Shown here one piece after another: positions 1-64,000 of a stretch of DNA of 64,000 nucleotides. The translations under genes were made by a program, and so were the position numbers. This stretch comes from Eukaryota sp. TZLM1-RC. Its lineage: Eukaryota; Protista; Metamonada: BaSk clade. The stretch is from positions 3,328,550 to 3,392,549 of the forward strand of contig JAUPSS010000004.1 in the NCBI GenBank assembly GCA_040285825.1, written 5' to 3'. The number at the start of each line of letters is the position of its first letter. Within the stretch, counting starts at the first letter, position 1. Under the pieces are notes generated by a model. It did not search any database, had not been told where the DNA came from, and saw nothing but the letters and a program-made list of their open reading frames with translations.

Positions 1-305
1 TAAACAGATGTATTTTCGTTTACTATTATTATTAACACTGAAGTGCTCTACAAATATCTTCTTCTGATAAACATAATCAACTTATTGATAAAACAACCAG
101 TGTTATGGTCATAAAATGCGGTAAAATTTAGTAATGATTGCATTATTAAAACAATGAGCAATTATTCCTGGCTTTTGCTTTATCTGCCAACATGTTGCGG
201 GTGATGGACACACTGCAAATGGTGAAGATAGTGCGTTCACAATGGTCTAAAAGGGTTAAATCATCAAAAAGAAAAAGTCTAATTCCATTGTTGTAGACAT
301 TTAGA

Positions 306-744
306 ATGGTCACTGTTCCACGAGTATATGAGTCTTTCTCGCTCATCTTAGAACTTCCGTCTTCTTGAAGAGCTTGAGAAGGGCGAAAAGGGTCTCAGCT
401 CTGGTATGATATCTTATGGTCTTGATAACAACGATCGTACCCTCAGCAACTGGTCTGGCATGATTGTTGGACCTGAAAACACAGTATTTGATATGAGAAT
501 ATACTCTCTCACCTTACATTGTGACAACAACTACCCCAACAGTCCTCCTTCAGTACGATTCATTACCCGTATCAATCTTAACTGTGTAGATAGCAGCGGT
601 AACGTTATTACTTCAAAACTTCCTGTACTAAAAAATTGGAAACCAGACTACACATTGGAGACTGTTCTCAATGGAATCCGTGATACTATGAGACAATCCC
701 CCAACAAGAGTGCGAGTCAACCACCAGAAGGGTCGACTTATTAA
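306..744 (+). CDS. MMS2: Ubiquitin-conjugating enzyme E2 variant (UEV1/MMS2); exons 306-323 and 352-744
   Basis: Removing a 28-nt GT-AG intron (324-351) gives MVTVPRNFRLLEELEKGEKG...ISYGL...WSGMIVGP...RIYSL...YPNSPP...QPPEGSTY, the UEV family signature. Confidence 0.93.
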
Positions 745-1109
745 TTTTGTGTACTTACCTAAATAAACCTACTTAGTGTCTTTTTAGTAATATGCAATTC
801 AATTAGGTTATTCATATCAAAGTCAAGTTTAGCTCATTCTGTCCAAAGCCAGCTCATTGACTACAGACAAATATATATGTACATGGTATAGCCAAATTGA
901 TTTGGTCATTCATCTATTTGGATATTCAATAACCAAAATATTTCCACCCGATCCCTATAAAGGAGTTTTTGATAATCGAAAAATTGCATCCTATCAAGCT
1001 GTTGCCCAAGAGTTAAGAACAACCTTAAATATTTTACAACAGCAAGACTGAAGTACTAAATTTATACGAAAAAATAAATAAATATCTAGATTTACAACTT
1101 ACATCTTAT

Positions 1110-2405
1110 TTAAATTTTGCTTTCCTGAATATCTTCTTCATAGTAGAAACCGGGAAGCTTAATGACCTTGCTAAAGTTAAAATGAATTAAAAAACCACAT
1201 ACCTATTAACAAACATTCCGAATAAAAGAATTGAGAAACCAAACAGTTGAAGCAATGACCACCATGAAAGAGTCTCACCAAATGCAGGAGAAATGGTGTA
1301 ATGAATAAACAAGTTTACAAGCCAGATACATCCAGTACGGAGACCTTCAAGAATGGTACGCAAAATGGCATTGAAGAATTGGGTGACAAACATACCGTAA
1401 AGATTGTAACCAAGAATAACAAGGGTATAGATGACACCGGTGACAGCAATCTTAGGGTTGTTCTTCAACATGTACAAAGTATCAATGGTGTCTTCGTGGA
1501 AGTTTCCAAAGAAACCTTGCTTGGGAAGTTTAGCCATGATGAATAACAAACCAACTCCGACAATTCCACCATAGAGACCTTCAAGACCGACAATAAGAAC
1601 TAGAATGAGATTTGTGAAAGGTCATACCAGGGGGGGCATTCATGTTCTTCATGATCTTTTCTTCACAAACAAGCTGAGTTGCTTGAATGATTTGAGCAAA
1701 TACAGTTAAGCAAATACCAGCTAATTGAAGAGCAGGAGTAACACCTCCAGCTTCGGAACCAGGATCAGCAGGACCGAGGACGGAACTCACAGCAACTGTG
1801 AAAAGACCAGTAACGACAATCATTACAGACATCCATTTATAACGAGGAAGTTGCTTCTTCAAGACAAACTTCGTGAGAATGGCGGAAAAGACGGTCATAG
1901 AACCTCTAAGCATTTGCCAGATACTGGGAGCAATGAACAGTAGACCAATATTCATAAGAATAGTGGCAGCAAGATCAAAGAGAGCAGGAGCACCAACAAC
2001 TAAGTAATACATTAAGTGAGAGGGCTTGGCCTTCTCCTCAGCACTCTGGATATCCGAAGCTTCAGTGGTCAACAAGTTATCGCCATTCTTCTTGTCCTTT
2101 CTTTTGTTGATAAATCGTTGAATTTCAAAAATTACAAGACACCAGAACTGAGATGAGATTTAGATAGTAAGAAATACCATTCCGAGAAACATAGCATTGG
2201 TTTGAAACATGAGGTGAGATGAATCACTGATACATACCATGGTTTTCTGAAAGTGTGGTCGGCAATACCGGGCCGGCCTTCACCTTTCATAGAAAAGATA
2301 AGCTTCTGGATGACGACGGTGAAGGTACTGCGATAAGAACCAACATGATAGAACATTCCCGAAACCGAGCATCCCAGGGATGGAGAGAGACTTTGCAGAC
2401 ACCAT
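1110..2405 (-). CDS. SLC35F-type drug/metabolite (nucleotide-sugar-like) transporter, 6 exons; introns 2328-2358, 2209-2237, 2148-2177, 1600-1627, 1171-1202
   Basis: Spliced product reads GMLGFGTFT...FRKPWFQTNAMFLGM...PALFDLAATIL...SIWQMLRGS...QIIQATQLVCEEK...VGLEGLYG...RTILEGLRT...FGETLSWWSLLQLFGF, matching SLC35F6-like motifs, with many hydrophobic segments. Confidence 0.85.
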
Positions 2406-2486
2406 AGTTGAAAGACTATAAGAAGGAGAGAGGTTTAGCAAGAGAAAGAACTTTGCAATAAATAATAATTGTGAGGCAATAATATC

Positions 2487-4860
2487 TATTGAATTTGCAC
2501 ACTTAATTAAATTAACTCATAACTAATGGGACGACTATCATTGAACCAAGATTTTCTCTACAAAATCTTGATCTGCTTGCTGTCTAGCTAAAGCTTCTCT
2601 TATTCGATTGAAAAACCGAGATAATCTATTAATAATGGCAAATTGAATCCGAGAACGCCATAAAAAAATATCAAATCTTTTCATTGTTTTTTCTTGCACC
2701 ATTTTTTGGAAGTCATTCAAAAAAGTTTCTGCTTCATCTGATAATCCTCCATTTATCGAAAATGGGAAAGCAATAAAAACCAGCTGTGTATTTCTATCGG
2801 CATTAGCCTCTTCAATATCTTTATCATATTTTCTATGTTTCTCTTTTGCTTCAAAATCAAGAGCAGTCACAGGATTAGGTTTTCTTCTGTGAACCAAAGT
2901 ATCATTTGCAACATTACATGAGACAAAGTCAACAATAGCTTCAGAATTATCAATCCAATCACAGTATACATCACCTCTATCATCAGAACCAAAATTATTC
3001 AAAGAAAGTGTTTCCTTCAGCAGATGCTCTGTGATACACGATATTCTTGCAGTTTGTGCCATATTGAAAACAGTGTCTCTAACAGCATCATGTAATGAAG
3101 AACGATAAGTTATCAAATTTGAGCAAGTTAGAGCATGGCGCAAAGTGAGTTGAGGTGAATTCGAACAAATACATTTTTCTTTTGATAATAATTGATTAAT
3201 GGGGATATTCAAATATAATCTCATTTTTGTTACAAACGCCTCATTAATAGCACACAGTCCAAATCTTCGTGGTACAGTGGTTACAAAAAGTGAAAAATCT
3301 GATGACTTACTTTCACAAACACCCTTTTCCAATAACAATGAGTGAAGATATTGATTTAAAACAGCCGAGCTGCATATATTATTATAAAGATCATTTTCAT
3401 ACATTCCAGTCAAACGTTTCTGTAATGTTCGAAGAGTGTACTTCAAATTTAAAACATTCTTTTCTGGAATATTGCCATTGAATGATTGGGGAAAGCATCG
3501 ACCCCATTTTTCTGCATCAATTTTTGAATATTCTTCATTTAATGCAAAAACAGTGGAAATTTGCGTTGCCATCAATAAATCTTCCCAATCTGCAAATCTT
3601 TCGGAAAACTCAAAAATTGTATTTCTGCATCCACCAACAAAAGCACACGAGGTAAGAATAGAAGCCTTCGTCCACCCTAAACCGCCATAATGTGGACTAA
3701 GGTAAGCATGGTCTGGAATTTGGAACATTTTACATCCCAGTAATTGTGACAGAATTTTTGCACGTAATTCATTAAACTTCTGAGCCAAAGGCCTAGTGAC
3801 AAGAGGATTTGTAGATCGAAATATATGATTGAAATTGGAACTAAAACACAGTCTTATAATGGTAAATTTGATGTGTTTTTGTATATCTAAATTCATCATT
3901 CGGTCAATTTTGTCGGAAATTGAGTTCAACTTTTCAAACATTTTTTTGGTAATTTCATCATTATTTCCTAAAAACGAACCCCAATGACGAATAGCATCAA
4001 TTGAATATAATTTGGCTTAAATTTCAATACCATCAACTATTGTGGATACTGGAGAATTCGATAACAAAACACATTTAAGTAAATTAAGTCGGAGACCAAT
4101 TTTGGTAAATAATTCTTTAAAACATACAGTTGCTTGTTTCACAATATTTAAATCACCAATAAGCACAACATCATCCATATATGCAATCATTTTTAGCGGA
4201 GGAAACATCTCTTGAATTTGCAATAAAATAGGATGAATGGCCAAACAAAACAAAAGAGGTCCTAACGGATCTCCTTGCTTTACACCACTTGATGAACTCA
4301 AAATGCAATTATCAAAATGTAAATTAGAATATGTGCTATATGTTGATGGAAAATACGGCATTATTTCTGGCATATATTGCAATAAGGCACCATGGATAAT
4401 GCGACGACTGAGTGAATTGAATGCATTACTAAAATCCAATGACATACAAACATTGTATTCATTTTGGCGAAATAATACATCTGTAGTAGTATCACTGAAG
4501 AGACTCTATTAGTGGTATTAATTCCATATTGAAAGGGTAATAAAATCTTTTTTGCTTTCTCATTGAACCTGCTCAAGCAACACGCAGAAAAAATATTATC
4601 TAAGCTCTCAGAGACTGCAATAGGTCGAACATCCATTTTTGAATTTTTGCCAAGTGCAGTCAAACGAGAACTTCTTAATTCTTCTGGATATCTGAGTTGA
4701 CCAGTCAATATTTTGTTGAAAAATTTGGTTAATAAACCAAGACAATCCTCTGAAGAAATAATTGCGGCTTTTACATGATCGATAGTAATACCAGAAAGTG
4801 AGGCAGACTTACCGCGACTTTTTACCAATTCATCTTGATAGACGTTAAGCATACTTTATT
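2487..4860 (-). mobile_element. 5'-truncated, frameshifted CRE/SLACS-like non-LTR retrotransposon (RT plus C-terminal restriction-like endonuclease)
   Basis: RT motifs VRPIAVSE, LDFSNAFNS, GVKQGDPLGPLLF, AYMDD; C-terminal CIC..H..C, HDAVRD, RGD..D, KEKHRKY typical of RLE. The 3' UTR is shared with other copies in the window. Confidence 0.85.
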
Positions 4861-5462
4861 TCTTTCACTGTATGATATCACGATCAAATGATAGTTAAAG
4901 TAGCAACATCACAATACACGTACAGGTACGCAATACATGGAATGACACTTATCTACGGGGTCTCCGGAACGCCTCAGGTCTTTCATTGTAGTAGTGCTCA
5001 CTTATGGCAATCCCCAACTGGTTTCTAGAGGCTGAGATGTCCCTCGACCAGATTGTTTGACATTAAGGGCAAACAAACTTATCATTGTTCACCCTCCCAT
5101 CATCGTGATACAACTTTTGATTGAATATCTTACGGCAATTCGTTTTGGCAGATGTGTAGAATTCATCTCCATTAGGCTTCACATATGTAAAATGTTTCTG
5201 AATCTCCTTCGAAAAGCGCTCCCTTGGGGTTTTCACAGATTGTCTTGATGGCCCGTCACCTCCACTACCTAACCAAATTATGGTTTCTCTTCTATTAGCC
5301 ATTAGTTTAATTTTTTCAATTAATCCAATTATCCTTTTTTGTTCTTTTCTTATGATGCCGTTAGGCAGAAATACCAAAGATGAAAAGAAGAAAAGAGAGT
5401 TAGTTTATCGGTAACAACAACACTACTTCTTCCCATTTTCTTTCAACAGTTTCGTAAATTAT

Positions 5463-6215
5463 TTAGCAAAATGAAGATAGGGGATTTGTGAGATACTGCG
5501 GCACGTGGTGTAGATGATTTACTTCGTGCTTAACTTTTGAGGGGCAATCACGAGCTAGATGACCTTTCTGATGACATTTGAAACATGTCCCGTCAGTCAA
5601 ATTGCGAGACCTATGGGATGAACGAGACTTAATACCAGCTTGACGCACAGAGTCAGTATTTTCAGAAACAGTCTTTGAAGATCTGTTCCAAGAAGCTACT
5701 CGCGTGCAATCAAGTAGTTCATCCTCTGCGGTATTCACCAATGTAGGAAAATCGGGGAATACCTCGTCCCGAATTTGAGAAATTAGAGATTTCTGCAGTC
5801 CTAATGGAAGAATACCCTTGGCGAATCTGATCATGAAGGCTGAGTCAGGCAATTTCAGTCCGGAAGCCCTGCTTTTCGCCTGAAGAAAACGTCTCAGGTA
5901 GCAGGACATATGTTCACGGACGTCGCCCTTACGGACATCAACCTTCAACTCAGACATCACCAAGTTGAATTCCTCGTACAAGGAAAACGAGGTGGAGGAT
6001 CTTAAATGATCCAGAAACACCTCATCGGATGAATCAACCCCAGGTCTTGGGAGAACCAATGATTCTAACAAGAAGCGGTCAACGAGGAGCCTTGCTGGAA
6101 CAAGGTCCTTCTTCGGTGTAACAGAAGAGTACACCTTCCACTGTTGTAGGAACAACAGGACGTCATCCACTTCCATAGAAGCAATGGACGGATGTAGTAC
6201 GCGTGTAGATATCAT
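5463..6215 (-). CDS. gag: Gag-like protein with CCHC zinc knuckle (copy 2)
   Basis: Intact ~250 aa ORF from ATG 6215 with CFKCHQKGHLARDC, between LTRs. Confidence 0.8.
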   Translation of the reverse strand: MISTRVLHPSIASMEVDDVLLFLQQWKVYSSVTPKKDLVPARLLVDRFLLESLVLPRPGVDSSDEVFLDHLRSSTSFSLYEEFNLVMSELKVDVRKGDVREHMSCYLRRFLQAKSRASGLKLPDSAFMIRFAKGILPLGLQKSLISQIRDEVFPDFPTLVNTAEDELLDCTRVASWNRSSKTVSENTDSVRQAGIKSRSSHRSRNLTDGTCFKCHQKGHLARDCPSKVKHEVNHLHHVPQYLTNPLSSFC

Positions 6216-6348
6216 CGGCAATGAGGGCCAATAATTATTGATGCCGTTAGGCAAAAATACCAAAGATGAAAAGAAGAAAAGAGAGTTAGTTTATCGGTAA
6301 CAACAACACTACTTCTTCCCATTTTCTTTCAACAGTTTCGTAAATTAT

Positions 6349-7101
6349 TTAGCAAAATGAAGATAGGGGATTTGTGAGATACTGCGGCACGTGGTGTAGA
6401 TGATTTACTTCGTGCTTAACTTTTGAGGGGCAATCACGAGCTAGATGACCTTTCTGATGACATTTGAAACATGTCCCGTCAGTCAAATTGCGAGACCTAT
6501 GGGATGAACGAGACTTAATACCAGCTTGACGCACAGAGTCAGTATTTTCAGAAACAGTCTTTGAAGATCTGTTCCAAGAAGCTACTCGCGTGCAATCAAG
6601 TAGTTCATCCTCTGCGGTATTCACCAATGTAGGAAAATCGGGGAATACCTCGTCCCGAATTTGAGAAATTAGAGATTTCTGCAGTCCTAATGGAAGAATA
6701 CCCTTGGCGAATCTGATCATGAAGGCTGAGTCAGGCAATTTCAGTCCGGAAGCCCTGCTTTTCGCCTGAAGAAAACGTCTCAGGTAGCAGGACATATGTT
6801 CACGGACGTCGCCCTTACGGACATCAACCTTCAACTCAGACATCACCAAGTTGAATTCCTCGTACAAGGAAAACGAGGTGGAGGATCTTAAATGATCCAG
6901 AAACACCTCATCGGATGAATCAACCCCAGGTCTTGGGAGAACCAATGATTCTAACAAGAAGCGGTCAACGAGGAGCCTTGCTGGAACAAGGTCCTTCTTC
7001 GGTGTAACAGAAGAGTACACCTTCCACTGTTGTAGGAACAACAGGACGTCATCCACTTCCATAGAAGCAATGGACGGATGTAGTACGCGTGTAGATATCA
7101 T
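6349..7101 (-). CDS. gag: Gag-like protein with CCHC zinc knuckle (copy 1)
   Basis: Protein from the ATG is identical to copy 2; CFKCHQKGHLARDC. Confidence 0.8.
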   Translation of the reverse strand: MISTRVLHPSIASMEVDDVLLFLQQWKVYSSVTPKKDLVPARLLVDRFLLESLVLPRPGVDSSDEVFLDHLRSSTSFSLYEEFNLVMSELKVDVRKGDVREHMSCYLRRFLQAKSRASGLKLPDSAFMIRFAKGILPLGLQKSLISQIRDEVFPDFPTLVNTAEDELLDCTRVASWNRSSKTVSENTDSVRQAGIKSRSSHRSRNLTDGTCFKCHQKGHLARDCPSKVKHEVNHLHHVPQYLTNPLSSFC

Positions 7102-10100
7102 CTGCAATGAGGGCCAATAATTATTGATGCCGTTAGGCAGAAATACCAAAGAAGAAAAGAAGAAAAGAGAGTTAGCTTATCAGTAACAACAACACTTATA
7201 AAGAAATCAAACTTTTTGCGGCGTAGGGCTCGGCGATCTCCATTCATCAGCAGTTGGTTCAATATAGTCCTCGGACGGAAGTCGGGATTGCTGATTTCTT
7301 CTTGTGTTGGTACCCCTGCGAATGGCGTTGCTACTTCATTAAGATATTTGTATAAATTCCGTACGAAATAGCAATTTGGGGATGCATGGGTCAGGACCGG
7401 GGGGTGAATGATTTTCCTTGCTTTTGGATTCAGAACAAGTCCCGAAAGTTGATGATCAACATTGTTTTTATCAATTTTTGATCCAATTGAATAACCACAA
7501 TCAATTGCACAAAATGAATGTTCAATTGGATCAACTGGAGGAGGCTCGTAGGTGTCATCGGTTCTTCGACGTTGCCTAGGACGAACCTGTTTTTGAAGTT
7601 TGGAGTTTCGCTTTCGACTCTTGGCAGGTATATCGAGTTTCCCACTGGCTATGGTGGTTGCCACTTCTCTGGCTGTCCGGCGATTCTTATTTTTTTGCGG
7701 GAAAGGAAAAAGTGAAGCGGATTGAAACAGCATCTGACGTAATTGTGTAAGTGAGATACTTCTTTTGGGAAAAGGCCAAACGGATTTTTCAGCAGACAGT
7801 GGTTAGCATTAAAAAAGAGAAAATGCTTTTCCAGTTTTTGACTAAAATGGATAAAGCCAGGAGAATAACTGGCGGATGGGCACACGGCATTTCTTCGCAT
7901 GGTGTCAGATGCAATATTTTCCAGAAAGGATAAAGTATTTAGCCCAGCAGTGAATAAGAAGGTGATGTTGTCTGGATTGAGATCAACATTGTCCAGCATC
8001 AACATAGTGTCAAAACGATAAGGGTCGGCAACCTGCTCAGTAAATAGGTCCATTATGTACTCATGGTGATCTTTATCATACCATGTGCGCAAAGAGTCAG
8101 GAATAGTGGCTGCAGTCGTGTTCACCACTATTGAAGCATTTTTCTTTGGATAAGGGCACTCAAAGAAGGTAGCCATTGTCCGGAAGAAGTCCAGCTTCCA
8201 AGAGACAGGGCCATCAGTAAGTATTTGACAAAAGCTGTTCGCCATTCGCAGTGCGCGAAAGCTTCTAATGTCAGAGTGGCACCAGTTGTCGGTTCCCTTC
8301 TAAAAGCCAATAGGAGAAAACGGCCAGCCAGGTCGGAAAGAGTGATCATTGAGTGCGCGGTACACTTCCATGTGATTCTCGAATGGGCATCTCACAGTCG
8401 GATGAGGTACCATTACAATGTCTTGCCATGGATACCAAAACTGTTGTTGATATAACCAGAAAGCCATTTCCGGATATTGCAAGACGAACAGCTGTGCTAA
8501 CCAGGCAGCAAGCACAGTGACAGTTCGAACATAGCGAAACTGTCTTTCCATTAAAACAAGAGCTGCAGTAGAGAAGAACTGAGCAACACTTGCTGGAAGT
8601 GTCGTCTTGCTGTCGTTTTTGGTTGCTCAAAACGGTTAACCTCCCAGGGGAGTACATGCCTTCAACGTGGCAACTCTGGATTTTCCATTGGGAATGTCAG
8701 TCAAGGAAACTTCAGACAGTCAACAATAAAATTTCATTTAATCACAACTTCTTATATCTATAAAAAGTTGAAACATCAGCAAAACGATAATTCAACACTA
8801 TAATACGTGATACTCAAGCTGGCTAAACTATTTTCTTTCTTGAACAGGCTACAGGTGAAGAAGTTGTTTCAGGTGATAACAGCAGCATATTCAATCAAGG
8901 GAACGTTTTGTTTCAATGAGTTTGTATATAGTCTTGTTTCATAACGTTACTTGAGGATCTCATCTCATGAACTGTGTTTTGTGGTAACTCGAAGAATGCT
9001 GCTTTCTATCCATGCTTATTAGTGAAATATTGCTCTTAGCTTTCTGTTCCACACTTTTTTCAAAATTTTAAATAAAATCGGCACTGTGATCCGGCTTTTT
9101 GGCCAACATTAAATCATTTTTCAATCTCTTCTTTTTTGTTTGAATCTTGTAAATGCATTGGGGTCTTTTATATCAACATCACATTTAGCTTTCCCCTCTC
9201 TATTGTTTTGGACACAAACAGTACATCTTCTACTGGTATGACACTAATCTAGCCAGTACACTTTAATACAAATTTTTCTGAGAATTTTTCTCAGTACATC
9301 ACCTCGGATATTGTTGGTTTTTCGTCTCTTCCTTTTCTTTCCAATCGTCAAAGCCAATAACAATATCATTAGATATCTGCATTTAATGGGTGTTTAATCA
9401 GTAAGTTCAGTTGGTCTCACTCCTTTACTTATTTATGGATTTGAATAGAGCTAAACACCTCAAGAGGGGATGTTGGTGAATTGGCAGGCAAAAATAGAAT
9501 ACAAACACAAATTGGAGTCCAATTGATCACGACAAACAATTAGCATAGAAATCAATCCAATACAGCACCACCTTAATTATTCTATATCACGAATCAAGTA
9601 CTTCAGAATTTATAACGAACTATTCTTATATTCCAATTGGCCATTTATGTTGAAGAAAACCATAACTTTTAAACTTTCTCTTCTTAACTTTTACTTTAAC
9701 TCGCTTTAAATTAGGTTCTGTATTGTTCTAAATTGATAAAGTATCTTAACAAAATGGTGTTAGAGTAAAAGTTTTCATTTTGGCAAAAAGGAAAATTTTT
9801 ACAATTACAATTACAGTTACAATTCATCAAATGTGATAGTGGTGACACACCATGATTGCACTGGGGTATCACTGAAGTCATTGTGGATTGGGCTTCGTGT
9901 GATGTTGCAAATGACACTTTGATTCTGTGAAAAAATTAGAACCTGTAGAATCGCTTGGATTCGAAGCAAAAAAAGACCCAAAAAATAATATTTCAATATT
10001 CATGAAGCTAATACGGTTTCAGATGAACAGCTTGCCATTGATACTTTTCTTTTGTTTGAAGAATGGAAGACTTTTAGTTGAAGTGGAGGATATTTATTGA

Positions 10101-10267
10101 AGAACTTCCAAAAAATGATTCAAATAAAACGTTTGAGAAAATGCAATTATTCCTAAATCATTGAAGTTTGTAAATTGAATCAGAGTACTTGTAGCATTAA
10201 TGACATTAGGATTTTTTGCAAAAGAAATATTCATAAAATATAATAATTAATGAGATTCATAGAATAA

Positions 10268-12340
10268 TTGAGTAATAAATCAGACTTAGGTAATGATTTT
10301 GGACATTCCACATTTAGACATAATTTAGATGAGTTGGGCTGTAGAATATGCCTGGAAGACATTAGGGACGAGGAACGCCTAGTCGTGCTACTCGAAAAAT
10401 ATAGAAATGTATTTAGTGGACTACCTCACCCGGATGGAATTGATTGTCAGCCGATTACCATTCCATTTTATGACGAGAGTAAGGTCGTCAAAAGGAAACC
10501 TTGAAGATTAAACCTAGAAAAACAATGGGTAGCCGAGGAAATCTTTAACGAATTGATCTGTAATGGATCTGCTGTGCCCGCAAAGTCTCAATTCAGTAGT
10601 CCCATCTGTCTTGTGATTTACCCTGCTCACAGGAAACCACGATTAACTGGCGATTCTAGTGGTATTGGTGAAGTAAATGATTTAACTAAACCTGTAGAGG
10701 CAAATTTGCCCAGGATTAGCGACATTTTAGAGTTTCTAAGTAAAGCTAATTATATAGCAACTCTAGATTTACCTAAGGCATTTTGGCAGCTCAAAATTGC
10801 AGAAGAGGATATTGATAAAACTACCGTATCAATTCCCGGGATGTCGATCAGTTTTTTATAGGGCTTGTTTTGGTTTGAAGAACGTTCCTGCAGTCTTTCA
10901 AAACATGATGATGGAAATTTTTGATTCCGAAGGTGTATTTAGATCTATCTATGATATTATAATAGTAGCTTCAACCTTGGATGAATTTCTATCAAGAGTA
11001 GGTAAGTTCCTAGAACGCGCCAAATGTTTTAGAGTTAACCTGGGCCTACCCAAGTGTAGCTTTACCACTTTCAAACACGAAATAAAAATTCTAGGTAGTA
11101 CTTTTGTAAACAAAACCCGTTATATTGACGAGACAAGGATTGAGGGACTGATCAACCTACCCAAACCCAGGACATTACCTGAAGTTAGGAGTTTTATAGG
11201 TTCGATCAATTATATACGTGATTGGTTGCCAAATTTGTCTGATTTGATAGAACCAATCAACAAATTAACCAGAAACAAACCACCAAAAATCAAGTGGACT
11301 TCTGATCATGACGAGGCCTTTGATAAGATTATAAGTCTTATTAAAGCGAATATCCCTCTAGAACTGCCCTCAGAAGACAAGCATATTTTAATAAGTGCTG
11401 ACGCGTCTGATGTGGCGGTAGGTGGAGTAATATGGCAAGAAGCTAACCCACCCAAAGATCCTACGACACCGCTAATTAGGAGAAAGGTTGTACCTATTGC
11501 CATCTTTAGCAGATTATTATCAAATTCACAGAAGAATTGGTATGTACTTCAAAAAAAGTTGTATGCAATTTTATTAATTCTCACTGCCAGTAGTTGAGAA
11601 AATTATTTAATTTCGAAGAAATTAACTATATTCACTGATCACAGAAACTTAGCATACCTTATATGAGCTCCTAAAAAGAACAGAATGGTGAAGAGGTGGC
11701 TACCAATATTGTCAGAATTCAATTTTGATGTAGTACACACTGCAGGCGAGGAGAATTACTGGGCAGACATGTTGTCTAGATTGGTTGATACCAAACCCAA
11801 AACCCCTCGAGTCCAACAAGTGATAAACTTGACACCTCACAGAGTTGAAGAACTATTACCCTATTTAAATTTATTAACTAGAGTTAATTTGTTAAGGGAT
11901 GATATTACTCAACCGTCCACAATTGAGCTACCCACGATCAATAGCTTATCTGCATTAAAAAAAGCAGTTGAGGATACTAAATTTGATCTATTTGATACTT
12001 GGATCTCAAAGATTAGGCAAGAACAACTTATAGATGTTGATTCAATACCCTGATTATAAAGATTACAAATATACTTCTGATATTCAATTGTATACCAACA
12101 ATCGTGGGAAGATTGTTATCCCAGATAGTTTAAAGAAGCAGGCTTTAACTATCATTCATTGACATGCAAATGTTGGCCATCCGAGTGTGACAACTAGCGT
12201 AAAGAAATTACTCAATAGTGATGACTTCTGGCCAGACATGCGCAAAGACAAGATTAATCATATTTAGAGATGCCAGCATGTCAGAAGACGGCACATGTGC
12301 CTAAAATTGTCATTGAACCATCTGGCTCTCTTTCTGTTAC
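10268..12340 (+). mobile_element. Degenerate Ty3/gypsy pol (RT, RNase H, start of integrase)
   Basis: ATLDLPKAFWQ, FGLKNVPAVFQ, EVRSFIGSINY, ADASDVAVGG, FTDHRNL, RWLPILSEFNFDVVH..GEENYWADMLSR, then an H..GHP..FWP..C..CQ integrase zinc motif; multiple stops and frameshifts. Confidence 0.88.
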
Positions 12341-12384
12341 TGCCTTACCTTACAGCATCAGCTCATCAAATATGAAATCTAAAC

Positions 12385-13045
12385 TTAGCTAAGGCATTTT
12401 AGCAGCTCACAATTGCTAAAAAGGATATTGATAAAACTACCGTTTCAATTCCCAGGATGTCGTTAAGTTTCAAAACAGCTTGTTTTAGTTTAAAGAACGT
12501 TTCTGCTGTCTTTCAGACCATGATGATGAAAATGTTTATTTCCGAAGATGTATTTATATATATATCGATTACAATAGTAGCTGCAGATCTGGATAAATTT
12601 TTGCCCATATATATAAAACTAATACTATTTAAAAATTTTCACAAAATTGTAATTTATCTAAACTAATAGTTATTAATATATATAAATGTATGTACGGCTG
12701 TAGAACACGACAAATTGTTTTATAGTTAACCTTAAACTACCCAAGTGTACCTTTACCACATGCAAGCACAAATTGTAAATTCTAGATAGTATTTTTGTAG
12801 AAAAGCCCATTACATAAATGAACCTAAGATCAAGGGATTAATCAACCTACATCTAAGATTATTAATTACATTAAAGCAAATATCCCTCTAGAACTGCCCC
12901 CAGAAGCCAAGCATATTTTAATAAGTGCTGACGCGTCTGATGTGGTTGTTGGTGAAGTAATATAACACGAAGCTAACCCACTAAAAGATTTTGCGAGTCC
13001 GCTAATTAAGAAAAAGGCTGTACCTATTGCTTTCTTTAACAGAGT
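12385..13045 (+). mobile_element. Second, more degraded and deleted copy of the same gypsy RT/RNase H region
   Basis: Near-repeats of 10770-11510, e.g. ctaaggcatttt..gcagctc and tatccctctagaactgccc..agcatattttaataagtgctgacgcgtctgatgtgg. Confidence 0.75.
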
Positions 13046-13548
13046 ATCATCGACTTTACAAAAGAATTCGTGGCTCATTTTCTTTTGTTATATGCAACAA
13101 AAATCCCGTATTATTTTATTTATGCAAAATAACTTACTTTGATTCTAGTAAAATGTCGTGTGGAAGGAAAAATGACCACAAAGATAACTTAGAGACATAC
13201 ATATCGAAAGTTGCACAAATTACGGAAACACATTTAGCTGGAGAACCAAAATTTCCTAGCAACAATTCATCATAATGTGATATTAATTTAAATTTATCTT
13301 CAGAATGTGTCGCCATCAAATACAGTACAGCACATCTTTTTGGCAAAACATAATTGTGTTTTCAATTTTCAGAGGTGCTGTCCCCTCATTATCTTCTGCT
13401 TTAATATCTCTTGGACGTTTCTGTGAAGAAAAAACCTCCAATCAATTCTGTTTGGCTGATTTCAGATATAAAGATTAAGAATTTCAAGTTTGTTGTTTAG
13501 TTTTTCATTGGAATAAATTGATGTATTGAAACCATAGTTGAAGATTAC

Positions 13549-13916
13549 GTCATGACGTCATGACAAAAGGCTGTTAATTGTAACATTTGAATAAATCTCT
13601 GTCAATTAAGTCCAGCATTGACAATTCAACTAAATTTAATTGACCATGACCCTCTATATTCCACCTGATTGTTGTTTGAAGAGGATACTTCTGTGGTTGG
13701 GGAGTTGTCTCCAACACACAAGCGAGTTAGGTAGATTAGGGATGATGGTAGATTAGTTCGCCTATAGGGCTTATGTATTGTAGACTTATTTCTATTAAAC
13801 AATAACTGTGATGTCTTCTAATCAGATATTGGCGAGTTGTTTGATCATAATTTCTAGTGGAGTAATATTGGTAATATACATGTCATGACGTCATGACAAA
13901 AGGCTGTTAATTGTAA
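13549..13916. repeat. 35-bp direct repeats (13549-13583, 13882-13916) flanking a possible ~155-bp LTR (13670-13824)
   Basis: GTCATGACGTCATGACAAAAGGCTGTTAATTGTAA occurs twice; the internal segment runs TGTTGTTTG...TAATCA and is followed by GATATTGGC. Confidence 0.55.
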
Positions 13917-14213
13917 TCTTCACCTATGATTGAAACACAAAAATACAGAATTCATTAATTAAAATGATGTTGAACCTATCTTTTTGTTACTAATTAATTT
14001 ACTGATTCCGTCTGAAAAATATCTTTATCTCTTAGTTCAATAATTTAAAAATTAAGTTGAAAACATTTACAACTGAGTTACATTGAACGAAACTATAAAA
14101 GAAAGTAAAGTAAATAAACTAAAATAAAAATAAAATAAATAAATAAGGTGCTGTGTAGACATTTGAAAAAATTCATGTTGAAATATGAAAATAAATGGAA
14201 AAAACTAAAAAAC

Positions 14214-17200
14214 CTAACGACGTCGCTTATGGGGTTTTGATCCACCGCCAACACGACGTGTGGAATCGTTCAAAAGACTATCAATGGATCTACAGACAGA
14301 GTTATTATTAGCATATTTGATCAATTCAGACCAAATGGACTCAGATTCCGATAATGCAGCAGTATTACCAACAACAAAGGAGAAATGTTTTGCTCTAGTT
14401 AAAATAACATTGACTCTTCGAACATCCTTCAAGAATCCAATATTCGTGGAACTTCTAACAGGTGATATGATGACAATATCGCTTTCAGTACCTTGAGCCC
14501 CGTCCCCAGTTACGACGTTCACACTGAATATGGATGACCTAAACTGCCGAGCCTTGGTATCAAGAAGCCGTTTTTGTCCCCTATATAAAGCCACAATTAA
14601 AACCGACATTTTAAATTCTTTAACATTGAAATCATTCAGCTTTTTAGTAAAATCATCATCCATTTTGCGAAGTAAATTGAAAATCTGCTCTGCTTCATTA
14701 GGATTACTAAAGGAATGTCCTCTTCCCAATGTCTCGCGCCCATTATTGGCAAGACACATAAATGGTCGATACTTTGGAAGTGAAGCAAAAATACGTTTCT
14801 TTTCAGGGTCTAGCTCATAGGCATGCTGAAGAGAACCATTGTAGAATTGAGTGTTGGGAAAGGAGATAATATCAGGATGGCAACGATATTGGGTAATCAG
14901 TTGTGTAAAACGTCCAGCATCTTGGTGAAGGGGAAGAATTCTTTCAAACATTGATTGTTCAAGAGCTTGAGCCTTGGAAATGACTGTAGCTGGAAGCTGG
15001 AGATGATCACCACAAAGCACAATACGAGACTTCTGCTTCTTTAGTAGCTTAAACGGCACCAAAGCAGCAATTTCAGTTGCCTGGGTTACCTCATCAATGA
15101 GCAATACATCAAAATGGTTTTCCAGAGTGTTGAAGACATCTCGTCCAGCACTCCCAAGGGTTGAGAAAACAAGCTTAAACTGCTTAAGAGACACACTTTT
15201 TGAATCAGTCGAGGTTGTAGAATCCAATATTGTATCAAGAGAATAATCGCGAAGATCAGCAGCAAGTTCTTGGGCGCTCACTCTGCACATAACACGGCTC
15301 AGAACTTCATGTTGTCCACATCTACGGAGAATTTCATCATTGGAGTGATTTGAGGGTGTGCACACCAGTACTTTATGCTGACCACGTATCAATAAACGGA
15401 TTAGTTCAACCAACGTTCGAGTTTTACCTTGTGTTAAACGAATGAAGCAACATACCTGTTCCCGGAGGTCCTTGAATTAGGTAAAATCCATCTTGTAGGG
15501 TGCAGACGTTTTTCAAACATCTCTGTTGAGTTTCATTTAGCGATAATGGTATATTTGGTATTAAAGTATCGAACGGAACAAAACGGCTAGGTATGCCTTG
15601 AATGAGTGACTTTTTAATAGCATCAGGCATCTCCAGCTTACGTAACGCCTCCCACTCACGCTGATTCGTTACAACACTACATAGCTTAAGTGCTCCACGC
15701 TTCCCAAAGTGAGCAAATTTTGATTTTGCTTCTCGCCGGAACATCAAACTGTACTTTCCACGAGCAACGTTCTCCACCACAGCCAACTCACAATCTCCTG
15801 GTTGGCAATAACTAGGGTCCTCCAAGAATTGCTGTAACACATTAATGTCCCCAATCATTAATAAATCATGTTTAGAAAGCTGCTGTGAATTATCCTCAGA
15901 ACCCAAAAACTGCTTCTCAGTGCCCTCAAGAGTGGAATTTAGAGCTGTTTCAGCCTCTATTGTGAAATGGTAAGACTTTTGTTTAATATTTGCAGTAGGA
16001 ATGTACAGCAAAATTCTATCAGAAATACCATCTTCTATATTAGACTGTATTTGAGTAAAGAGTTCCACTTCAATCAAAGGAGTGAAAAACTCTTGGTACT
16101 TCTGCAAGGATTCAAAAGAAGCAGCAGCAGGCTTCTTTTCATACTTCCACTTTGATTGAACTACATGAGCAGGTTGAGAGAAATCACTGGGTGGTAACGA
16201 AAACAACTTTTGGAATAATTGAAAGGGACTGGGGATTGAATGAGGTTTGATAGAAGGTCTAGCCTTAGTGAGACTAGGTAAAGTCTGGGGTCCTTTCAAC
16301 AAAGTGCGTGGTTCCTTTTGTGAAACAGAACTACTGGATGTGACCATTGAATGTCCTTTGATGGCGTTGATAGCTCGTGAGGTAAGATCAGGACTGGTGA
16401 TCTCTTTAATTGAACCACTTGTTTGAAACTCGGAGATATTATCCAAAACTCGCATGGTATTGTGAGCAATATGAATCCTGGCATTGTGACGAGCTGCATT
16501 AATCATTTGAAAAAACTTATCAAGATTTAAATCTTTCAAAGAAGGCAACATTTTTGGAATGAGTGTAACTAAGGGTTCACCAATCGAATTAGAAAATTGT
16601 GAGTTGCAGAACGCAGCAGACCCTAAATGAGTAAGAATGTTTCTTATAATTAATGAGAGGTGAGGATGGGCTGACTGCATATGTGTGATTTGGTCCACAA
16701 ATCTTCTTAAGAACTTGATGATTGAGAGATATGATGTAGGTGTTTTAAAAACATTACCACATAGAACGACATCAATAAAGCTGAGGGCTTTGATGATACA
16801 AATTTCAGAATTCCAAAACAATTTTGAACGACCAAAAAACTCATCAGATGTCCCACTTTCGCTTGATAGATCTATAAAAGACGACTCAGTAGGAAGACTT
16901 GCCTCCTCCAAGGAGGCTTCTTCTATGAGATTTAAAATAACAGAAAAAGACATTAAAACATTTTGAAGATCAATTACTTCAAGACTATGGTAATACGACA
17001 AGGCGGTGATGAGGTTAACAAAAATGGACGCAATTGGATTATCAGGAAGAGTAGCTGAGATCCGATTGAAAACTCCAAAAAGAGATTCACTGACATTTAA
17101 GCGCTCAAGGGTGGGAGTGAAAACACGATGAAACACCTTTGTGATGCTGTCAAGGTCTAAAACATTGGCCAAAGTGATCCAATAACAGCAGAATGATGAT

Positions 17201-18327
17201 AATGAAGCAATTTCTGTGTTAGTGAATGCTTCTTGTACAGATGCAAGATCGTTAGACACCACTGCATCAATAACCTGAGCTAGCTCTTTAGACTTTAACT
17301 CACAGATGGATTCAACCTTCGCAGCAACGCTCCTAATCAGCCTTTGATCCGGTGAAGGATTGACAAGAGCTGCAAGTGATCTATAGTAGAGAAACCCCGT
17401 AATGACATGTGCATAAATCTTGTACTTGTTCTTCTGCAGTATGTGATTAACAAAATCAGACCTAAAGAACCAAAACTCTCTCAGTTCTGGTACACCCAAC
17501 AGTATCTGGTTTCTGTAGAAAGATTTACTCAATGTGGAAAAAAAGTTTTGCAAAACATTGCTTATAGTTGGACCAAGGACTGCGTTTTCCTTTTTTCCAT
17601 ACAAGTTGCTTATACAAGACTCTAGAGTGGCAAACTGTTGCTCAAACGTGACAGCTGCGCATCTGAGAATCACATGAAACAAAATGCCTACTTTTTGAAT
17701 ATCTTGTGAGCTATACTTAGTTGTGGTGAGATGTAAATCAATAAATTTCTGAAAACTACTTGAAAACTCAGTCACATCCTTATTAATGAAAGAATAAACT
17801 ACAGAATTACCAGCACTAAGAACAGTATGTTGAGCATTATGATCTAGTTTAGCCCTCCAGACTGATTTGATTGAGTTGAAAAACGGCTTAAGAAATGAAT
17901 CAGCGGAAGGAACTGATAACAAATAAATCATGCTCAAAATAAAACAATGCGATGCAAACAAATCACTGGTGTCATCATCAGTGAGATAGTTTGCGAATAG
18001 AAGGAAGTGGTGTTGTATGTGTGATAGATCGGATATTAATCTACTATTGTCGATTTTTTTGGAGTATTGTCTTTCTAGTAGAGTGTACGCAAAAGAAAAA
18101 CATCTGTGGACAGTTTCTTCAGACGTGTGTTCATCCTTGGACCACTTCAAAGCGACTTGAAACAAAAATTCTATGGGAAGTGCAAATTTGGCCGATTCTG
18201 ACACTTTGGCCAAGCAATGTTGGAACTGCTGGGAAGAGTGGCGTGAAAGGAAATCCACCAACTTTGGGCTCGGAGCTTCTCCGGTGACGATATGATGTAA
18301 CTCTTCACATATAGAAGACGTACTCAT
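14214..18327 (-). CDS. Sen1/Upf1-like superfamily 1 RNA/DNA helicase with long N-terminal helical region; intron 15428-15455
   Basis: Removing the 28-nt GT-AG intron restores Walker A IQGPPGTGKT; also LIDEVTQA, GDHLQLPAT, QYRCHP, GAQGTE, RRVNVILTRAK. Confidence 0.88.
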
Positions 18328-18394
18328 GGTGAACAAGGCCTACTGAGAATGTTGTTGGGCCTTAAATAATGAATGGTTCAAAGGTTTTGTGATG

Positions 18395-18640
18395 ATCAAT
18401 ACTGTGAATTTCACTTATCATGCATTCCCCTGTGAAATTCACTCCTGTTTTCAACTCCCTCAGTGTCTACTCACAGGCTGTAAGAGACATGTAGCATCAT
18501 TTGACAAAGACAATCATGATCTTCATCAATGGGCTACCTCACTTAAATACACCTACTGCTTTCACAGAACAAAGCCTCGCGACTTGATGTATCTAAGTGG
18601 ATCTACCAAATGCTACTAGGGCATTTGTAGATCGGTCTCA
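18395..18640 (-). ncRNA. Candidate Fanzor omega-RNA scaffold
   Basis: Five closely spaced hairpins (18600-18633, 18540-18599, 18491-18537, 18464-18489, 18404-18442) directly downstream of Fanzor B. The non-Watson-Crick pairs in the stems are G.U only on the minus strand. Confidence 0.65.
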
Positions 18641-18674
18641 AAAGTTTTTGTTTCTGTATGCTCAGGTTCCCCAT

Positions 18675-20624
18675 TCATCTTCTCAACAGAGCATCTGGGC
18701 AAATGTATCTTTCCGGTCACAATTCCACTTTCTTCTTAATTTGAATATTTTTTGCAGCGGAAATATCTCTGTCATATACTATTTGACACTCAGTACAAAT
18801 ACGCATCTGCCATGAGCCTGCTTGAATATTCTCGGCCATGCAACAACTTGACATTTTGCTTGTATTAAATTCACTGGTTGACAAGTGCTTCACGTCCTTT
18901 TGATAACACAACCATTTTCAGAAAGCCCTTGCTGATCCATATCGATTGACTTTTCGGCAATGAGAAGGGAAATTAGCAGAACCCACAGCAAGATAGAGTT
19001 TTTCAGGATGTCCAGCCAGCCTTTGAAATTTGTTGAGACTCTCTCTGAACCGTCTCTCTTTTCGTCTGCGGTTATCAAATTTAATTATTTTCCATTTCTG
19101 GCGATTACTTTCCAAATACACTTTCCTCCTAACCAAATTCCAATGGTTCAAATATTGGTTGAAATTTTGAACGGAATATTGGTTGGGAGAGTGTTTACTG
19201 GGTGAAGGTTTTGTCATGTATCTTCTGCCAGTTGGACAAGGGATAACTCCACATTGATTATCATTTAAGAAGTAACCACATAATCTTGATTGGCCAAGAT
19301 CAACGCCGATAAGGGGGCTTTCAGGTAAAATTTCGACTGGATGTCTACGTCTTCGACGGGGCATTTTTTTAGTACCCTTCAACTGTGTTTCTCTGGTTTT
19401 GTTGGCATTAGGGTCACTTTTCATTTCATTTTTTGATCTTCTTTTCTTTTTCGGTGGTTCATCCAGCTCATCTGTGTTTTCTGAGTCATTTTTACCTTCC
19501 AAGGTCAAAAGCAGTTCATTACCATTAGTTTTCAATAAAATTTTGTTAAATCTATTTTTCAAACTTTTTCTGTTGATATTGAATTTTTGGTAAGGACATT
19601 GTTTGAATATTCGTTTCAGACATGTATTTTTGATAAACTTTGTTTTGGAAGATGATCCTTCAATAATTGGAAATTTTTTCACAGAGTGAAAAATTTGTGA
19701 AGGTACCTCAATAAATTTAGAACCTTTATGAGAAGCTAAAGGTATTATTCTAAATTTCTTCCAGCAATGCATATGAGAAAAGAAAGTGAGTAAGTATTGT
19801 GAAATTTTAAAATTGAAGAGAAAAAGCTCACCAATTTTCTTTGATGAAAAAGTGATTTTATCATGTGAGGACAGTAGCGAGGCAGTGGTAGGAAATTTTT
19901 GGAGGAGATTCAAGATAAACCTACATGCATTCAATAAAAAAGTCTTTCTCTTGAATTATTCAAATTGAAATTGATGAGGTATTCAAGAACAGAATCAACT
20001 ACTACTTCCTCGGGTTGGGCTAGTGGTTCATCTGGCAAAAGTGAAAGAATATTATTTGCAAAGACATTTGTTTTATTCAGGGCTCTACAATGAGCACGAA
20101 TAAAGTTTTTTGTCCAGGATTGACAAATTTTGGGTAAACTTGTCTTCACGTTGGAGGCCAATTGACGAGCCTGACAAGCAAGGTAAGGAGAAAGCCCTTT
20201 TCTATTGATAAAATTACAGTTCTGGGACTGCAGCCAATCATTGAGGAAAAGATTGAATGAATTTCTGAGGCACTAAAGAATTTTCCCACACAGAAACAAG
20301 AGACCTGTCTTGTGGGCATTCAGGAAGAAATCCATTGTAAAAGATATGGAGTAATTGGCGTTGGCCTTTAGATGTGGAAGGCTTAGGAAAAGAACCAGTG
20401 GTGATGACGGTCATAAACAGAAACCATACATCCTGTTCCACTAAAGCTCTAGATGCCAACGGAAAATTTAGAAGAAAAGATTGAAGTAATAAAGAAGCTT
20501 CATGACAAATCTCGGTGACCACAGGAAGGTCAGTCCGAATTTGTTGCACCGCTGCAGGGGTCAGCAGCGAGTTAAGTGCACATGACCGAGTGAATACACG
20601 TGCCACAGAGTGGGTGTCTGACAT
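18675..20624 (-). pseudogene. Fanzor1-like nuclease locus B, near full length (~640 codons), with 2 frameshifts and 2 in-frame TGA
   Basis: N-terminal VTEICHEASLLLQSFLL and RKGLSPYLACQARQLASNV; RuvC-I LIGVDLG; LAVGSANF; RuvC-II SEFNTSK; CC...CTEC zinc ligands; RuvC-III YDRDISAAKNI; terminal L*PERY. Confidence 0.88.
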
Positions 20625-20994
20625 GTAGTGAGAATAAAGAGCTCATCTATCAAATTTTACACTTGTCACCCCATTTTCGACTTCTGGTTGCCTGTTCTGG
20701 GAGGTTTTTAACCCTCAACTTGGTTTTGGGAGGTTTTCACTATTCCCACACTTTCCCCTCACTTCATAAACTAGGTTCATAAATTAGGTATCCTTTGTAA
20801 AAGTTGCACTGGAGTAGTCAATGACATCCATATACGACCACCTACTACCATGCTTTCTATCTGAGTTCTCTGCTTGTTACATGAACTGCTTTTATCACAA
20901 GCCTCCCCTTCTTGCTCAATTTACAGACCACCGATCTTCGTTTATCAATATTACACTGAAGCACCTCCTCACCTCAGTAATCCGCTCTCTTGAT

Positions 20995-21250
20995 CTGGAA
21001 ATTGTCTTGCCAAGATTAATTGTTGGGTTTCAGGGTTCTTCAACTTGATTGATGTAATGCACCATGTCATTAGGACAATTTCGTGTGCTGGAATGCAGGA
21101 AACGCATATTGTGGTTTTGCAATAATTGAAACGCTACTGTGATAAATGGACCACCACACGTACAAGCATGCTAGCAAGCATTTGAGTCATTATTTTGGGT
21201 ATTATATGTGAAACAAAAAAACAACTAAACCTAAATATATTCAAAAGTTG
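20995..21250 (-). promoter_or_regulatory. Orphan copy of the H3-to-H4 intergenic spacer / H4 upstream region, with no H4 gene following
   Basis: Colinear with 23943-24215 and 37165-37220, e.g. AAGTTGAAGAACCCTGAAACCCAACA...ATTAATCTTGGCAAGACAATTTCCAG. Confidence 0.75.
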
Positions 21251-21266
21251 AGTATTGAAGAACACT
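21251..21266 (-). promoter_or_regulatory. Histone 3' stem-loop (H3): AGTGTT-CTTC-AATACT
   Basis: 6-bp stem, 4-nt loop, 17 nt after the stop; motif shared by all 9 histone genes. Confidence 0.75.
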
Positions 21267-21283
21267 ACAACTATAAAGCACAA

Positions 21284-21691
21284 TTAAAAATCAGAACGAA
21301 TTCTCTTAGCCAAGGCCATATCCTTGGGCATAATGGTAACACGTTTAGCATGGATAGCACAGAGATTTGTGTCTTCAAACAAACCAACAAGGTAAGCTTC
21401 AGCAGCTTCTTGAAGTGCAGAGATACCAGAGGCTTGGAATCTCAACTCACCCTTAAATTCTTGGGCAATTTCTCTAACCAAACGTTGGAAGGGTAGCTTG
21501 CGGATCAAGAGTTCAGTAGACTTTTGGTACTTTCTGATTTCACGGAGAGCAACAGTACCAGGACGATAACGATGGGGTTTCTTGATACCACCAGTAGCGG
21601 GTGCAGCTTTGCGAGCAGCCTTGGTAGCCAAATGCTTTCTTGGAGTCTTGGTGGAGGTAGTCTTGCGAGAGGTTTGCTTAGTACGTGCCAT
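21284..21691 (-). CDS. H3: Histone H3
   Basis: ARTKQT...[40 protein letters not shown]. Confidence 0.98.
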
Positions 21692-22122
21692 TAGTGTAGA
21701 TCAGGATTATTGTAAAAAGCATTGTAATTGAGCAGAAATTCAGAGCAGGGAAAATGTCTTGCGAGAATCAATTGTCATTTGCTTTTGTTGGTTACTTTTT
21801 GGGGGTTTAATTGTTTGGACTGTTCTAGTCGGTCTTCTCAAGAGATGCACTTCGTTCTGGGACTACAAGGTTTCGATTAACCGACAGTAGGTCAATTTGT
21901 CACAGTCATCAGAATGATTGAAACATTGATGATATTTTACAACTCAATAACGTATTCCAAAAGCTTTGAGGCTGGGGGCAATAATGAATTCACTGTCGAA
22001 TCGCTTCTAGCTATTTTTTTCTTGATGTTTTCTATTTTTGTTGCAAGACCAAATAAAGAAATAGATACAGAAATCATAAACGTTAATGAAAAAACAGGAG
22101 AAAAAGTCAAATTTATTACCCA

Positions 22123-22138
22123 AGTGTTGAAAAACACC
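22123..22138 (-). promoter_or_regulatory. Histone 3' stem-loop (H2A): GGTGTT-TTTC-AACACT
   Basis: Shared hairpin 12 nt after the stop. Confidence 0.78.
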
Positions 22139-22150
22139 ATAAAATACAAC

Positions 22151-22534
22151 CTAGATTTCTTGAGAAGCTTGTTCTTCGGCTTCAACACGAGCCTTGGACC
22201 CCTTGGGAAGGAGATCGGAATGAATATGTGGAAGAACACCACCAGAGGGAATCATAATGTGGGACAAGAGCTTACTGAGTTCTTCATCATTACGGATAGC
22301 CAAGAGAATGTGTCTGGGGACAATACGGGTCTTCTTGTTATCTCTAGCAGCGTTACCAGACAATTCAAGGACCTCAGCGGTGAGGTATTCAAGGACAGCA
22401 GCCATATAGACGGGAGCACCAGCTGCAATACGTTCAGCATAGCGACCTTCACGGAGGTAACGACGGATACGACCTACAGGGAATTGGAGTCCAGCTTTGA
22501 AGGAGAGAGTTCGAGCACCAGTTTCTTCAGCCAT
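22151..22534 (-). CDS. H2A: Histone H2A with C-terminal SQEI (H2A.X-type motif)
   Basis: [10 protein letters not shown]...[36 protein letters not shown]; ATG at 22534. Confidence 0.97.
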
Positions 22535-22683
22535 GAGAGATGAATTAATGAGGATGAGGAAATAGAATTTCAATTTCAACACGACAATTTTGATTGTTGC
22601 AAGATTGTCATTTGTGGCAAAACATTGAATCAGCATGTTTGTCTTGCAAACACTGAATCTCAATCACCATTTCTCTCAATCTC

Positions 22684-23118
22684 ATGCCCGGAAAAAAGTC
22701 TGTAAAGTCTACCAAATCCATCAAGGGAGTTCCCTCTAAAGCCCCATCAAAGGCCCCTGCCAAAGCCGTAAGCAAAGCTGTTGCTGAAGGAGGTGTGGTC
22801 GCTGCTGCCCCCAAGCGCAAGAAGGCCCGTAAGGAGACATGGGCTACTTACATTTACCGTGTTCTTCGTCAAGTCCATCCCGATACTGGTATCTCCACCA
22901 AGGCCATGGGAATCATGAACTCTTTTGTCAATGACATTTTTGAACGTATCGCCACTGAAGCTTCTCGTCTTGCTCGTGTCAACAAGAGGAATACCCTTTC
23001 TTCTCGTGAGATTCAGACTGCTGTTAGATTATTGTTGCCTGGTGAACTCTCCAAGCATGCTGTTTCTGAAGGAACCAAGGCTGTTACCAAGTTTACCTCT
23101 GCTGGTGAAGCTGAATAG
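22684..23118 (+). CDS. H2B: Histone H2B
   Basis: [35 protein letters not shown]...[30 protein letters not shown]. Confidence 0.98.
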
Positions 23119-23134
23119 ATTTGTGGTTTTTGAT

Positions 23135-23150
23135 GGTGTTTTTCAACACT
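23135..23150 (+). promoter_or_regulatory. Histone 3' stem-loop (H2B): GGTGTT-TTTC-AACACT
   Basis: Shared hairpin 16 nt after the stop. Confidence 0.78.
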
Positions 23151-23501
23151 GGATAAATTTGTTTTTTTTGTGTATTTTAATTTAAAATGTTTTATTGATG
23201 TTTTCATCTGGATGGAAGTTTTGGAGAAAATACAAATGACAATTGTTCAATCAAATTGGGATTTGCTAAACCTGTTGTTCCTAATAAATTCCTAAATAAT
23301 ATTTCAATAGTTCGACATAGGGCAAGAATTAAGTGCACATCTGATGAAGAGCGACAACAAAGCCGTAGGTCTACACAACCAAACCACCAAAAACAAACCA
23401 TACAACAAAAGCAAATGACAATTGATTCTTGCAAGACATTTTCCCTGCTCTGAATTTCTGCTCAATAACAATGCTTTTTACAATAATCCTGATCTACACT
23501 A

Positions 23502-23909
23502 ATGGCCCGTACTAAGCAAACCTCTCGCAAGACTACCTCCACCAAGACTCCAAGAAAGCATTTGGCTACCAAGGCTGCTCGCAAAGCTGCTCCCGCTACC
23601 GGTGGTATCAAGAAACCCCATCGTTATCGCCCTGGTACCGTTGCTCTCCGTGAAATCAGAAAGTACCAAAAGTCTACTGAACTCTTGATCCGCAAGCTTC
23701 CCTTCCAACGTTTGGTTAGAGAAATTGCCCAAGAATTTAAGGGTGAGTTGAGATTCCAAGCCTCTGGTATCTCTGCACTTCAAGAAGCTGCTGAAGCTTA
23801 CCTTGTTGGTTTGTTTGAAGACACCAATCTCTGTGCTATCCATGCTAAACGTGTTACCATTATGCCCAAGGATATGGCCTTGGCTAAGAGAATTCGTTCT
23901 GATTTTTAA
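23502..23909 (+). CDS. H3: Histone H3
   Basis: Protein identical to 21284-21691. Confidence 0.98.
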
Positions 23910-23926
23910 TTGTGATTAATAGTTGT

Positions 23927-23942
23927 GGTGTTCTTCAATACT
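23927..23942 (+). promoter_or_regulatory. Histone 3' stem-loop (H3): GGTGTT-CTTC-AATACT
   Basis: Shared hairpin 17 nt after the stop. Confidence 0.75.
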
Positions 23943-24278
23943 CAACTTTTGAATAAATTTAGGTTTAGTTGCTTTTTGTTTCACATATAATACCCAAAAT
24001 AATCACCAAAAAAGCATACTAGCATGTTTGTAAAGAATGTTGTTTATTCACCATTACAGCGTTTCAATTACTGCAAAACCATAATGTACCTTTCCTGCAT
24101 TCCAGTACATGACACTGTCCTAATCACACAGACCATGACATCAACTAAGTTGAAGAACCCTGAAACCCAACATTCACCATTGACAAACAAGAATTAATCT
24201 TGGCACGACAATTTGCAAAATCAAACTCAAATTCCCAAACTCCTTTCAAATCCTGTATTCTTATCTTCATCGATCTCA

Positions 24279-24590
24279 ATGGCTGGCCGTGGAAAAGGTG
24301 GAAAAGGTTTAGGTAAAGGTGGTGCCAAGCGCCATAGAAAGGTTCTTCGTGAAAACATCCAAGGTATTACTAAGCCTGCTATTCGTCGTCTTGCTCGTCG
24401 TGGTGGTGTCAAGCGTATCTCTGCACTTATCTATGATGAAACCCGTACTGTTCTCCGTACTTTCCTCGAAAACGTGATCCGTGACTCTGTTACTTATTGT
24501 GAACATGCCAGAAGGAAGACTGTCACTGCTATGGATGTTGTCTATGCTTTGAAACGTCATGGACGTGTTTTGTATGGTTTTGGTGTTTAG
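24279..24590 (+). CDS. H4: Histone H4
   Basis: [47 protein letters not shown]; ATG at 24279. Confidence 0.98.
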
Positions 24591-24604
24591 GTTTTTGTTT
24601 TAGG

Positions 24605-24620
24605 GGTGTTTTTGAACACT
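24605..24620 (+). promoter_or_regulatory. Histone 3' stem-loop (H4): GGTGTT-TTTG-AACACT
   Basis: Shared hairpin 14 nt after the stop. Confidence 0.75.
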
Positions 24621-25477
24621 ATTAAATCCTATTTTTTTGTATCTTAACAATTTTTTAGTTATAAATGTCATTTATTTGGTGAATGACTATCTATTGATCC
24701 AACATTGAAAAACATGGTTGACATGGTTGGTGGTTACTACCCTTAAGACCTCAGTAATACGGTGGTCATATTACCCAAGTCGAGTTACTTGACTGGGAAA
24801 TACCACAGTCGATTTGACTTCGATTTAATTCAAGTCATTTGACAACACTACTAATGCTTTCAAATTTCTTGGTTCCTGGTTAAAAAATGTGCTTCAAATT
24901 CTGAATGAATTACAAGGTATCTTGGAGAAAATGAAAATTGAACTTGTTTAATTTCTTCTTCGGATTTACAATAATATATTAAATTTTTAATGGTTAAAAT
25001 ATTCTATACTGGGGGAATAACCCCGATTTTGAGCTCTTGTGCTCCTCCTATAAGATTGGATTGTTGTCGATCCTTGAATTCTTTGCTGATTTGTTGGAAC
25101 GTTGAAAACCCATTTATTTTCTGCAGCAATCGATAAGGAAATTCAGGACCGATCTCTTTTGAATTGGCAATTTTATTGTAAACAATTTCAACAAAAATTG
25201 TCAAAGATTTTTGGAAGCTTGGATTTTGATGTTAGATTTGGCTTGGCCAAGAAATAGAATCCCGCTTTTGCAAATCTTTTACAAGATATGTGTGATAGTA
25301 CTTCTTCTGCCTTAGTAACAACAATTCGTCAAGTTTATGGTACTCGCTTAACTGATTCTGCCTGGACTTTGGATATGAGATTTCGTTCCTTTATCTGGCC
25401 TGATAATTTATTTCGTAATTTAATTTGTATATGTTCTCGAAAAAATACAATTACTCCTTTGTTAAGTAAAATTGATA

Positions 25478-25724
25478 TTTATTGAACATGCACACTTAAT
25501 TAAATTAATTCATAACTAATAAGACGACTATCATTGAACCAAGATTTCCTCTACAAAATCTTGATCTGCTTGCTGTCTAGCTAAAGCTTCTCTTATTCGA
25601 TTGAAAAACCGAGGTAATCTATTAATAATGATAAATTGAATCCAAGAACGCCATAAAAAAATGTCAAATCTTTTCATTGTTTTTTCTTGAACCATTTTCT
25701 GGAAATCATTCAAAAAAATTTCTG
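25478..25724 (-). mobile_element. 3' end fragment of the CRE-like element (family of 2487-4860)
   Basis: Near-identical to 2487-2730, including REALARQQADQDFVE.ILVQ* and the 3' UTR. Confidence 0.85.
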
Positions 25725-25764
25725 CTTTTGTTAAGTTGTAAACATTTAATTATTTTTAGAAGCA

Positions 25765-26360
25765 AGGGTCACGATTCTGTCAGAGATCAATTATATTGTA
25801 TGTGTAAGTCTAATAGAATTGAACCATTTTTGGAACCTCTATTGTCAAGTCTGTTTGATACTGAAGATGATGTTCACAGGAACAATAAAGGTGATGTCAT
25901 ATTACCTGGATTGGATGGAACCTTCATTTTACTGGATGTAATGTCTTCATCCTTTTAATGCCTCAAATGAAAGGCTTGCTAATTCTGAATTTCATAATCC
26001 TCTTTCAATTGCTGAAAATTTCAAAATCAAAAAATACAATGAACCTTTATCCAACTTGTCCAGACAACAGCATGCAAAATGCAATTTGTATCCATTTGTA
26101 TTTTCTATTTTTGGTTCACTTGCTCCCACAGCTGAACGTTGTTTGACAGATTTTGAAATGATTGTGAAGAGAAGGAGTAACAGAAATCGCAACAGATTGT
26201 TTTGGCAAAATCAAACTGTGTTTTCTATTTTTAAAAAGATGTTGAAGATCGTTTCTGATACTTTGCTTTCTCTTGGATCTCACTATGAGAGAGTTGCATC
26301 TAGTTGTGTTGTTTGGGAGAGATGGATTATTTGGGTGTTGATTAATAAGTTTTTTAATAA
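25765..26360 (+). mobile_element. RLE endonuclease 3' fragment of a second CRE-like family
   Basis: HDSVRDQLYCMCK...KGDVILPGLDGTFILLDVMS...KIKKY...LYPFVFSIFGSL; related to 30390-30887. Confidence 0.72.
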
Positions 26361-26467
26361 ACAAACATTATTCAAAAAACACTGGTAATTGATGCATTAA
26401 AAATATTAATAAAAAAAATATAGGAAAATTGGCGAAGAGAAAAGTGATTTTTGGACTATATTTTAAA

Positions 26468-28006
26468 ATGGCTGAATCTCCAGTCGCGTCCTGTTCTTTT
26501 GACGAAGAAGACGAGCAGCTGTATTCCAGTCAGTTTCTGAGAGATCTTGACATGTCACACTCTTCTCACAACCACAAATCAAAAGATGTTACTTCTCATT
26601 CAGTTTCTGACACTGAAGACGCCCACGCTTTTGCTTCAAAACTTCTGAAAGACCTACCTGTACCTCCTGCAATTTCTTCCTCTGGACGTAAGTCTCGCCC
26701 TCAAAGCGCTGATCAGTCAGATTTCAACCGCAGACCATCAAAATCCATGGAACCTGAACGTCGTTTTGACAAGAGGAGTCATTCCGTCAGTTTTGATGAA
26801 AATCTCTACCGTTCATCCCGTCTTTCTCTTCCCTCCCCGATTAAACGACCTACCCATGCTTCCTCACCTTCCCTCAAGAGCACCAAGTTAGTTGAGAATG
26901 CGGCTCCTCCTGGCTTCTTTACAGCAGCATTTGTTGAAAACCTTCAAAAGCAACACAAAGAAAGACTTGCTTCTTCAATCGAATCCGCTAATAGAATTCT
27001 TCAAACCAAAGAAACAGAAGTCAAGCGACTTCAAGATCAGCTGACTCAAGCCCAACAAGACCATTCATCAAAGGAAGAAGTGATTAAGGGTGAAGTTGCT
27101 GAATTAAGAAGGTTGTTTGATAAGCAAGTAGCCCAGGTGAAATCTGAAGCTGAAAAGGAAAAACTTGAGTTATACGAACAATTAGAGCGGCAACGTGAGC
27201 ATTCAAGACAAGAAATATTAGAAAATTCTTGTAAATTTGAAGGTGATATTGATGATATTAAAGCAGAACATGATCGTTCCATAGCCTCTTTGAAATCTTC
27301 ATTCCAGGAAGAAAGACAGGCCTGGCTGAGAGAAAAGGAAGATTTACAAGGAGAGTGGGAGACTGAGATGGAGAAAGTAGAAGAAGAGCATGCGGAGGAG
27401 GTGAAGGGATTGAAAGAGGAGTTGGCAAAGATGGGGGAGTGCAATAGTCAGTTAAGAGAAGATTTATGTAGTTTATCATTGGAAAAAGGAAATGATATTT
27501 TAGAATTGCAATCAAAAATAGATGATTATCAGAGAAATCAGGAAGTTATGGAAGAAAAGATTAGGTCCATTGTAAATCGCCATAGGAATGAACTTCAAAG
27601 TCGAGATAATCAGTGGACGGAAACAGTTAATAACCTCAAAAGATCACTCGAAAAGGAAAGAATCTGTTCTTCGCAGGCCATATCGGCTCTTCAGCAGCGT
27701 GTAAGAGATTTCGATTCGGCTCTTAAAGATGCTCAAACTACCCACAAAACAGCGATTGCACAGGCATCTGCTGAAGTTTCAAAGCTCTCTGATGCTTTAT
27801 CTAAGGCACGTGAAGCCGTTGAAACCCACAAAGCCGTTGCTAATGATGCTAGTTCTGAGGTTTGTAGATTGGAGCAAGAAGTTAATGTTCTTCGTAGTGA
27901 GTTAGAAGCTGTGGAGTATGAAAAGAGAAGAATTAAGGAATCTGAAGGAGCTTTGAGACATGAAGTTGATAGATACCAAAGTTTTATGGGTTATAGATCG
28001 AGGTAA
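26468..28006 (+). CDS. Coiled-coil protein of unknown function with Ser-rich N-terminus
   Basis: 512-aa ORF from ATG 26468; E/K/Q/L-rich heptad character. Confidence 0.75.
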   Translation: MAESPVASCSFDEEDEQLYSSQFLRDLDMSHSSHNHKSKDVTSHSVSDTEDAHAFASKLLKDLPVPPAISSSGRKSRPQSADQSDFNRRPSKSMEPERRFDKRSHSVSFDENLYRSSRLSLPSPIKRPTHASSPSLKSTKLVENAAPPGFFTAAFVENLQKQHKERLASSIESANRILQTKETEVKRLQDQLTQAQQDHSSKEEVIKGEVAELRRLFDKQVAQVKSEAEKEKLELYEQLERQREHSRQEILENSCKFEGDIDDIKAEHDRSIASLKSSFQEERQAWLREKEDLQGEWETEMEKVEEEHAEEVKGLKEELAKMGECNSQLREDLCSLSLEKGNDILELQSKIDDYQRNQEVMEEKIRSIVNRHRNELQSRDNQWTETVNNLKRSLEKERICSSQAISALQQRVRDFDSALKDAQTTHKTAIAQASAEVSKLSDALSKAREAVETHKAVANDASSEVCRLEQEVNVLRSELEAVEYEKRRIKESEGALRHEVDRYQSFMGYRSR

Positions 28007-28367
28007 TCTTGTAATTTTAACAAGATCTTGTATTAAATTATTTGATTTTTTTTAATTCTAAAGATAAATTTGTATTCAATTCCCATAATTATACTAATTC
28101 TATTAGATATATAAACAACTAGAACACTAAATAAATGATGAAAAATAATTCAAAAGAAAAATAATTCAGAAAAGCGGACTTTTGATTGAATAAATTAAAT
28201 AATCTCGACTCAAAATCACAATTACTATCAATTTTCACCCTAACACAGTGGTTTAAGAAACTTTAATCAAGGTGAAAAAGGGAGTTTGTAGCAAAGTTTG
28301 TATTTTTCAAAATGACCAAAAGGTCAAATTGGCATAAAATTCATGAAAACTTCCCACACAAATCTCT

Positions 28368-29579
28368 CTAATCAGCAAATTCTTGATCCAAATCGTCCTT
28401 CCATAACAGAAAGTCTATTTTACCATTATTGACTTTAATGATGTTATAGCTTTCCAATCGTCCAAGTATAGTAAAGATCTGCGTAACGCACAACCCTTTC
28501 ACTACTAATTGATTAACATCTGAAATCTTTTCATTATACAAAACTTTCAAAACATCATATTCGGTTTTTGACAAAACATTAAACAATTGAAAGATCTTCA
28601 CTCTTTCATCATTTACTGCACTCCTAACAATTTCAAAAGATACCCTAGGTTGATTATTCGAAATAGCAATCAAAATACAATTATATACCAACGACAATGC
28701 ACGTCTAGCATCACCTGAAGTTTGACCGCATTTGGTACATAAATGAACAAGGGCATCTAGGTCAAAAATATCTTGAACCTTCTTGACTCCTGCCTGTTTG
28801 AAACGTGCTGAAATAATTGAATAAAGAACATCTTTTGAATAATCTCGGAATAAAACCCTGCTAGGACCCAGTCTTGATTTAATTCTGGCTAATAACTGGC
28901 TATTTCCGTGAAGCGAATTTGCTATTAGAATTAAAACATAATTCGGATTTAAAAACCAATTGAGTAAATTATACAAAATACCAGGGTCCATATTGTACAG
29001 GAAATCAGCTTCATCTACAACTACAACTAAGTTACCACTTCTCCTTCTACAAAAGTACTTTTCTAGGATCCCAAGCGCCCTTGACTGAGAGGTAGAGCGA
29101 TTAAACAGTTTAGACAAAAGATATTGGTAGAAAGAGCTTGTAGAGCTCATGAGGCCTCCATTAATGAAGATTTTTTTCAGAGTTGGAGAAGACGAAAGTT
29201 GTGCCAGTGTTTGTAATACTACGGTTGTCTTACCTGTACCAGGAACACCTGAAATAAAGCAAGATGTACCACTAGAATGGGATGAGGAGAGAGAAGAAAG
29301 TAGGAAGTCATGTATTTGTTTTGATTCTTCTTCTCTCCCAATGATTGTATCTGGAGCAGAAGTAAAGGAGAAGAATGATGCAATGTCCCAAGTTAGAGTA
29401 TGCTTTGAAGGACTTTCAGGGGAGGAAGGTGGAGAGTGTAGATGTGTAGTTCTGCGTTTGGTCTTGGGTGCACCTTTAGAAGAACTTCGACGACCACGAG
29501 GTTTTGATCCACCTCTGAGAGTAGTGTTTGGAGTGCCTCTGGAAGTACCCTTAGAACTTCTCCTACGTGTTACAACCAT
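28368..29579 (-). CDS. ORC1/CDC6: ORC1/CDC6-family AAA+ replication initiator
   Basis: IIGREEE..I..FL, FISGVPGTGKT, VVVVDEAD, LYNLLNW, RIKSRLG, SGDARRAL; basic N-tail with SP sites. Confidence 0.88.
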   Translation of the reverse strand: MVVTRRRSSKGTSRGTPNTTLRGGSKPRGRRSSSKGAPKTKRRTTHLHSPPSSPESPSKHTLTWDIASFFSFTSAPDTIIGREEESKQIHDFLLSSLSSSHSSGTSCFISGVPGTGKTTVVLQTLAQLSSSPTLKKIFINGGLMSSTSSFYQYLLSKLFNRSTSQSRALGILEKYFCRRRSGNLVVVVDEADFLYNMDPGILYNLLNWFLNPNYVLILIANSLHGNSQLLARIKSRLGPSRVLFRDYSKDVLYSIISARFKQAGVKKVQDIFDLDALVHLCTKCGQTSGDARRALSLVYNCILIAISNNQPRVSFEIVRSAVNDERVKIFQLFNVLSKTEYDVLKVLYNEKISDVNQLVVKGLCVTQIFTILGRLESYNIIKVNNGKIDFLLWKDDLDQEFAD

Positions 29580-30309
29580 GTCCAAATATGTTTAATTAAT
29601 TTTTGATCATTTGATCATTTGATAATCTCAATCAATGATTGATGTCGACTTGTTGAACCTTCCTGATGTTGACTCTGTTTTTTTAACCATTACAGCTCAG
29701 TAATGATGAGGTCGTTGCCAAGGAACACTGTGTTCTTGGCATAGATCTTTAGCTAAACGGCCTACTGATCATTGTATAGTTTCCCATATTAGGGAACTTA
29801 ATGTTAGATTCACCTAACTAGTGCGCTACTTACTTTCAACCAATCAAACTACCAATAACTAATGTTGGTTCTATCTTCGTTGTTGCTTCCCTTTGTTCTC
29901 TTTGACGTCATTTTCTATGGTTGGGAATTATGTATTCAATCAATATCATATGTCAATGTGTCACTTTTCTTGGCATAATGGTACTGGACTTTCCACCATA
30001 AACTTCCTTAATATCATAAGGAATGTTGATTAGGGTGATTGGCAGTGAACACTTCTGACATATATATTTGGTTAAATTCACTATTACCTCAACCATATAA
30101 CTTACCTTCAGAAGAGAGGACAAGTGAGTAATGTTGACCAGCTGAAATGGAAACAATACTTTATGGTAGCTTTACTGGTTTTTTGACCAATTAAGGTCCA
30201 TTGTAGAGAACATGACCTCTATCATTGACTAATTTTTTCCCAATAAAGTATTAAAATCACCCTAATTAAAAGACACATGTTTTTTGATTGTTTAGCAATC
30301 AGATTGATG

Positions 30310-30887
30310 ACTTATCGTTCTTTTACACGATGCTGTCACAGATACTCTTTTCAATATGGCGTTGAGAAGGTATGTAGAAATGAGATTTTCATAAGAATAA
30401 CAGAGGTGATGTCATCTCACCTCGATTAGATGGAACCTTCATTTTATTGCATGTAATGTCGGTTGATGCTTGTAATGTCTCAAGTGAAAGGCTTGCTAAT
30501 TCTGAAAATCATAATCCTCTTTCAAATGCTGAAAATTTCAAAATCAAAAAATACAATGAACCTTTGTCCAAATTGTCCAGCCAACAGCATGCAAAATACA
30601 ATTTGTACCCATTTGTAGTTTCTCTATTTGGTTCACTTGCTCCAACGGCTATACGTTTTTTGGCAGATTTTGAAATGATTGTAAAGAGAAGAACTAACAG
30701 AAATTTCAACAGATTGTTTTGGCAAAATAGAATTGTGTATTCTATTTTTAAGGGGATGTTGAAGATGGTTTCTGATGTTCTACTTTCTCTTGAATCTCAC
30801 TATGAGAGAGTTGCATATAGTTGTTTTGTTTTGCGAGAGATGGATTATTTAGATGTTTTTTATAAGTTTTTTAATAAATATTATTGA
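30310..30887 (+). mobile_element. CRE-like RLE 3' fragment (family 1 start joined to family 2)
   Basis: cacgatgctgtc..gatact..ttcaatatggc (family 1), then NRGDVI...KIKKYNEPL...LYPFVVSLFGSLAP (family 2). Confidence 0.7.
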
Positions 30888-30940
30888 AAAAATTGTTTCA
30901 ACTCATTTTTTATTTCTTTCTATATTGAATGGTTGGCTAA

Positions 30941-32224
30941 ATGGTTGTACTCTCCTCCTCTTCTTCGCTTGTCTCTTTTCCTGATGGCACTACCTACACT
31001 GGATCTTTGAAAAACAAGGTACCCCATGGATACGGTATTCTCTCTTCTCCCGACGGTTCTCGTTATGAAGGGAACTTTTGTCTTGGCAAAAAGGAAGGCT
31101 ACGGCACTTTCACCACTCCCAACTTCACTTACATGGGGGAATTTCTATGCGGGCTTTTTGATGGTGAGGGCCAAATTGACTATAAAGACGGCCGCAAGTA
31201 CACAGGACTGTTCAAATTTGGCATGAAAAACGGTTTTGGAAGACTCGAGTTTAATGACAACATTTACGAGGGATTCTTTTTAAAAGATAAATACCACGGC
31301 AATGGCATCTTCAAGTCCTCTGATGGTACGATCTACGAAGGATCCTTTCACCATGGAGGCATGGAAGGGGAGGGTAAGATTACCTGGCCCTGTGGGGTTT
31401 GTTATGAAGGTGTTGTACATGATGGGGGAGTTGTGGGTCAAGGGACGCTTGCTACAGGAGAAAATACTCTGGAAGGTACACTTGGAGCTGACGGATTGCT
31501 AACTGGTTATGGCAGTCGGAGTTGCTTTGGCGGAGCACTCAAGTTAGCTGGCACGCATGTTTGTGGCAAACTGCAAGGTCAGGGGACGATTGAGACTGAA
31601 TGTTTCAAGTACTCTGGTCACGTACATGATGATGTGATTGATGGTAAAGGGTCAATGGAAGTCAAACGACCAAATGGAGAAGTAATCAAAATTTATGGAG
31701 ATTTTGTACAGAATCGGTTCATTACTGGAGATTTTGTTTTTGAAGACGGCTCTGCTGTTTGCATATTAAATGATTTTGAACGTAAATTTATAATGGCATC
31801 TGAGAAGGAACCAACTGCAGGTGAATGTCAATGTATATATGAAGAAGGAAACTCAACGTCATCATATTTGATTGATTTTGCTGATGGTAGACAGTATGAG
31901 GGTCAAGTTTCTGATAAATCTCTCAATGGTTTTGGTCAACTTTCCTTTCCAAACGGTGATGTCTACAAGGGAGAATTTTCAAATGGACTTTTTCACGGTA
32001 ATGGACAGTATACCTGGGCCAATGGTACTGTGTTTGTTGGGGAATTTTACGAGGGGAATGTTCACGGAAAAGGGATGCTAGAGAATAGTGATCTCTCAAT
32101 AGGAAAATACACTGGAGAATTTTCCCTCGGGTGTGTGGAGGGAGAGGGAGTGGTGGAGAGAAGTGGGAGATCAATTGCAGGGAAATGGGTAAAGGGGGAG
32201 TTAATAGAGTCTGCTGAGGTTTAG
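30941..32224 (+). CDS. MORN-repeat protein
   Basis: Repeated Y.G.F..G..HG.G units (YTGSLKNKVPHGYG, YKGEFSNGLFHGNG). Confidence 0.9.
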   Translation: MVVLSSSSSLVSFPDGTTYTGSLKNKVPHGYGILSSPDGSRYEGNFCLGKKEGYGTFTTPNFTYMGEFLCGLFDGEGQIDYKDGRKYTGLFKFGMKNGFGRLEFNDNIYEGFFLKDKYHGNGIFKSSDGTIYEGSFHHGGMEGEGKITWPCGVCYEGVVHDGGVVGQGTLATGENTLEGTLGADGLLTGYGSRSCFGGALKLAGTHVCGKLQGQGTIETECFKYSGHVHDDVIDGKGSMEVKRPNGEVIKIYGDFVQNRFITGDFVFEDGSAVCILNDFERKFIMASEKEPTAGECQCIYEEGNSTSSYLIDFADGRQYEGQVSDKSLNGFGQLSFPNGDVYKGEFSNGLFHGNGQYTWANGTVFVGEFYEGNVHGKGMLENSDLSIGKYTGEFSLGCVEGEGVVERSGRSIAGKWVKGELIESAEV

Positions 32225-33219
32225 GTTTTGTTTTGTTTGTGTAATTATTGTACTAGTATTAATTTATTTCTGTCATAGTTTATTAAATAAGCCGATAGTA
32301 GTTACTTTATCTTCTTCAGATATTCGCCATTTGAATAACTGGCCGAAATAAATGAATTAAATAAATATACAATAATTTAACTATTTTCAATTTTTTCCAA
32401 TAAAGACATTTCATGCTTTTTAACTTAAATTTTGGTTCTCGGAAAATGTAATTTGATACTTATTGTCCAAAATTAAAAGAAGGTTAAAAAGAAAGATAAA
32501 CCGTTCACTTATTGCTGCTAGGATCAGAATTGCGACGTATTTCATTAATCAATTGAATAATCCTAATTGGTAAGGTAATTGCTTTTTTGCACTTATATGT
32601 ATTGTGATTTCATGGTTAGATGTAGAATGTGGAACAGGAATCTATTTTGTCTGGCAGAAAAGGGGAACATATGATTCCTTTTGTTCAACATTGTAACAAC
32701 AATTGTGGAGTTTAGTCACCATATATTCCATTTGTTTTGGAGAAATCCATAATTTTCTTATTTACATTGATAAATATTTTTGCTAGTTTTATGTTTGCTT
32801 TTCTCAAATTTTTGAATCAATGTGGCTGATTTGGGGTATCAAGATATAGAGTTTTAAGAATGTTGTTTAGTTTTCATTGGAATAAATAATTTGTTAAAAA
32901 TTAATTTTAACTAGAGACGGCAATTACTCAAGTAATACTCAGAGTTCTGTAGAAGAACGTATGAGTACTACTTTACGAATTCAGTAATTTTCTCAAATAA
33001 TACTCAAGGTTTTTATAGTATAATTTATTTTCTCTATTAATGTTGTGTTGTAATATAAATCAAAATTGAAATAATCATCATTTAAAGAATCAATTTTTTG
33101 AATTGGAGATAAATTATAAAAACACAGAGACTTAATCTTTTAAATTCATCACTACTATCATTGATTTTGTAACTCAACAGTGAACACTTGTAGCATTGTC
33201 ACTCCCATTAAACAAAACA

Positions 33220-33723
33220 ATGAGTGTCATTCTTCATACATCTTTAGGTGATATTAAAGTAGAACTGCGCCCCGATCTTGTTCCGAAGACATGTTTCAAT
33301 TTCCTGGCGTTATGTGCAGGTAACAGTTACGACAATACATTATTTCATCGTGTAGTGAAGGGATATCTTATCCAAGGAGGTGATACAGAAACTTCTACAG
33401 GACGCAGTGGCAAAGCTGTACATCCATGTCTCCCGGAGTTTCACGCAGACCTGAAGCACGATGCTATAGGTACTGTTGGAATGTGCACAACTCGTGAGAT
33501 ACCATCCACATCCCAGTTTTATATTACATTGGGCTCGCAGCCTGAACTTGATGACAATTTTACCGTTATTGGGTATGTTATTAGCGGGACTGATGTTCTT
33601 AACAAGATTGCTGCAGTTGATGTTGATTCAAATCATAGACCATTGGAGAAGGTGATGTTACGGAAAACCACTATTCGGTCTAATCCATTCGCCACTGAAC
33701 AAGTTACTGTTCCCAAGTTTTGA
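33220..33723 (+). CDS. PPIL3: Cyclophilin-type peptidyl-prolyl isomerase, PPIL3-like
   Basis: MSVILHTSLGDIKVEL..PKTCFNFLALC..YDNTLFHR..IQGGD..SQFYIT..NPFA. Confidence 0.82.
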   Translation: MSVILHTSLGDIKVELRPDLVPKTCFNFLALCAGNSYDNTLFHRVVKGYLIQGGDTETSTGRSGKAVHPCLPEFHADLKHDAIGTVGMCTTREIPSTSQFYITLGSQPELDDNFTVIGYVISGTDVLNKIAAVDVDSNHRPLEKVMLRKTTIRSNPFATEQVTVPKF

Positions 33724-33766
33724 TGTATTTTTAATGTAAAAATTATTAAATAAATTTATTACACAT

Positions 33767-34273
33767 TTAGCACAACTTATCAAAAATATTCTTATAATCA
33801 GAAAGAAAACCTTGTAAATCATTTGGAGAAACCTGTAAATTCCAATCAAGAAGTTTAATAAATTCAACTTCCATAGCATTAAGAATTTCAAGGGAATAAA
33901 AAGAATAACCAATAATTCTCCAGCTAGGATTTTGATAGGTAGAATCTTCGCAAAACTTGGCAGCAAGCATAAAGGCAACAAGGAAACACCGATGAGCATT
34001 AATGGAAGAATAGCGAAGCTGAGGAAACTTTGCTTGTATCTTTGAAAGATAGTAGAGAGCAACAAAAGCACATTCCAAAGAGGCTTCGGATTTAGAAACA
34101 ATTCTTCTAATCCAAACAGGAAAGCTGATGGTAGGTTCTGAGCCGAATGATGAGTCACAAGTATAGTCTTCCACATCCAAAAGTTGCTCAAGTATGGCAG
34201 AAGATGTGTAAACAACAGAGGAGAGGGATTCATCGGATAGAGAAACGGGAGAGGTAGCAGTGATACCAGGCAT
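33767..34273 (-). CDS. PHO80/cyclin-U-like cyclin
   Basis: PTIS...WIRRI...ECAFVALYYL...NAHRCFLVAFMLAAKFCED..YQN..W...LNAMEVEFIKLLDWNLQV. Confidence 0.85.
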   Translation of the reverse strand: MPGITATSPVSLSDESLSSVVYTSSAILEQLLDVEDYTCDSSFGSEPTISFPVWIRRIVSKSEASLECAFVALYYLSKIQAKFPQLRYSSINAHRCFLVAFMLAAKFCEDSTYQNPSWRIIGYSFYSLEILNAMEVEFIKLLDWNLQVSPNDLQGFLSDYKNIFDKLC

Positions 34274-34582
34274 TAGTGATCAGTGGAGAGAAACATCTGG
34301 CATGAAGAATCATCACCATTAGTAGTAGAGGACAAGACAAGATTGATGAGATGTTTGTCATTGACAAACATTCCTTATAGTAAAACCTTGCCTCAATTAA
34401 TGGATGCAACCAGTGTCCAATGGCTTGACCTATCTTTTGTGTTGAACTTTCCTTGTTTAAATAAGAGATGATCAAAAAATCTCGATGTTGTAAATAGATC
34501 CTGATAACATTTTTTCATCGATACAACATCTAAAGAAGATTTTATTGAAACAAGTGTTGATAAACACCTCATAAAAAAACAA

Positions 34583-34990
34583 TTAAAAATCAGAACGAAT
34601 TCTCTTAGCCAAGGCCATATCCTTGGGCATAATGGTAACACGTTTAGCATGAATAGCACAGAGATTGGTGTCTTCAAACAAACCAACAAGGTAAGCTTCA
34701 GCAGCTTCTTGAAGAGCAGAGATACCAGAGGCTTGGAATCTTAACTCACCCTTGAACTCTTGGGCAATTTCTCTAACCAAACGTTGGAAGGGTAGCTTAC
34801 GGATCAAGAGTTCAGTGGATTTTTGGTACTTTCTAATTTCACGGAGAGCAACGGTACCAGGACGATAACGATGGGGTTTCTTGATACCACCAGTAGCGGG
34901 AGCAGCTTTGCGAGCAGCCTTGGTAGCCAAATGCTTTCTTGGAGTCTTGGTGGAGGTAGTCTTGCGAGAGGTTTGCTTAGTACGGGCCAT
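34583..34990 (-). CDS. H3: Histone H3
   Basis: Protein identical to the other H3 copies; 3' hairpin GGTGTT-TATC-AACACT at 34553-34568. Confidence 0.98.
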
Positions 34991-35372
34991 TAGTGTAGAT
35001 CAGGATTATGTCATTCTGCACTGTAATTGAGCAGAAATTCAGAGCAGGGAAAATGTCTTGCGAGAATCAATTGTCATTTTCTTTTGTTTGATGGTTAGTT
35101 TTTGGTGGTTTGGTTGTGTAGACCTACGGCTTTGTTGTCGTTCTTCATCAGATGTGCACTTAATTCTTGCCCTATATGGAACTATTGAAATATTATTTAG
35201 GAATTTATTAGGACCAACAGGTTTAGCTAATCCCAATTTGGTTAAACAATTGCCATTTGCATTTCCCCCAAACCTTCAATCCTGATGAAAACATCAATAA
35301 AACATTTTAAATTAAAACACAATAAAGAACAAATTTATCCAGTGTTGAAAAACACTTTCAAAAACCACAAAT

Positions 35373-35807
35373 CTATTCAGCTTCACCAGCAGAGGTAAAC
35401 TTGGTAACAGCCTTGGTACCTTCAGAAACCGCATGCTTGGAGAGTTCACCAGGTAACAATAATCTAACAGCAGTCTGAATCTCACGAGAAGAAAGAGTAT
35501 TTCTCTTGTTGACACGAGCAAGACGGGAAGCTTCAGTAGCGATACGTTCAAAGATGTCATTGACAAAAGAGTTCATGATACCCATGGCCTTGGTGGAGAT
35601 ACCAGTATCGGGATGGACTTGACGAAGAACACGGTAAATGTAAGTAGCCCATGTCTCCTTACGGGCCTTCTTACGCTTGGGGACAGCAGCGGCAGCACCT
35701 CCTTCAGCAACAGCTTTGCTTACAGCCTTTGCGGGAGCCTTTGAAGGGGCTTTGGAGGGAACTCCCTTGATGGATTTGGTAGACTTTACAGACTTCTTTC
35801 CGGGCAT
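35373..35807 (-). CDS. H2B: Histone H2B
   Basis: Near-identical to 22684-23118; 3' hairpin AGTGTT-TTTC-AACACT at 35341-35356. Confidence 0.98.
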
Positions 35808-35956
35808 GAGATTGAGAGAAATAGTAATCAAGATTCAGGTTTTGCACCAAAAACAAGCTGATTCAATGTTTTGCCACAAATGACAATCTTGCAACAATCA
35901 AAATTGTCGTGTTGGAATTGAAATTCTATTTCCTTTTTCTCATTAATTTATCTCTC

Positions 35957-36340
35957 ATGGCTGAAGAAACTGGTGCTCGTACTCTCTCCTTCAAAGCTGG
36001 ACTCCAATTCCCTGTAGGTCGTATCCGTCGTTACCTCCGTGAAGGTCGCTATGCTGAACGTATTGCAGCTGGTGCTCCCGTCTATATGGCTGCTGTGCTC
36101 GAATACCTCACCGCTGAGGTCCTTGAATTATCTGGTAACGCTGCTAGAGATAACAAGAAGACCCGTATCGTCCCCAGACACATTCTCTTGGCTATCCGTA
36201 ATGATGAAGAACTCAGTAAGCTGTTGTCCCACATTATGATTCCCTCTGGTGGTGTTCTTCCTCATATTCATTCCGATCTCCTTCCCAAGGGGTCCAAGGC
36301 TCGTGTTGAAGCCGAAGAACAAGCTTCTCAAGAAATCTAG
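35957..36340 (+). CDS. H2A: Histone H2A (SQEI C-terminus)
   Basis: Protein identical to 22151-22534; 3' hairpin at 36353-36368. Confidence 0.97.
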
Positions 36341-36791
36341 GTTGTTTTTTATAGTGTTTTTCAACACTTTTTGGGTAATAAATGTGATTTTCTGAATAAA
36401 AAGTTCTTTATTTTATCTTTCTTAAAGAACCAGAAACTGCAAATACTGAATCCTAGAATCGAAGTAACTGAGCTCTAGGAGTTAGTTAATGTATGCAAGA
36501 TCTGTAAATGAGGACACTTAATTTGCCATGTACGAGAAGCAAAACACTCAGAAGATGGTTAATTGACCAATATTTTATGGCTAACTTTTACATTCAAACA
36601 CAATGAAATGAAGGTCTTGGCAAGTAGAATTCTATCTATTGTCTTATAAATGATGAGAATGTTAGTCAACGATTCCAAATTAAATAATCAGTTTCAAACA
36701 AATTATAGAAAATTATAAGCTAATTTAAAACAACAAATAAATCAAATTTAAAATCTTTATTAGTGTTGAAAAACACCCCAAAAACAAAAAC

Positions 36792-37103
36792 CTAAACACC
36801 AAAACCATACAAAACACGTCCATGACGTTTCAAAGCATAGACAACATCCATGGCAGTAACAGTCTTCCTTCTGGCATGTTCACAATAAGTAACAGAGTCA
36901 CGGATCACGTTTTCGAGGAAAGTACGGAGAACAGTACGGGTTTCATCATAGATAAGTGCAGAGATACGCTTGACACCACCACGGCGAGCAAGACGACGAA
37001 TAGCAGGCTTGGTAATGCCTTGGATGTTTTCGCGAAGAACCTTTCTATGGCGCTTGGCACCACCTTTACCTAAACCTTTTCCACCTTTTCCACGGCCAGC
37101 CAT
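36792..37103 (-). CDS. H4: Histone H4
   Basis: Protein identical to 24279-24590; 3' hairpin at 36762-36777. Confidence 0.98.
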
Positions 37104-37224
37104 TGAGATCGATGAAGATAAGAATACAAGATTTGAAAGGAGTTTGGGAATTTGAGTTTTGATGCTGGAAATTGTCTTGCCAAGATTAATTGTTGTTTGT
37201 TAATGGTGATTGTTGGGTTTTAGG

Positions 37225-37845
37225 TAGAGATGGGCAAAACACTAAACTTAGGACTAAACTACGACCTAGTCTAGTCCGTAGTTCGTTCGTTTATACTTGG
37301 CAGCTGGAACTTGATTTGTCATTAAGATTAGCTTATTAGTTTTTATGTAGAACATGAATAAATTTATCTTGTTATTCAGCTTTAGTGTGGTTTGTTTAAA
37401 ACAAAATAACTATCTGTCATTATGTTGATTGTGTAGAAGATGTGACTAAGAATGTGTTTCTCTCTCACTTTCCTCTCAAGGAAATGGAGGGTTGATGTTG
37501 ATTGTAAAGAAGACGAACTAACACACAATTTATACATGGTTCATCCCTCTCCATATTTCTCCATATGGTTAATAAAGTTTTTGTCAACTGAGATATTGCA
37601 CAAGGTAGTCCGTAGTGCGTTGAATCGAATTAAAAACTAGTCTTTAGTCTGCTAAAACGAACTATGAACTAGTCCGTAGTGCGCTTGAACGAACTAAGGA
37701 CTAGAGATTAGTTCGTTTGTTTTTTGTCCGTTGATCGGCTAGTCTAGCCCGTAGTTTGTCCGTTTAGTCTACGAGTGGTCTAGTCCGTAGTTCGTTTGAA
37801 CGGACTATTTCGTGTTCCGATTAGTCCGGATGATGTCCATCACTA
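37225..37845. mobile_element. hAT-type MITE (621 bp) inserted in the H4 upstream region
   Basis: TIRs TAGAGATGGGCA / TGTCCATCACTA. 8-bp TSD gttttagg/ctttcagg matches the empty-site GTTTCAGG seen in the paralogous spacers. Subterminal TAGTCCGTAGT repeats. Confidence 0.8.
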
Positions 37846-38604
37846 CTTTCAGGGTTATTCAACTTCGCTGAAAATTATAACTAACAGATTAGAACTTTGA
37901 CCTCCGTCCCAGCCAAAAATACGCAAAGTGGCAAATTTGATCCTTTCAAGTTCATTTCAGCAAAGAATATCACTTAAACATGATACTGTGAAAGTTCTAT
38001 CCATTTTGTCCACAAAAATTATCACTATTATAATGTTGATATAATAATGATCATATCCCTGCTAAATCCAAACTTACCACATTGAATTATTTTATGAAGC
38101 AACTGTACGGTGTTGTGGCTTCATGAACTTATGGCTGATGACATTGGTGTTGTGTGATTATCAGCATGGACAAATCATTCCAACAGATATATAGCCCTCA
38201 AACTGTTCATATCACCACTGCCCTCCGACTGAACACTGCTTCCCTAAGTAACTGATGAGAATAGGTGAATCACCAGTGTTTGTTCTGCTTACTCTCAATG
38301 TACTCCGCCCATGAGTGGTGAACTTGAACTTTTTGATAGTATGTTTCAACCACAAGCTGAAGTTTTTGTAATTGAAAATAAGAATAAACCACTTGTAGGA
38401 TGATGATTGCGTGAATTTCAATGTTGGACAGTCTATTCTATGTGTGCTGAAGAGCATTGACATCTTCAATGGTACATATCTACTTATTCAAGCAGACGTT
38501 CAGGGTATTGTTTGAGAATTTTACCTATAAAAACAAGGAAAGTATTAACCATTGCAAAATGAAATCAAATGAAATCAAATAAAATTGGATTCAATCAAGG
38601 AAAA

Positions 38605-39055
38605 AATAATGCCATGTCTATTGACCCTTGTAATTCCTCTAACGAACATCTCATTAACTCGGATGTAAATAATCCTCTTCTTGCAGGCGAAAAATATAAG
38701 ATTGCTAAATATGCGAAACCCATTTCCTCGGTTAATGAAAATTCTCATGCCCAATATAATTTATGTCCATTTGTTTTTTCTTTGCTTGGATCTCTAGGTA
38801 AGGCTGCTATGGCTTTCCTCGAGGATTTTGTTGTAGTTGTAAAGGAAAGAACTGGAAGAATTTTCAATCGTGTTAACTGGCAAAACAGGATTGTATTTTC
38901 TATTTTTAAGGGAATGGTAAAACTAATTTCTGATTCACTATCTTCTTTTGGGAAATTTTCTGAATCTTTAGCAATTAATTGTTTTGATGTAGGGAAGGCA
39001 GGTTTTGAGGATGTGGAGTTTTAATTGTGAATTTAATATTTGTTGTTGAATAAAA
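38605..39055 (+). mobile_element. RLE 3' fragment of a third CRE-like family
   Basis: MSIDPCN...EKYKIAKY...YNLCPFVFSLLGSLG...WQNRIVFSIFK, homologous to 30447-30887. Confidence 0.7.
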
Positions 39056-39185
39056 ATTAGTAGGTTAAAAAAATCAAGGAAAAATGTTTAAAAATGGAGA
39101 GAAATTCTGGATGATAATAGACATAATTTATCAAAAAATCGTACAAAAAATAAATAAATAAAAAAATAAATATACAACAAAACTC

Positions 39186-40379
39186 TTATCTTTTAAGAAA
39201 GTAAAACTCTACAAAAGACTCGGGATCACTGGAGAGTGACTCGAAAGCGGCGATAAAATCAGAATCACCCAACTTAATTGCTGAAAAAAGCTGCCTTCTT
39301 TGCTCTTTCGTTATGAGTTTCAAAGTAAATAAATGCTGCACAAACCCTATATAATCTACAATATTATTACTCCTGGTAGACATTGTTGAGCAAGGTCTTA
39401 TGGAGAGGGAGCTACCTAATCGCCTTGGTGTGTGGAGTGAATATGCTGTGAATGGTCTTGATTGTCGACACGACGTGATGGGAGTCAATCCTAGACAATC
39501 AGAGCTAGTTTCCCGGTCATAAACCTTTGAGAAATCAGCAACTGATTTACTTATCATTCCAACTTTTTTGAAACAGATTCCACGAAGCTTTAAAACATCT
39601 TCGTCGCCAAAGTGTAAAAGCTTACTAAACAGACTACCATCATATGGAAGATCCAAAGCCATTGAAAAATACCGAATTGAATGGGAAAATTCTTCAAGGG
39701 AGGAGTAGCAGCAGCCTAAAAGGAACATGACCACTCTTTTAAAACAAGGAAAATTAGAATTTAACTTTAATTTAGGAACTTGACGAAGAAAAGATTCAGA
39801 AATTGCAAATGTCAAAATTGTGATCGCAACGCGCTCTAATTTGTAGCCCTCTAATAAGGTAAATGCTGATAAAATACATAGATTTAGGGGTAAATTCAGT
39901 GGATCTTCAAAGGTAGAAAAGTTAAAAGAAGCCAAGCAAAGTTGAAAAGAAGAAGGAGTTAAGGTGAGATCACTGAGAAAAGGGAGCACCTGGGTTAAAT
40001 GATGAAGAGAGCGCTCATAAGATTGTACGAGACAGTAATAGAAGGCCAGATGGGATTTGGTGTTGGGAGAGGAGGGACGAAGTTTATCAGCAGTTAGAAG
40101 ATCGTCCAGTGCATCTGAGAGCTTGTTGAGCATAATGAATAACTGAGATCGACATAACAAAGCCTTAACATAATGAGGGTTGATGTTGAGAGCTTCTGTG
40201 AGATGGTGCTCTGAGAGTTCATAATCTTGGACGTTGATAGCACAAATAGCACAGTTATAGTGAAGACTGGCAGAAACTTTAGTCGAACTTAATGATAATA
40301 CCTCAAGATAGAGGTTGAGAGCTAATGCATACTGGCCGTTATCAAAGTGTCCGTTTGCAAGAGGTAGTATTTGATCCAT
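39186..40379 (-). CDS. TPR-repeat protein
   Basis: ANGHFDNGQYALALNLY, HYNCAICAINVQDYELSEHHLTEAL, LRGICFKKVG...VADF. Confidence 0.8.
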   Translation of the reverse strand: MDQILPLANGHFDNGQYALALNLYLEVLSLSSTKVSASLHYNCAICAINVQDYELSEHHLTEALNINPHYVKALLCRSQLFIMLNKLSDALDDLLTADKLRPSSPNTKSHLAFYYCLVQSYERSLHHLTQVLPFLSDLTLTPSSFQLCLASFNFSTFEDPLNLPLNLCILSAFTLLEGYKLERVAITILTFAISESFLRQVPKLKLNSNFPCFKRVVMFLLGCCYSSLEEFSHSIRYFSMALDLPYDGSLFSKLLHFGDEDVLKLRGICFKKVGMISKSVADFSKVYDRETSSDCLGLTPITSCRQSRPFTAYSLHTPRRLGSSLSIRPCSTMSTRSNNIVDYIGFVQHLFTLKLITKEQRRQLFSAIKLGDSDFIAAFESLSSDPESFVEFYFLKR

Positions 40380-40422
40380 CACATTAAATAGAACAAGGAT
40401 AGCAATAATTAAGAATGAATTC

Positions 40423-40556
40423 TTTAATTCAAGAATAAGAGGAGCTTTAGCTAGACAGCAAGCAGATCAAGATTTTGTAGATGAAATCTTGGTTCAATGA
40501 TATTCGTCCCATTAGTTATGAATTAATTTAATTAAGTGTGCATGTTCAATAAATAT
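40423..40556 (+). mobile_element. Short 3' end of CRE-like family 1
   Basis: gctttagctagacagcaagcagatcaagattttgtag...ggttcaatga...attagttatg..ttaatttaattaagtgtgca. Confidence 0.8.
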
Positions 40557-40571
40557 ATAATTTAATTTTAT

Positions 40572-40847
40572 TTCGTTAATGAAGCTTTTACTTCAGCAAA
40601 ATGTCCTGTTTCTTCTGAAAAGGTTGCTACGTTTTTGAGATTAACAAGTTCCAGATTCTATAGAAGAGAAAAGACTCCTGGTACTACATGTCATGGTTTA
40701 TTAGCTTGTGATAGTGAGAGTTGCAAACTCAGTAACAAAGGCTCAACAAAGCTTTTCAATAGAAATATGCTGGCTTGTCTGAATATGTTTGCAATTGCTG
40801 AAGCCAGAATGAGTGGTAATGAAAGGCCTCAGTATCCGTATCAGTAG
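40572..40847 (+). pseudogene. Fanzor1 C-terminal fragment (locus C)
   Basis: FVNEAFTSAKCP...TCHGLLACDSESC...FNRNMLACLNM...GNERPQY: RuvC-II, Zn finger, RuvC-III with D>N, RP motif. Confidence 0.75.
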
Positions 40848-42518
40848 TAGATAGTTTTTGTAAATATTTTGCACGAAAATTGACCGTGTACTTATTGGAA
40901 ATTTCCCATTACTTATAGTATTCAAATATTAAAGCGAATATGGAAGCTCAGACTTATCTTGTTGAAAGATATCTGGTTAAATCCATAATTATAGATAAGA
41001 CAGTTGGTTGATGTGGTGTTTTCTAATAACCTTGGTTCTTGTCAATAAATACTATTTAAGTTAAGAAGCTGAAAACAGTGGAGAGATTTTATTTAGACAC
41101 TGATTTAACATTTTATTTACACACTTATTGAACATTTTGCTTTACAAACGTTTTCAACGACGTCTGCGTCGGCGTGTGCGTCCGTCTGACTTCTATTCCA
41201 ACAGACGTTTTTCGCCTCACTAGATCTTGCAAATCGCTCTTTAAAAATCACCTCTAGCAATAATCTATTTGTAATTGGAAACTTGTTATCAACCAACACT
41301 ACCATAGGAAATAGAACACAAAAATTATTGTGAAACAATCGCTATTGAACTACATTACTCTCAAAATTCATCAAATCCATCTCAATAAAAGTCAAAACTA
41401 ACATAAAAGAGTTTATAAAAAATAAAAAAATAAAAAATAAAAGAATTTTCAATAGGGTTTATTGCAATACTTGTTTGTTGAAAATACAAGCAGATCAGGA
41501 TTTTGTAGAGGAGATCTTGGTTGATCGAATTTAGTTCGATTAGTTCTGATTCAATTATACTAAGTGCTCCACAAAAAGCTATCCCTTACTCAATTACTTT
41601 TACAACTTCTAGTCTTTTCTCAAACATGATTTAATGTTGAATGATGGTGTCAACTACTCATCAAAATATGCAAAAACGGTTGCAAACCAAAGCTTGGGAC
41701 CTTTACAGTGTTCGAAATGAACTTTTATCCTAGAGTAAATGCAGACGTAAAAAGATACACTTGTTTATTTTGGAAGTTTTAAAACAATAAAATATGTGAA
41801 ATATTCTAAGCACCAAAAAGACAGAAATTGCTCAATTGGCTTCACTGGTTGCAATTAGAGAATTAATTCAATATTCTAATTATATGACAGCTCACTTTGA
41901 TCATACAGTAGAAATGGGTGATAATATTTCCAAGCAGTTTATCAACAAGTTGAATTAAAACAAGTTGTTCTCATTTAGAAATAAAATAAATTGATTAATA
42001 AATTTTTTTACCAGTTTGTTCATCATCAATTCACAATGGCCATTAGAGAGAGAGACGCTTGGTTAATGCAACCAAATTTTTGCAATTTTGTGACAAAAAA
42101 GTGATGTGCATAAATGCTCTGATTGTGCCTGGAAAAGGTACATATAGAGGTCAAACAAATAATGGTCAACGTCGGTGTGAAGATCATATCATATCAGCCA
42201 AAACCATGAAATAAACGAATAATAATCGAGAAGTTTATAGCTTTAAACAGTTTTCACTGGATGAGACTGCTCAGAAAAATACTTTCTTTTTGGTTTTGAA
42301 TATGAAAGAAATGTTTGAAGAAATTGTTAAAAATCATTCAAGTGGACAAAAAAGGGTCTGGTGAAATGAGTATTATCCAACGATTGATAGAAGTATGTTG
42401 CATATCTCTATGCAATACATACGATCTAAAAGACTGCATGGCCTTGAACTGTACACCTGACGTGAAGGCGGAGATTTGTATACATGTTCTAAAGGGGGAA
42501 AATGGGGCGGGGGAATAG

Positions 42519-45030
42519 TAGAACTATGCAAGTTCGGGTTTAGGTTTCAAACCAAACTTTATTTTCCAAAACCTGACTGAACCTAAACCTACTGAACCTA
42601 AACCTAGCTGAACCAAAACCTATTTTTATTCAAACCAAACCACACCTAAGTTTTAAGTTCAAACCAAATGAAAACCGAACTCGAAAGTCAATCCGTTCTT
42701 CTGTTAGCCTTGGAGATTTAATATTGTATTTATGTTATAGTTTATTTAGTTTGTCGAATAATTAATATTGCGCATTTGCGCTTAAATTGAGGGAAATACA
42801 TTATCCCTCATACTCACTATAAATCTCCTATGTTCCAAGAACATAGTCATACTCACCTACAGCCATGACTTCCCGCCAAAATGTCTGACGCTCACATCCA
42901 CTGTGTGATAACTTCGCCAATCTATTTCCCGAAGTCGGGGTTTTATCTGAAGCTACTGATGTTACAGCTACTTCACCCACATAATTTCCCTTTTCTTGTG
43001 GTAAAGTGTCAAAACATTGGATTTTTAAGTACTTTACTCAACTTGCAGACGGCCGTTTTCAGTGTAATGAAAGAGACTGTAAGATGAACCAGCACCCCTA
43101 CGGCAAAACCACTGACAACGGAACGATGGCTGTTCATTTGCACAAGCATCATTTGAGCACCCTTGTCAATAACGCAAAGGAACGAAATGAATTCTATGTT
43201 TCCGACAACCAGAAGCTCAGTTTCCAACGAAACGAGCAAGCTGAAATGGAGCAACTTAATTCTCACAAACAAGAAGAACTTTTGTCATATCTTGTTGAGT
43301 TTGCCATAGAATGTGATTTGCCCTTCTCCTTTTTTGAAAGACTTTCGCTTTTGAAACTTCTCAGGTTTGTCAACCCCAAAATCATCTCGTTGCCATGAAA
43401 ACACAAGGTTCAAAGAAGAATTCAAATGTGTTATTCCGCACTTAAAAACCAGCTGAAGAATCATCTTCACACTGTCCTGTCTACACCAAGTAATTAATCA
43501 CTTTAAATCTTTGGACTACTGCCTCTCAATCTCCATTCATCGTTGTAACAGCTCATTTTGTCAACACAGAATTCAATTATCAATCAGTATTATTAGTTCT
43601 CACTATGTTTCCAAATCTACATACAAAAGAAGTCATCAGCGATTATCTATTCAATTTGCTTGAAGAATTTTAGTTAACCAGAAACCTCCTTGGAATCTTT
43701 ACTGACAACGAAGCCAAGGTCGTGGTTGGTCTATAGTTGTTATGTAACCGTTTTGGAGATTTTGGAATAGTCAGAGCTCCAAGACGATTTTCTGCCCATT
43801 TTTCAAATTTAGCTGTCAAATACGGCCAAGGTACATGTCAGTCAGTCACCAATGAAGATCATGCCACGCTTCCCTTAATTTAAACCATCTTTAAGGTTCA
43901 TACATTTGTAAGATAGCTCCAAAAATCGTCAGCTTCAACAAAAAAGTTCAAGTTTCGTTATACTGTTCTCAAAGGAGAGTCATGCAACAACTCAATTTCA
44001 ATGGAAGTAGCAATTCGGTGGAATTCCATTTATTTGATGTTTCAGAGCTACTCCGATGTGATCAATGTAGTGAATGCTGTCCTTGATGACCAAAATTTAC
44101 ATGTTATTACACTAAATGAAGAGGAACGAGTCATTCTCTTCCATTTACTCAGTTTTTTGCTCCTTTCTACAAGGTAGTAACCAAACTTTCAGGTTTCAGT
44201 TATGTTACTGAAGGTATTTTGGTTTGTTATCTTTCGCAATTGATCCATTTCATCAAAAGGACCATTGCTTCAACCAACTTTGTTTGGTTGATGGCGTTGG
44301 CAAAAAATGCACCAAAAAATGAAGCAGTATGTTTTCTATACCCAGGACTTTGTCTCCTTTACCGCTGCTGTTCTAGACCCAAGGATCAAGTTGAATTTGC
44401 TTGCTCCTGAGATGAAGAAAGAAGAATATCATGAGCAGCGATTGGTTGAATTGAAGTTGACTGAATCAACAATCATGACCCTCATTGGACGCGTGACTTG
44501 CTTTCTGTTGAAGCAGAACTGCGAGCACATCCAAAACAAAACGCTTTTAGACTTTCTGCTGCCGGAGAACCAGTAAAAAGCGAAGCGCTCTACCAAGAAG
44601 TTTTGGAGTTTATCGAAACAAAAAAAGCTGCTCTGAGAAAGGTCTCAAGAAAAAAGGTGATTTCGAAAGCAAAACGTTTAGCTTCAGAGATGAGTATTCC
44701 ATTACTCTGTTCGTCAGGCTGGTTGCACAAGTTTTAGACCGACACTATTTGTCCCTAAAAAGGATAACAACAATTACTAACTTATCTTTTGAGGAAACAT
44801 GTATGAAGAAACGGGGCTTTTAATAGAGCTTGGGGCTTTATTAGAAAACTGATAGTATATGTCTTCATCTAAAAATACCAAAAATTCACAGCAGTAGGAG
44901 GTTTATCAGGTTTGAATCCAAACCCGTTGGTTCCAAACCTAACAAAACCCAAACCTGAAAAACGAAGAATCAGGCTGAACCCAAACTTAATGATTGAAAA
45001 CCAAACCAAACCTGAACATGCACAGTCCTA
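42519..45030 (+). mobile_element. Degenerate hAT transposon 1
   Basis: TIRs TAGAACTATGCAAGTTCGGGTTT vs TAGGACTGTGCATGTTCAGGTTT (reverse complement); AAACC subterminal repeats; BED finger W.YF..C..C..H..H, DLPFSFFE, IRWNSIY, AVLDPRIK; TSD degenerate. Confidence 0.82.
44495..44790 (+). mobile_element. pogo/Tigger CENP-B-type HTH transposase fragment nested in hAT 1
   Basis: FRLSAAGEP...EVLEFI...VSRKKVISKAK...CSSGWLHKF followed by RHYLSLKRITT in a shifted frame. Confidence 0.6.
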
Positions 45031-45189
45031 GAAAATTGCTTGGGAAAAGGGATATTTAAAAGCCTTTTTGAAAACCAATCTGGAAGCTCAGAAGGCAATC
45101 AAATATCCCAATTTGGTCAAACGGAGTAAATGTAAGACAAAATTAACCTTTGATCAATTGGCTCAAGATGAATGCGAAGCAACAGTAAC

Positions 45190-47450
45190 TAGGCCCCGAC
45201 ATCATATTCAGTGAGTATACTAAACTTACACTAAACTCTAGTCTGAGTCGAGTCGAAGTCCATTTCTTAGAGTCTGAGTTTAGTCGAACTCATACACAAT
45301 AAAGATTGAGTCCAGTCTGAGTTTGATAGACTAACATTTTCCAGTATACAATTAATTTCTTCATCACAATAAACTTTCTTTTCTTCAATTATTCCCTTGA
45401 TGTCAGTAAACATAACACATTTTTCGAAAAGGAGCCGGCAAGTTGAAGACATTGTCAATTTAAGCGACTCTGAGCTCCCTGTTGTCCTTTCTCCACTTTC
45501 CAGATATAAACGTTGGGACAGATATCGTTTTTTCCCTGAAAAAAACGGAAAACGGCACTTTTTTCTGTTTTCAAAGGTCGACAACTTTCTCACTAACAAC
45601 ATCTCAAACCGTTCTGAAGCGTCATCTTCACAAGGAGCATGTCAATTGGATGATTTCTGTGAGAGAACAGCAGCCTGCGTTGCAACTTTTCCCTTATACC
45701 CCTCTCCCTGCCATTACACTATCTTCCTCAGAAACTGAAACTGGTCGTAGACTTCTATTGAAAACATTCATTATTTCTGGTGCTCCGTATTCCTTAGCCG
45801 ATAACACACATTTTCAGGACTTATTGAAGTTCTATAATGTCAACGCAGTTTTGCTTTCTTTTTCGACTGTTTCTCGCTCTATTCGTGACGCTTACAACAA
45901 GTTATGTCCAACGAACCTCCAGAGTTTAAGCCACAATATATACGCATACTCTTTAATCATCGACCTGTGGACTTCAAGAGCAAAACGACCCTATCTAAGA
46001 ATTACCGTTCACTACGTAAATTCTGACAAGGCGTTGTCTTCTCTTGCACTGGACATCAAGAAAATCCCATATCCTCTTACGGCAGAAGCCATTGCTGTTT
46101 TGCTAAAAGATGTAACCAATGAGTGGAGCAATCAGAAGCTGGTTGCCATTACCTTTGATGAAGAAGCCGAAAAGGCTGAAACTGCTGATTTAATTTCGAT
46201 AGCAACTGACAATGGTGCTAACATAAAGAGGCAATACAAATCTTTGCTGAACACGGTACACACTTATATCACAAAAAAATGTATGGCGCATGTCTTGAAT
46301 TTAGTGGTGAAAAGCGGTCTGAAGGTCCTCAATGAACAGCTTTTGAAAAATCACAACTTTGTGAAAAAGTGTCATGTTTCAAGCAAGATGTACCAGCTCC
46401 TTTTGCAAGAACTTTTAGAACAAGGTTTCAAAAACAAAACTATTCCGATGGATACTTCCATTCGGTAAAACAGTACCTACTTAATGGTCAAAATCTACAT
46501 GACAATCAAGGATTCTGTCAACAGACTGTTAGTAGAAGAACAAATGACTACATTTATACTGTCAGATTACGAACAAAGGAAAATTGATGCTATTTTGGCT
46601 CTCCTTGCCCCATTTTATGAGTGTACTGTGTATTGTTCAGCAGCATCACACCCAACCTGTGGGTTAGTTTTTTTTGCTAATAGATGGATTGTATGAACAT
46701 CTTTACTCCTTCCAAAACGATTCTTTCCTTATTCAGGAAGCTGCTGCATTGATGTTGGGAACACTTCAGAAGTATCTACCCAATTAGTACAATTTCCCTG
46801 CTTTTGTTTCAGCTAACCTTGATCCTCGTGTGCGGCGATTTGAAGGGCTGCATTTGAGTTTTCCCGCGGAGTTCGTTTTACGTCTTCGGACCCTGATTGA
46901 CTCAAGGAATATTGAAATTCAGATTGAAAAAATATTGAAGTACCAGCATGGTCAAGAGGTACACGACAGCATAGTTTTTTGGAGAATTTTTTGAGAAGAA
47001 CAAACTCGAACACTGATGAATTGTCAAAATACCTCTCAGAAGCTCCACTAGACCTTGGTGTGAATCCTTTATTGTGGTAGAAGGACAACAAGCACCGTTT
47101 TCCAATTCTTTCGCAAATTGTAGTGGATTTCTCAGCTATTCAGCCAATGTCTGTGCCATGTGAGCGGCTTTTTTCTCCAGCAGGGGATATTGTTTTTGAA
47201 AAACGCTGTGGATTAGCGGACGATTCTGTTCCTGCTGTTCTTGGTTTGAAGTCATGGCTTGAAAATGAATTTGATTTCATTTGATAGATATAAATTTGGG
47301 TTTTTGTTGTTGTTAAAAGGTAAAATGAAACAATAGTATATATTGAGAACAGTTATATAGTTGGAGTTCGACTCATGCTCGAGTCGAGTCTGAGTGCGAC
47401 TTCGAATTGTTGAGTCAAGTCTGAGTATGTTCGTCAAATGCTGTGGCCTA
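45190..47450 (+). mobile_element. hAT transposon 2 with disrupted transposase
   Basis: Perfect 8-bp TSD ACAGTAAC (45182-45189, 47451-47458); TIRs TAGGCCCCGACAT / TAGGCCACAGCAT; LIIDLWTS, ATDNGANI, CMAHVLNL, SVPCERLFS dimerization motif; GAGTC repeats. Confidence 0.92.
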
Positions 47451-48199
47451 ACAGTAACAGTCGATTATCGTAAAAGAATCCTTTTTTAGTTTCTGCAAGA
47501 GATTCATTCAATAGAATCAGTAGAAGCTTCACTTTTAAAAACAATATGTCGCATTGTTGCTATTGAGCAAAATAAGAATCATAAAGTTTATGCATTGATC
47601 CAAAGTTTATGGAAAACAATAGATAAGAATTGGAGAAAAGAAGGAAGAAAGATATGGTTTTAAAATAACCATCACTAGAATCATTTATAATAATTTCTAA
47701 TAAATAGGAAAATGATAAGGGTCTTCAACTCCGAGCAGATGCGTTGATGGGTCATGAAGTTAAAAAATAGTCTTAATAGTCTTAATAGTTAGTATAAAAT
47801 TCTAATTATTTTATATTAATAAAAATGAATTTATACATCAATATTTTACAACACTGATCATAAATCACATTCAAAATTGAAAAAACAACTTAATTGGGGA
47901 TAGAATGACATTAATAAGCAGAACAGGTGCTTAGATTGACTAAGATAATAAGATGACAACTGGGAATTGAAAATCCTGAATTCACAACAACTCGGGAAAT
48001 GTAACAGCAGCTCTTAACAAGAAACCCAATTTCAGTATAAAAACATCGCATTTTTGTATTTTTCCAGACTATTTGCATCAATCTTTGCATTCATATTTCA
48101 CAACTTAAGCGAATCAAAAAACACAATGAAGTGTTTGAAGAAAGACATGTTCAAATATCTCTAATGCTTTCAATTGTTAAAGCAAAAATCACTTGTCTA

Positions 48200-48620
48200 A
48201 TAATTTGCAAAAAGAACCCCCACACCTACATATGTCATGAATTTATCATCAATTTTCACATTGGCAAAGTGTCTCTTCATTTATTTCAGAAACCACTTAG
48301 TTGCGGTTTGTACGAATTGTCAAGAATGCTCATTACCATCTTTGGTTTTACCATACCAATTAATGTCTTCCTGTTATTGGCTAGTCTCTGTTGGTCAAAG
48401 GAATGAACCTTTTTTGTTTTCTTGAAAAATAATTGTTGGTTAGGGTTTAGCTTTTTTACATCGTCTCAAAAGTACATGCACCGATGTATTTTGAAGACAT
48501 GCGTTGTCCCCAATTGCCACCAAAGTTCCAGGGTTTGTTCCCTATAATCAACAGGCTTTGGAATATTTTGAAAAATTAAATCCTAACCAACAATTACTAC
48601 TAACCCTTTTTAAGTTTTTT
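48200..48620 (-). pseudogene. Degraded Fanzor remnant (locus E), same family as locus A
   Basis: Manual translation across frameshifts: SSNCWLGFNFSKY; NYFSRKQKRFIPL; QRLANNRKTLI/WYGKTKDGNEHS*QFVQTATKWFLK*MKRHFANVKIDDKFMT. This aligns with locus A SPNCYFVRNLYKY...DFFIRKEQKRIIGL...LMANRRETIIWLGSGGDGPSRQSVKTPRERFSKEIQKHFTYVKPNGDEFYT. Confidence 0.6.
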
Positions 48621-51600
48621 CACAAGAAAAATTTAAAACATTTTCAGTATCTAATACTGGACTCCCATTGCACTTCATTTTTTCGTTGTTCAAATAACCC
48701 ACAGCACGCGAAAAAAAATCAAAAAAGCAACCATTGGTCAAAATCGTCCAAATTTAGGAGAGTCTACTGAAAGACGAAATAAGACGATAAATCGGCGTGC
48801 TAACCGACCAAGAAAAATGCCAAAGAATCTCAAGACTACTTCCAGAATATCCCCATTAGAGAAGACCGTTTTTCGTCGCTGTTCATCCAAACCACCGAGG
48901 CCACTGCCAGGTAGCACTTGATGTCATATAGGTAAGAGCCTGATAGAGCTTGGGGTTAGTGCTCTTGAAAGGTTTTGCTAATTTACCTCGACTATGACTG
49001 ACACAGTCAAAGCAGTCGGCCTGGAACTAAAACAAACACGTCGGTTGTGGTTAATCGCCCGGAAAATGAAACATGGCATAAAGATTGATTGTTGAGTTTC
49101 AGTTTCAAAATTTGCTGTCCGCAACTTCTCTATTATTTTTCATATTGAAATAACGATTGTTGAAACAATGTATTAAAGGTAAATCTATCGAAACAACAGA
49201 TTACGTTATATTTCTCTCTTAAAAAAGCATGTTGTGTAATTAATGTTGGTGATTAGGTTTAAAATGGTTTGTTTTGAGTTTCCTCATTGAAAATTCAACT
49301 TTTACACTCTTACAATTGTTTTCCCTGCAACATTCCACGGTTGTACTTTACCTAAACCTCTAGACCTAATCCACAGATATTGAATAATGTTTGTATTGAT
49401 GATGTTGAGTTCAATAAAAATAGTTGAAACAAAAAATTTGAAATTGAATTAAAATGAGTCTTTTGCTGAGCTTAACTGAGCTTAGATACAAAAGTATTCA
49501 ATTTTGATGATTTTTTTGAATGTTTGGGTTGCCTAATTAGTGATGATGACTACGAATCATTTTCCATTCATCCTAAAACTAAGAAGAAACTATGAAGAAG
49601 TAAATCCCAAAATAGGCCTATTCACAAAATCAATTCATTCTATGAACTCTAACTTGATGTAATGGGCAATTCCAAGTATTAATACTATTTCAGCTTTCAC
49701 TAAAAACAAGAATAAACAACTTGAAATCATTTTTGAAGGAAATAAATTCAGTTAAATCACAAATATCATGACTGTAAGTATTAAACCTAGAAAGATCCAA
49801 AAACATGTAAACTTTACAGAAGCACGTAGGCAGATCTTTCTTGACCGTAATCAACTTCAAACAGTTAAAAACTGAATGATTGATGATTACTCAGTCGTTT
49901 ATGTATTAATGAATAGAGACTCTAATTAAAAAGAATTACTCTCAATATTTGGCAGAGACTTTCATAAACCATTCACAAAATTACAAATAAAACGCCATTC
50001 ATACAAAACATAGATGATAGAGGCCTGTTCTTTAACACTTGATTTTGTGAAAAAAAATGTGAAGGAGAAAAATGATTTGAATTTATTTTTAAAATTTAAG
50101 CAACGACATATAGACGGTAAGTGCAAGAGGAGAGAAGCTGTTAAACAAAGAAACAAGTCAAAGTGATAGGAATGTGACTCAGGTGGTGAAACATTGAATC
50201 GATCCAATAGAAGCAAATCTAGGTGGAAACAAGTGAGATTAGTGGTCAGTGAAGATAAGGAAGAGAGCAAGACCATCAAGAGAGAAGCAAAGAAAAACAA
50301 TGTATTGAGTAATGTGAAGCATGTAACGTAGAGTAAAGTAAAAGATTGTGTGAAGGGTGTTGTTTGAGAACTAGAACAAATCTGTGACTTTAATAAAGGC
50401 CTTGTCACCTGTGCAATTCAGTTCATTTCAGGTTCAGTCCTGTTACGTTCAGTTCTAATTCAGGTCTGTCAGGTTCCAAATTGTTTCTGAACTACACTGA
50501 TCTGGGACATGCCTAATATATTAATGATCAAAGTGTTTAGGTGTATAGGTGGAGGGTTACACCACAAGGATAAACTGAATGGACTGATGGTGTATGTGCA
50601 ACAAAAAATGCAATAGTCCCAAGACTGCTTCAAAATAGTGCAGAAAATGGTTTCTTGGAAGCAACAAAATGCTACAATACATGTTGACAAGAATTGAGAA
50701 TCTACTTGTTGTGTTTAATTTTGTCAAAAAGTTTGTTTGATTTTTTCCTTTTCCACTATTGAAAAAAACAGGTTACAAAAAAACCAAAGCTCTAAATCAT
50801 TAAAACATGTTTCTCCAACATTAGTCAATAATAATTCTGAAAACGACCAAAGCAGAAATTCATTTCACCATGAAACTGGAAATTCAATTCCATTTCGCCC
50901 ATAAACACGATTAAAAATTCTTCCAGTCCCTTGATTCAGAAACAAGGCTGAAACGTTCATGAATGTTCAAAACAGTTTTACATAAAGAACAAAGCAGAGA
51001 AAAGACAAACGGACATAGACTATACTGGACATGGGATGTTTAATAGAAGGAATAGGTTTCGCATATTTGGCAATTTGATTTTTTTCCAGCAGAGAGGGGG
51101 CTGTTCACATCCAATGGATTGAGTGTACGGCAGATGAAAAACAATGAACAGTGGACAAATCATATAAAATGGTAAAATTTCCATTTAGACCAAGAACAAC
51201 AAAATAACCTCAAGTCAGACCCGCGCTATTGTATCAGTACTGTCAGTGTTGACATCGTTAAGAATCAAGTTTGATAACAGTGGATTCACGAAAGAATCAG
51301 TTCAATAGGATTTGACACAAAATAACATTGGTTTCTCACATTACTAGGTAATTTAATTCGAAAAGTATTGAAATGGTTACAATTTAAAAGGTGTATTGAC
51401 GTAAAATGTTTATGTAAGATGGTTGAACAAATTGTTTGTGAAACTGTTTCAAATAATTTTGCAAAAGTTTCCAAAAGCGGAAATTTCAGTTTTTGCCGAG
51501 CCAAAATGTTTCATATTCCCAGATTTCGTACATTTTCACAAGATGACACAGTTGCTTCTTTTATCAAAACGTAAACTGAGGAGTGTACGATTTAATATTT

Positions 51601-51834
51601 TTTGAGCGTGAATAATGCTCATTGTTGGTTTCTTACTAGCACATTTTGAATACTTGTTTGGTGTTAGTAACAGCATTGACCCAGAAGACATATTGTGTAG
51701 AAACTGTGGCCCATAGAGGGCAGTGGTGGTAATATGCAGATTATTTGAAATTGATTTATTTAGTCATCGTTTTCAACATGGAAGGTTGTTTAAATAAATT
51801 TAAAAAAGATGCAAAAAAATTTGTTGTCATTCTA

Positions 51835-53410
51835 GTACGGAATTATCACCACTGATGGAATTGCTTCTGCAGTGTTTGCTACAGATGTTCTATTTCATCC
51901 AAATGAATTCAATGTTTGAATGTTGTTTGATTTTAGTAATGCTTTTAATTCAATTCACCGGTCCAGTATTCATGGTGCTTTGTTGATTTACTTGCCTGAA
52001 TTGTTGCCTTAATTTCAAACAACATATGGCAAAAATGCTCATTTACATTTTGCTGATTCCATTTTGAAATCATCCAGATTTGTTAAGTAGAAAGTTCCTT
52101 CAGGACCTTTTTGGTTTTGTCTGGTCATTCATCCACCTTTATTACAAATTCAAGACATTTTTCCATCGCTAAAAATGATTGTCTATATGGATGGTGTTGT
52201 TCTTATAGGTGACTTAAAGATTGTGAAAAAAGCAACTGTATGTTCTAAAGAATTATTCAACAAAATTGGCTTGTGACTTGACTAACTTAAATGTGTTTTA
52301 CTTTCGAATTCTCCAGTTTCTACAATAGTGGATGGTATTTTTTCCTGAAGTTTTATTTATTGAATTTGCACACTTAATTAAATTAACTCATAACTAATGG
52401 GACGACTATCATTGAACCAAGATTTCCTCTACAAAATCTTGATCTGCTTGCTGTCTAGCTAAAGCTTCTCTAATTCGATTGAAAAACCGAGGTAATCTAT
52501 TAATAATGGCAAATTGAATCCGTGAACGCCATAAACAAATATCAAATCTTTTCATTGTTTTTTCTTGCACCATTTTTTGGAAGTCATCCAAAAAAGTTTC
52601 TGCTTCAACTGATAATCTTGAATTTATCGAAAATGGGAAGGCAATAAAGACCAGCTGTTTATTTCTATCGACATTAGCCTCTTCAATATCTTTATCATAT
52701 TTTCTATGTTTCTCTTTTGCTTTAAAATCCAGAGCAGCCACAGAATTAGGTTTTCTTCTGTGAACCAAAGTATCATTTGCAACATTACATGAGACAAAGT
52801 CAACAATAGCTTCAGAATTATCAATCCAATCACAGTATACATCACCTCTATCATCAGAACCAAAATTATTCAGAGAAAGTGTTTCCTGCAGCAGGGGCTC
52901 TTTGATACGCGATACTCTTGCAGTTTGTGCCATATTGAAAACAGTGTCTCTAACAGCATCATGTAATGAAGAACGATAAGTTATCAATTTAGAGCAATTC
53001 AGAGCATGGCGCAAATTCAAGCCAAATTATATTCAATTCATGCTATCTGTCATTTGGGTACGTTTTTAGGAAATAAACCCATTGAAGTATATGCAAAACT
53101 TTTGTCACAATTACTGGGATGTAAAATGTCCAAAATTCCAGAGCATGTTTATTTTAGTGCACATTTTGGCGGTTTAGGTTGAAAAAGGCTTCTATTCTTG
53201 CTTCATGTGCTTTTATCGGTGGATGCAGAAATACAATATTTGAGTTTTCTGAAAGATTTGCAGATTGGGAAGTTTTAATGACAACGCAAAGTTCTACTGT
53301 TCTTGCATTAAATGAAGAAATTTCCAAAATTAATGTAGAAAAATGAAATCGATGCTTTCCCCAATCATTCAATGGAAATATTCCTGAAAAGAAATTTTTA
53401 AATTTAAAAT
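51835..53410. mobile_element. Cluster of CRE-like family 1 fragments: RT piece (+, 51835-52340), RLE/3' end (-, 52357-53020), post-RT piece (+, 53055-53410)
   Basis: High nucleotide similarity to 4025-4530, 2487-3145 and 3445-3760 respectively. Confidence 0.85.
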
Positions 53411-54708
53411 ATGGGGTTCTATTACGAATTCAACAACCATGATTATTTCTTTTCTGCATTAGAAGCGAAAGCATCTGACCAGTTCAATGGTGGGAGAATG
53501 TTAAATTGCATTGGACAGTTCTTGTATTCAACGTTACATTCTTTTGTTAGTTCCAAATTTCAATTTTCCTATTCAAAGCCTTTCTATGGACTAGTTGTTG
53601 GAACTCGACCATCAAGCAATGCTGAACAAGAGGGAACTATCTGCACAGGGGATTTAAGTTTAATCAAAGTTACATTGAATGGGACTTATCGACCTTATGT
53701 TAGCTATACCGTACTTAAAGGTGTTTCTTCGGAAAATAATAATACATATTCTCCCAAAGAAATTCAACGAAAAAGTGATTTGCGAAGGAGATTAATAAAT
53801 ACTTATTTTAGCCATCTATGTGACCTTACTCATCACATTATTCAAAAGCTTCGTGAGGAAAGTTTTGCTTCTGTTTTAAAGTTTAGTGATTTAAAAGAAC
53901 ACCCTTTTGTTCAGTTACCAGATAAATACTTGAGAGACGATATTGAAGTTGTTAACTTTACTCCATCGTCTGTAACTGGAGTAAAAAGGAATATTCCTGA
54001 AATAGGAAGAGTCTTGTTTGTCTTACAAGATTTGTAATGGTTTTATCGACGATGACAGAAAGGGCAATCTTAATTTGATAGAAATTCATTGTTGTCCGAT
54101 TTGGCATCGTGCTCTTTCTACCTCTTTTATCTTCTATACCTCAGAAGAGCTGGGAAAAACCGCTCTCATTTTGTAAAAGTTCTGGTTTTCCTTTATTGGA
54201 AGTTGTGCCAGCTTGTGTAGAAACTTTGATTGAATTTCATAAGGAAAATAAGCTTCATATAGATTGTCGTTTGGCTAAGTTTGTTTTTAATATAGTCAAT
54301 GGGATGCTGACGTGTCAATTGATTGATTTTGAGCTTATGGTAGTGCTTCATCCATCCCAGAGTCACGTAGAAGCTCTCTGTCTTTCAAGTCCCTTCCAGA
54401 CTTCAAGTCCTAGACTAAGAGTTCATGGTGATGTTTCTGGTCCACTACCAATGGTTTCGTTCATGAAAGATTATTATGTTTTCTTGTATTCACTACTACA
54501 TCGACTGTATAATCTTTTTGAGAAGCCTTTTTCTAAAATCACACACTATAGGACGTTAAGTAGTGCCCTAGAAGGACTAAGTGAAAAAATCGGAGTGGAT
54601 GTCTGTAATCTCCTTCAAAACCTTGTACCTACAGAACTTGATTTTTGTTGTAATTCTGAGATTTGCTCGGAGGATGTATTGAATCGTTTCAAAGGTAAGG
54701 TAAAATAA
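53411..54708 (+). pseudogene. Putative REase-like plus protein-kinase-like gene (Crinkler/CR-effector-like architecture), broken into two ORFs
   Basis: ORF1: SALEAK...IGQFLY...PFYGL (ExK/Q pattern). ORF2: LIEFHKENKLHIDCR...QLIDFE...KDYY (HxD / DFx kinase-like). Confidence 0.4.
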
Positions 54709-55084
54709 TTTCTTCATGATGCTTCTGAATATCCCGAAAATCCAAGGGTGTTTGGAGATTTAGATGAAGCTAAACCACTGAAAGGTACTAGGGGTGTTTA
54801 TTTTCGCTTTAAATAGGTGCTTATTCTTCCATTTTTATCTGGTCATTATTGGAGTAGCTCGTTAGAAGCAATTACCCAATACTCAGAGTTCTATTAGAGG
54901 CAGTATGAATGTTACTCGACGATTTTAGTTGTTTACCCAATTTCTCCAAGTAATTGTGGAAAACATTGATTATTATTTTGTACGTCGTGATTAATTGAAC
55001 CAAAGCATGCAAAAAAATCCTTAAATAAAACCCCAGGATTGTAAAATATAGTTACAAAATAATAATTAATAATTAATAAATGAT

Positions 55085-58000
55085 TTATTTACAACCATCA
55101 TCAAACTGCTCCAACGTCCATCCACAATTTAAAACTATGGCTTCGTGATCCCTTCTTGAAATATTCAATTTATTACGTAAATTCCTCATTGCTTTTTTGT
55201 CTTTCGGGCTAATTTCCTCTGAATTTACAAGCAAATTGGTAACAAACTCGGCATATTCTGGATCCACGCCTGGTTTATCAGTTTTCTGGGTCTTCTCTTT
55301 ACTGATTTCTTCAGTAATTAACAGTAACTTTTGTCGTAAAGAAGGTGAGCAAATTGAATAAGGATCCACATTATGATGATTTTTCAAATGAATATCGAGT
55401 CCCAATCGAACAAGTTCACACGCCAAGTCTTCCTTTCCAATCAAAATTGATTGATGAAGAATTGAGTTTCCACTTTGATCAGTTATTTTTAAATCAAAAC
55501 CAATCTCATTCAAAGCTCTGAGGGTTTGCAAATCATTTTCGTTATAAAGAGCTTCGAAAATTGGCGAAACTCTTTGCTGATTGATTGTTGTAGTGGACGG
55601 TTCAAAAATATGGACAATTACATCAGAATTACCTTGACCATGGGGGTCAAGATCAATTTTGTTATTTAAAACAATGAAAATTTGAGGATTTGTGGCAAAT
55701 TTGGCTAAATAATTAATCATATGTGAGACGCTCTCTGACGAAAATCCATTAATGATGGTGGAAAAAAATTCAAACAAAATGGTCAAAAATTCAAAATTAC
55801 CAACAGTAGAGGTCACGATTAAAAATTTGAAAATTTGGTCTTCCGTGAAGTGGAATTGGCCCAGGATTTGGGTTGCTATGGTCTTGTAGCGCGAATTGAA
55901 TGGCTTAGTTAAAGAGGAAAGAATTAATTCAAATGAATCAACTTTAACTTCCAAAAATTTAAAAATTTCAAAACAGATTTCCAAAAGTCCATTACTTTGG
56001 ATGATATTAAAAGAATCTACTAATGTTTGCTGAATCAGTTGAGAATTAGGTTTGGCTTGTAAAACAAACACAATTCCCTTTACGCTTTCTGGTTCTACAG
56101 AAGGGTCAGCAGCAGTTCGACCTAAAATAGCAACCAAAATTTCAGAATAGAGATCATCAGAAATCTCGACTCCTAGATCAACGAAAATTTGCGTAATATT
56201 AACATTTCCGCTTAAAATTGTTTGAAACACAAAGGGCAACCCCGCAAGGTCTTGATTTACTACATTATTATCACCTAAATATTGATCAAATGGATCTATT
56301 TGTAAATCGATAATGAAAAAGGAGATAGTTTTGTTAGCGGTCTCAATATTGAATTCGCCAAAACCACAACAAATTAAGGAAAATGCCCACAAGTAAAGAT
56401 CTCTATCAACAGTGCTCCCCATTTCGACAAGTTTCATGCTAATTTCATAATTGAAATTCAATAGCGAAGTAATGATGATGGGAACACCATTGGAATCCAG
56501 ACAATTGACATTTGCATTTAGTAAATGGCAAACAAAATCAATCACGTCATGGTTGCAGTTATTTTGAACCAGAGTGCATAATAAATTATCCGCATTTGAC
56601 ACTATTTTTTTTAATGATTGATCATTAGTGGTACATTTATCATAAATCGCACCCGCAATCGCACAAGAACCACCCAACAAAGAAACATCAAAAGCAGTTT
56701 CATTATTCCTTCCAAATGGTACGGTGGGGTTTGGGTCAAGTTCACAAAGAACCCAGTTGACAGTTGAGAATAACGATTCTGAAAACGGTTGAGAACATAG
56801 CAAAAACAAGGCGTAATCAATGTCGTCAGGGCTGATATCGATTCCACACGATAAAAGAAGTTCTGCTGATTCATGATGATGTGATAGTAGAGCTCGACAA
56901 AAAGGTGTATCTGAAAATTTCAGCTTGTCAAACACCTTGGGATCACCACCAAGAGACACCAAATATTCAAGCACTTTAAAATGATACTCATTGTTATCGA
57001 AATGCAGTGAACAAACACTCATTAATAACTGAGCAAGTTCTTCTTCATTTGGTGGCTTTGCTATTGAATGTAAGTTTTGGGCCATATTTAAATCTCCATT
57101 TTTAATTGCAACAGAAAATGCCGTGTCTCCATCATCATTGACAACATTAGGATCAACGCCGTTGAGGACTAAAAATTTCAAAATTTCAGAAGACAAATTC
57201 GGTAAAAAGAGTAGAGTGGAATTATTATTGGATTTGACAGTACAACTAGCACCCTTGGAAATTAAAAATTTCGTTAAACTCAAATCATAAAGACTATTTG
57301 AAATTGCAGGAAAACCGTTAGTATCCGAATAGAGATTGACATCAATTCCATTTTCCAAAAGCAAATCAATTATTATTGATTGATCATGATGACGTGATTC
57401 ATCAACTGATTTGACCGCAATCGCCAACAGACTTTCCCCTTTGTGCATGGTATTTAGATCTGCATACTTAACTAATAACTCAACCAAATCAGCATTAAAG
57501 TGGGAAATTGCAATTCCAATACACACTTCTTTTTTGTTTGAAATCAAATCACAATTGATACCCTTATGCAAAAGTAACTTAGTACAGGACATATTGTTAT
57601 TAAAACAAGCTTCAAAAAGAGGAGATCTACCGTCATCATCAATCCAATCAATAGAAAGACCTAAATCAATCAAATATGAAAGAATCTCTGCGTGCCCCAA
57701 TCTACAAGCCAAAAATAATAAATTTTGATTGCCATTTAGTACCACTCCTTTAGGGTCAATACCAGTATAGACCAAAATACGTTGCAAAACCCCAATAGTA
57801 TTATTTTCAATTGAATTAATTAAATCGGAATTATCCACAACTTCTTTTGTTTTTGAATTATCTTCATTAAAACTATTTTTAACGATTGTCGAATTTTTAT
57901 CTTTTTGTAAAGTGCCAATCAAAGGTAATTCCAAGTACTGACAAATCTCGTTACATTGATGACTTTCCAGAAATCTCTTCATGCCATTCTTCCCAAGATT

Positions 58001-58623
58001 CCCTAAGCCAAAATCATTTCCTGCAACAGAATGTATTTGGGGATCTGTAAAAATATTTTCCACGCCTGAGTTTAGTTGAAAGATTAGCCCATACCTTGAA
58101 TATCAACAACCAGTAGCTCATTATTTGAAGCATGGTAGGTGAAATGAGAAAAGGCCTGGGGGGTCGAGCGGTTACATTGTTTATCAACAAACCCATAGTT
58201 GTTATTATGCTTTCTGAATACACCTTCAGCATAGCTTTCCACGTTACATAAAGGTCGACCGGGACGATCACACAGCTCCAGAACAAAACATGGTAAGAAG
58301 GAAACTTTTTTTGGAGGATTCCGCTCGTTGAAAGCATCAGCAAATTGGGAGGCTACCATTTGACACTCAACATCACGGAAAAAAGCTGATCGATGGGAAT
58401 GTTTGTCATCCTTGGGAAACTTTGCTACCATTTTGGATTGAGATTCATCAACAGAAAAATCCTTCATCAAATGTGCTCTACGAAGGTTTCCTTCAGAAAA
58501 AGGTGTGGGGTTTATTTCAACAATGATGGCAGAATGGCTCCAAGTATTGGACTGAGCATTATAAGTGTATTTGATAGCACGTTCTGTTCTGTTGAGATAA
58601 GTAGCTGAAGGAGATGTGTACAT
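55085..58623 (-). CDS. Alpha-kinase (eEF2K/MHCK-like) with C-terminal ankyrin repeats; intron 58066-58094
   Basis: PFSEGNLRRAH, VAKF, DVECQMVA, FRKHNNNYG, PQAFSHFTY, VVDIQG|VENIFTDPQIHS, GNLG..G...F..SH.CN.IC; ankyrin units GRSPLFEAC and GNSILHQSI. Confidence 0.92.
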
Positions 58624-59189
58624 TCCTTAATAGATCTTAATGATCTGGAGAAACAAGCAATGAGGAAATTCTCAGATGTTCACAAACCATTTTCGTGTGA
58701 AATAATTACATGTTCTTCATTACATAAGGCTGTCAGAAACACTGTTTTCAATATGTCACGAAATACAAGAATCACATGTGTTGAGAAGAGCATTTGAAAG
58801 AAATGCTATCATTAACAATGTTTAGTTCTGCTGATAGAGGTCATATTTACTGCGATTGGAAGTCTTTTCTATAATGTTTAAGAATGCTATTTAATTTCTG
58901 ACAATCCTACATTAGTCTGCTTTGAGTTGATGTTTTCCCATTCGTTGAAATCCCCATTGAAAATGTTTGAAAATTATTCCCAAGAAATAATCCAGAAAAT
59001 ACAATGGTGTTAATTGTTATCTCTCTGTGGGGCTCTTCAAATCTATTCATCATGGTTTTTCCATCGAATAAGAGTAGTTGAAAAAGGGTTGATAGCCCAA
59101 AGTTTTGAAAAGATCATTTTGATTCATTTTGATATCTTCCAGTAATCTCAACAGGTTACAACTTTTTGACATTAGTGTGCTGTTAGCTG

Positions 59190-60050
59190 ATGTCTTCTCA
59201 TTCCAATCAACTCGTTCCAGTGTCTCATGAATCTTCAACTCTTGCTCGTCCTGACGCAGACTCTCTTCAACGCAACACAGAACTCACCAAACTCGCTCTT
59301 GAGTCTATCGCGGCTCGTCAAGAAGGTCGTATCTCTAAACATAAACCTGGAGAGAAATACTTCCTCAAATACTCTCCTCAAGATGGAATAGCTCGAGCAG
59401 CTGCTGAACGAGGTGAGGAAGTCTCTGACCGCATCATTCAACTTACTGAACAACAAATAGACCCCCTAGAACCTGCAAGACACCGTCTGAAAAAGTCCAT
59501 GAAAGCTCCTCCCGGTGCACCGCCTACTATTCTTAGGGACCCAAATACAGAGCTTACACAAGAAGAAAGAAAGTTGAAAAAGATTCCTCCCTGTGTCAGC
59601 AGGTGGAAGAACAATAGAGGTCTTTTGGTCACAGCTGACCAACGTGCCATGCTTGAAGGGGATCATTCTGTTGACCTTTCAGCTAATAAAATGGCTTCTT
59701 TTGCTGATGCTCTTTTATCCGAAGAACGTAAACTCAAAAACGAAGCTTTGGCGAGATCTAGAGTGGAGCAAGATGAAGAACCACCTCTGAAACGAAGAGG
59801 AATGCGTGATGATGAACAACTTGATGATACTGAATTTGATCCTAGATTGGCAGTCAAAGCTTCTGACTCTTTGTCAGCTAATGTTGAAGAAGAAGAAGAA
59901 GTTTCCATCTATAACAAGTCCTTATTCGAAGGAAGAACTGCAGCAGGGTTGTACAGACCACGGGTTGTTACTGCAGAGAGAGCTGGTGTAGGTGCTGGAG
60001 AGACGAGAGCGTTGGGTGCAGGTAAAATTGAGTTTGAAAAAGTTGATTAG
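59190..60050 (+). CDS. SNW1: SNW1/SKIP/Prp45 splicing factor (shortened)
   Basis: YLKYSP-like motif, RIIQLTE.QIDPLEP.R, PPGAPPTILR, KIPPCVSRWKN.RG, FADAL, FDPRL, YNKSLF, LYRP. Confidence 0.85.
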   Translation: MSSHSNQLVPVSHESSTLARPDADSLQRNTELTKLALESIAARQEGRISKHKPGEKYFLKYSPQDGIARAAAERGEEVSDRIIQLTEQQIDPLEPARHRLKKSMKAPPGAPPTILRDPNTELTQEERKLKKIPPCVSRWKNNRGLLVTADQRAMLEGDHSVDLSANKMASFADALLSEERKLKNEALARSRVEQDEEPPLKRRGMRDDEQLDDTEFDPRLAVKASDSLSANVEEEEEVSIYNKSLFEGRTAAGLYRPRVVTAERAGVGAGETRALGAGKIEFEKVD

Positions 60051-60788
60051 GATCTTGATCAATGGATGGGTTGTTGTACTGTTTTCTATTTTCTTTGTTT
60101 TTTTTATCGAAAGGGTAATTTCTGACCATTTCTTTGTAGTAGTTCTTTTGTAATTGGATCACTTTTTTCTGGTCTTTCAAGACTTTGTATAGTGTGATTT
60201 TCGTATTGCTAACCAAGGTTAATTTTAATTTTTGGCACACATTATCATAAAATCAAATAAAATGCTTGTAGCTGTAGGTCAGTTTGAAACTGAATATCAT
60301 TGATTCTTCACCTAATCTTCATATTTTTTTGAACTTTTCAGTTCTAACTACGCAAATTTTGATCAGGAATTTGAACAATTTTGGAATGACAATATAAAAG
60401 CAGTTTGTGAAGAACTTTGATTCAAGGAAACACAATTCATTGGACGGGAAATTTTGAAAATTGTGCCCAATTATTCCAAAGAATTTGATTCTCGATGACT
60501 AAATTTCCTTTATTGATTCAAACAAGCGACACTATGTATGTTTCAATCAACTAAAGCTCTCATGCTTAAACCCTACTTCCCCAACATCGAAACAGTTAGT
60601 TGCTTAAAATTCTGAAAAACGACCAAAGTGTGTCAACAAGTCATCAACCAATTTCACCAATCCGTCAAAAGGCAATATAATTTGATTTTGCCCATAAACA
60701 AGTTGATCAAATGATGATTCTCCCAGAAATATCTTTTGTTCAAATTACACCTTTAGTTTAAATATTGAGTTTGACTTAAACTATTTAA

Positions 60789-61516
60789 ATGTTGATTACT
60801 GAACTAAGGGTAACAGGGTACAAAGTAACTGCAAAAGAATTAAAAGATAAAGAAAAATATATTGATGATCCCAGCATCAATCCTTCTGAATTCCAAGATA
60901 TGACCCTTGCTGCTGCTGATCCAGGTAAATCTGATCTACTCTATTTTTCTGCCAATTTAGCTCCTGAAATGACTCATTCAAAACAACCCGAGAGAGATAA
61001 ATATGTTCATTTCAGGTGCACTCAAAATCAACGAAGATTTGAGTCGAAAATTTGAGTCGATCCCAGTCAAGTTGTTATTGGAATTGGAGACTGGGAACAA
61101 CAAAAACACATGAAATTCAAAGAAGCTACCAAGGGAAAAGGTTTGAGAATTCTATTCAAAAATGCTGGTTATAAGGTCTTTTCAATTGATGAGTTTCGAA
61201 CCAGTTGCTGTTGTTTCAATGCAAGAAAGCGGAGAAAACAGTTGAAACATTCAGATGGTGCAGAAATCCTAGGCCATGGAAGAGGTATGAGATGTCTATT
61301 CGTTACGGGCTTACCATGTGTTAATCATGTGAAAGTTTGTGGAATAGAAATCGAAATGCTTCGCTGAATATTTTGGCAGTGATGGAAGCACATGGAAAAG
61401 GTGGAGATAGACCGGAACACCTACAGAGAGCCAAGGTTGATGAAGGTTCAAAGAAAAAGGTATCAAGAAGAAAATCTTCCACTTCCCAAAAACTCAGTCC
61501 CTCTACATCGGTGTAA
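60789..61516 (+). pseudogene. Fanzor1 remnant (locus D), internally deleted
   Basis: RuvC-I AAADPGKSDLL, FRCTQNQRR, IGIGDWEQQKHMKFKEATKGKGLR..FKNAGYKVFSIDEFRTSCCC; shifted frame NPRPW..YGLTMC*SC..LWNRNRNASLNI..GDRPEHL. Confidence 0.82.
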
Positions 61517-61555
61517 GGACTCTTATTTCATTGTTATAGACAACATCTGTAGCAA

Positions 61556-63295
61556 ATGTACACCAACCAATCACTAATTGGAGATGCCTCCAAGCATCCC
61601 CTACTACCTCCCAACAGCCTGGATCTCATCCGTCGTCTGTTTGACCAACTTTCTTCCCTTATACAATCCTCTCTTGTGCAAAATCAATCTATTCATGTTC
61701 CGCGCTTCGGAACCTTCCATGTTTGTCACATTAAGCTCGATTGTGGAACCATAGGAACATTATCCCCAAGACAACTTTCCTTTTCCCTAGACCCTTTCTT
61801 CAGACGTCGTCATCGTTTCAACCAGCTACGACGCCCTGCGGCTGACATCAAAACTCCAAGGAATGTAAACTTTACCCTCCTAGCTTCCAGGACAGGTACA
61901 ACCAAGGAGATGGCTTCGGATGTTGTCAAGATACTGGTAGATTCCCTCTCAGAAGCTGTCTCTCTCAATCAAAAGATCAATATCTCTTTCCTCGGCGTGG
62001 GAAAGTTTCTGGTCAAGGGACACACTCCACAATTTCAGTTCTCCCCTCAATTAAAAAAGCAAGTTGAACAACGTCAATCTGCTACCATGTCATCAACTGA
62101 CCCTAACCATAACCCTAACTCTAGCCTCACTGCTAACAAGAAGTCTGTTGAAGTCAAGCTTCCCACACCATCCGCCACTTCTTCTGCTACGTTGACCAAC
62201 CAAACTCCCTCTATTAAGAGTTCTACCTCTGCTCGATCCTCTCGTGTATCTTCTGCTACTCTCTCACAAGCTCTCTCTCCTGTGCCTTCTGCCAAATCAA
62301 GTGTTGCTGGCTCCGAGTGCTTGGGTAGGGATATGGTTGAATTCTGTGATTGTTCTTCTTGCTCTTCTGTTCAAGAAACAAATATATTCGCCAGACGTCC
62401 CGAGACTCCCGACTATGATCCAAATGTGTATCGTAAAGCGCTGGATGAGCAGCTCAGCATGACAAAGAAGCAGAGGAGAGCGGAGATGATGAACAAGCAT
62501 GAGAGTGAGAAGGGTATTTATGACACTGTGAAGGAAGCAGAGGAGAAGGAGAAGAGGGAGAAGGAGCAGGAAAGATTGAGAAAGAAGCAAGAATTGATTG
62601 ATAAGATGAGAACTGATCGGTTAAAATCGAAAAAGGAAGGTGATGAAGGTTACGTTGAACACTATCCGCTTCTAGATAGAGAGCCTGACCCTGATGATTA
62701 TAGAAAACAGCAATTTGAAAAAGATCAACAGTTGAAAACCTTTCAATACAATCAATGGAAGGAGAAGCAAAATTTACTGAAAAATGAACGTCTAAAGGAG
62801 CAAAATGATGCAAATATGGCTTTCCAGAAGGTTAATGAGTTGGGAAGGGAAATAGATTCAAGAAAACCTGCAGAAGAACGATTGACTTCTGATTTTTTAA
62901 GGTCTGTTTTGGATTCAAAGGCCAAAAAGCTTGAATCAAATGATGATCAGCCAGATATTGCCATTTGTGCAAGATCTATCACCAGTAGTGTGGCGAGAGA
63001 AAAAGAAAGGGAAAAAGCAAGACAATTGGCCAGGTTTCAGTTACATCAAGCTGAAGAGAAGAAGAAGAAACAAAAGGAAGAGCAGCTGAAGGAAGAACTA
63101 GCTCAGAAGAGGGCTATTGAAGACATTAAAAAGCAGGAAGAGGATGAGAAGAACAAGTATTGGACGGAATGTGCCAAAAGGCAGAAATCTAGGAGAGAGG
63201 AATTGGATTTACAGCTGTCGTTAAGTGGTAAGTTGTGTCCTAAATGTGGAAAACCAAAAAAATCCAAAAATAGAATGTATCATAGGTGTTGTTAA
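61556..63295 (+). CDS. CCDC81: CCDC81-like protein (two HU/IHF-like N-terminal domains plus coiled coil)
   Basis: IHVPRFGTF...RQLSFSLDPFF and VNFTLLA...INISFLGVGKF...FQFS, followed by a long E/K/Q coiled coil. Confidence 0.65.
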   Translation: MYTNQSLIGDASKHPLLPPNSLDLIRRLFDQLSSLIQSSLVQNQSIHVPRFGTFHVCHIKLDCGTIGTLSPRQLSFSLDPFFRRRHRFNQLRRPAADIKTPRNVNFTLLASRTGTTKEMASDVVKILVDSLSEAVSLNQKINISFLGVGKFLVKGHTPQFQFSPQLKKQVEQRQSATMSSTDPNHNPNSSLTANKKSVEVKLPTPSATSSATLTNQTPSIKSSTSARSSRVSSATLSQALSPVPSAKSSVAGSECLGRDMVEFCDCSSCSSVQETNIFARRPETPDYDPNVYRKALDEQLSMTKKQRRAEMMNKHESEKGIYDTVKEAEEKEKREKEQERLRKKQELIDKMRTDRLKSKKEGDEGYVEHYPLLDREPDPDDYRKQQFEKDQQLKTFQYNQWKEKQNLLKNERLKEQNDANMAFQKVNELGREIDSRKPAEERLTSDFLRSVLDSKAKKLESNDDQPDIAICARSITSSVAREKEREKARQLARFQLHQAEEKKKKQKEEQLKEELAQKRAIEDIKKQEEDEKNKYWTECAKRQKSRREELDLQLSLSGKLCPKCGKPKKSKNRMYHRCC

Positions 63296-64000
63296 TTTTT
63301 AATGTTTTTTTATTTATTTATTTATTTAATAAATTTAATAAATTTTTCCTTACATTTCATTTTTCAAAAATGGGTAAATCACTTTTTATATAACTTTTGC
63401 CAATTGGTATATATTGCCAGATAAAGCTAATTTTTTTAAGTCTTCTTTTAATTCTTTTTTTACTAATGCTCTGATTTTTTTGATGTCAACAAGAAATAAC
63501 GAATGATCATTGATAAAGTATACAATCAAAAAATGATTGTTTAAAAAATTGAAAACATAATTAATTAATTCATTCATTTTTATGAAATTCATTGTAGCCC
63601 CGCAGAAAATAATTGAAATTACAACAATAGCAGAGAACTTTTGTTGTGTCACTGCAACCTAGAGCATCTTTTGTACAATTTGAGTTTGACAAGTTTCTAA
63701 CAAGGGCTTACTGGTTATGAATCTGATAACTGATCAACAGTGAGGTTTTGTTAGCTTTATTTAATAAAAGTGATTATAACACTTGATGCATTTGATTGTA
63801 CTCATCATCATCTTGAAATGCTTTTGAAAAGCTGCCTGTACTGGCACATTGGTAGTTTGTTCTGATAATCTTCAGTTAGTACGCATTTCACTACTGATGG
63901 TGTTCAGATTCAGTTCACTCGTTCTTCTTTTGTAATAAATTAATCTCCACATACACACCTGAAAGAGATCAACCAATGGAGCTAAAAAACATAAGTGCAG

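Follow-up and report, generated by a model that had tools for sequence, protein, structure and literature searches.

The locus and the element

The window, that is the whole stretch of 64,000 nt analysed here (contig JAUPSS010000004.1 of the protist Skoliomonas litria), carries histone genes and one gene with a 28-nt intron. Inserted among them, on the reverse strand, lies one copy of a mobile element that is present many times in a eukaryotic nuclear genome, as is expected of a Fanzor. Its features are collected in Table 1. At least six contigs of the assembly (GCA_040285825.1) carry copies with unrelated flanks, the ten copies inspected all have different flanks, and the 90% identity cluster comprises 82 gene models. 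Relatives were found only in skoliomonads, namely Skoliomonas litria, where the family is multi-copy, and two other sequenced skoliomonads.

Table 1. Features of the element copy and its flanks (positions in the window)
Feature	Position	Strand	Basis
Left flank, histone H3-to-H4 spacer	20992..21283	-	Homology to two other histone clusters
Whole element copy, of the sub-family common to the window and L001	18400..20991	-	L001 homology exactly 20991-18400, unrelated flanks on both sides
Sub-family-specific 5′ module	20782..20991	-	Sole match L001
Common 5′ leader, ahead of the ATG	20625..20781	-	Identity 89-100% in six S. litria copies, 75% in L007
Fanzor pseudogene (ATG 20624-20622, native stop 18677-18675)	18675..20624	-	Colinear with intact 651-aa P0074
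Frameshift, 2 nt missing relative to intact paralog	20267..20269	-	MAFFT alignment to L011
Frameshift, 1-nt deletion within a T run; possible assembly error	19942..19944	-	Alignment to L011
RuvC-I motif GVDLG, catalytic Asp by motif	19293..19307	-	Asp (D444 of P0074) invariant in 20 relatives
Nonsense codon, AGA>TGA, Arg in paralogs	18918..18920	-	Comparison with L011 and paralogs
SEFNTSK, with the presumed relocated RuvC-II Glu	18855..18875	-	E587 nearly invariant; motif position only
Zinc-finger Cys pairs, before RuvC-III	18851-18840, 18797-18786	-	Four Cys conserved in 20 relatives
RuvC-III motif YDRDISAAKN (DRD..AAKN)	18747..18776	-	D622 nearly invariant in 20 relatives
Nonsense codon, TGG>TGA, Trp in paralogs	18717..18719	-	Comparison with L011 and paralogs
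Candidate omega-RNA scaffold	18400..18639	-	RNAalifold consensus and pair counts
Right flank, 72 nt, to the helicase-like same-strand host gene (ATG 18327-18325)	18328..18399	-

The 5′ part of the element is modular. Alignments of the 5′ ends show that the remaining copies carry other 5′ modules, joined to the common body at 20805-20778. One of these interchangeable modules encodes an MJ1316 domain, a recogniser of RNA cyclic-phosphate ends. No transposase ORF was found in any copy inspected, and no terminal inverted repeat links positions 20991 and 18400 of the window copy; the marks of a terminal-inverted-repeat DNA transposon carrying Fanzor were therefore not found. In the related genome GEM-RC1, by contrast with the window copy, an inverted repeat of 10-13 nt bounds the copies (left ends at L003:3882 and L012:1797).

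The insertion site could be followed on its left side. Homology to the two other histone clusters ends at the left end of the element, about 66 nt before the ATG of the paralogous H4 genes, and H4 is absent from the histone cluster of the window. A proposed reconstruction of the empty site within an H4 leader did not hold, as 935-966 of 1000 shuffles scored equally well, and the idea that the right flank is a remnant of this leader was dropped since the similarity is no better than chance in the same shuffle test.

A dead nuclease gene with intact paralogs

The reading frame pieces that the first-pass annotation had joined into one protein lie where it placed them, and they are colinear with P0074 (L011:3001-4956), which is the kind of intact paralog it had called for. 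The nuclease gene of the window copy is dead, through two frameshifts and two nonsense codons; an in-frame 3-nt deletion near 19491, relative to L011, adds to these. The second nonsense codon had initially been taken for the end of the protein, the native stop codon lying in fact further downstream (Table 1). The breaks are explained neither by short introns nor by a variant genetic code, because the paralogs have Arg and Trp at the two TGA codons and their contiguous ORFs span both frameshift sites. Most copies inspected have frameshifts or deletions as well, and intact ORFs are found in L011 and L012; intact lengths are 651, 648 and 646 aa in two species whose DNA differs by about 30%.

Since the window pieces were searched separately and never joined, the whole protein is represented by the intact paralogs. 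The last piece (18911-18720) matches PF07282, the Cas12f1/TnpB TNB domain, with an E-value of 6.5e-8 (33.1 bits, the cut-off being 26.3), and the same profile scores 27.6-31.1 bits on P0074, P0087 and P0041. The NCBIfam model guided_TnpB matches the C-terminus (E 6.5e-7), the family profile matches Cas12m, TranC and TnpB structures, and hhalign against two Bacillota TnpBs gives a probability of 93% (E 2.5e-7). In these profile searches, of the kind proposed at first pass, homology to TnpB in sequence spans the last ~70 residues only. A PDB search with the 338-aa central piece gave no match, and a HMMER search of this piece against 1.8 billion representatives returned significant relatives only in three skoliomonad genomes. 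In one of them, TZLM3-RCL, the gene model P0041 has a homologous nuclease fused to an XPG/FEN1-type flap endonuclease.

The three RuvC motifs and the Cys ligands read from the window copy are indeed there and are conserved in 20 relatives. In Fanzors, the RuvC-II glutamate has been described as relocated (PMC10530073): the canonical site holds Gly or Pro, and a conserved Glu follows some 45 aa further on. In the skoliomonad family, Gly occupies the expected site of the canonical Glu, in LAVGSANF (18992-18969); this residue (G550) is nearly invariant in the 20 relatives, and E587 lies 37 aa downstream of it, G550 being assigned to the canonical site by motif position, outside the TnpB alignment. 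The triad D444/E587/D622 is of the kind that defines TnpB, Fanzor and Cas12 nucleases, and these are the predicted catalytic residues. A TNB zinc-finger segment between RuvC-II and RuvC-III, as in the superfamily at large, completes the C-terminal part. Two basic runs, which may be candidates for the nuclear localisation signal expected of a Fanzor, are found further upstream (19457-19431 and 19361-19341). AlphaFold2 models were too poor to confirm the fold, with a mean pLDDT of 36.3 for P0026 (13 sequences) and 41.8 for P0074 (20 sequences). The size of the protein and its large N-terminal half agree only loosely with Fanzor1.

The structured 3′ region

The scaffold begins about 35 nt beyond the native stop codon. 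In the RNAalifold consensus, a closing helix P0 (18639-18635 with 18488-18484) joins H1, a branched H2 and H3 into a three-way junction. The outer stem of H2 pairs 18599-18586 with 18553-18540, and H3 pairs 18537-18517 with 18512-18491. After the junction come a short helix H4 and a terminal hairpin H5 (18442-18432 with 18414-18404), a perfect 11-bp palindrome with only Watson-Crick pairs; the structure stops 4 nt (AGUA) short of the common right end. The five-stem fold drawn by eye at first pass survives in part: the three stems quoted there are the H2 outer stem, H3 and H5 of the consensus, whereas its fourth stem is unconserved in the other species, where a shorter CCUGU/ACAGG helix is conserved instead. 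No Rfam family matches the scaffold.

The scaffold of the window copy is intact although its nuclease gene is dead, 79 of 79 pairs being formed. The sense strand folds at -103.6 kcal/mol (z -3.86), a value that none of 100 shuffles equalled, against -83.4 kcal/mol (z -1.99) for the antisense strand. Folded alone, the GEM-RC1 copy gives the same plan (z -5.6), with -84.7 on the sense and -61.2 on the antisense strand. Conservation of the hairpins among paralogs, a check that had been suggested, was found between species: the architecture is kept in GEM-RC1, with compensatory changes. Between the window and the GEM-RC1 copy, 14 of the 16 changed pairs remain paired, five of them through double changes, and differences fall in 22 of 151 paired columns against 25 of 64 unpaired ones. 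Over the alignment, 97.2% of cells form pairs, a share that drops to 36-41% if the partners are slid; double-sided changes in five pairs were reached by one of 500 shuffles, these changes all coming from a single other lineage, GEM-RC1, and representing few independent events. The scaffold is also better conserved between species (84.5% identity) than the ORF (68-74%). One H3 pair is broken in L011, whose ORF is intact. Among the distant TZLM3-RCL relatives, inspected by eye, no recognisable version of the scaffold was seen. The 3′ region behaves as an omega-RNA scaffold would, being specific to the sense strand, ending at the right end of the element and conserved with compensatory changes in a second species. 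It looks like a conserved structured non-coding RNA reaching the right end, as Fanzors have, and is a candidate omega-RNA.

Element ends and guide

The right end is the same base, 18400, in six S. litria copies and in both GEM-RC1 copies. The final bases are different in two further copies; in L011 the last 5 nt are missing. Since eight copies agree on 18400, the guide would start at 18399 (TTGATC...), 7 nt earlier than the CATCAC (18393) from which it had been predicted to start. Should the transcript continue beyond the element, the first 15-20 nt of the flank would be the guide, a role that is drawn from TnpB/Fanzor biology (PMC10432273). The target-adjacent motif (TAM) that had been placed within TTCCAG is not readable, because the left end 20991 is shared with one other copy only, L001. 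Independent left ends that could define a TAM or a target-site duplication are too few, two in the window sub-family and two in GEM-RC1.

Function of the 3′ structure

The homology, the gene lesions, the ends of the element and the conservation and covariation of the structure are the demonstrated part of a Fanzor interpretation, to which we give a probability of roughly 0.75: the window would hold a degenerate copy of a Fanzor element without transposase, its 3′ ~240 nt being an omega-RNA scaffold with a flank-derived guide. In the proposed mechanism, an intact copy would produce the 651-aa nuclease from a single intron-less ORF, and the ~240 nt from about 35 nt past the stop to the right end would be transcribed on the sense strand. 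This transcript would fold into the three-way junction and two hairpins that form the scaffold, and would continue past the element border, its final 15-20 nt being copied from flanking DNA and acting as the guide. Transcription of the scaffold RNA, its binding by the nuclease and its guide function are what we infer.

A role of the hairpins, and of the terminal one foremost, as DNA-level transposition signals for a transposase acting in trans, rather than as an RNA scaffold, is unlikely. This explanation draws on the position of H5 near the element end and on the left end of GEM-RC1 copies, an inverted copy of the 10-13 nt that close the right end and lie inside H5. Hairpins of this type are found at the 3′ ends of IS200/IS605 elements and Helitrons, and H5, with its Watson-Crick pairs only, is by itself uninformative as to RNA or DNA. 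The rest of the structure argues for RNA. At 240 nt, the conserved structure is much longer than an end signal requires, and folding of the sense strand is favoured over that of its complement by 20-23 kcal/mol in both species. The non-canonical pairs had been claimed to be G.U on the coding strand, which is borne out: the window copy has seven G.U and no A.C among its 79 pairs, and the sense strand overall 7-12 G.U and 0-1 A.C pairs. Terminal inverted repeats are missing from the window copy. Roles in RNA and in DNA are moreover compatible, since the omega-RNA of SpuFz1 spans the 3′ inverted repeat (PMC10432273).

The position of neighbouring genes raises another explanation, a messenger or regulatory element (3′-UTR stability, termination, or a promoter or leader of the downstream gene) with no guide function. 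In five of eight S. litria copies, a same-strand gene starts 8-153 nt past the right end, with gaps of 72 nt in the window, 18 nt in L004b, about 40 nt in L006, 153 nt in L004a and 8 nt in L005, the latter measured from a truncated end. Such closeness is partly expected by chance in a compact genome. The structure is conserved between species regardless of the neighbour: the downstream gene is convergent in S. litria L002 and L011 and in GEM-RC1 L012, no gene is called downstream of L003, and about 630 nt separate L001 from the next start on its strand. The right end was not seen docked exactly on a start codon in S. litria copies, three of which lack a gene start close by on the same strand. 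TnpB/Fanzor scaffolds furthermore typically look like this one, a three-way junction that stops right at the border of the element, and a purely regulatory role appears quite improbable. Extinction of the whole family, conservation then reflecting only the recent shared descent of dead copies, would fit the widespread lesions and the damaged right end of L011 with its intact ORF, but is very improbable given intact ORFs in two diverged species and between-species substitutions that avoid stems and are compensated.

Comparison with known systems

On the preferred interpretation, that of an omega-RNA scaffold, the skoliomonad elements form a new Fanzor family of an already known kind, that of RNA-guided eukaryotic TnpB-type RuvC nucleases. 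They resemble SpuFz1/Spu-1 of Spizellomyces punctatus (Saito et al. 2023, PMC10432273) in being single-ORF elements of ~2-3 kb that have no transposase inside and of which numerous complete, partial and degraded copies exist. The right-end inverted repeat of GEM-RC1 falls within the putative RNA, as in Spu-1. Differences are the length of the scaffold, ~240 nt instead of 75 nt, the missing terminal inverted repeat of the window copy and the modular 5′ parts, three different 5′ modules being found on one body. A comparison with the SpuFz1 structure gave no sequence match.

The C-terminus, with its RuvC domain and zinc finger, is similar to that of ISDra2 TnpB (weak direct matches to 8bf8, 8exa and 8h1j). 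As in ISDra2, the scaffold extends up to the right end, and the flank would supply the guide. The skoliomonad protein is longer (651 aa compared with ~400), with a large helical N-terminal half, and its Glu, judged by motif position, lies in the TSK-proximal motif, off the canonical RuvC-II site. The scaffold lies entirely downstream of the ORF, whereas that of ISDra2 overlaps it, and there is no TnpA in the skoliomonad element. The nearest language-model neighbours (0.97-0.98) are giant-virus and algal Fanzors with PF07282, with or without DUF8286 (ApmFz2, mimivirus L79, PDB 9b0l). These are of comparable length (625-800 aa), but DUF8286 is undetected in the skoliomonad family even at an E-value of 10, and the direct match to 9b0l reaches only E 0.37.

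Implications

Among the papers listed in a literature search, none linked skoliomonads (Metamonada) with Fanzor. In the new family the right end is defined to the base, the scaffold is modelled over 240 nt, and two species have intact proteins of 646-651 aa; such defined ends and intact proteins make a direct test feasible. As only the C-terminal segment is recognisable by sequence, the family also widens the sequence space of RNA-guided nucleases. A broader proposal, tentative at best and rather unlikely, is that skoliomonad Fanzors are a transposase-free, RNA-guided, modular lineage that spreads by itself and targets the 5′ ends of genes, the cut being processed by fused or partner nucleases. 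If so, landing just upstream of same-strand genes would make the leader of the host gene the guide. For genome annotation, the gene in the window copy counts as a pseudogene, and the element sits in the place of histone H4 in this cluster.

The Nuclease Family

Judged from its sequence, the window element belongs to a new, lineage-restricted family of Fanzors and has become a pseudogene. Fanzor elements as such were already known, and what is new here is a family restricted to skoliomonads. The observation made in the first-pass annotation is confirmed and the core of its interpretation is supported. Its minus-strand ORF pieces are present as listed; they were searched singly, never joined, with intact database paralogs as the full-length reference. 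The TnpB/Fanzor profile match proposed there as a check was obtained for the last piece (18911-18720), which scores above the curated Pfam cut-off as a Cas12f1-like TNB domain (E 6.5e-8) and also matches the NCBIfam guided_TnpB C-terminus (E 6.5e-7) and a Cas12m structure. An exhaustive HMMER search of 1.8 billion representatives with the 338-aa central piece gave 16 matches, confined to three skoliomonad genomes.

Intact intron-less ORFs are found in S. litria (P0074, 651 aa, L011:3001-4956) and in GEM-RC1 (P0087, 648 aa; P0091, 646 aa). When 20 relatives are aligned, three acidic residues (Asp in GVDLG, Glu in the TSK-proximal motif and Asp in RDISAA) and four cysteines prove invariant or nearly so. 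A nearly invariant Gly is located 37 residues N-terminal of the TSK-proximal Glu, by motif position in the strand which bears the RuvC-II Glu in canonical TnpBs. A relocated glutamate has been reported for Fanzors (PMC10530073). The Gly/Glu arrangement is consistent with it, the correspondence being limited to motif position because the hhalign comparison with two bacterial TnpBs (93%, E 2.5e-7) covers the last 69 columns only. The language-model neighbours are PF07282-bearing proteins from giant viruses and green algae; the two AlphaFold models were both too poor for use.

The window copy is 97.9% identical over 2377 nt to its paralog in L011, and the lesions that distinguish it (see table) indicate that its nuclease gene is dead. 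Introns or a variant genetic code as the cause of the ORF breaks were ruled out by comparison with the paralogs. The stop codon first assigned has to be moved 14 codons further on, to 18677-18675.

Gene models of the homologous nuclease in the sister species TZLM3-RCL take two forms. In one (P0041, 1323 aa) it is fused to an XPG_N/XPG_I flap-endonuclease module, and residues 581-1308 align colinearly with the S. litria protein; in the other the two modules are separate genes, with 54 nt between them in L008/L010. These last two entries represent one locus, and the two-gene split is seen at two loci in total. Among the papers accessible to a text search, none mentions both "Fanzor" and "XPG".

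The RNA Scaffold Candidate

In the fold of region 18639-18400, a closing helix encloses a three-way junction of H1, a branched H2 and H3. On its 3' side come a short helix and then an 11-bp terminal hairpin, which stops 4 nt before the right end. The strand-specific folding claimed earlier holds in both species: the window copy reaches -103.6 kcal/mol in sense (z -3.86) versus -83.4 in antisense (z -1.99), and folding the GEM-RC1 copy alone yields the same architecture (-84.7, z -5.6, in sense versus -61.2 in antisense). All 79 of the 79 consensus pairs form in the window copy, with 7 G.U and 0 A.C, which bears out the remark that the non-Watson-Crick pairs are G.U on the coding strand; in the GEM copy the counts are 12 G.U and 1 A.C. 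Of the stems drawn by eye, the fourth is missing from GEM-RC1: a 20-nt deletion takes out one of its arms there, and just a shorter CCUGU/ACAGG helix is shared.

Conservation of the hairpins among paralogs had also been suggested as a check, and the structure is indeed kept across copies. Over seven copies, 97.2% of cells pair, versus 36-41% with the partners slid, and 5 pairs carry changes in both partners, a number matched by 1 of 500 shuffles. Between window and GEM copies 16 pairs differ, and pairing survives in 14 of them (double changes in 5, single changes via G.U in 9); differing positions amount to 15% of the paired columns and 39% of the unpaired ones. Between-species identity is 84.5% for the scaffold and 68-74% for the ORF. 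As the compensatory events all trace to a single other lineage, the covariation test is supportive, not conclusive. The omega-RNA scaffold candidate is comparatively well supported. No Rfam family matches it. Insertions of ~60 nt directly upstream of the closing helix in two old copies suggest where its 5' boundary lies.

Element Ends and Modular 5' Side

The copies compared were those of the window, L001, L002, L004 (two), L005, L006, L007 and L011 in S. litria, and L003 and L012 in GEM-RC1. The right end falls at the same base (window 18400), in a motif ending CACAGTA, in six S. litria and both GEM-RC1 copies, and the flanks beyond it are unrelated among copies. The 5' side is modular. A stretch of 210 nt (20991-20782) is common to the window copy and L001, which diverge beyond it at the same base. 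A second module, in L002, L004a and L011, carries an opposite-strand ORF whose small product has an MJ1316 domain (E 1.5e-11), a domain of RNA cyclic-phosphate end recognition. This could be a fragment captured from the host or a partner carried by the element. A third module is found in L004b, L005, L006 and L007.

A search of the window copy found no terminal inverted repeat. The GEM-RC1 copies do have one: their left end repeats, in inverted orientation, the final 10-13 nt of the right end. The right arm of this repeat falls within the RNA candidate's terminal hairpin. A transposase was found in none of the copies compared.

Features of the Fanzor copies and their surroundings (L numbers, loci in S. 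litria unless a genome is named; other positions, window)
Feature	Position	Strand or genome	Remark
XPG module + Fanzor	L008:923-4980; L010:3001-7058; L009:1185-4149	TZLM3-RCL	XPG module of FEN1/XPG type
MJ1316 ORF	L002:4371-4793; L004:8362-8940; L011:2552-2850 (truncated)	-	divergent from Fanzor gene
Elements	L003:3882-7235; L012:1797-5236	GEM-RC1	~3.35 kb, ~1.1 kb upstream of ORF
Right-end exception	L005		truncated within last hairpin
Right-end exception	L006		mutated end
Right-end exception	L007		cut earlier
Right-end exception	L011		last 5 nt missing
Deletion, 2 nt	near 20268	-	vs L011
Deletion, 1 nt, in T run	near 19943	-	vs L011
In-frame deletion, 3 nt	near 19491	-	vs L011
AGA to TGA	18920-18918	-	vs L011
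TGG to TGA	18719-18717	-	vs L011
Intron, GT-AG, 28 nt	15424-15451	-	splits P-loop (GPPGTG/KT) of helicase-like gene downstream of element
Helicase-like gene ATG	18327-18325	- (as element)	72-nt flank between it and element right end

Since the right end lies at 18400, a putative read-through guide would begin at 18399 and not at 18393 as first placed. A TAM was not readable from two left flanks. A same-strand start codon lies 8-153 nt downstream of the right end in 5 of the 8 S. litria copies; 2 of the 8 are followed by a convergent gene, and one is ~630 nt from the next start. In this family, right ends near same-strand start codons are a loose tendency. At L005:6063-6071 the element is cut in the last hairpin loop and a 664-aa gene begins 8 nt on; at L004:18025-18044 the right end lies 18 nt upstream of the start codon (ATG) in a ZNF598-like RING gene.

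Genomic Setting

The eukaryotic character of the window is seen in its core histone genes and an intron-bearing helicase-like gene, and its protein matches, labelled "Eukaryota sp. TZLM1-RC", GEM-RC1 and TZLM3-RCL, confirm the genome as that of Skoliomonas litria TZLM1-RC. On the left flank, homology to the H3-H4 spacers of two other histone clusters ends at the element, ~66 nt short of the H4 start in those clusters. The window cluster has the H3-H4 spacer (20992-21283) and H3 (21284-21691), and H4 is absent from it. The Fanzor element, oriented alike, takes over at the expected start of the H4 leader and may therefore now be under the H4 promoter. The right flank was considered as a remnant of the H4 leader and has no recognisable similarity to it. 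A simple insertion into the H4 leader is insufficient for this locus, because H4 is missing and the right flank holds no recognisable H4 leader; a deletion, or recombination between copies, is needed in addition.

Fanzor copies also have members of another dispersed repeat family (82-90% identity) nearby: two occurrences are within the window (25138-26295 and 30384-30812) and others at L011:1-890 and L004:14203-14817. Weak protein similarity to Fanzor pieces (27-50% over short stretches) is also seen at 5021-5074 and 7335-7688 on the minus strand of the window, which fits a second, different Fanzor locus.
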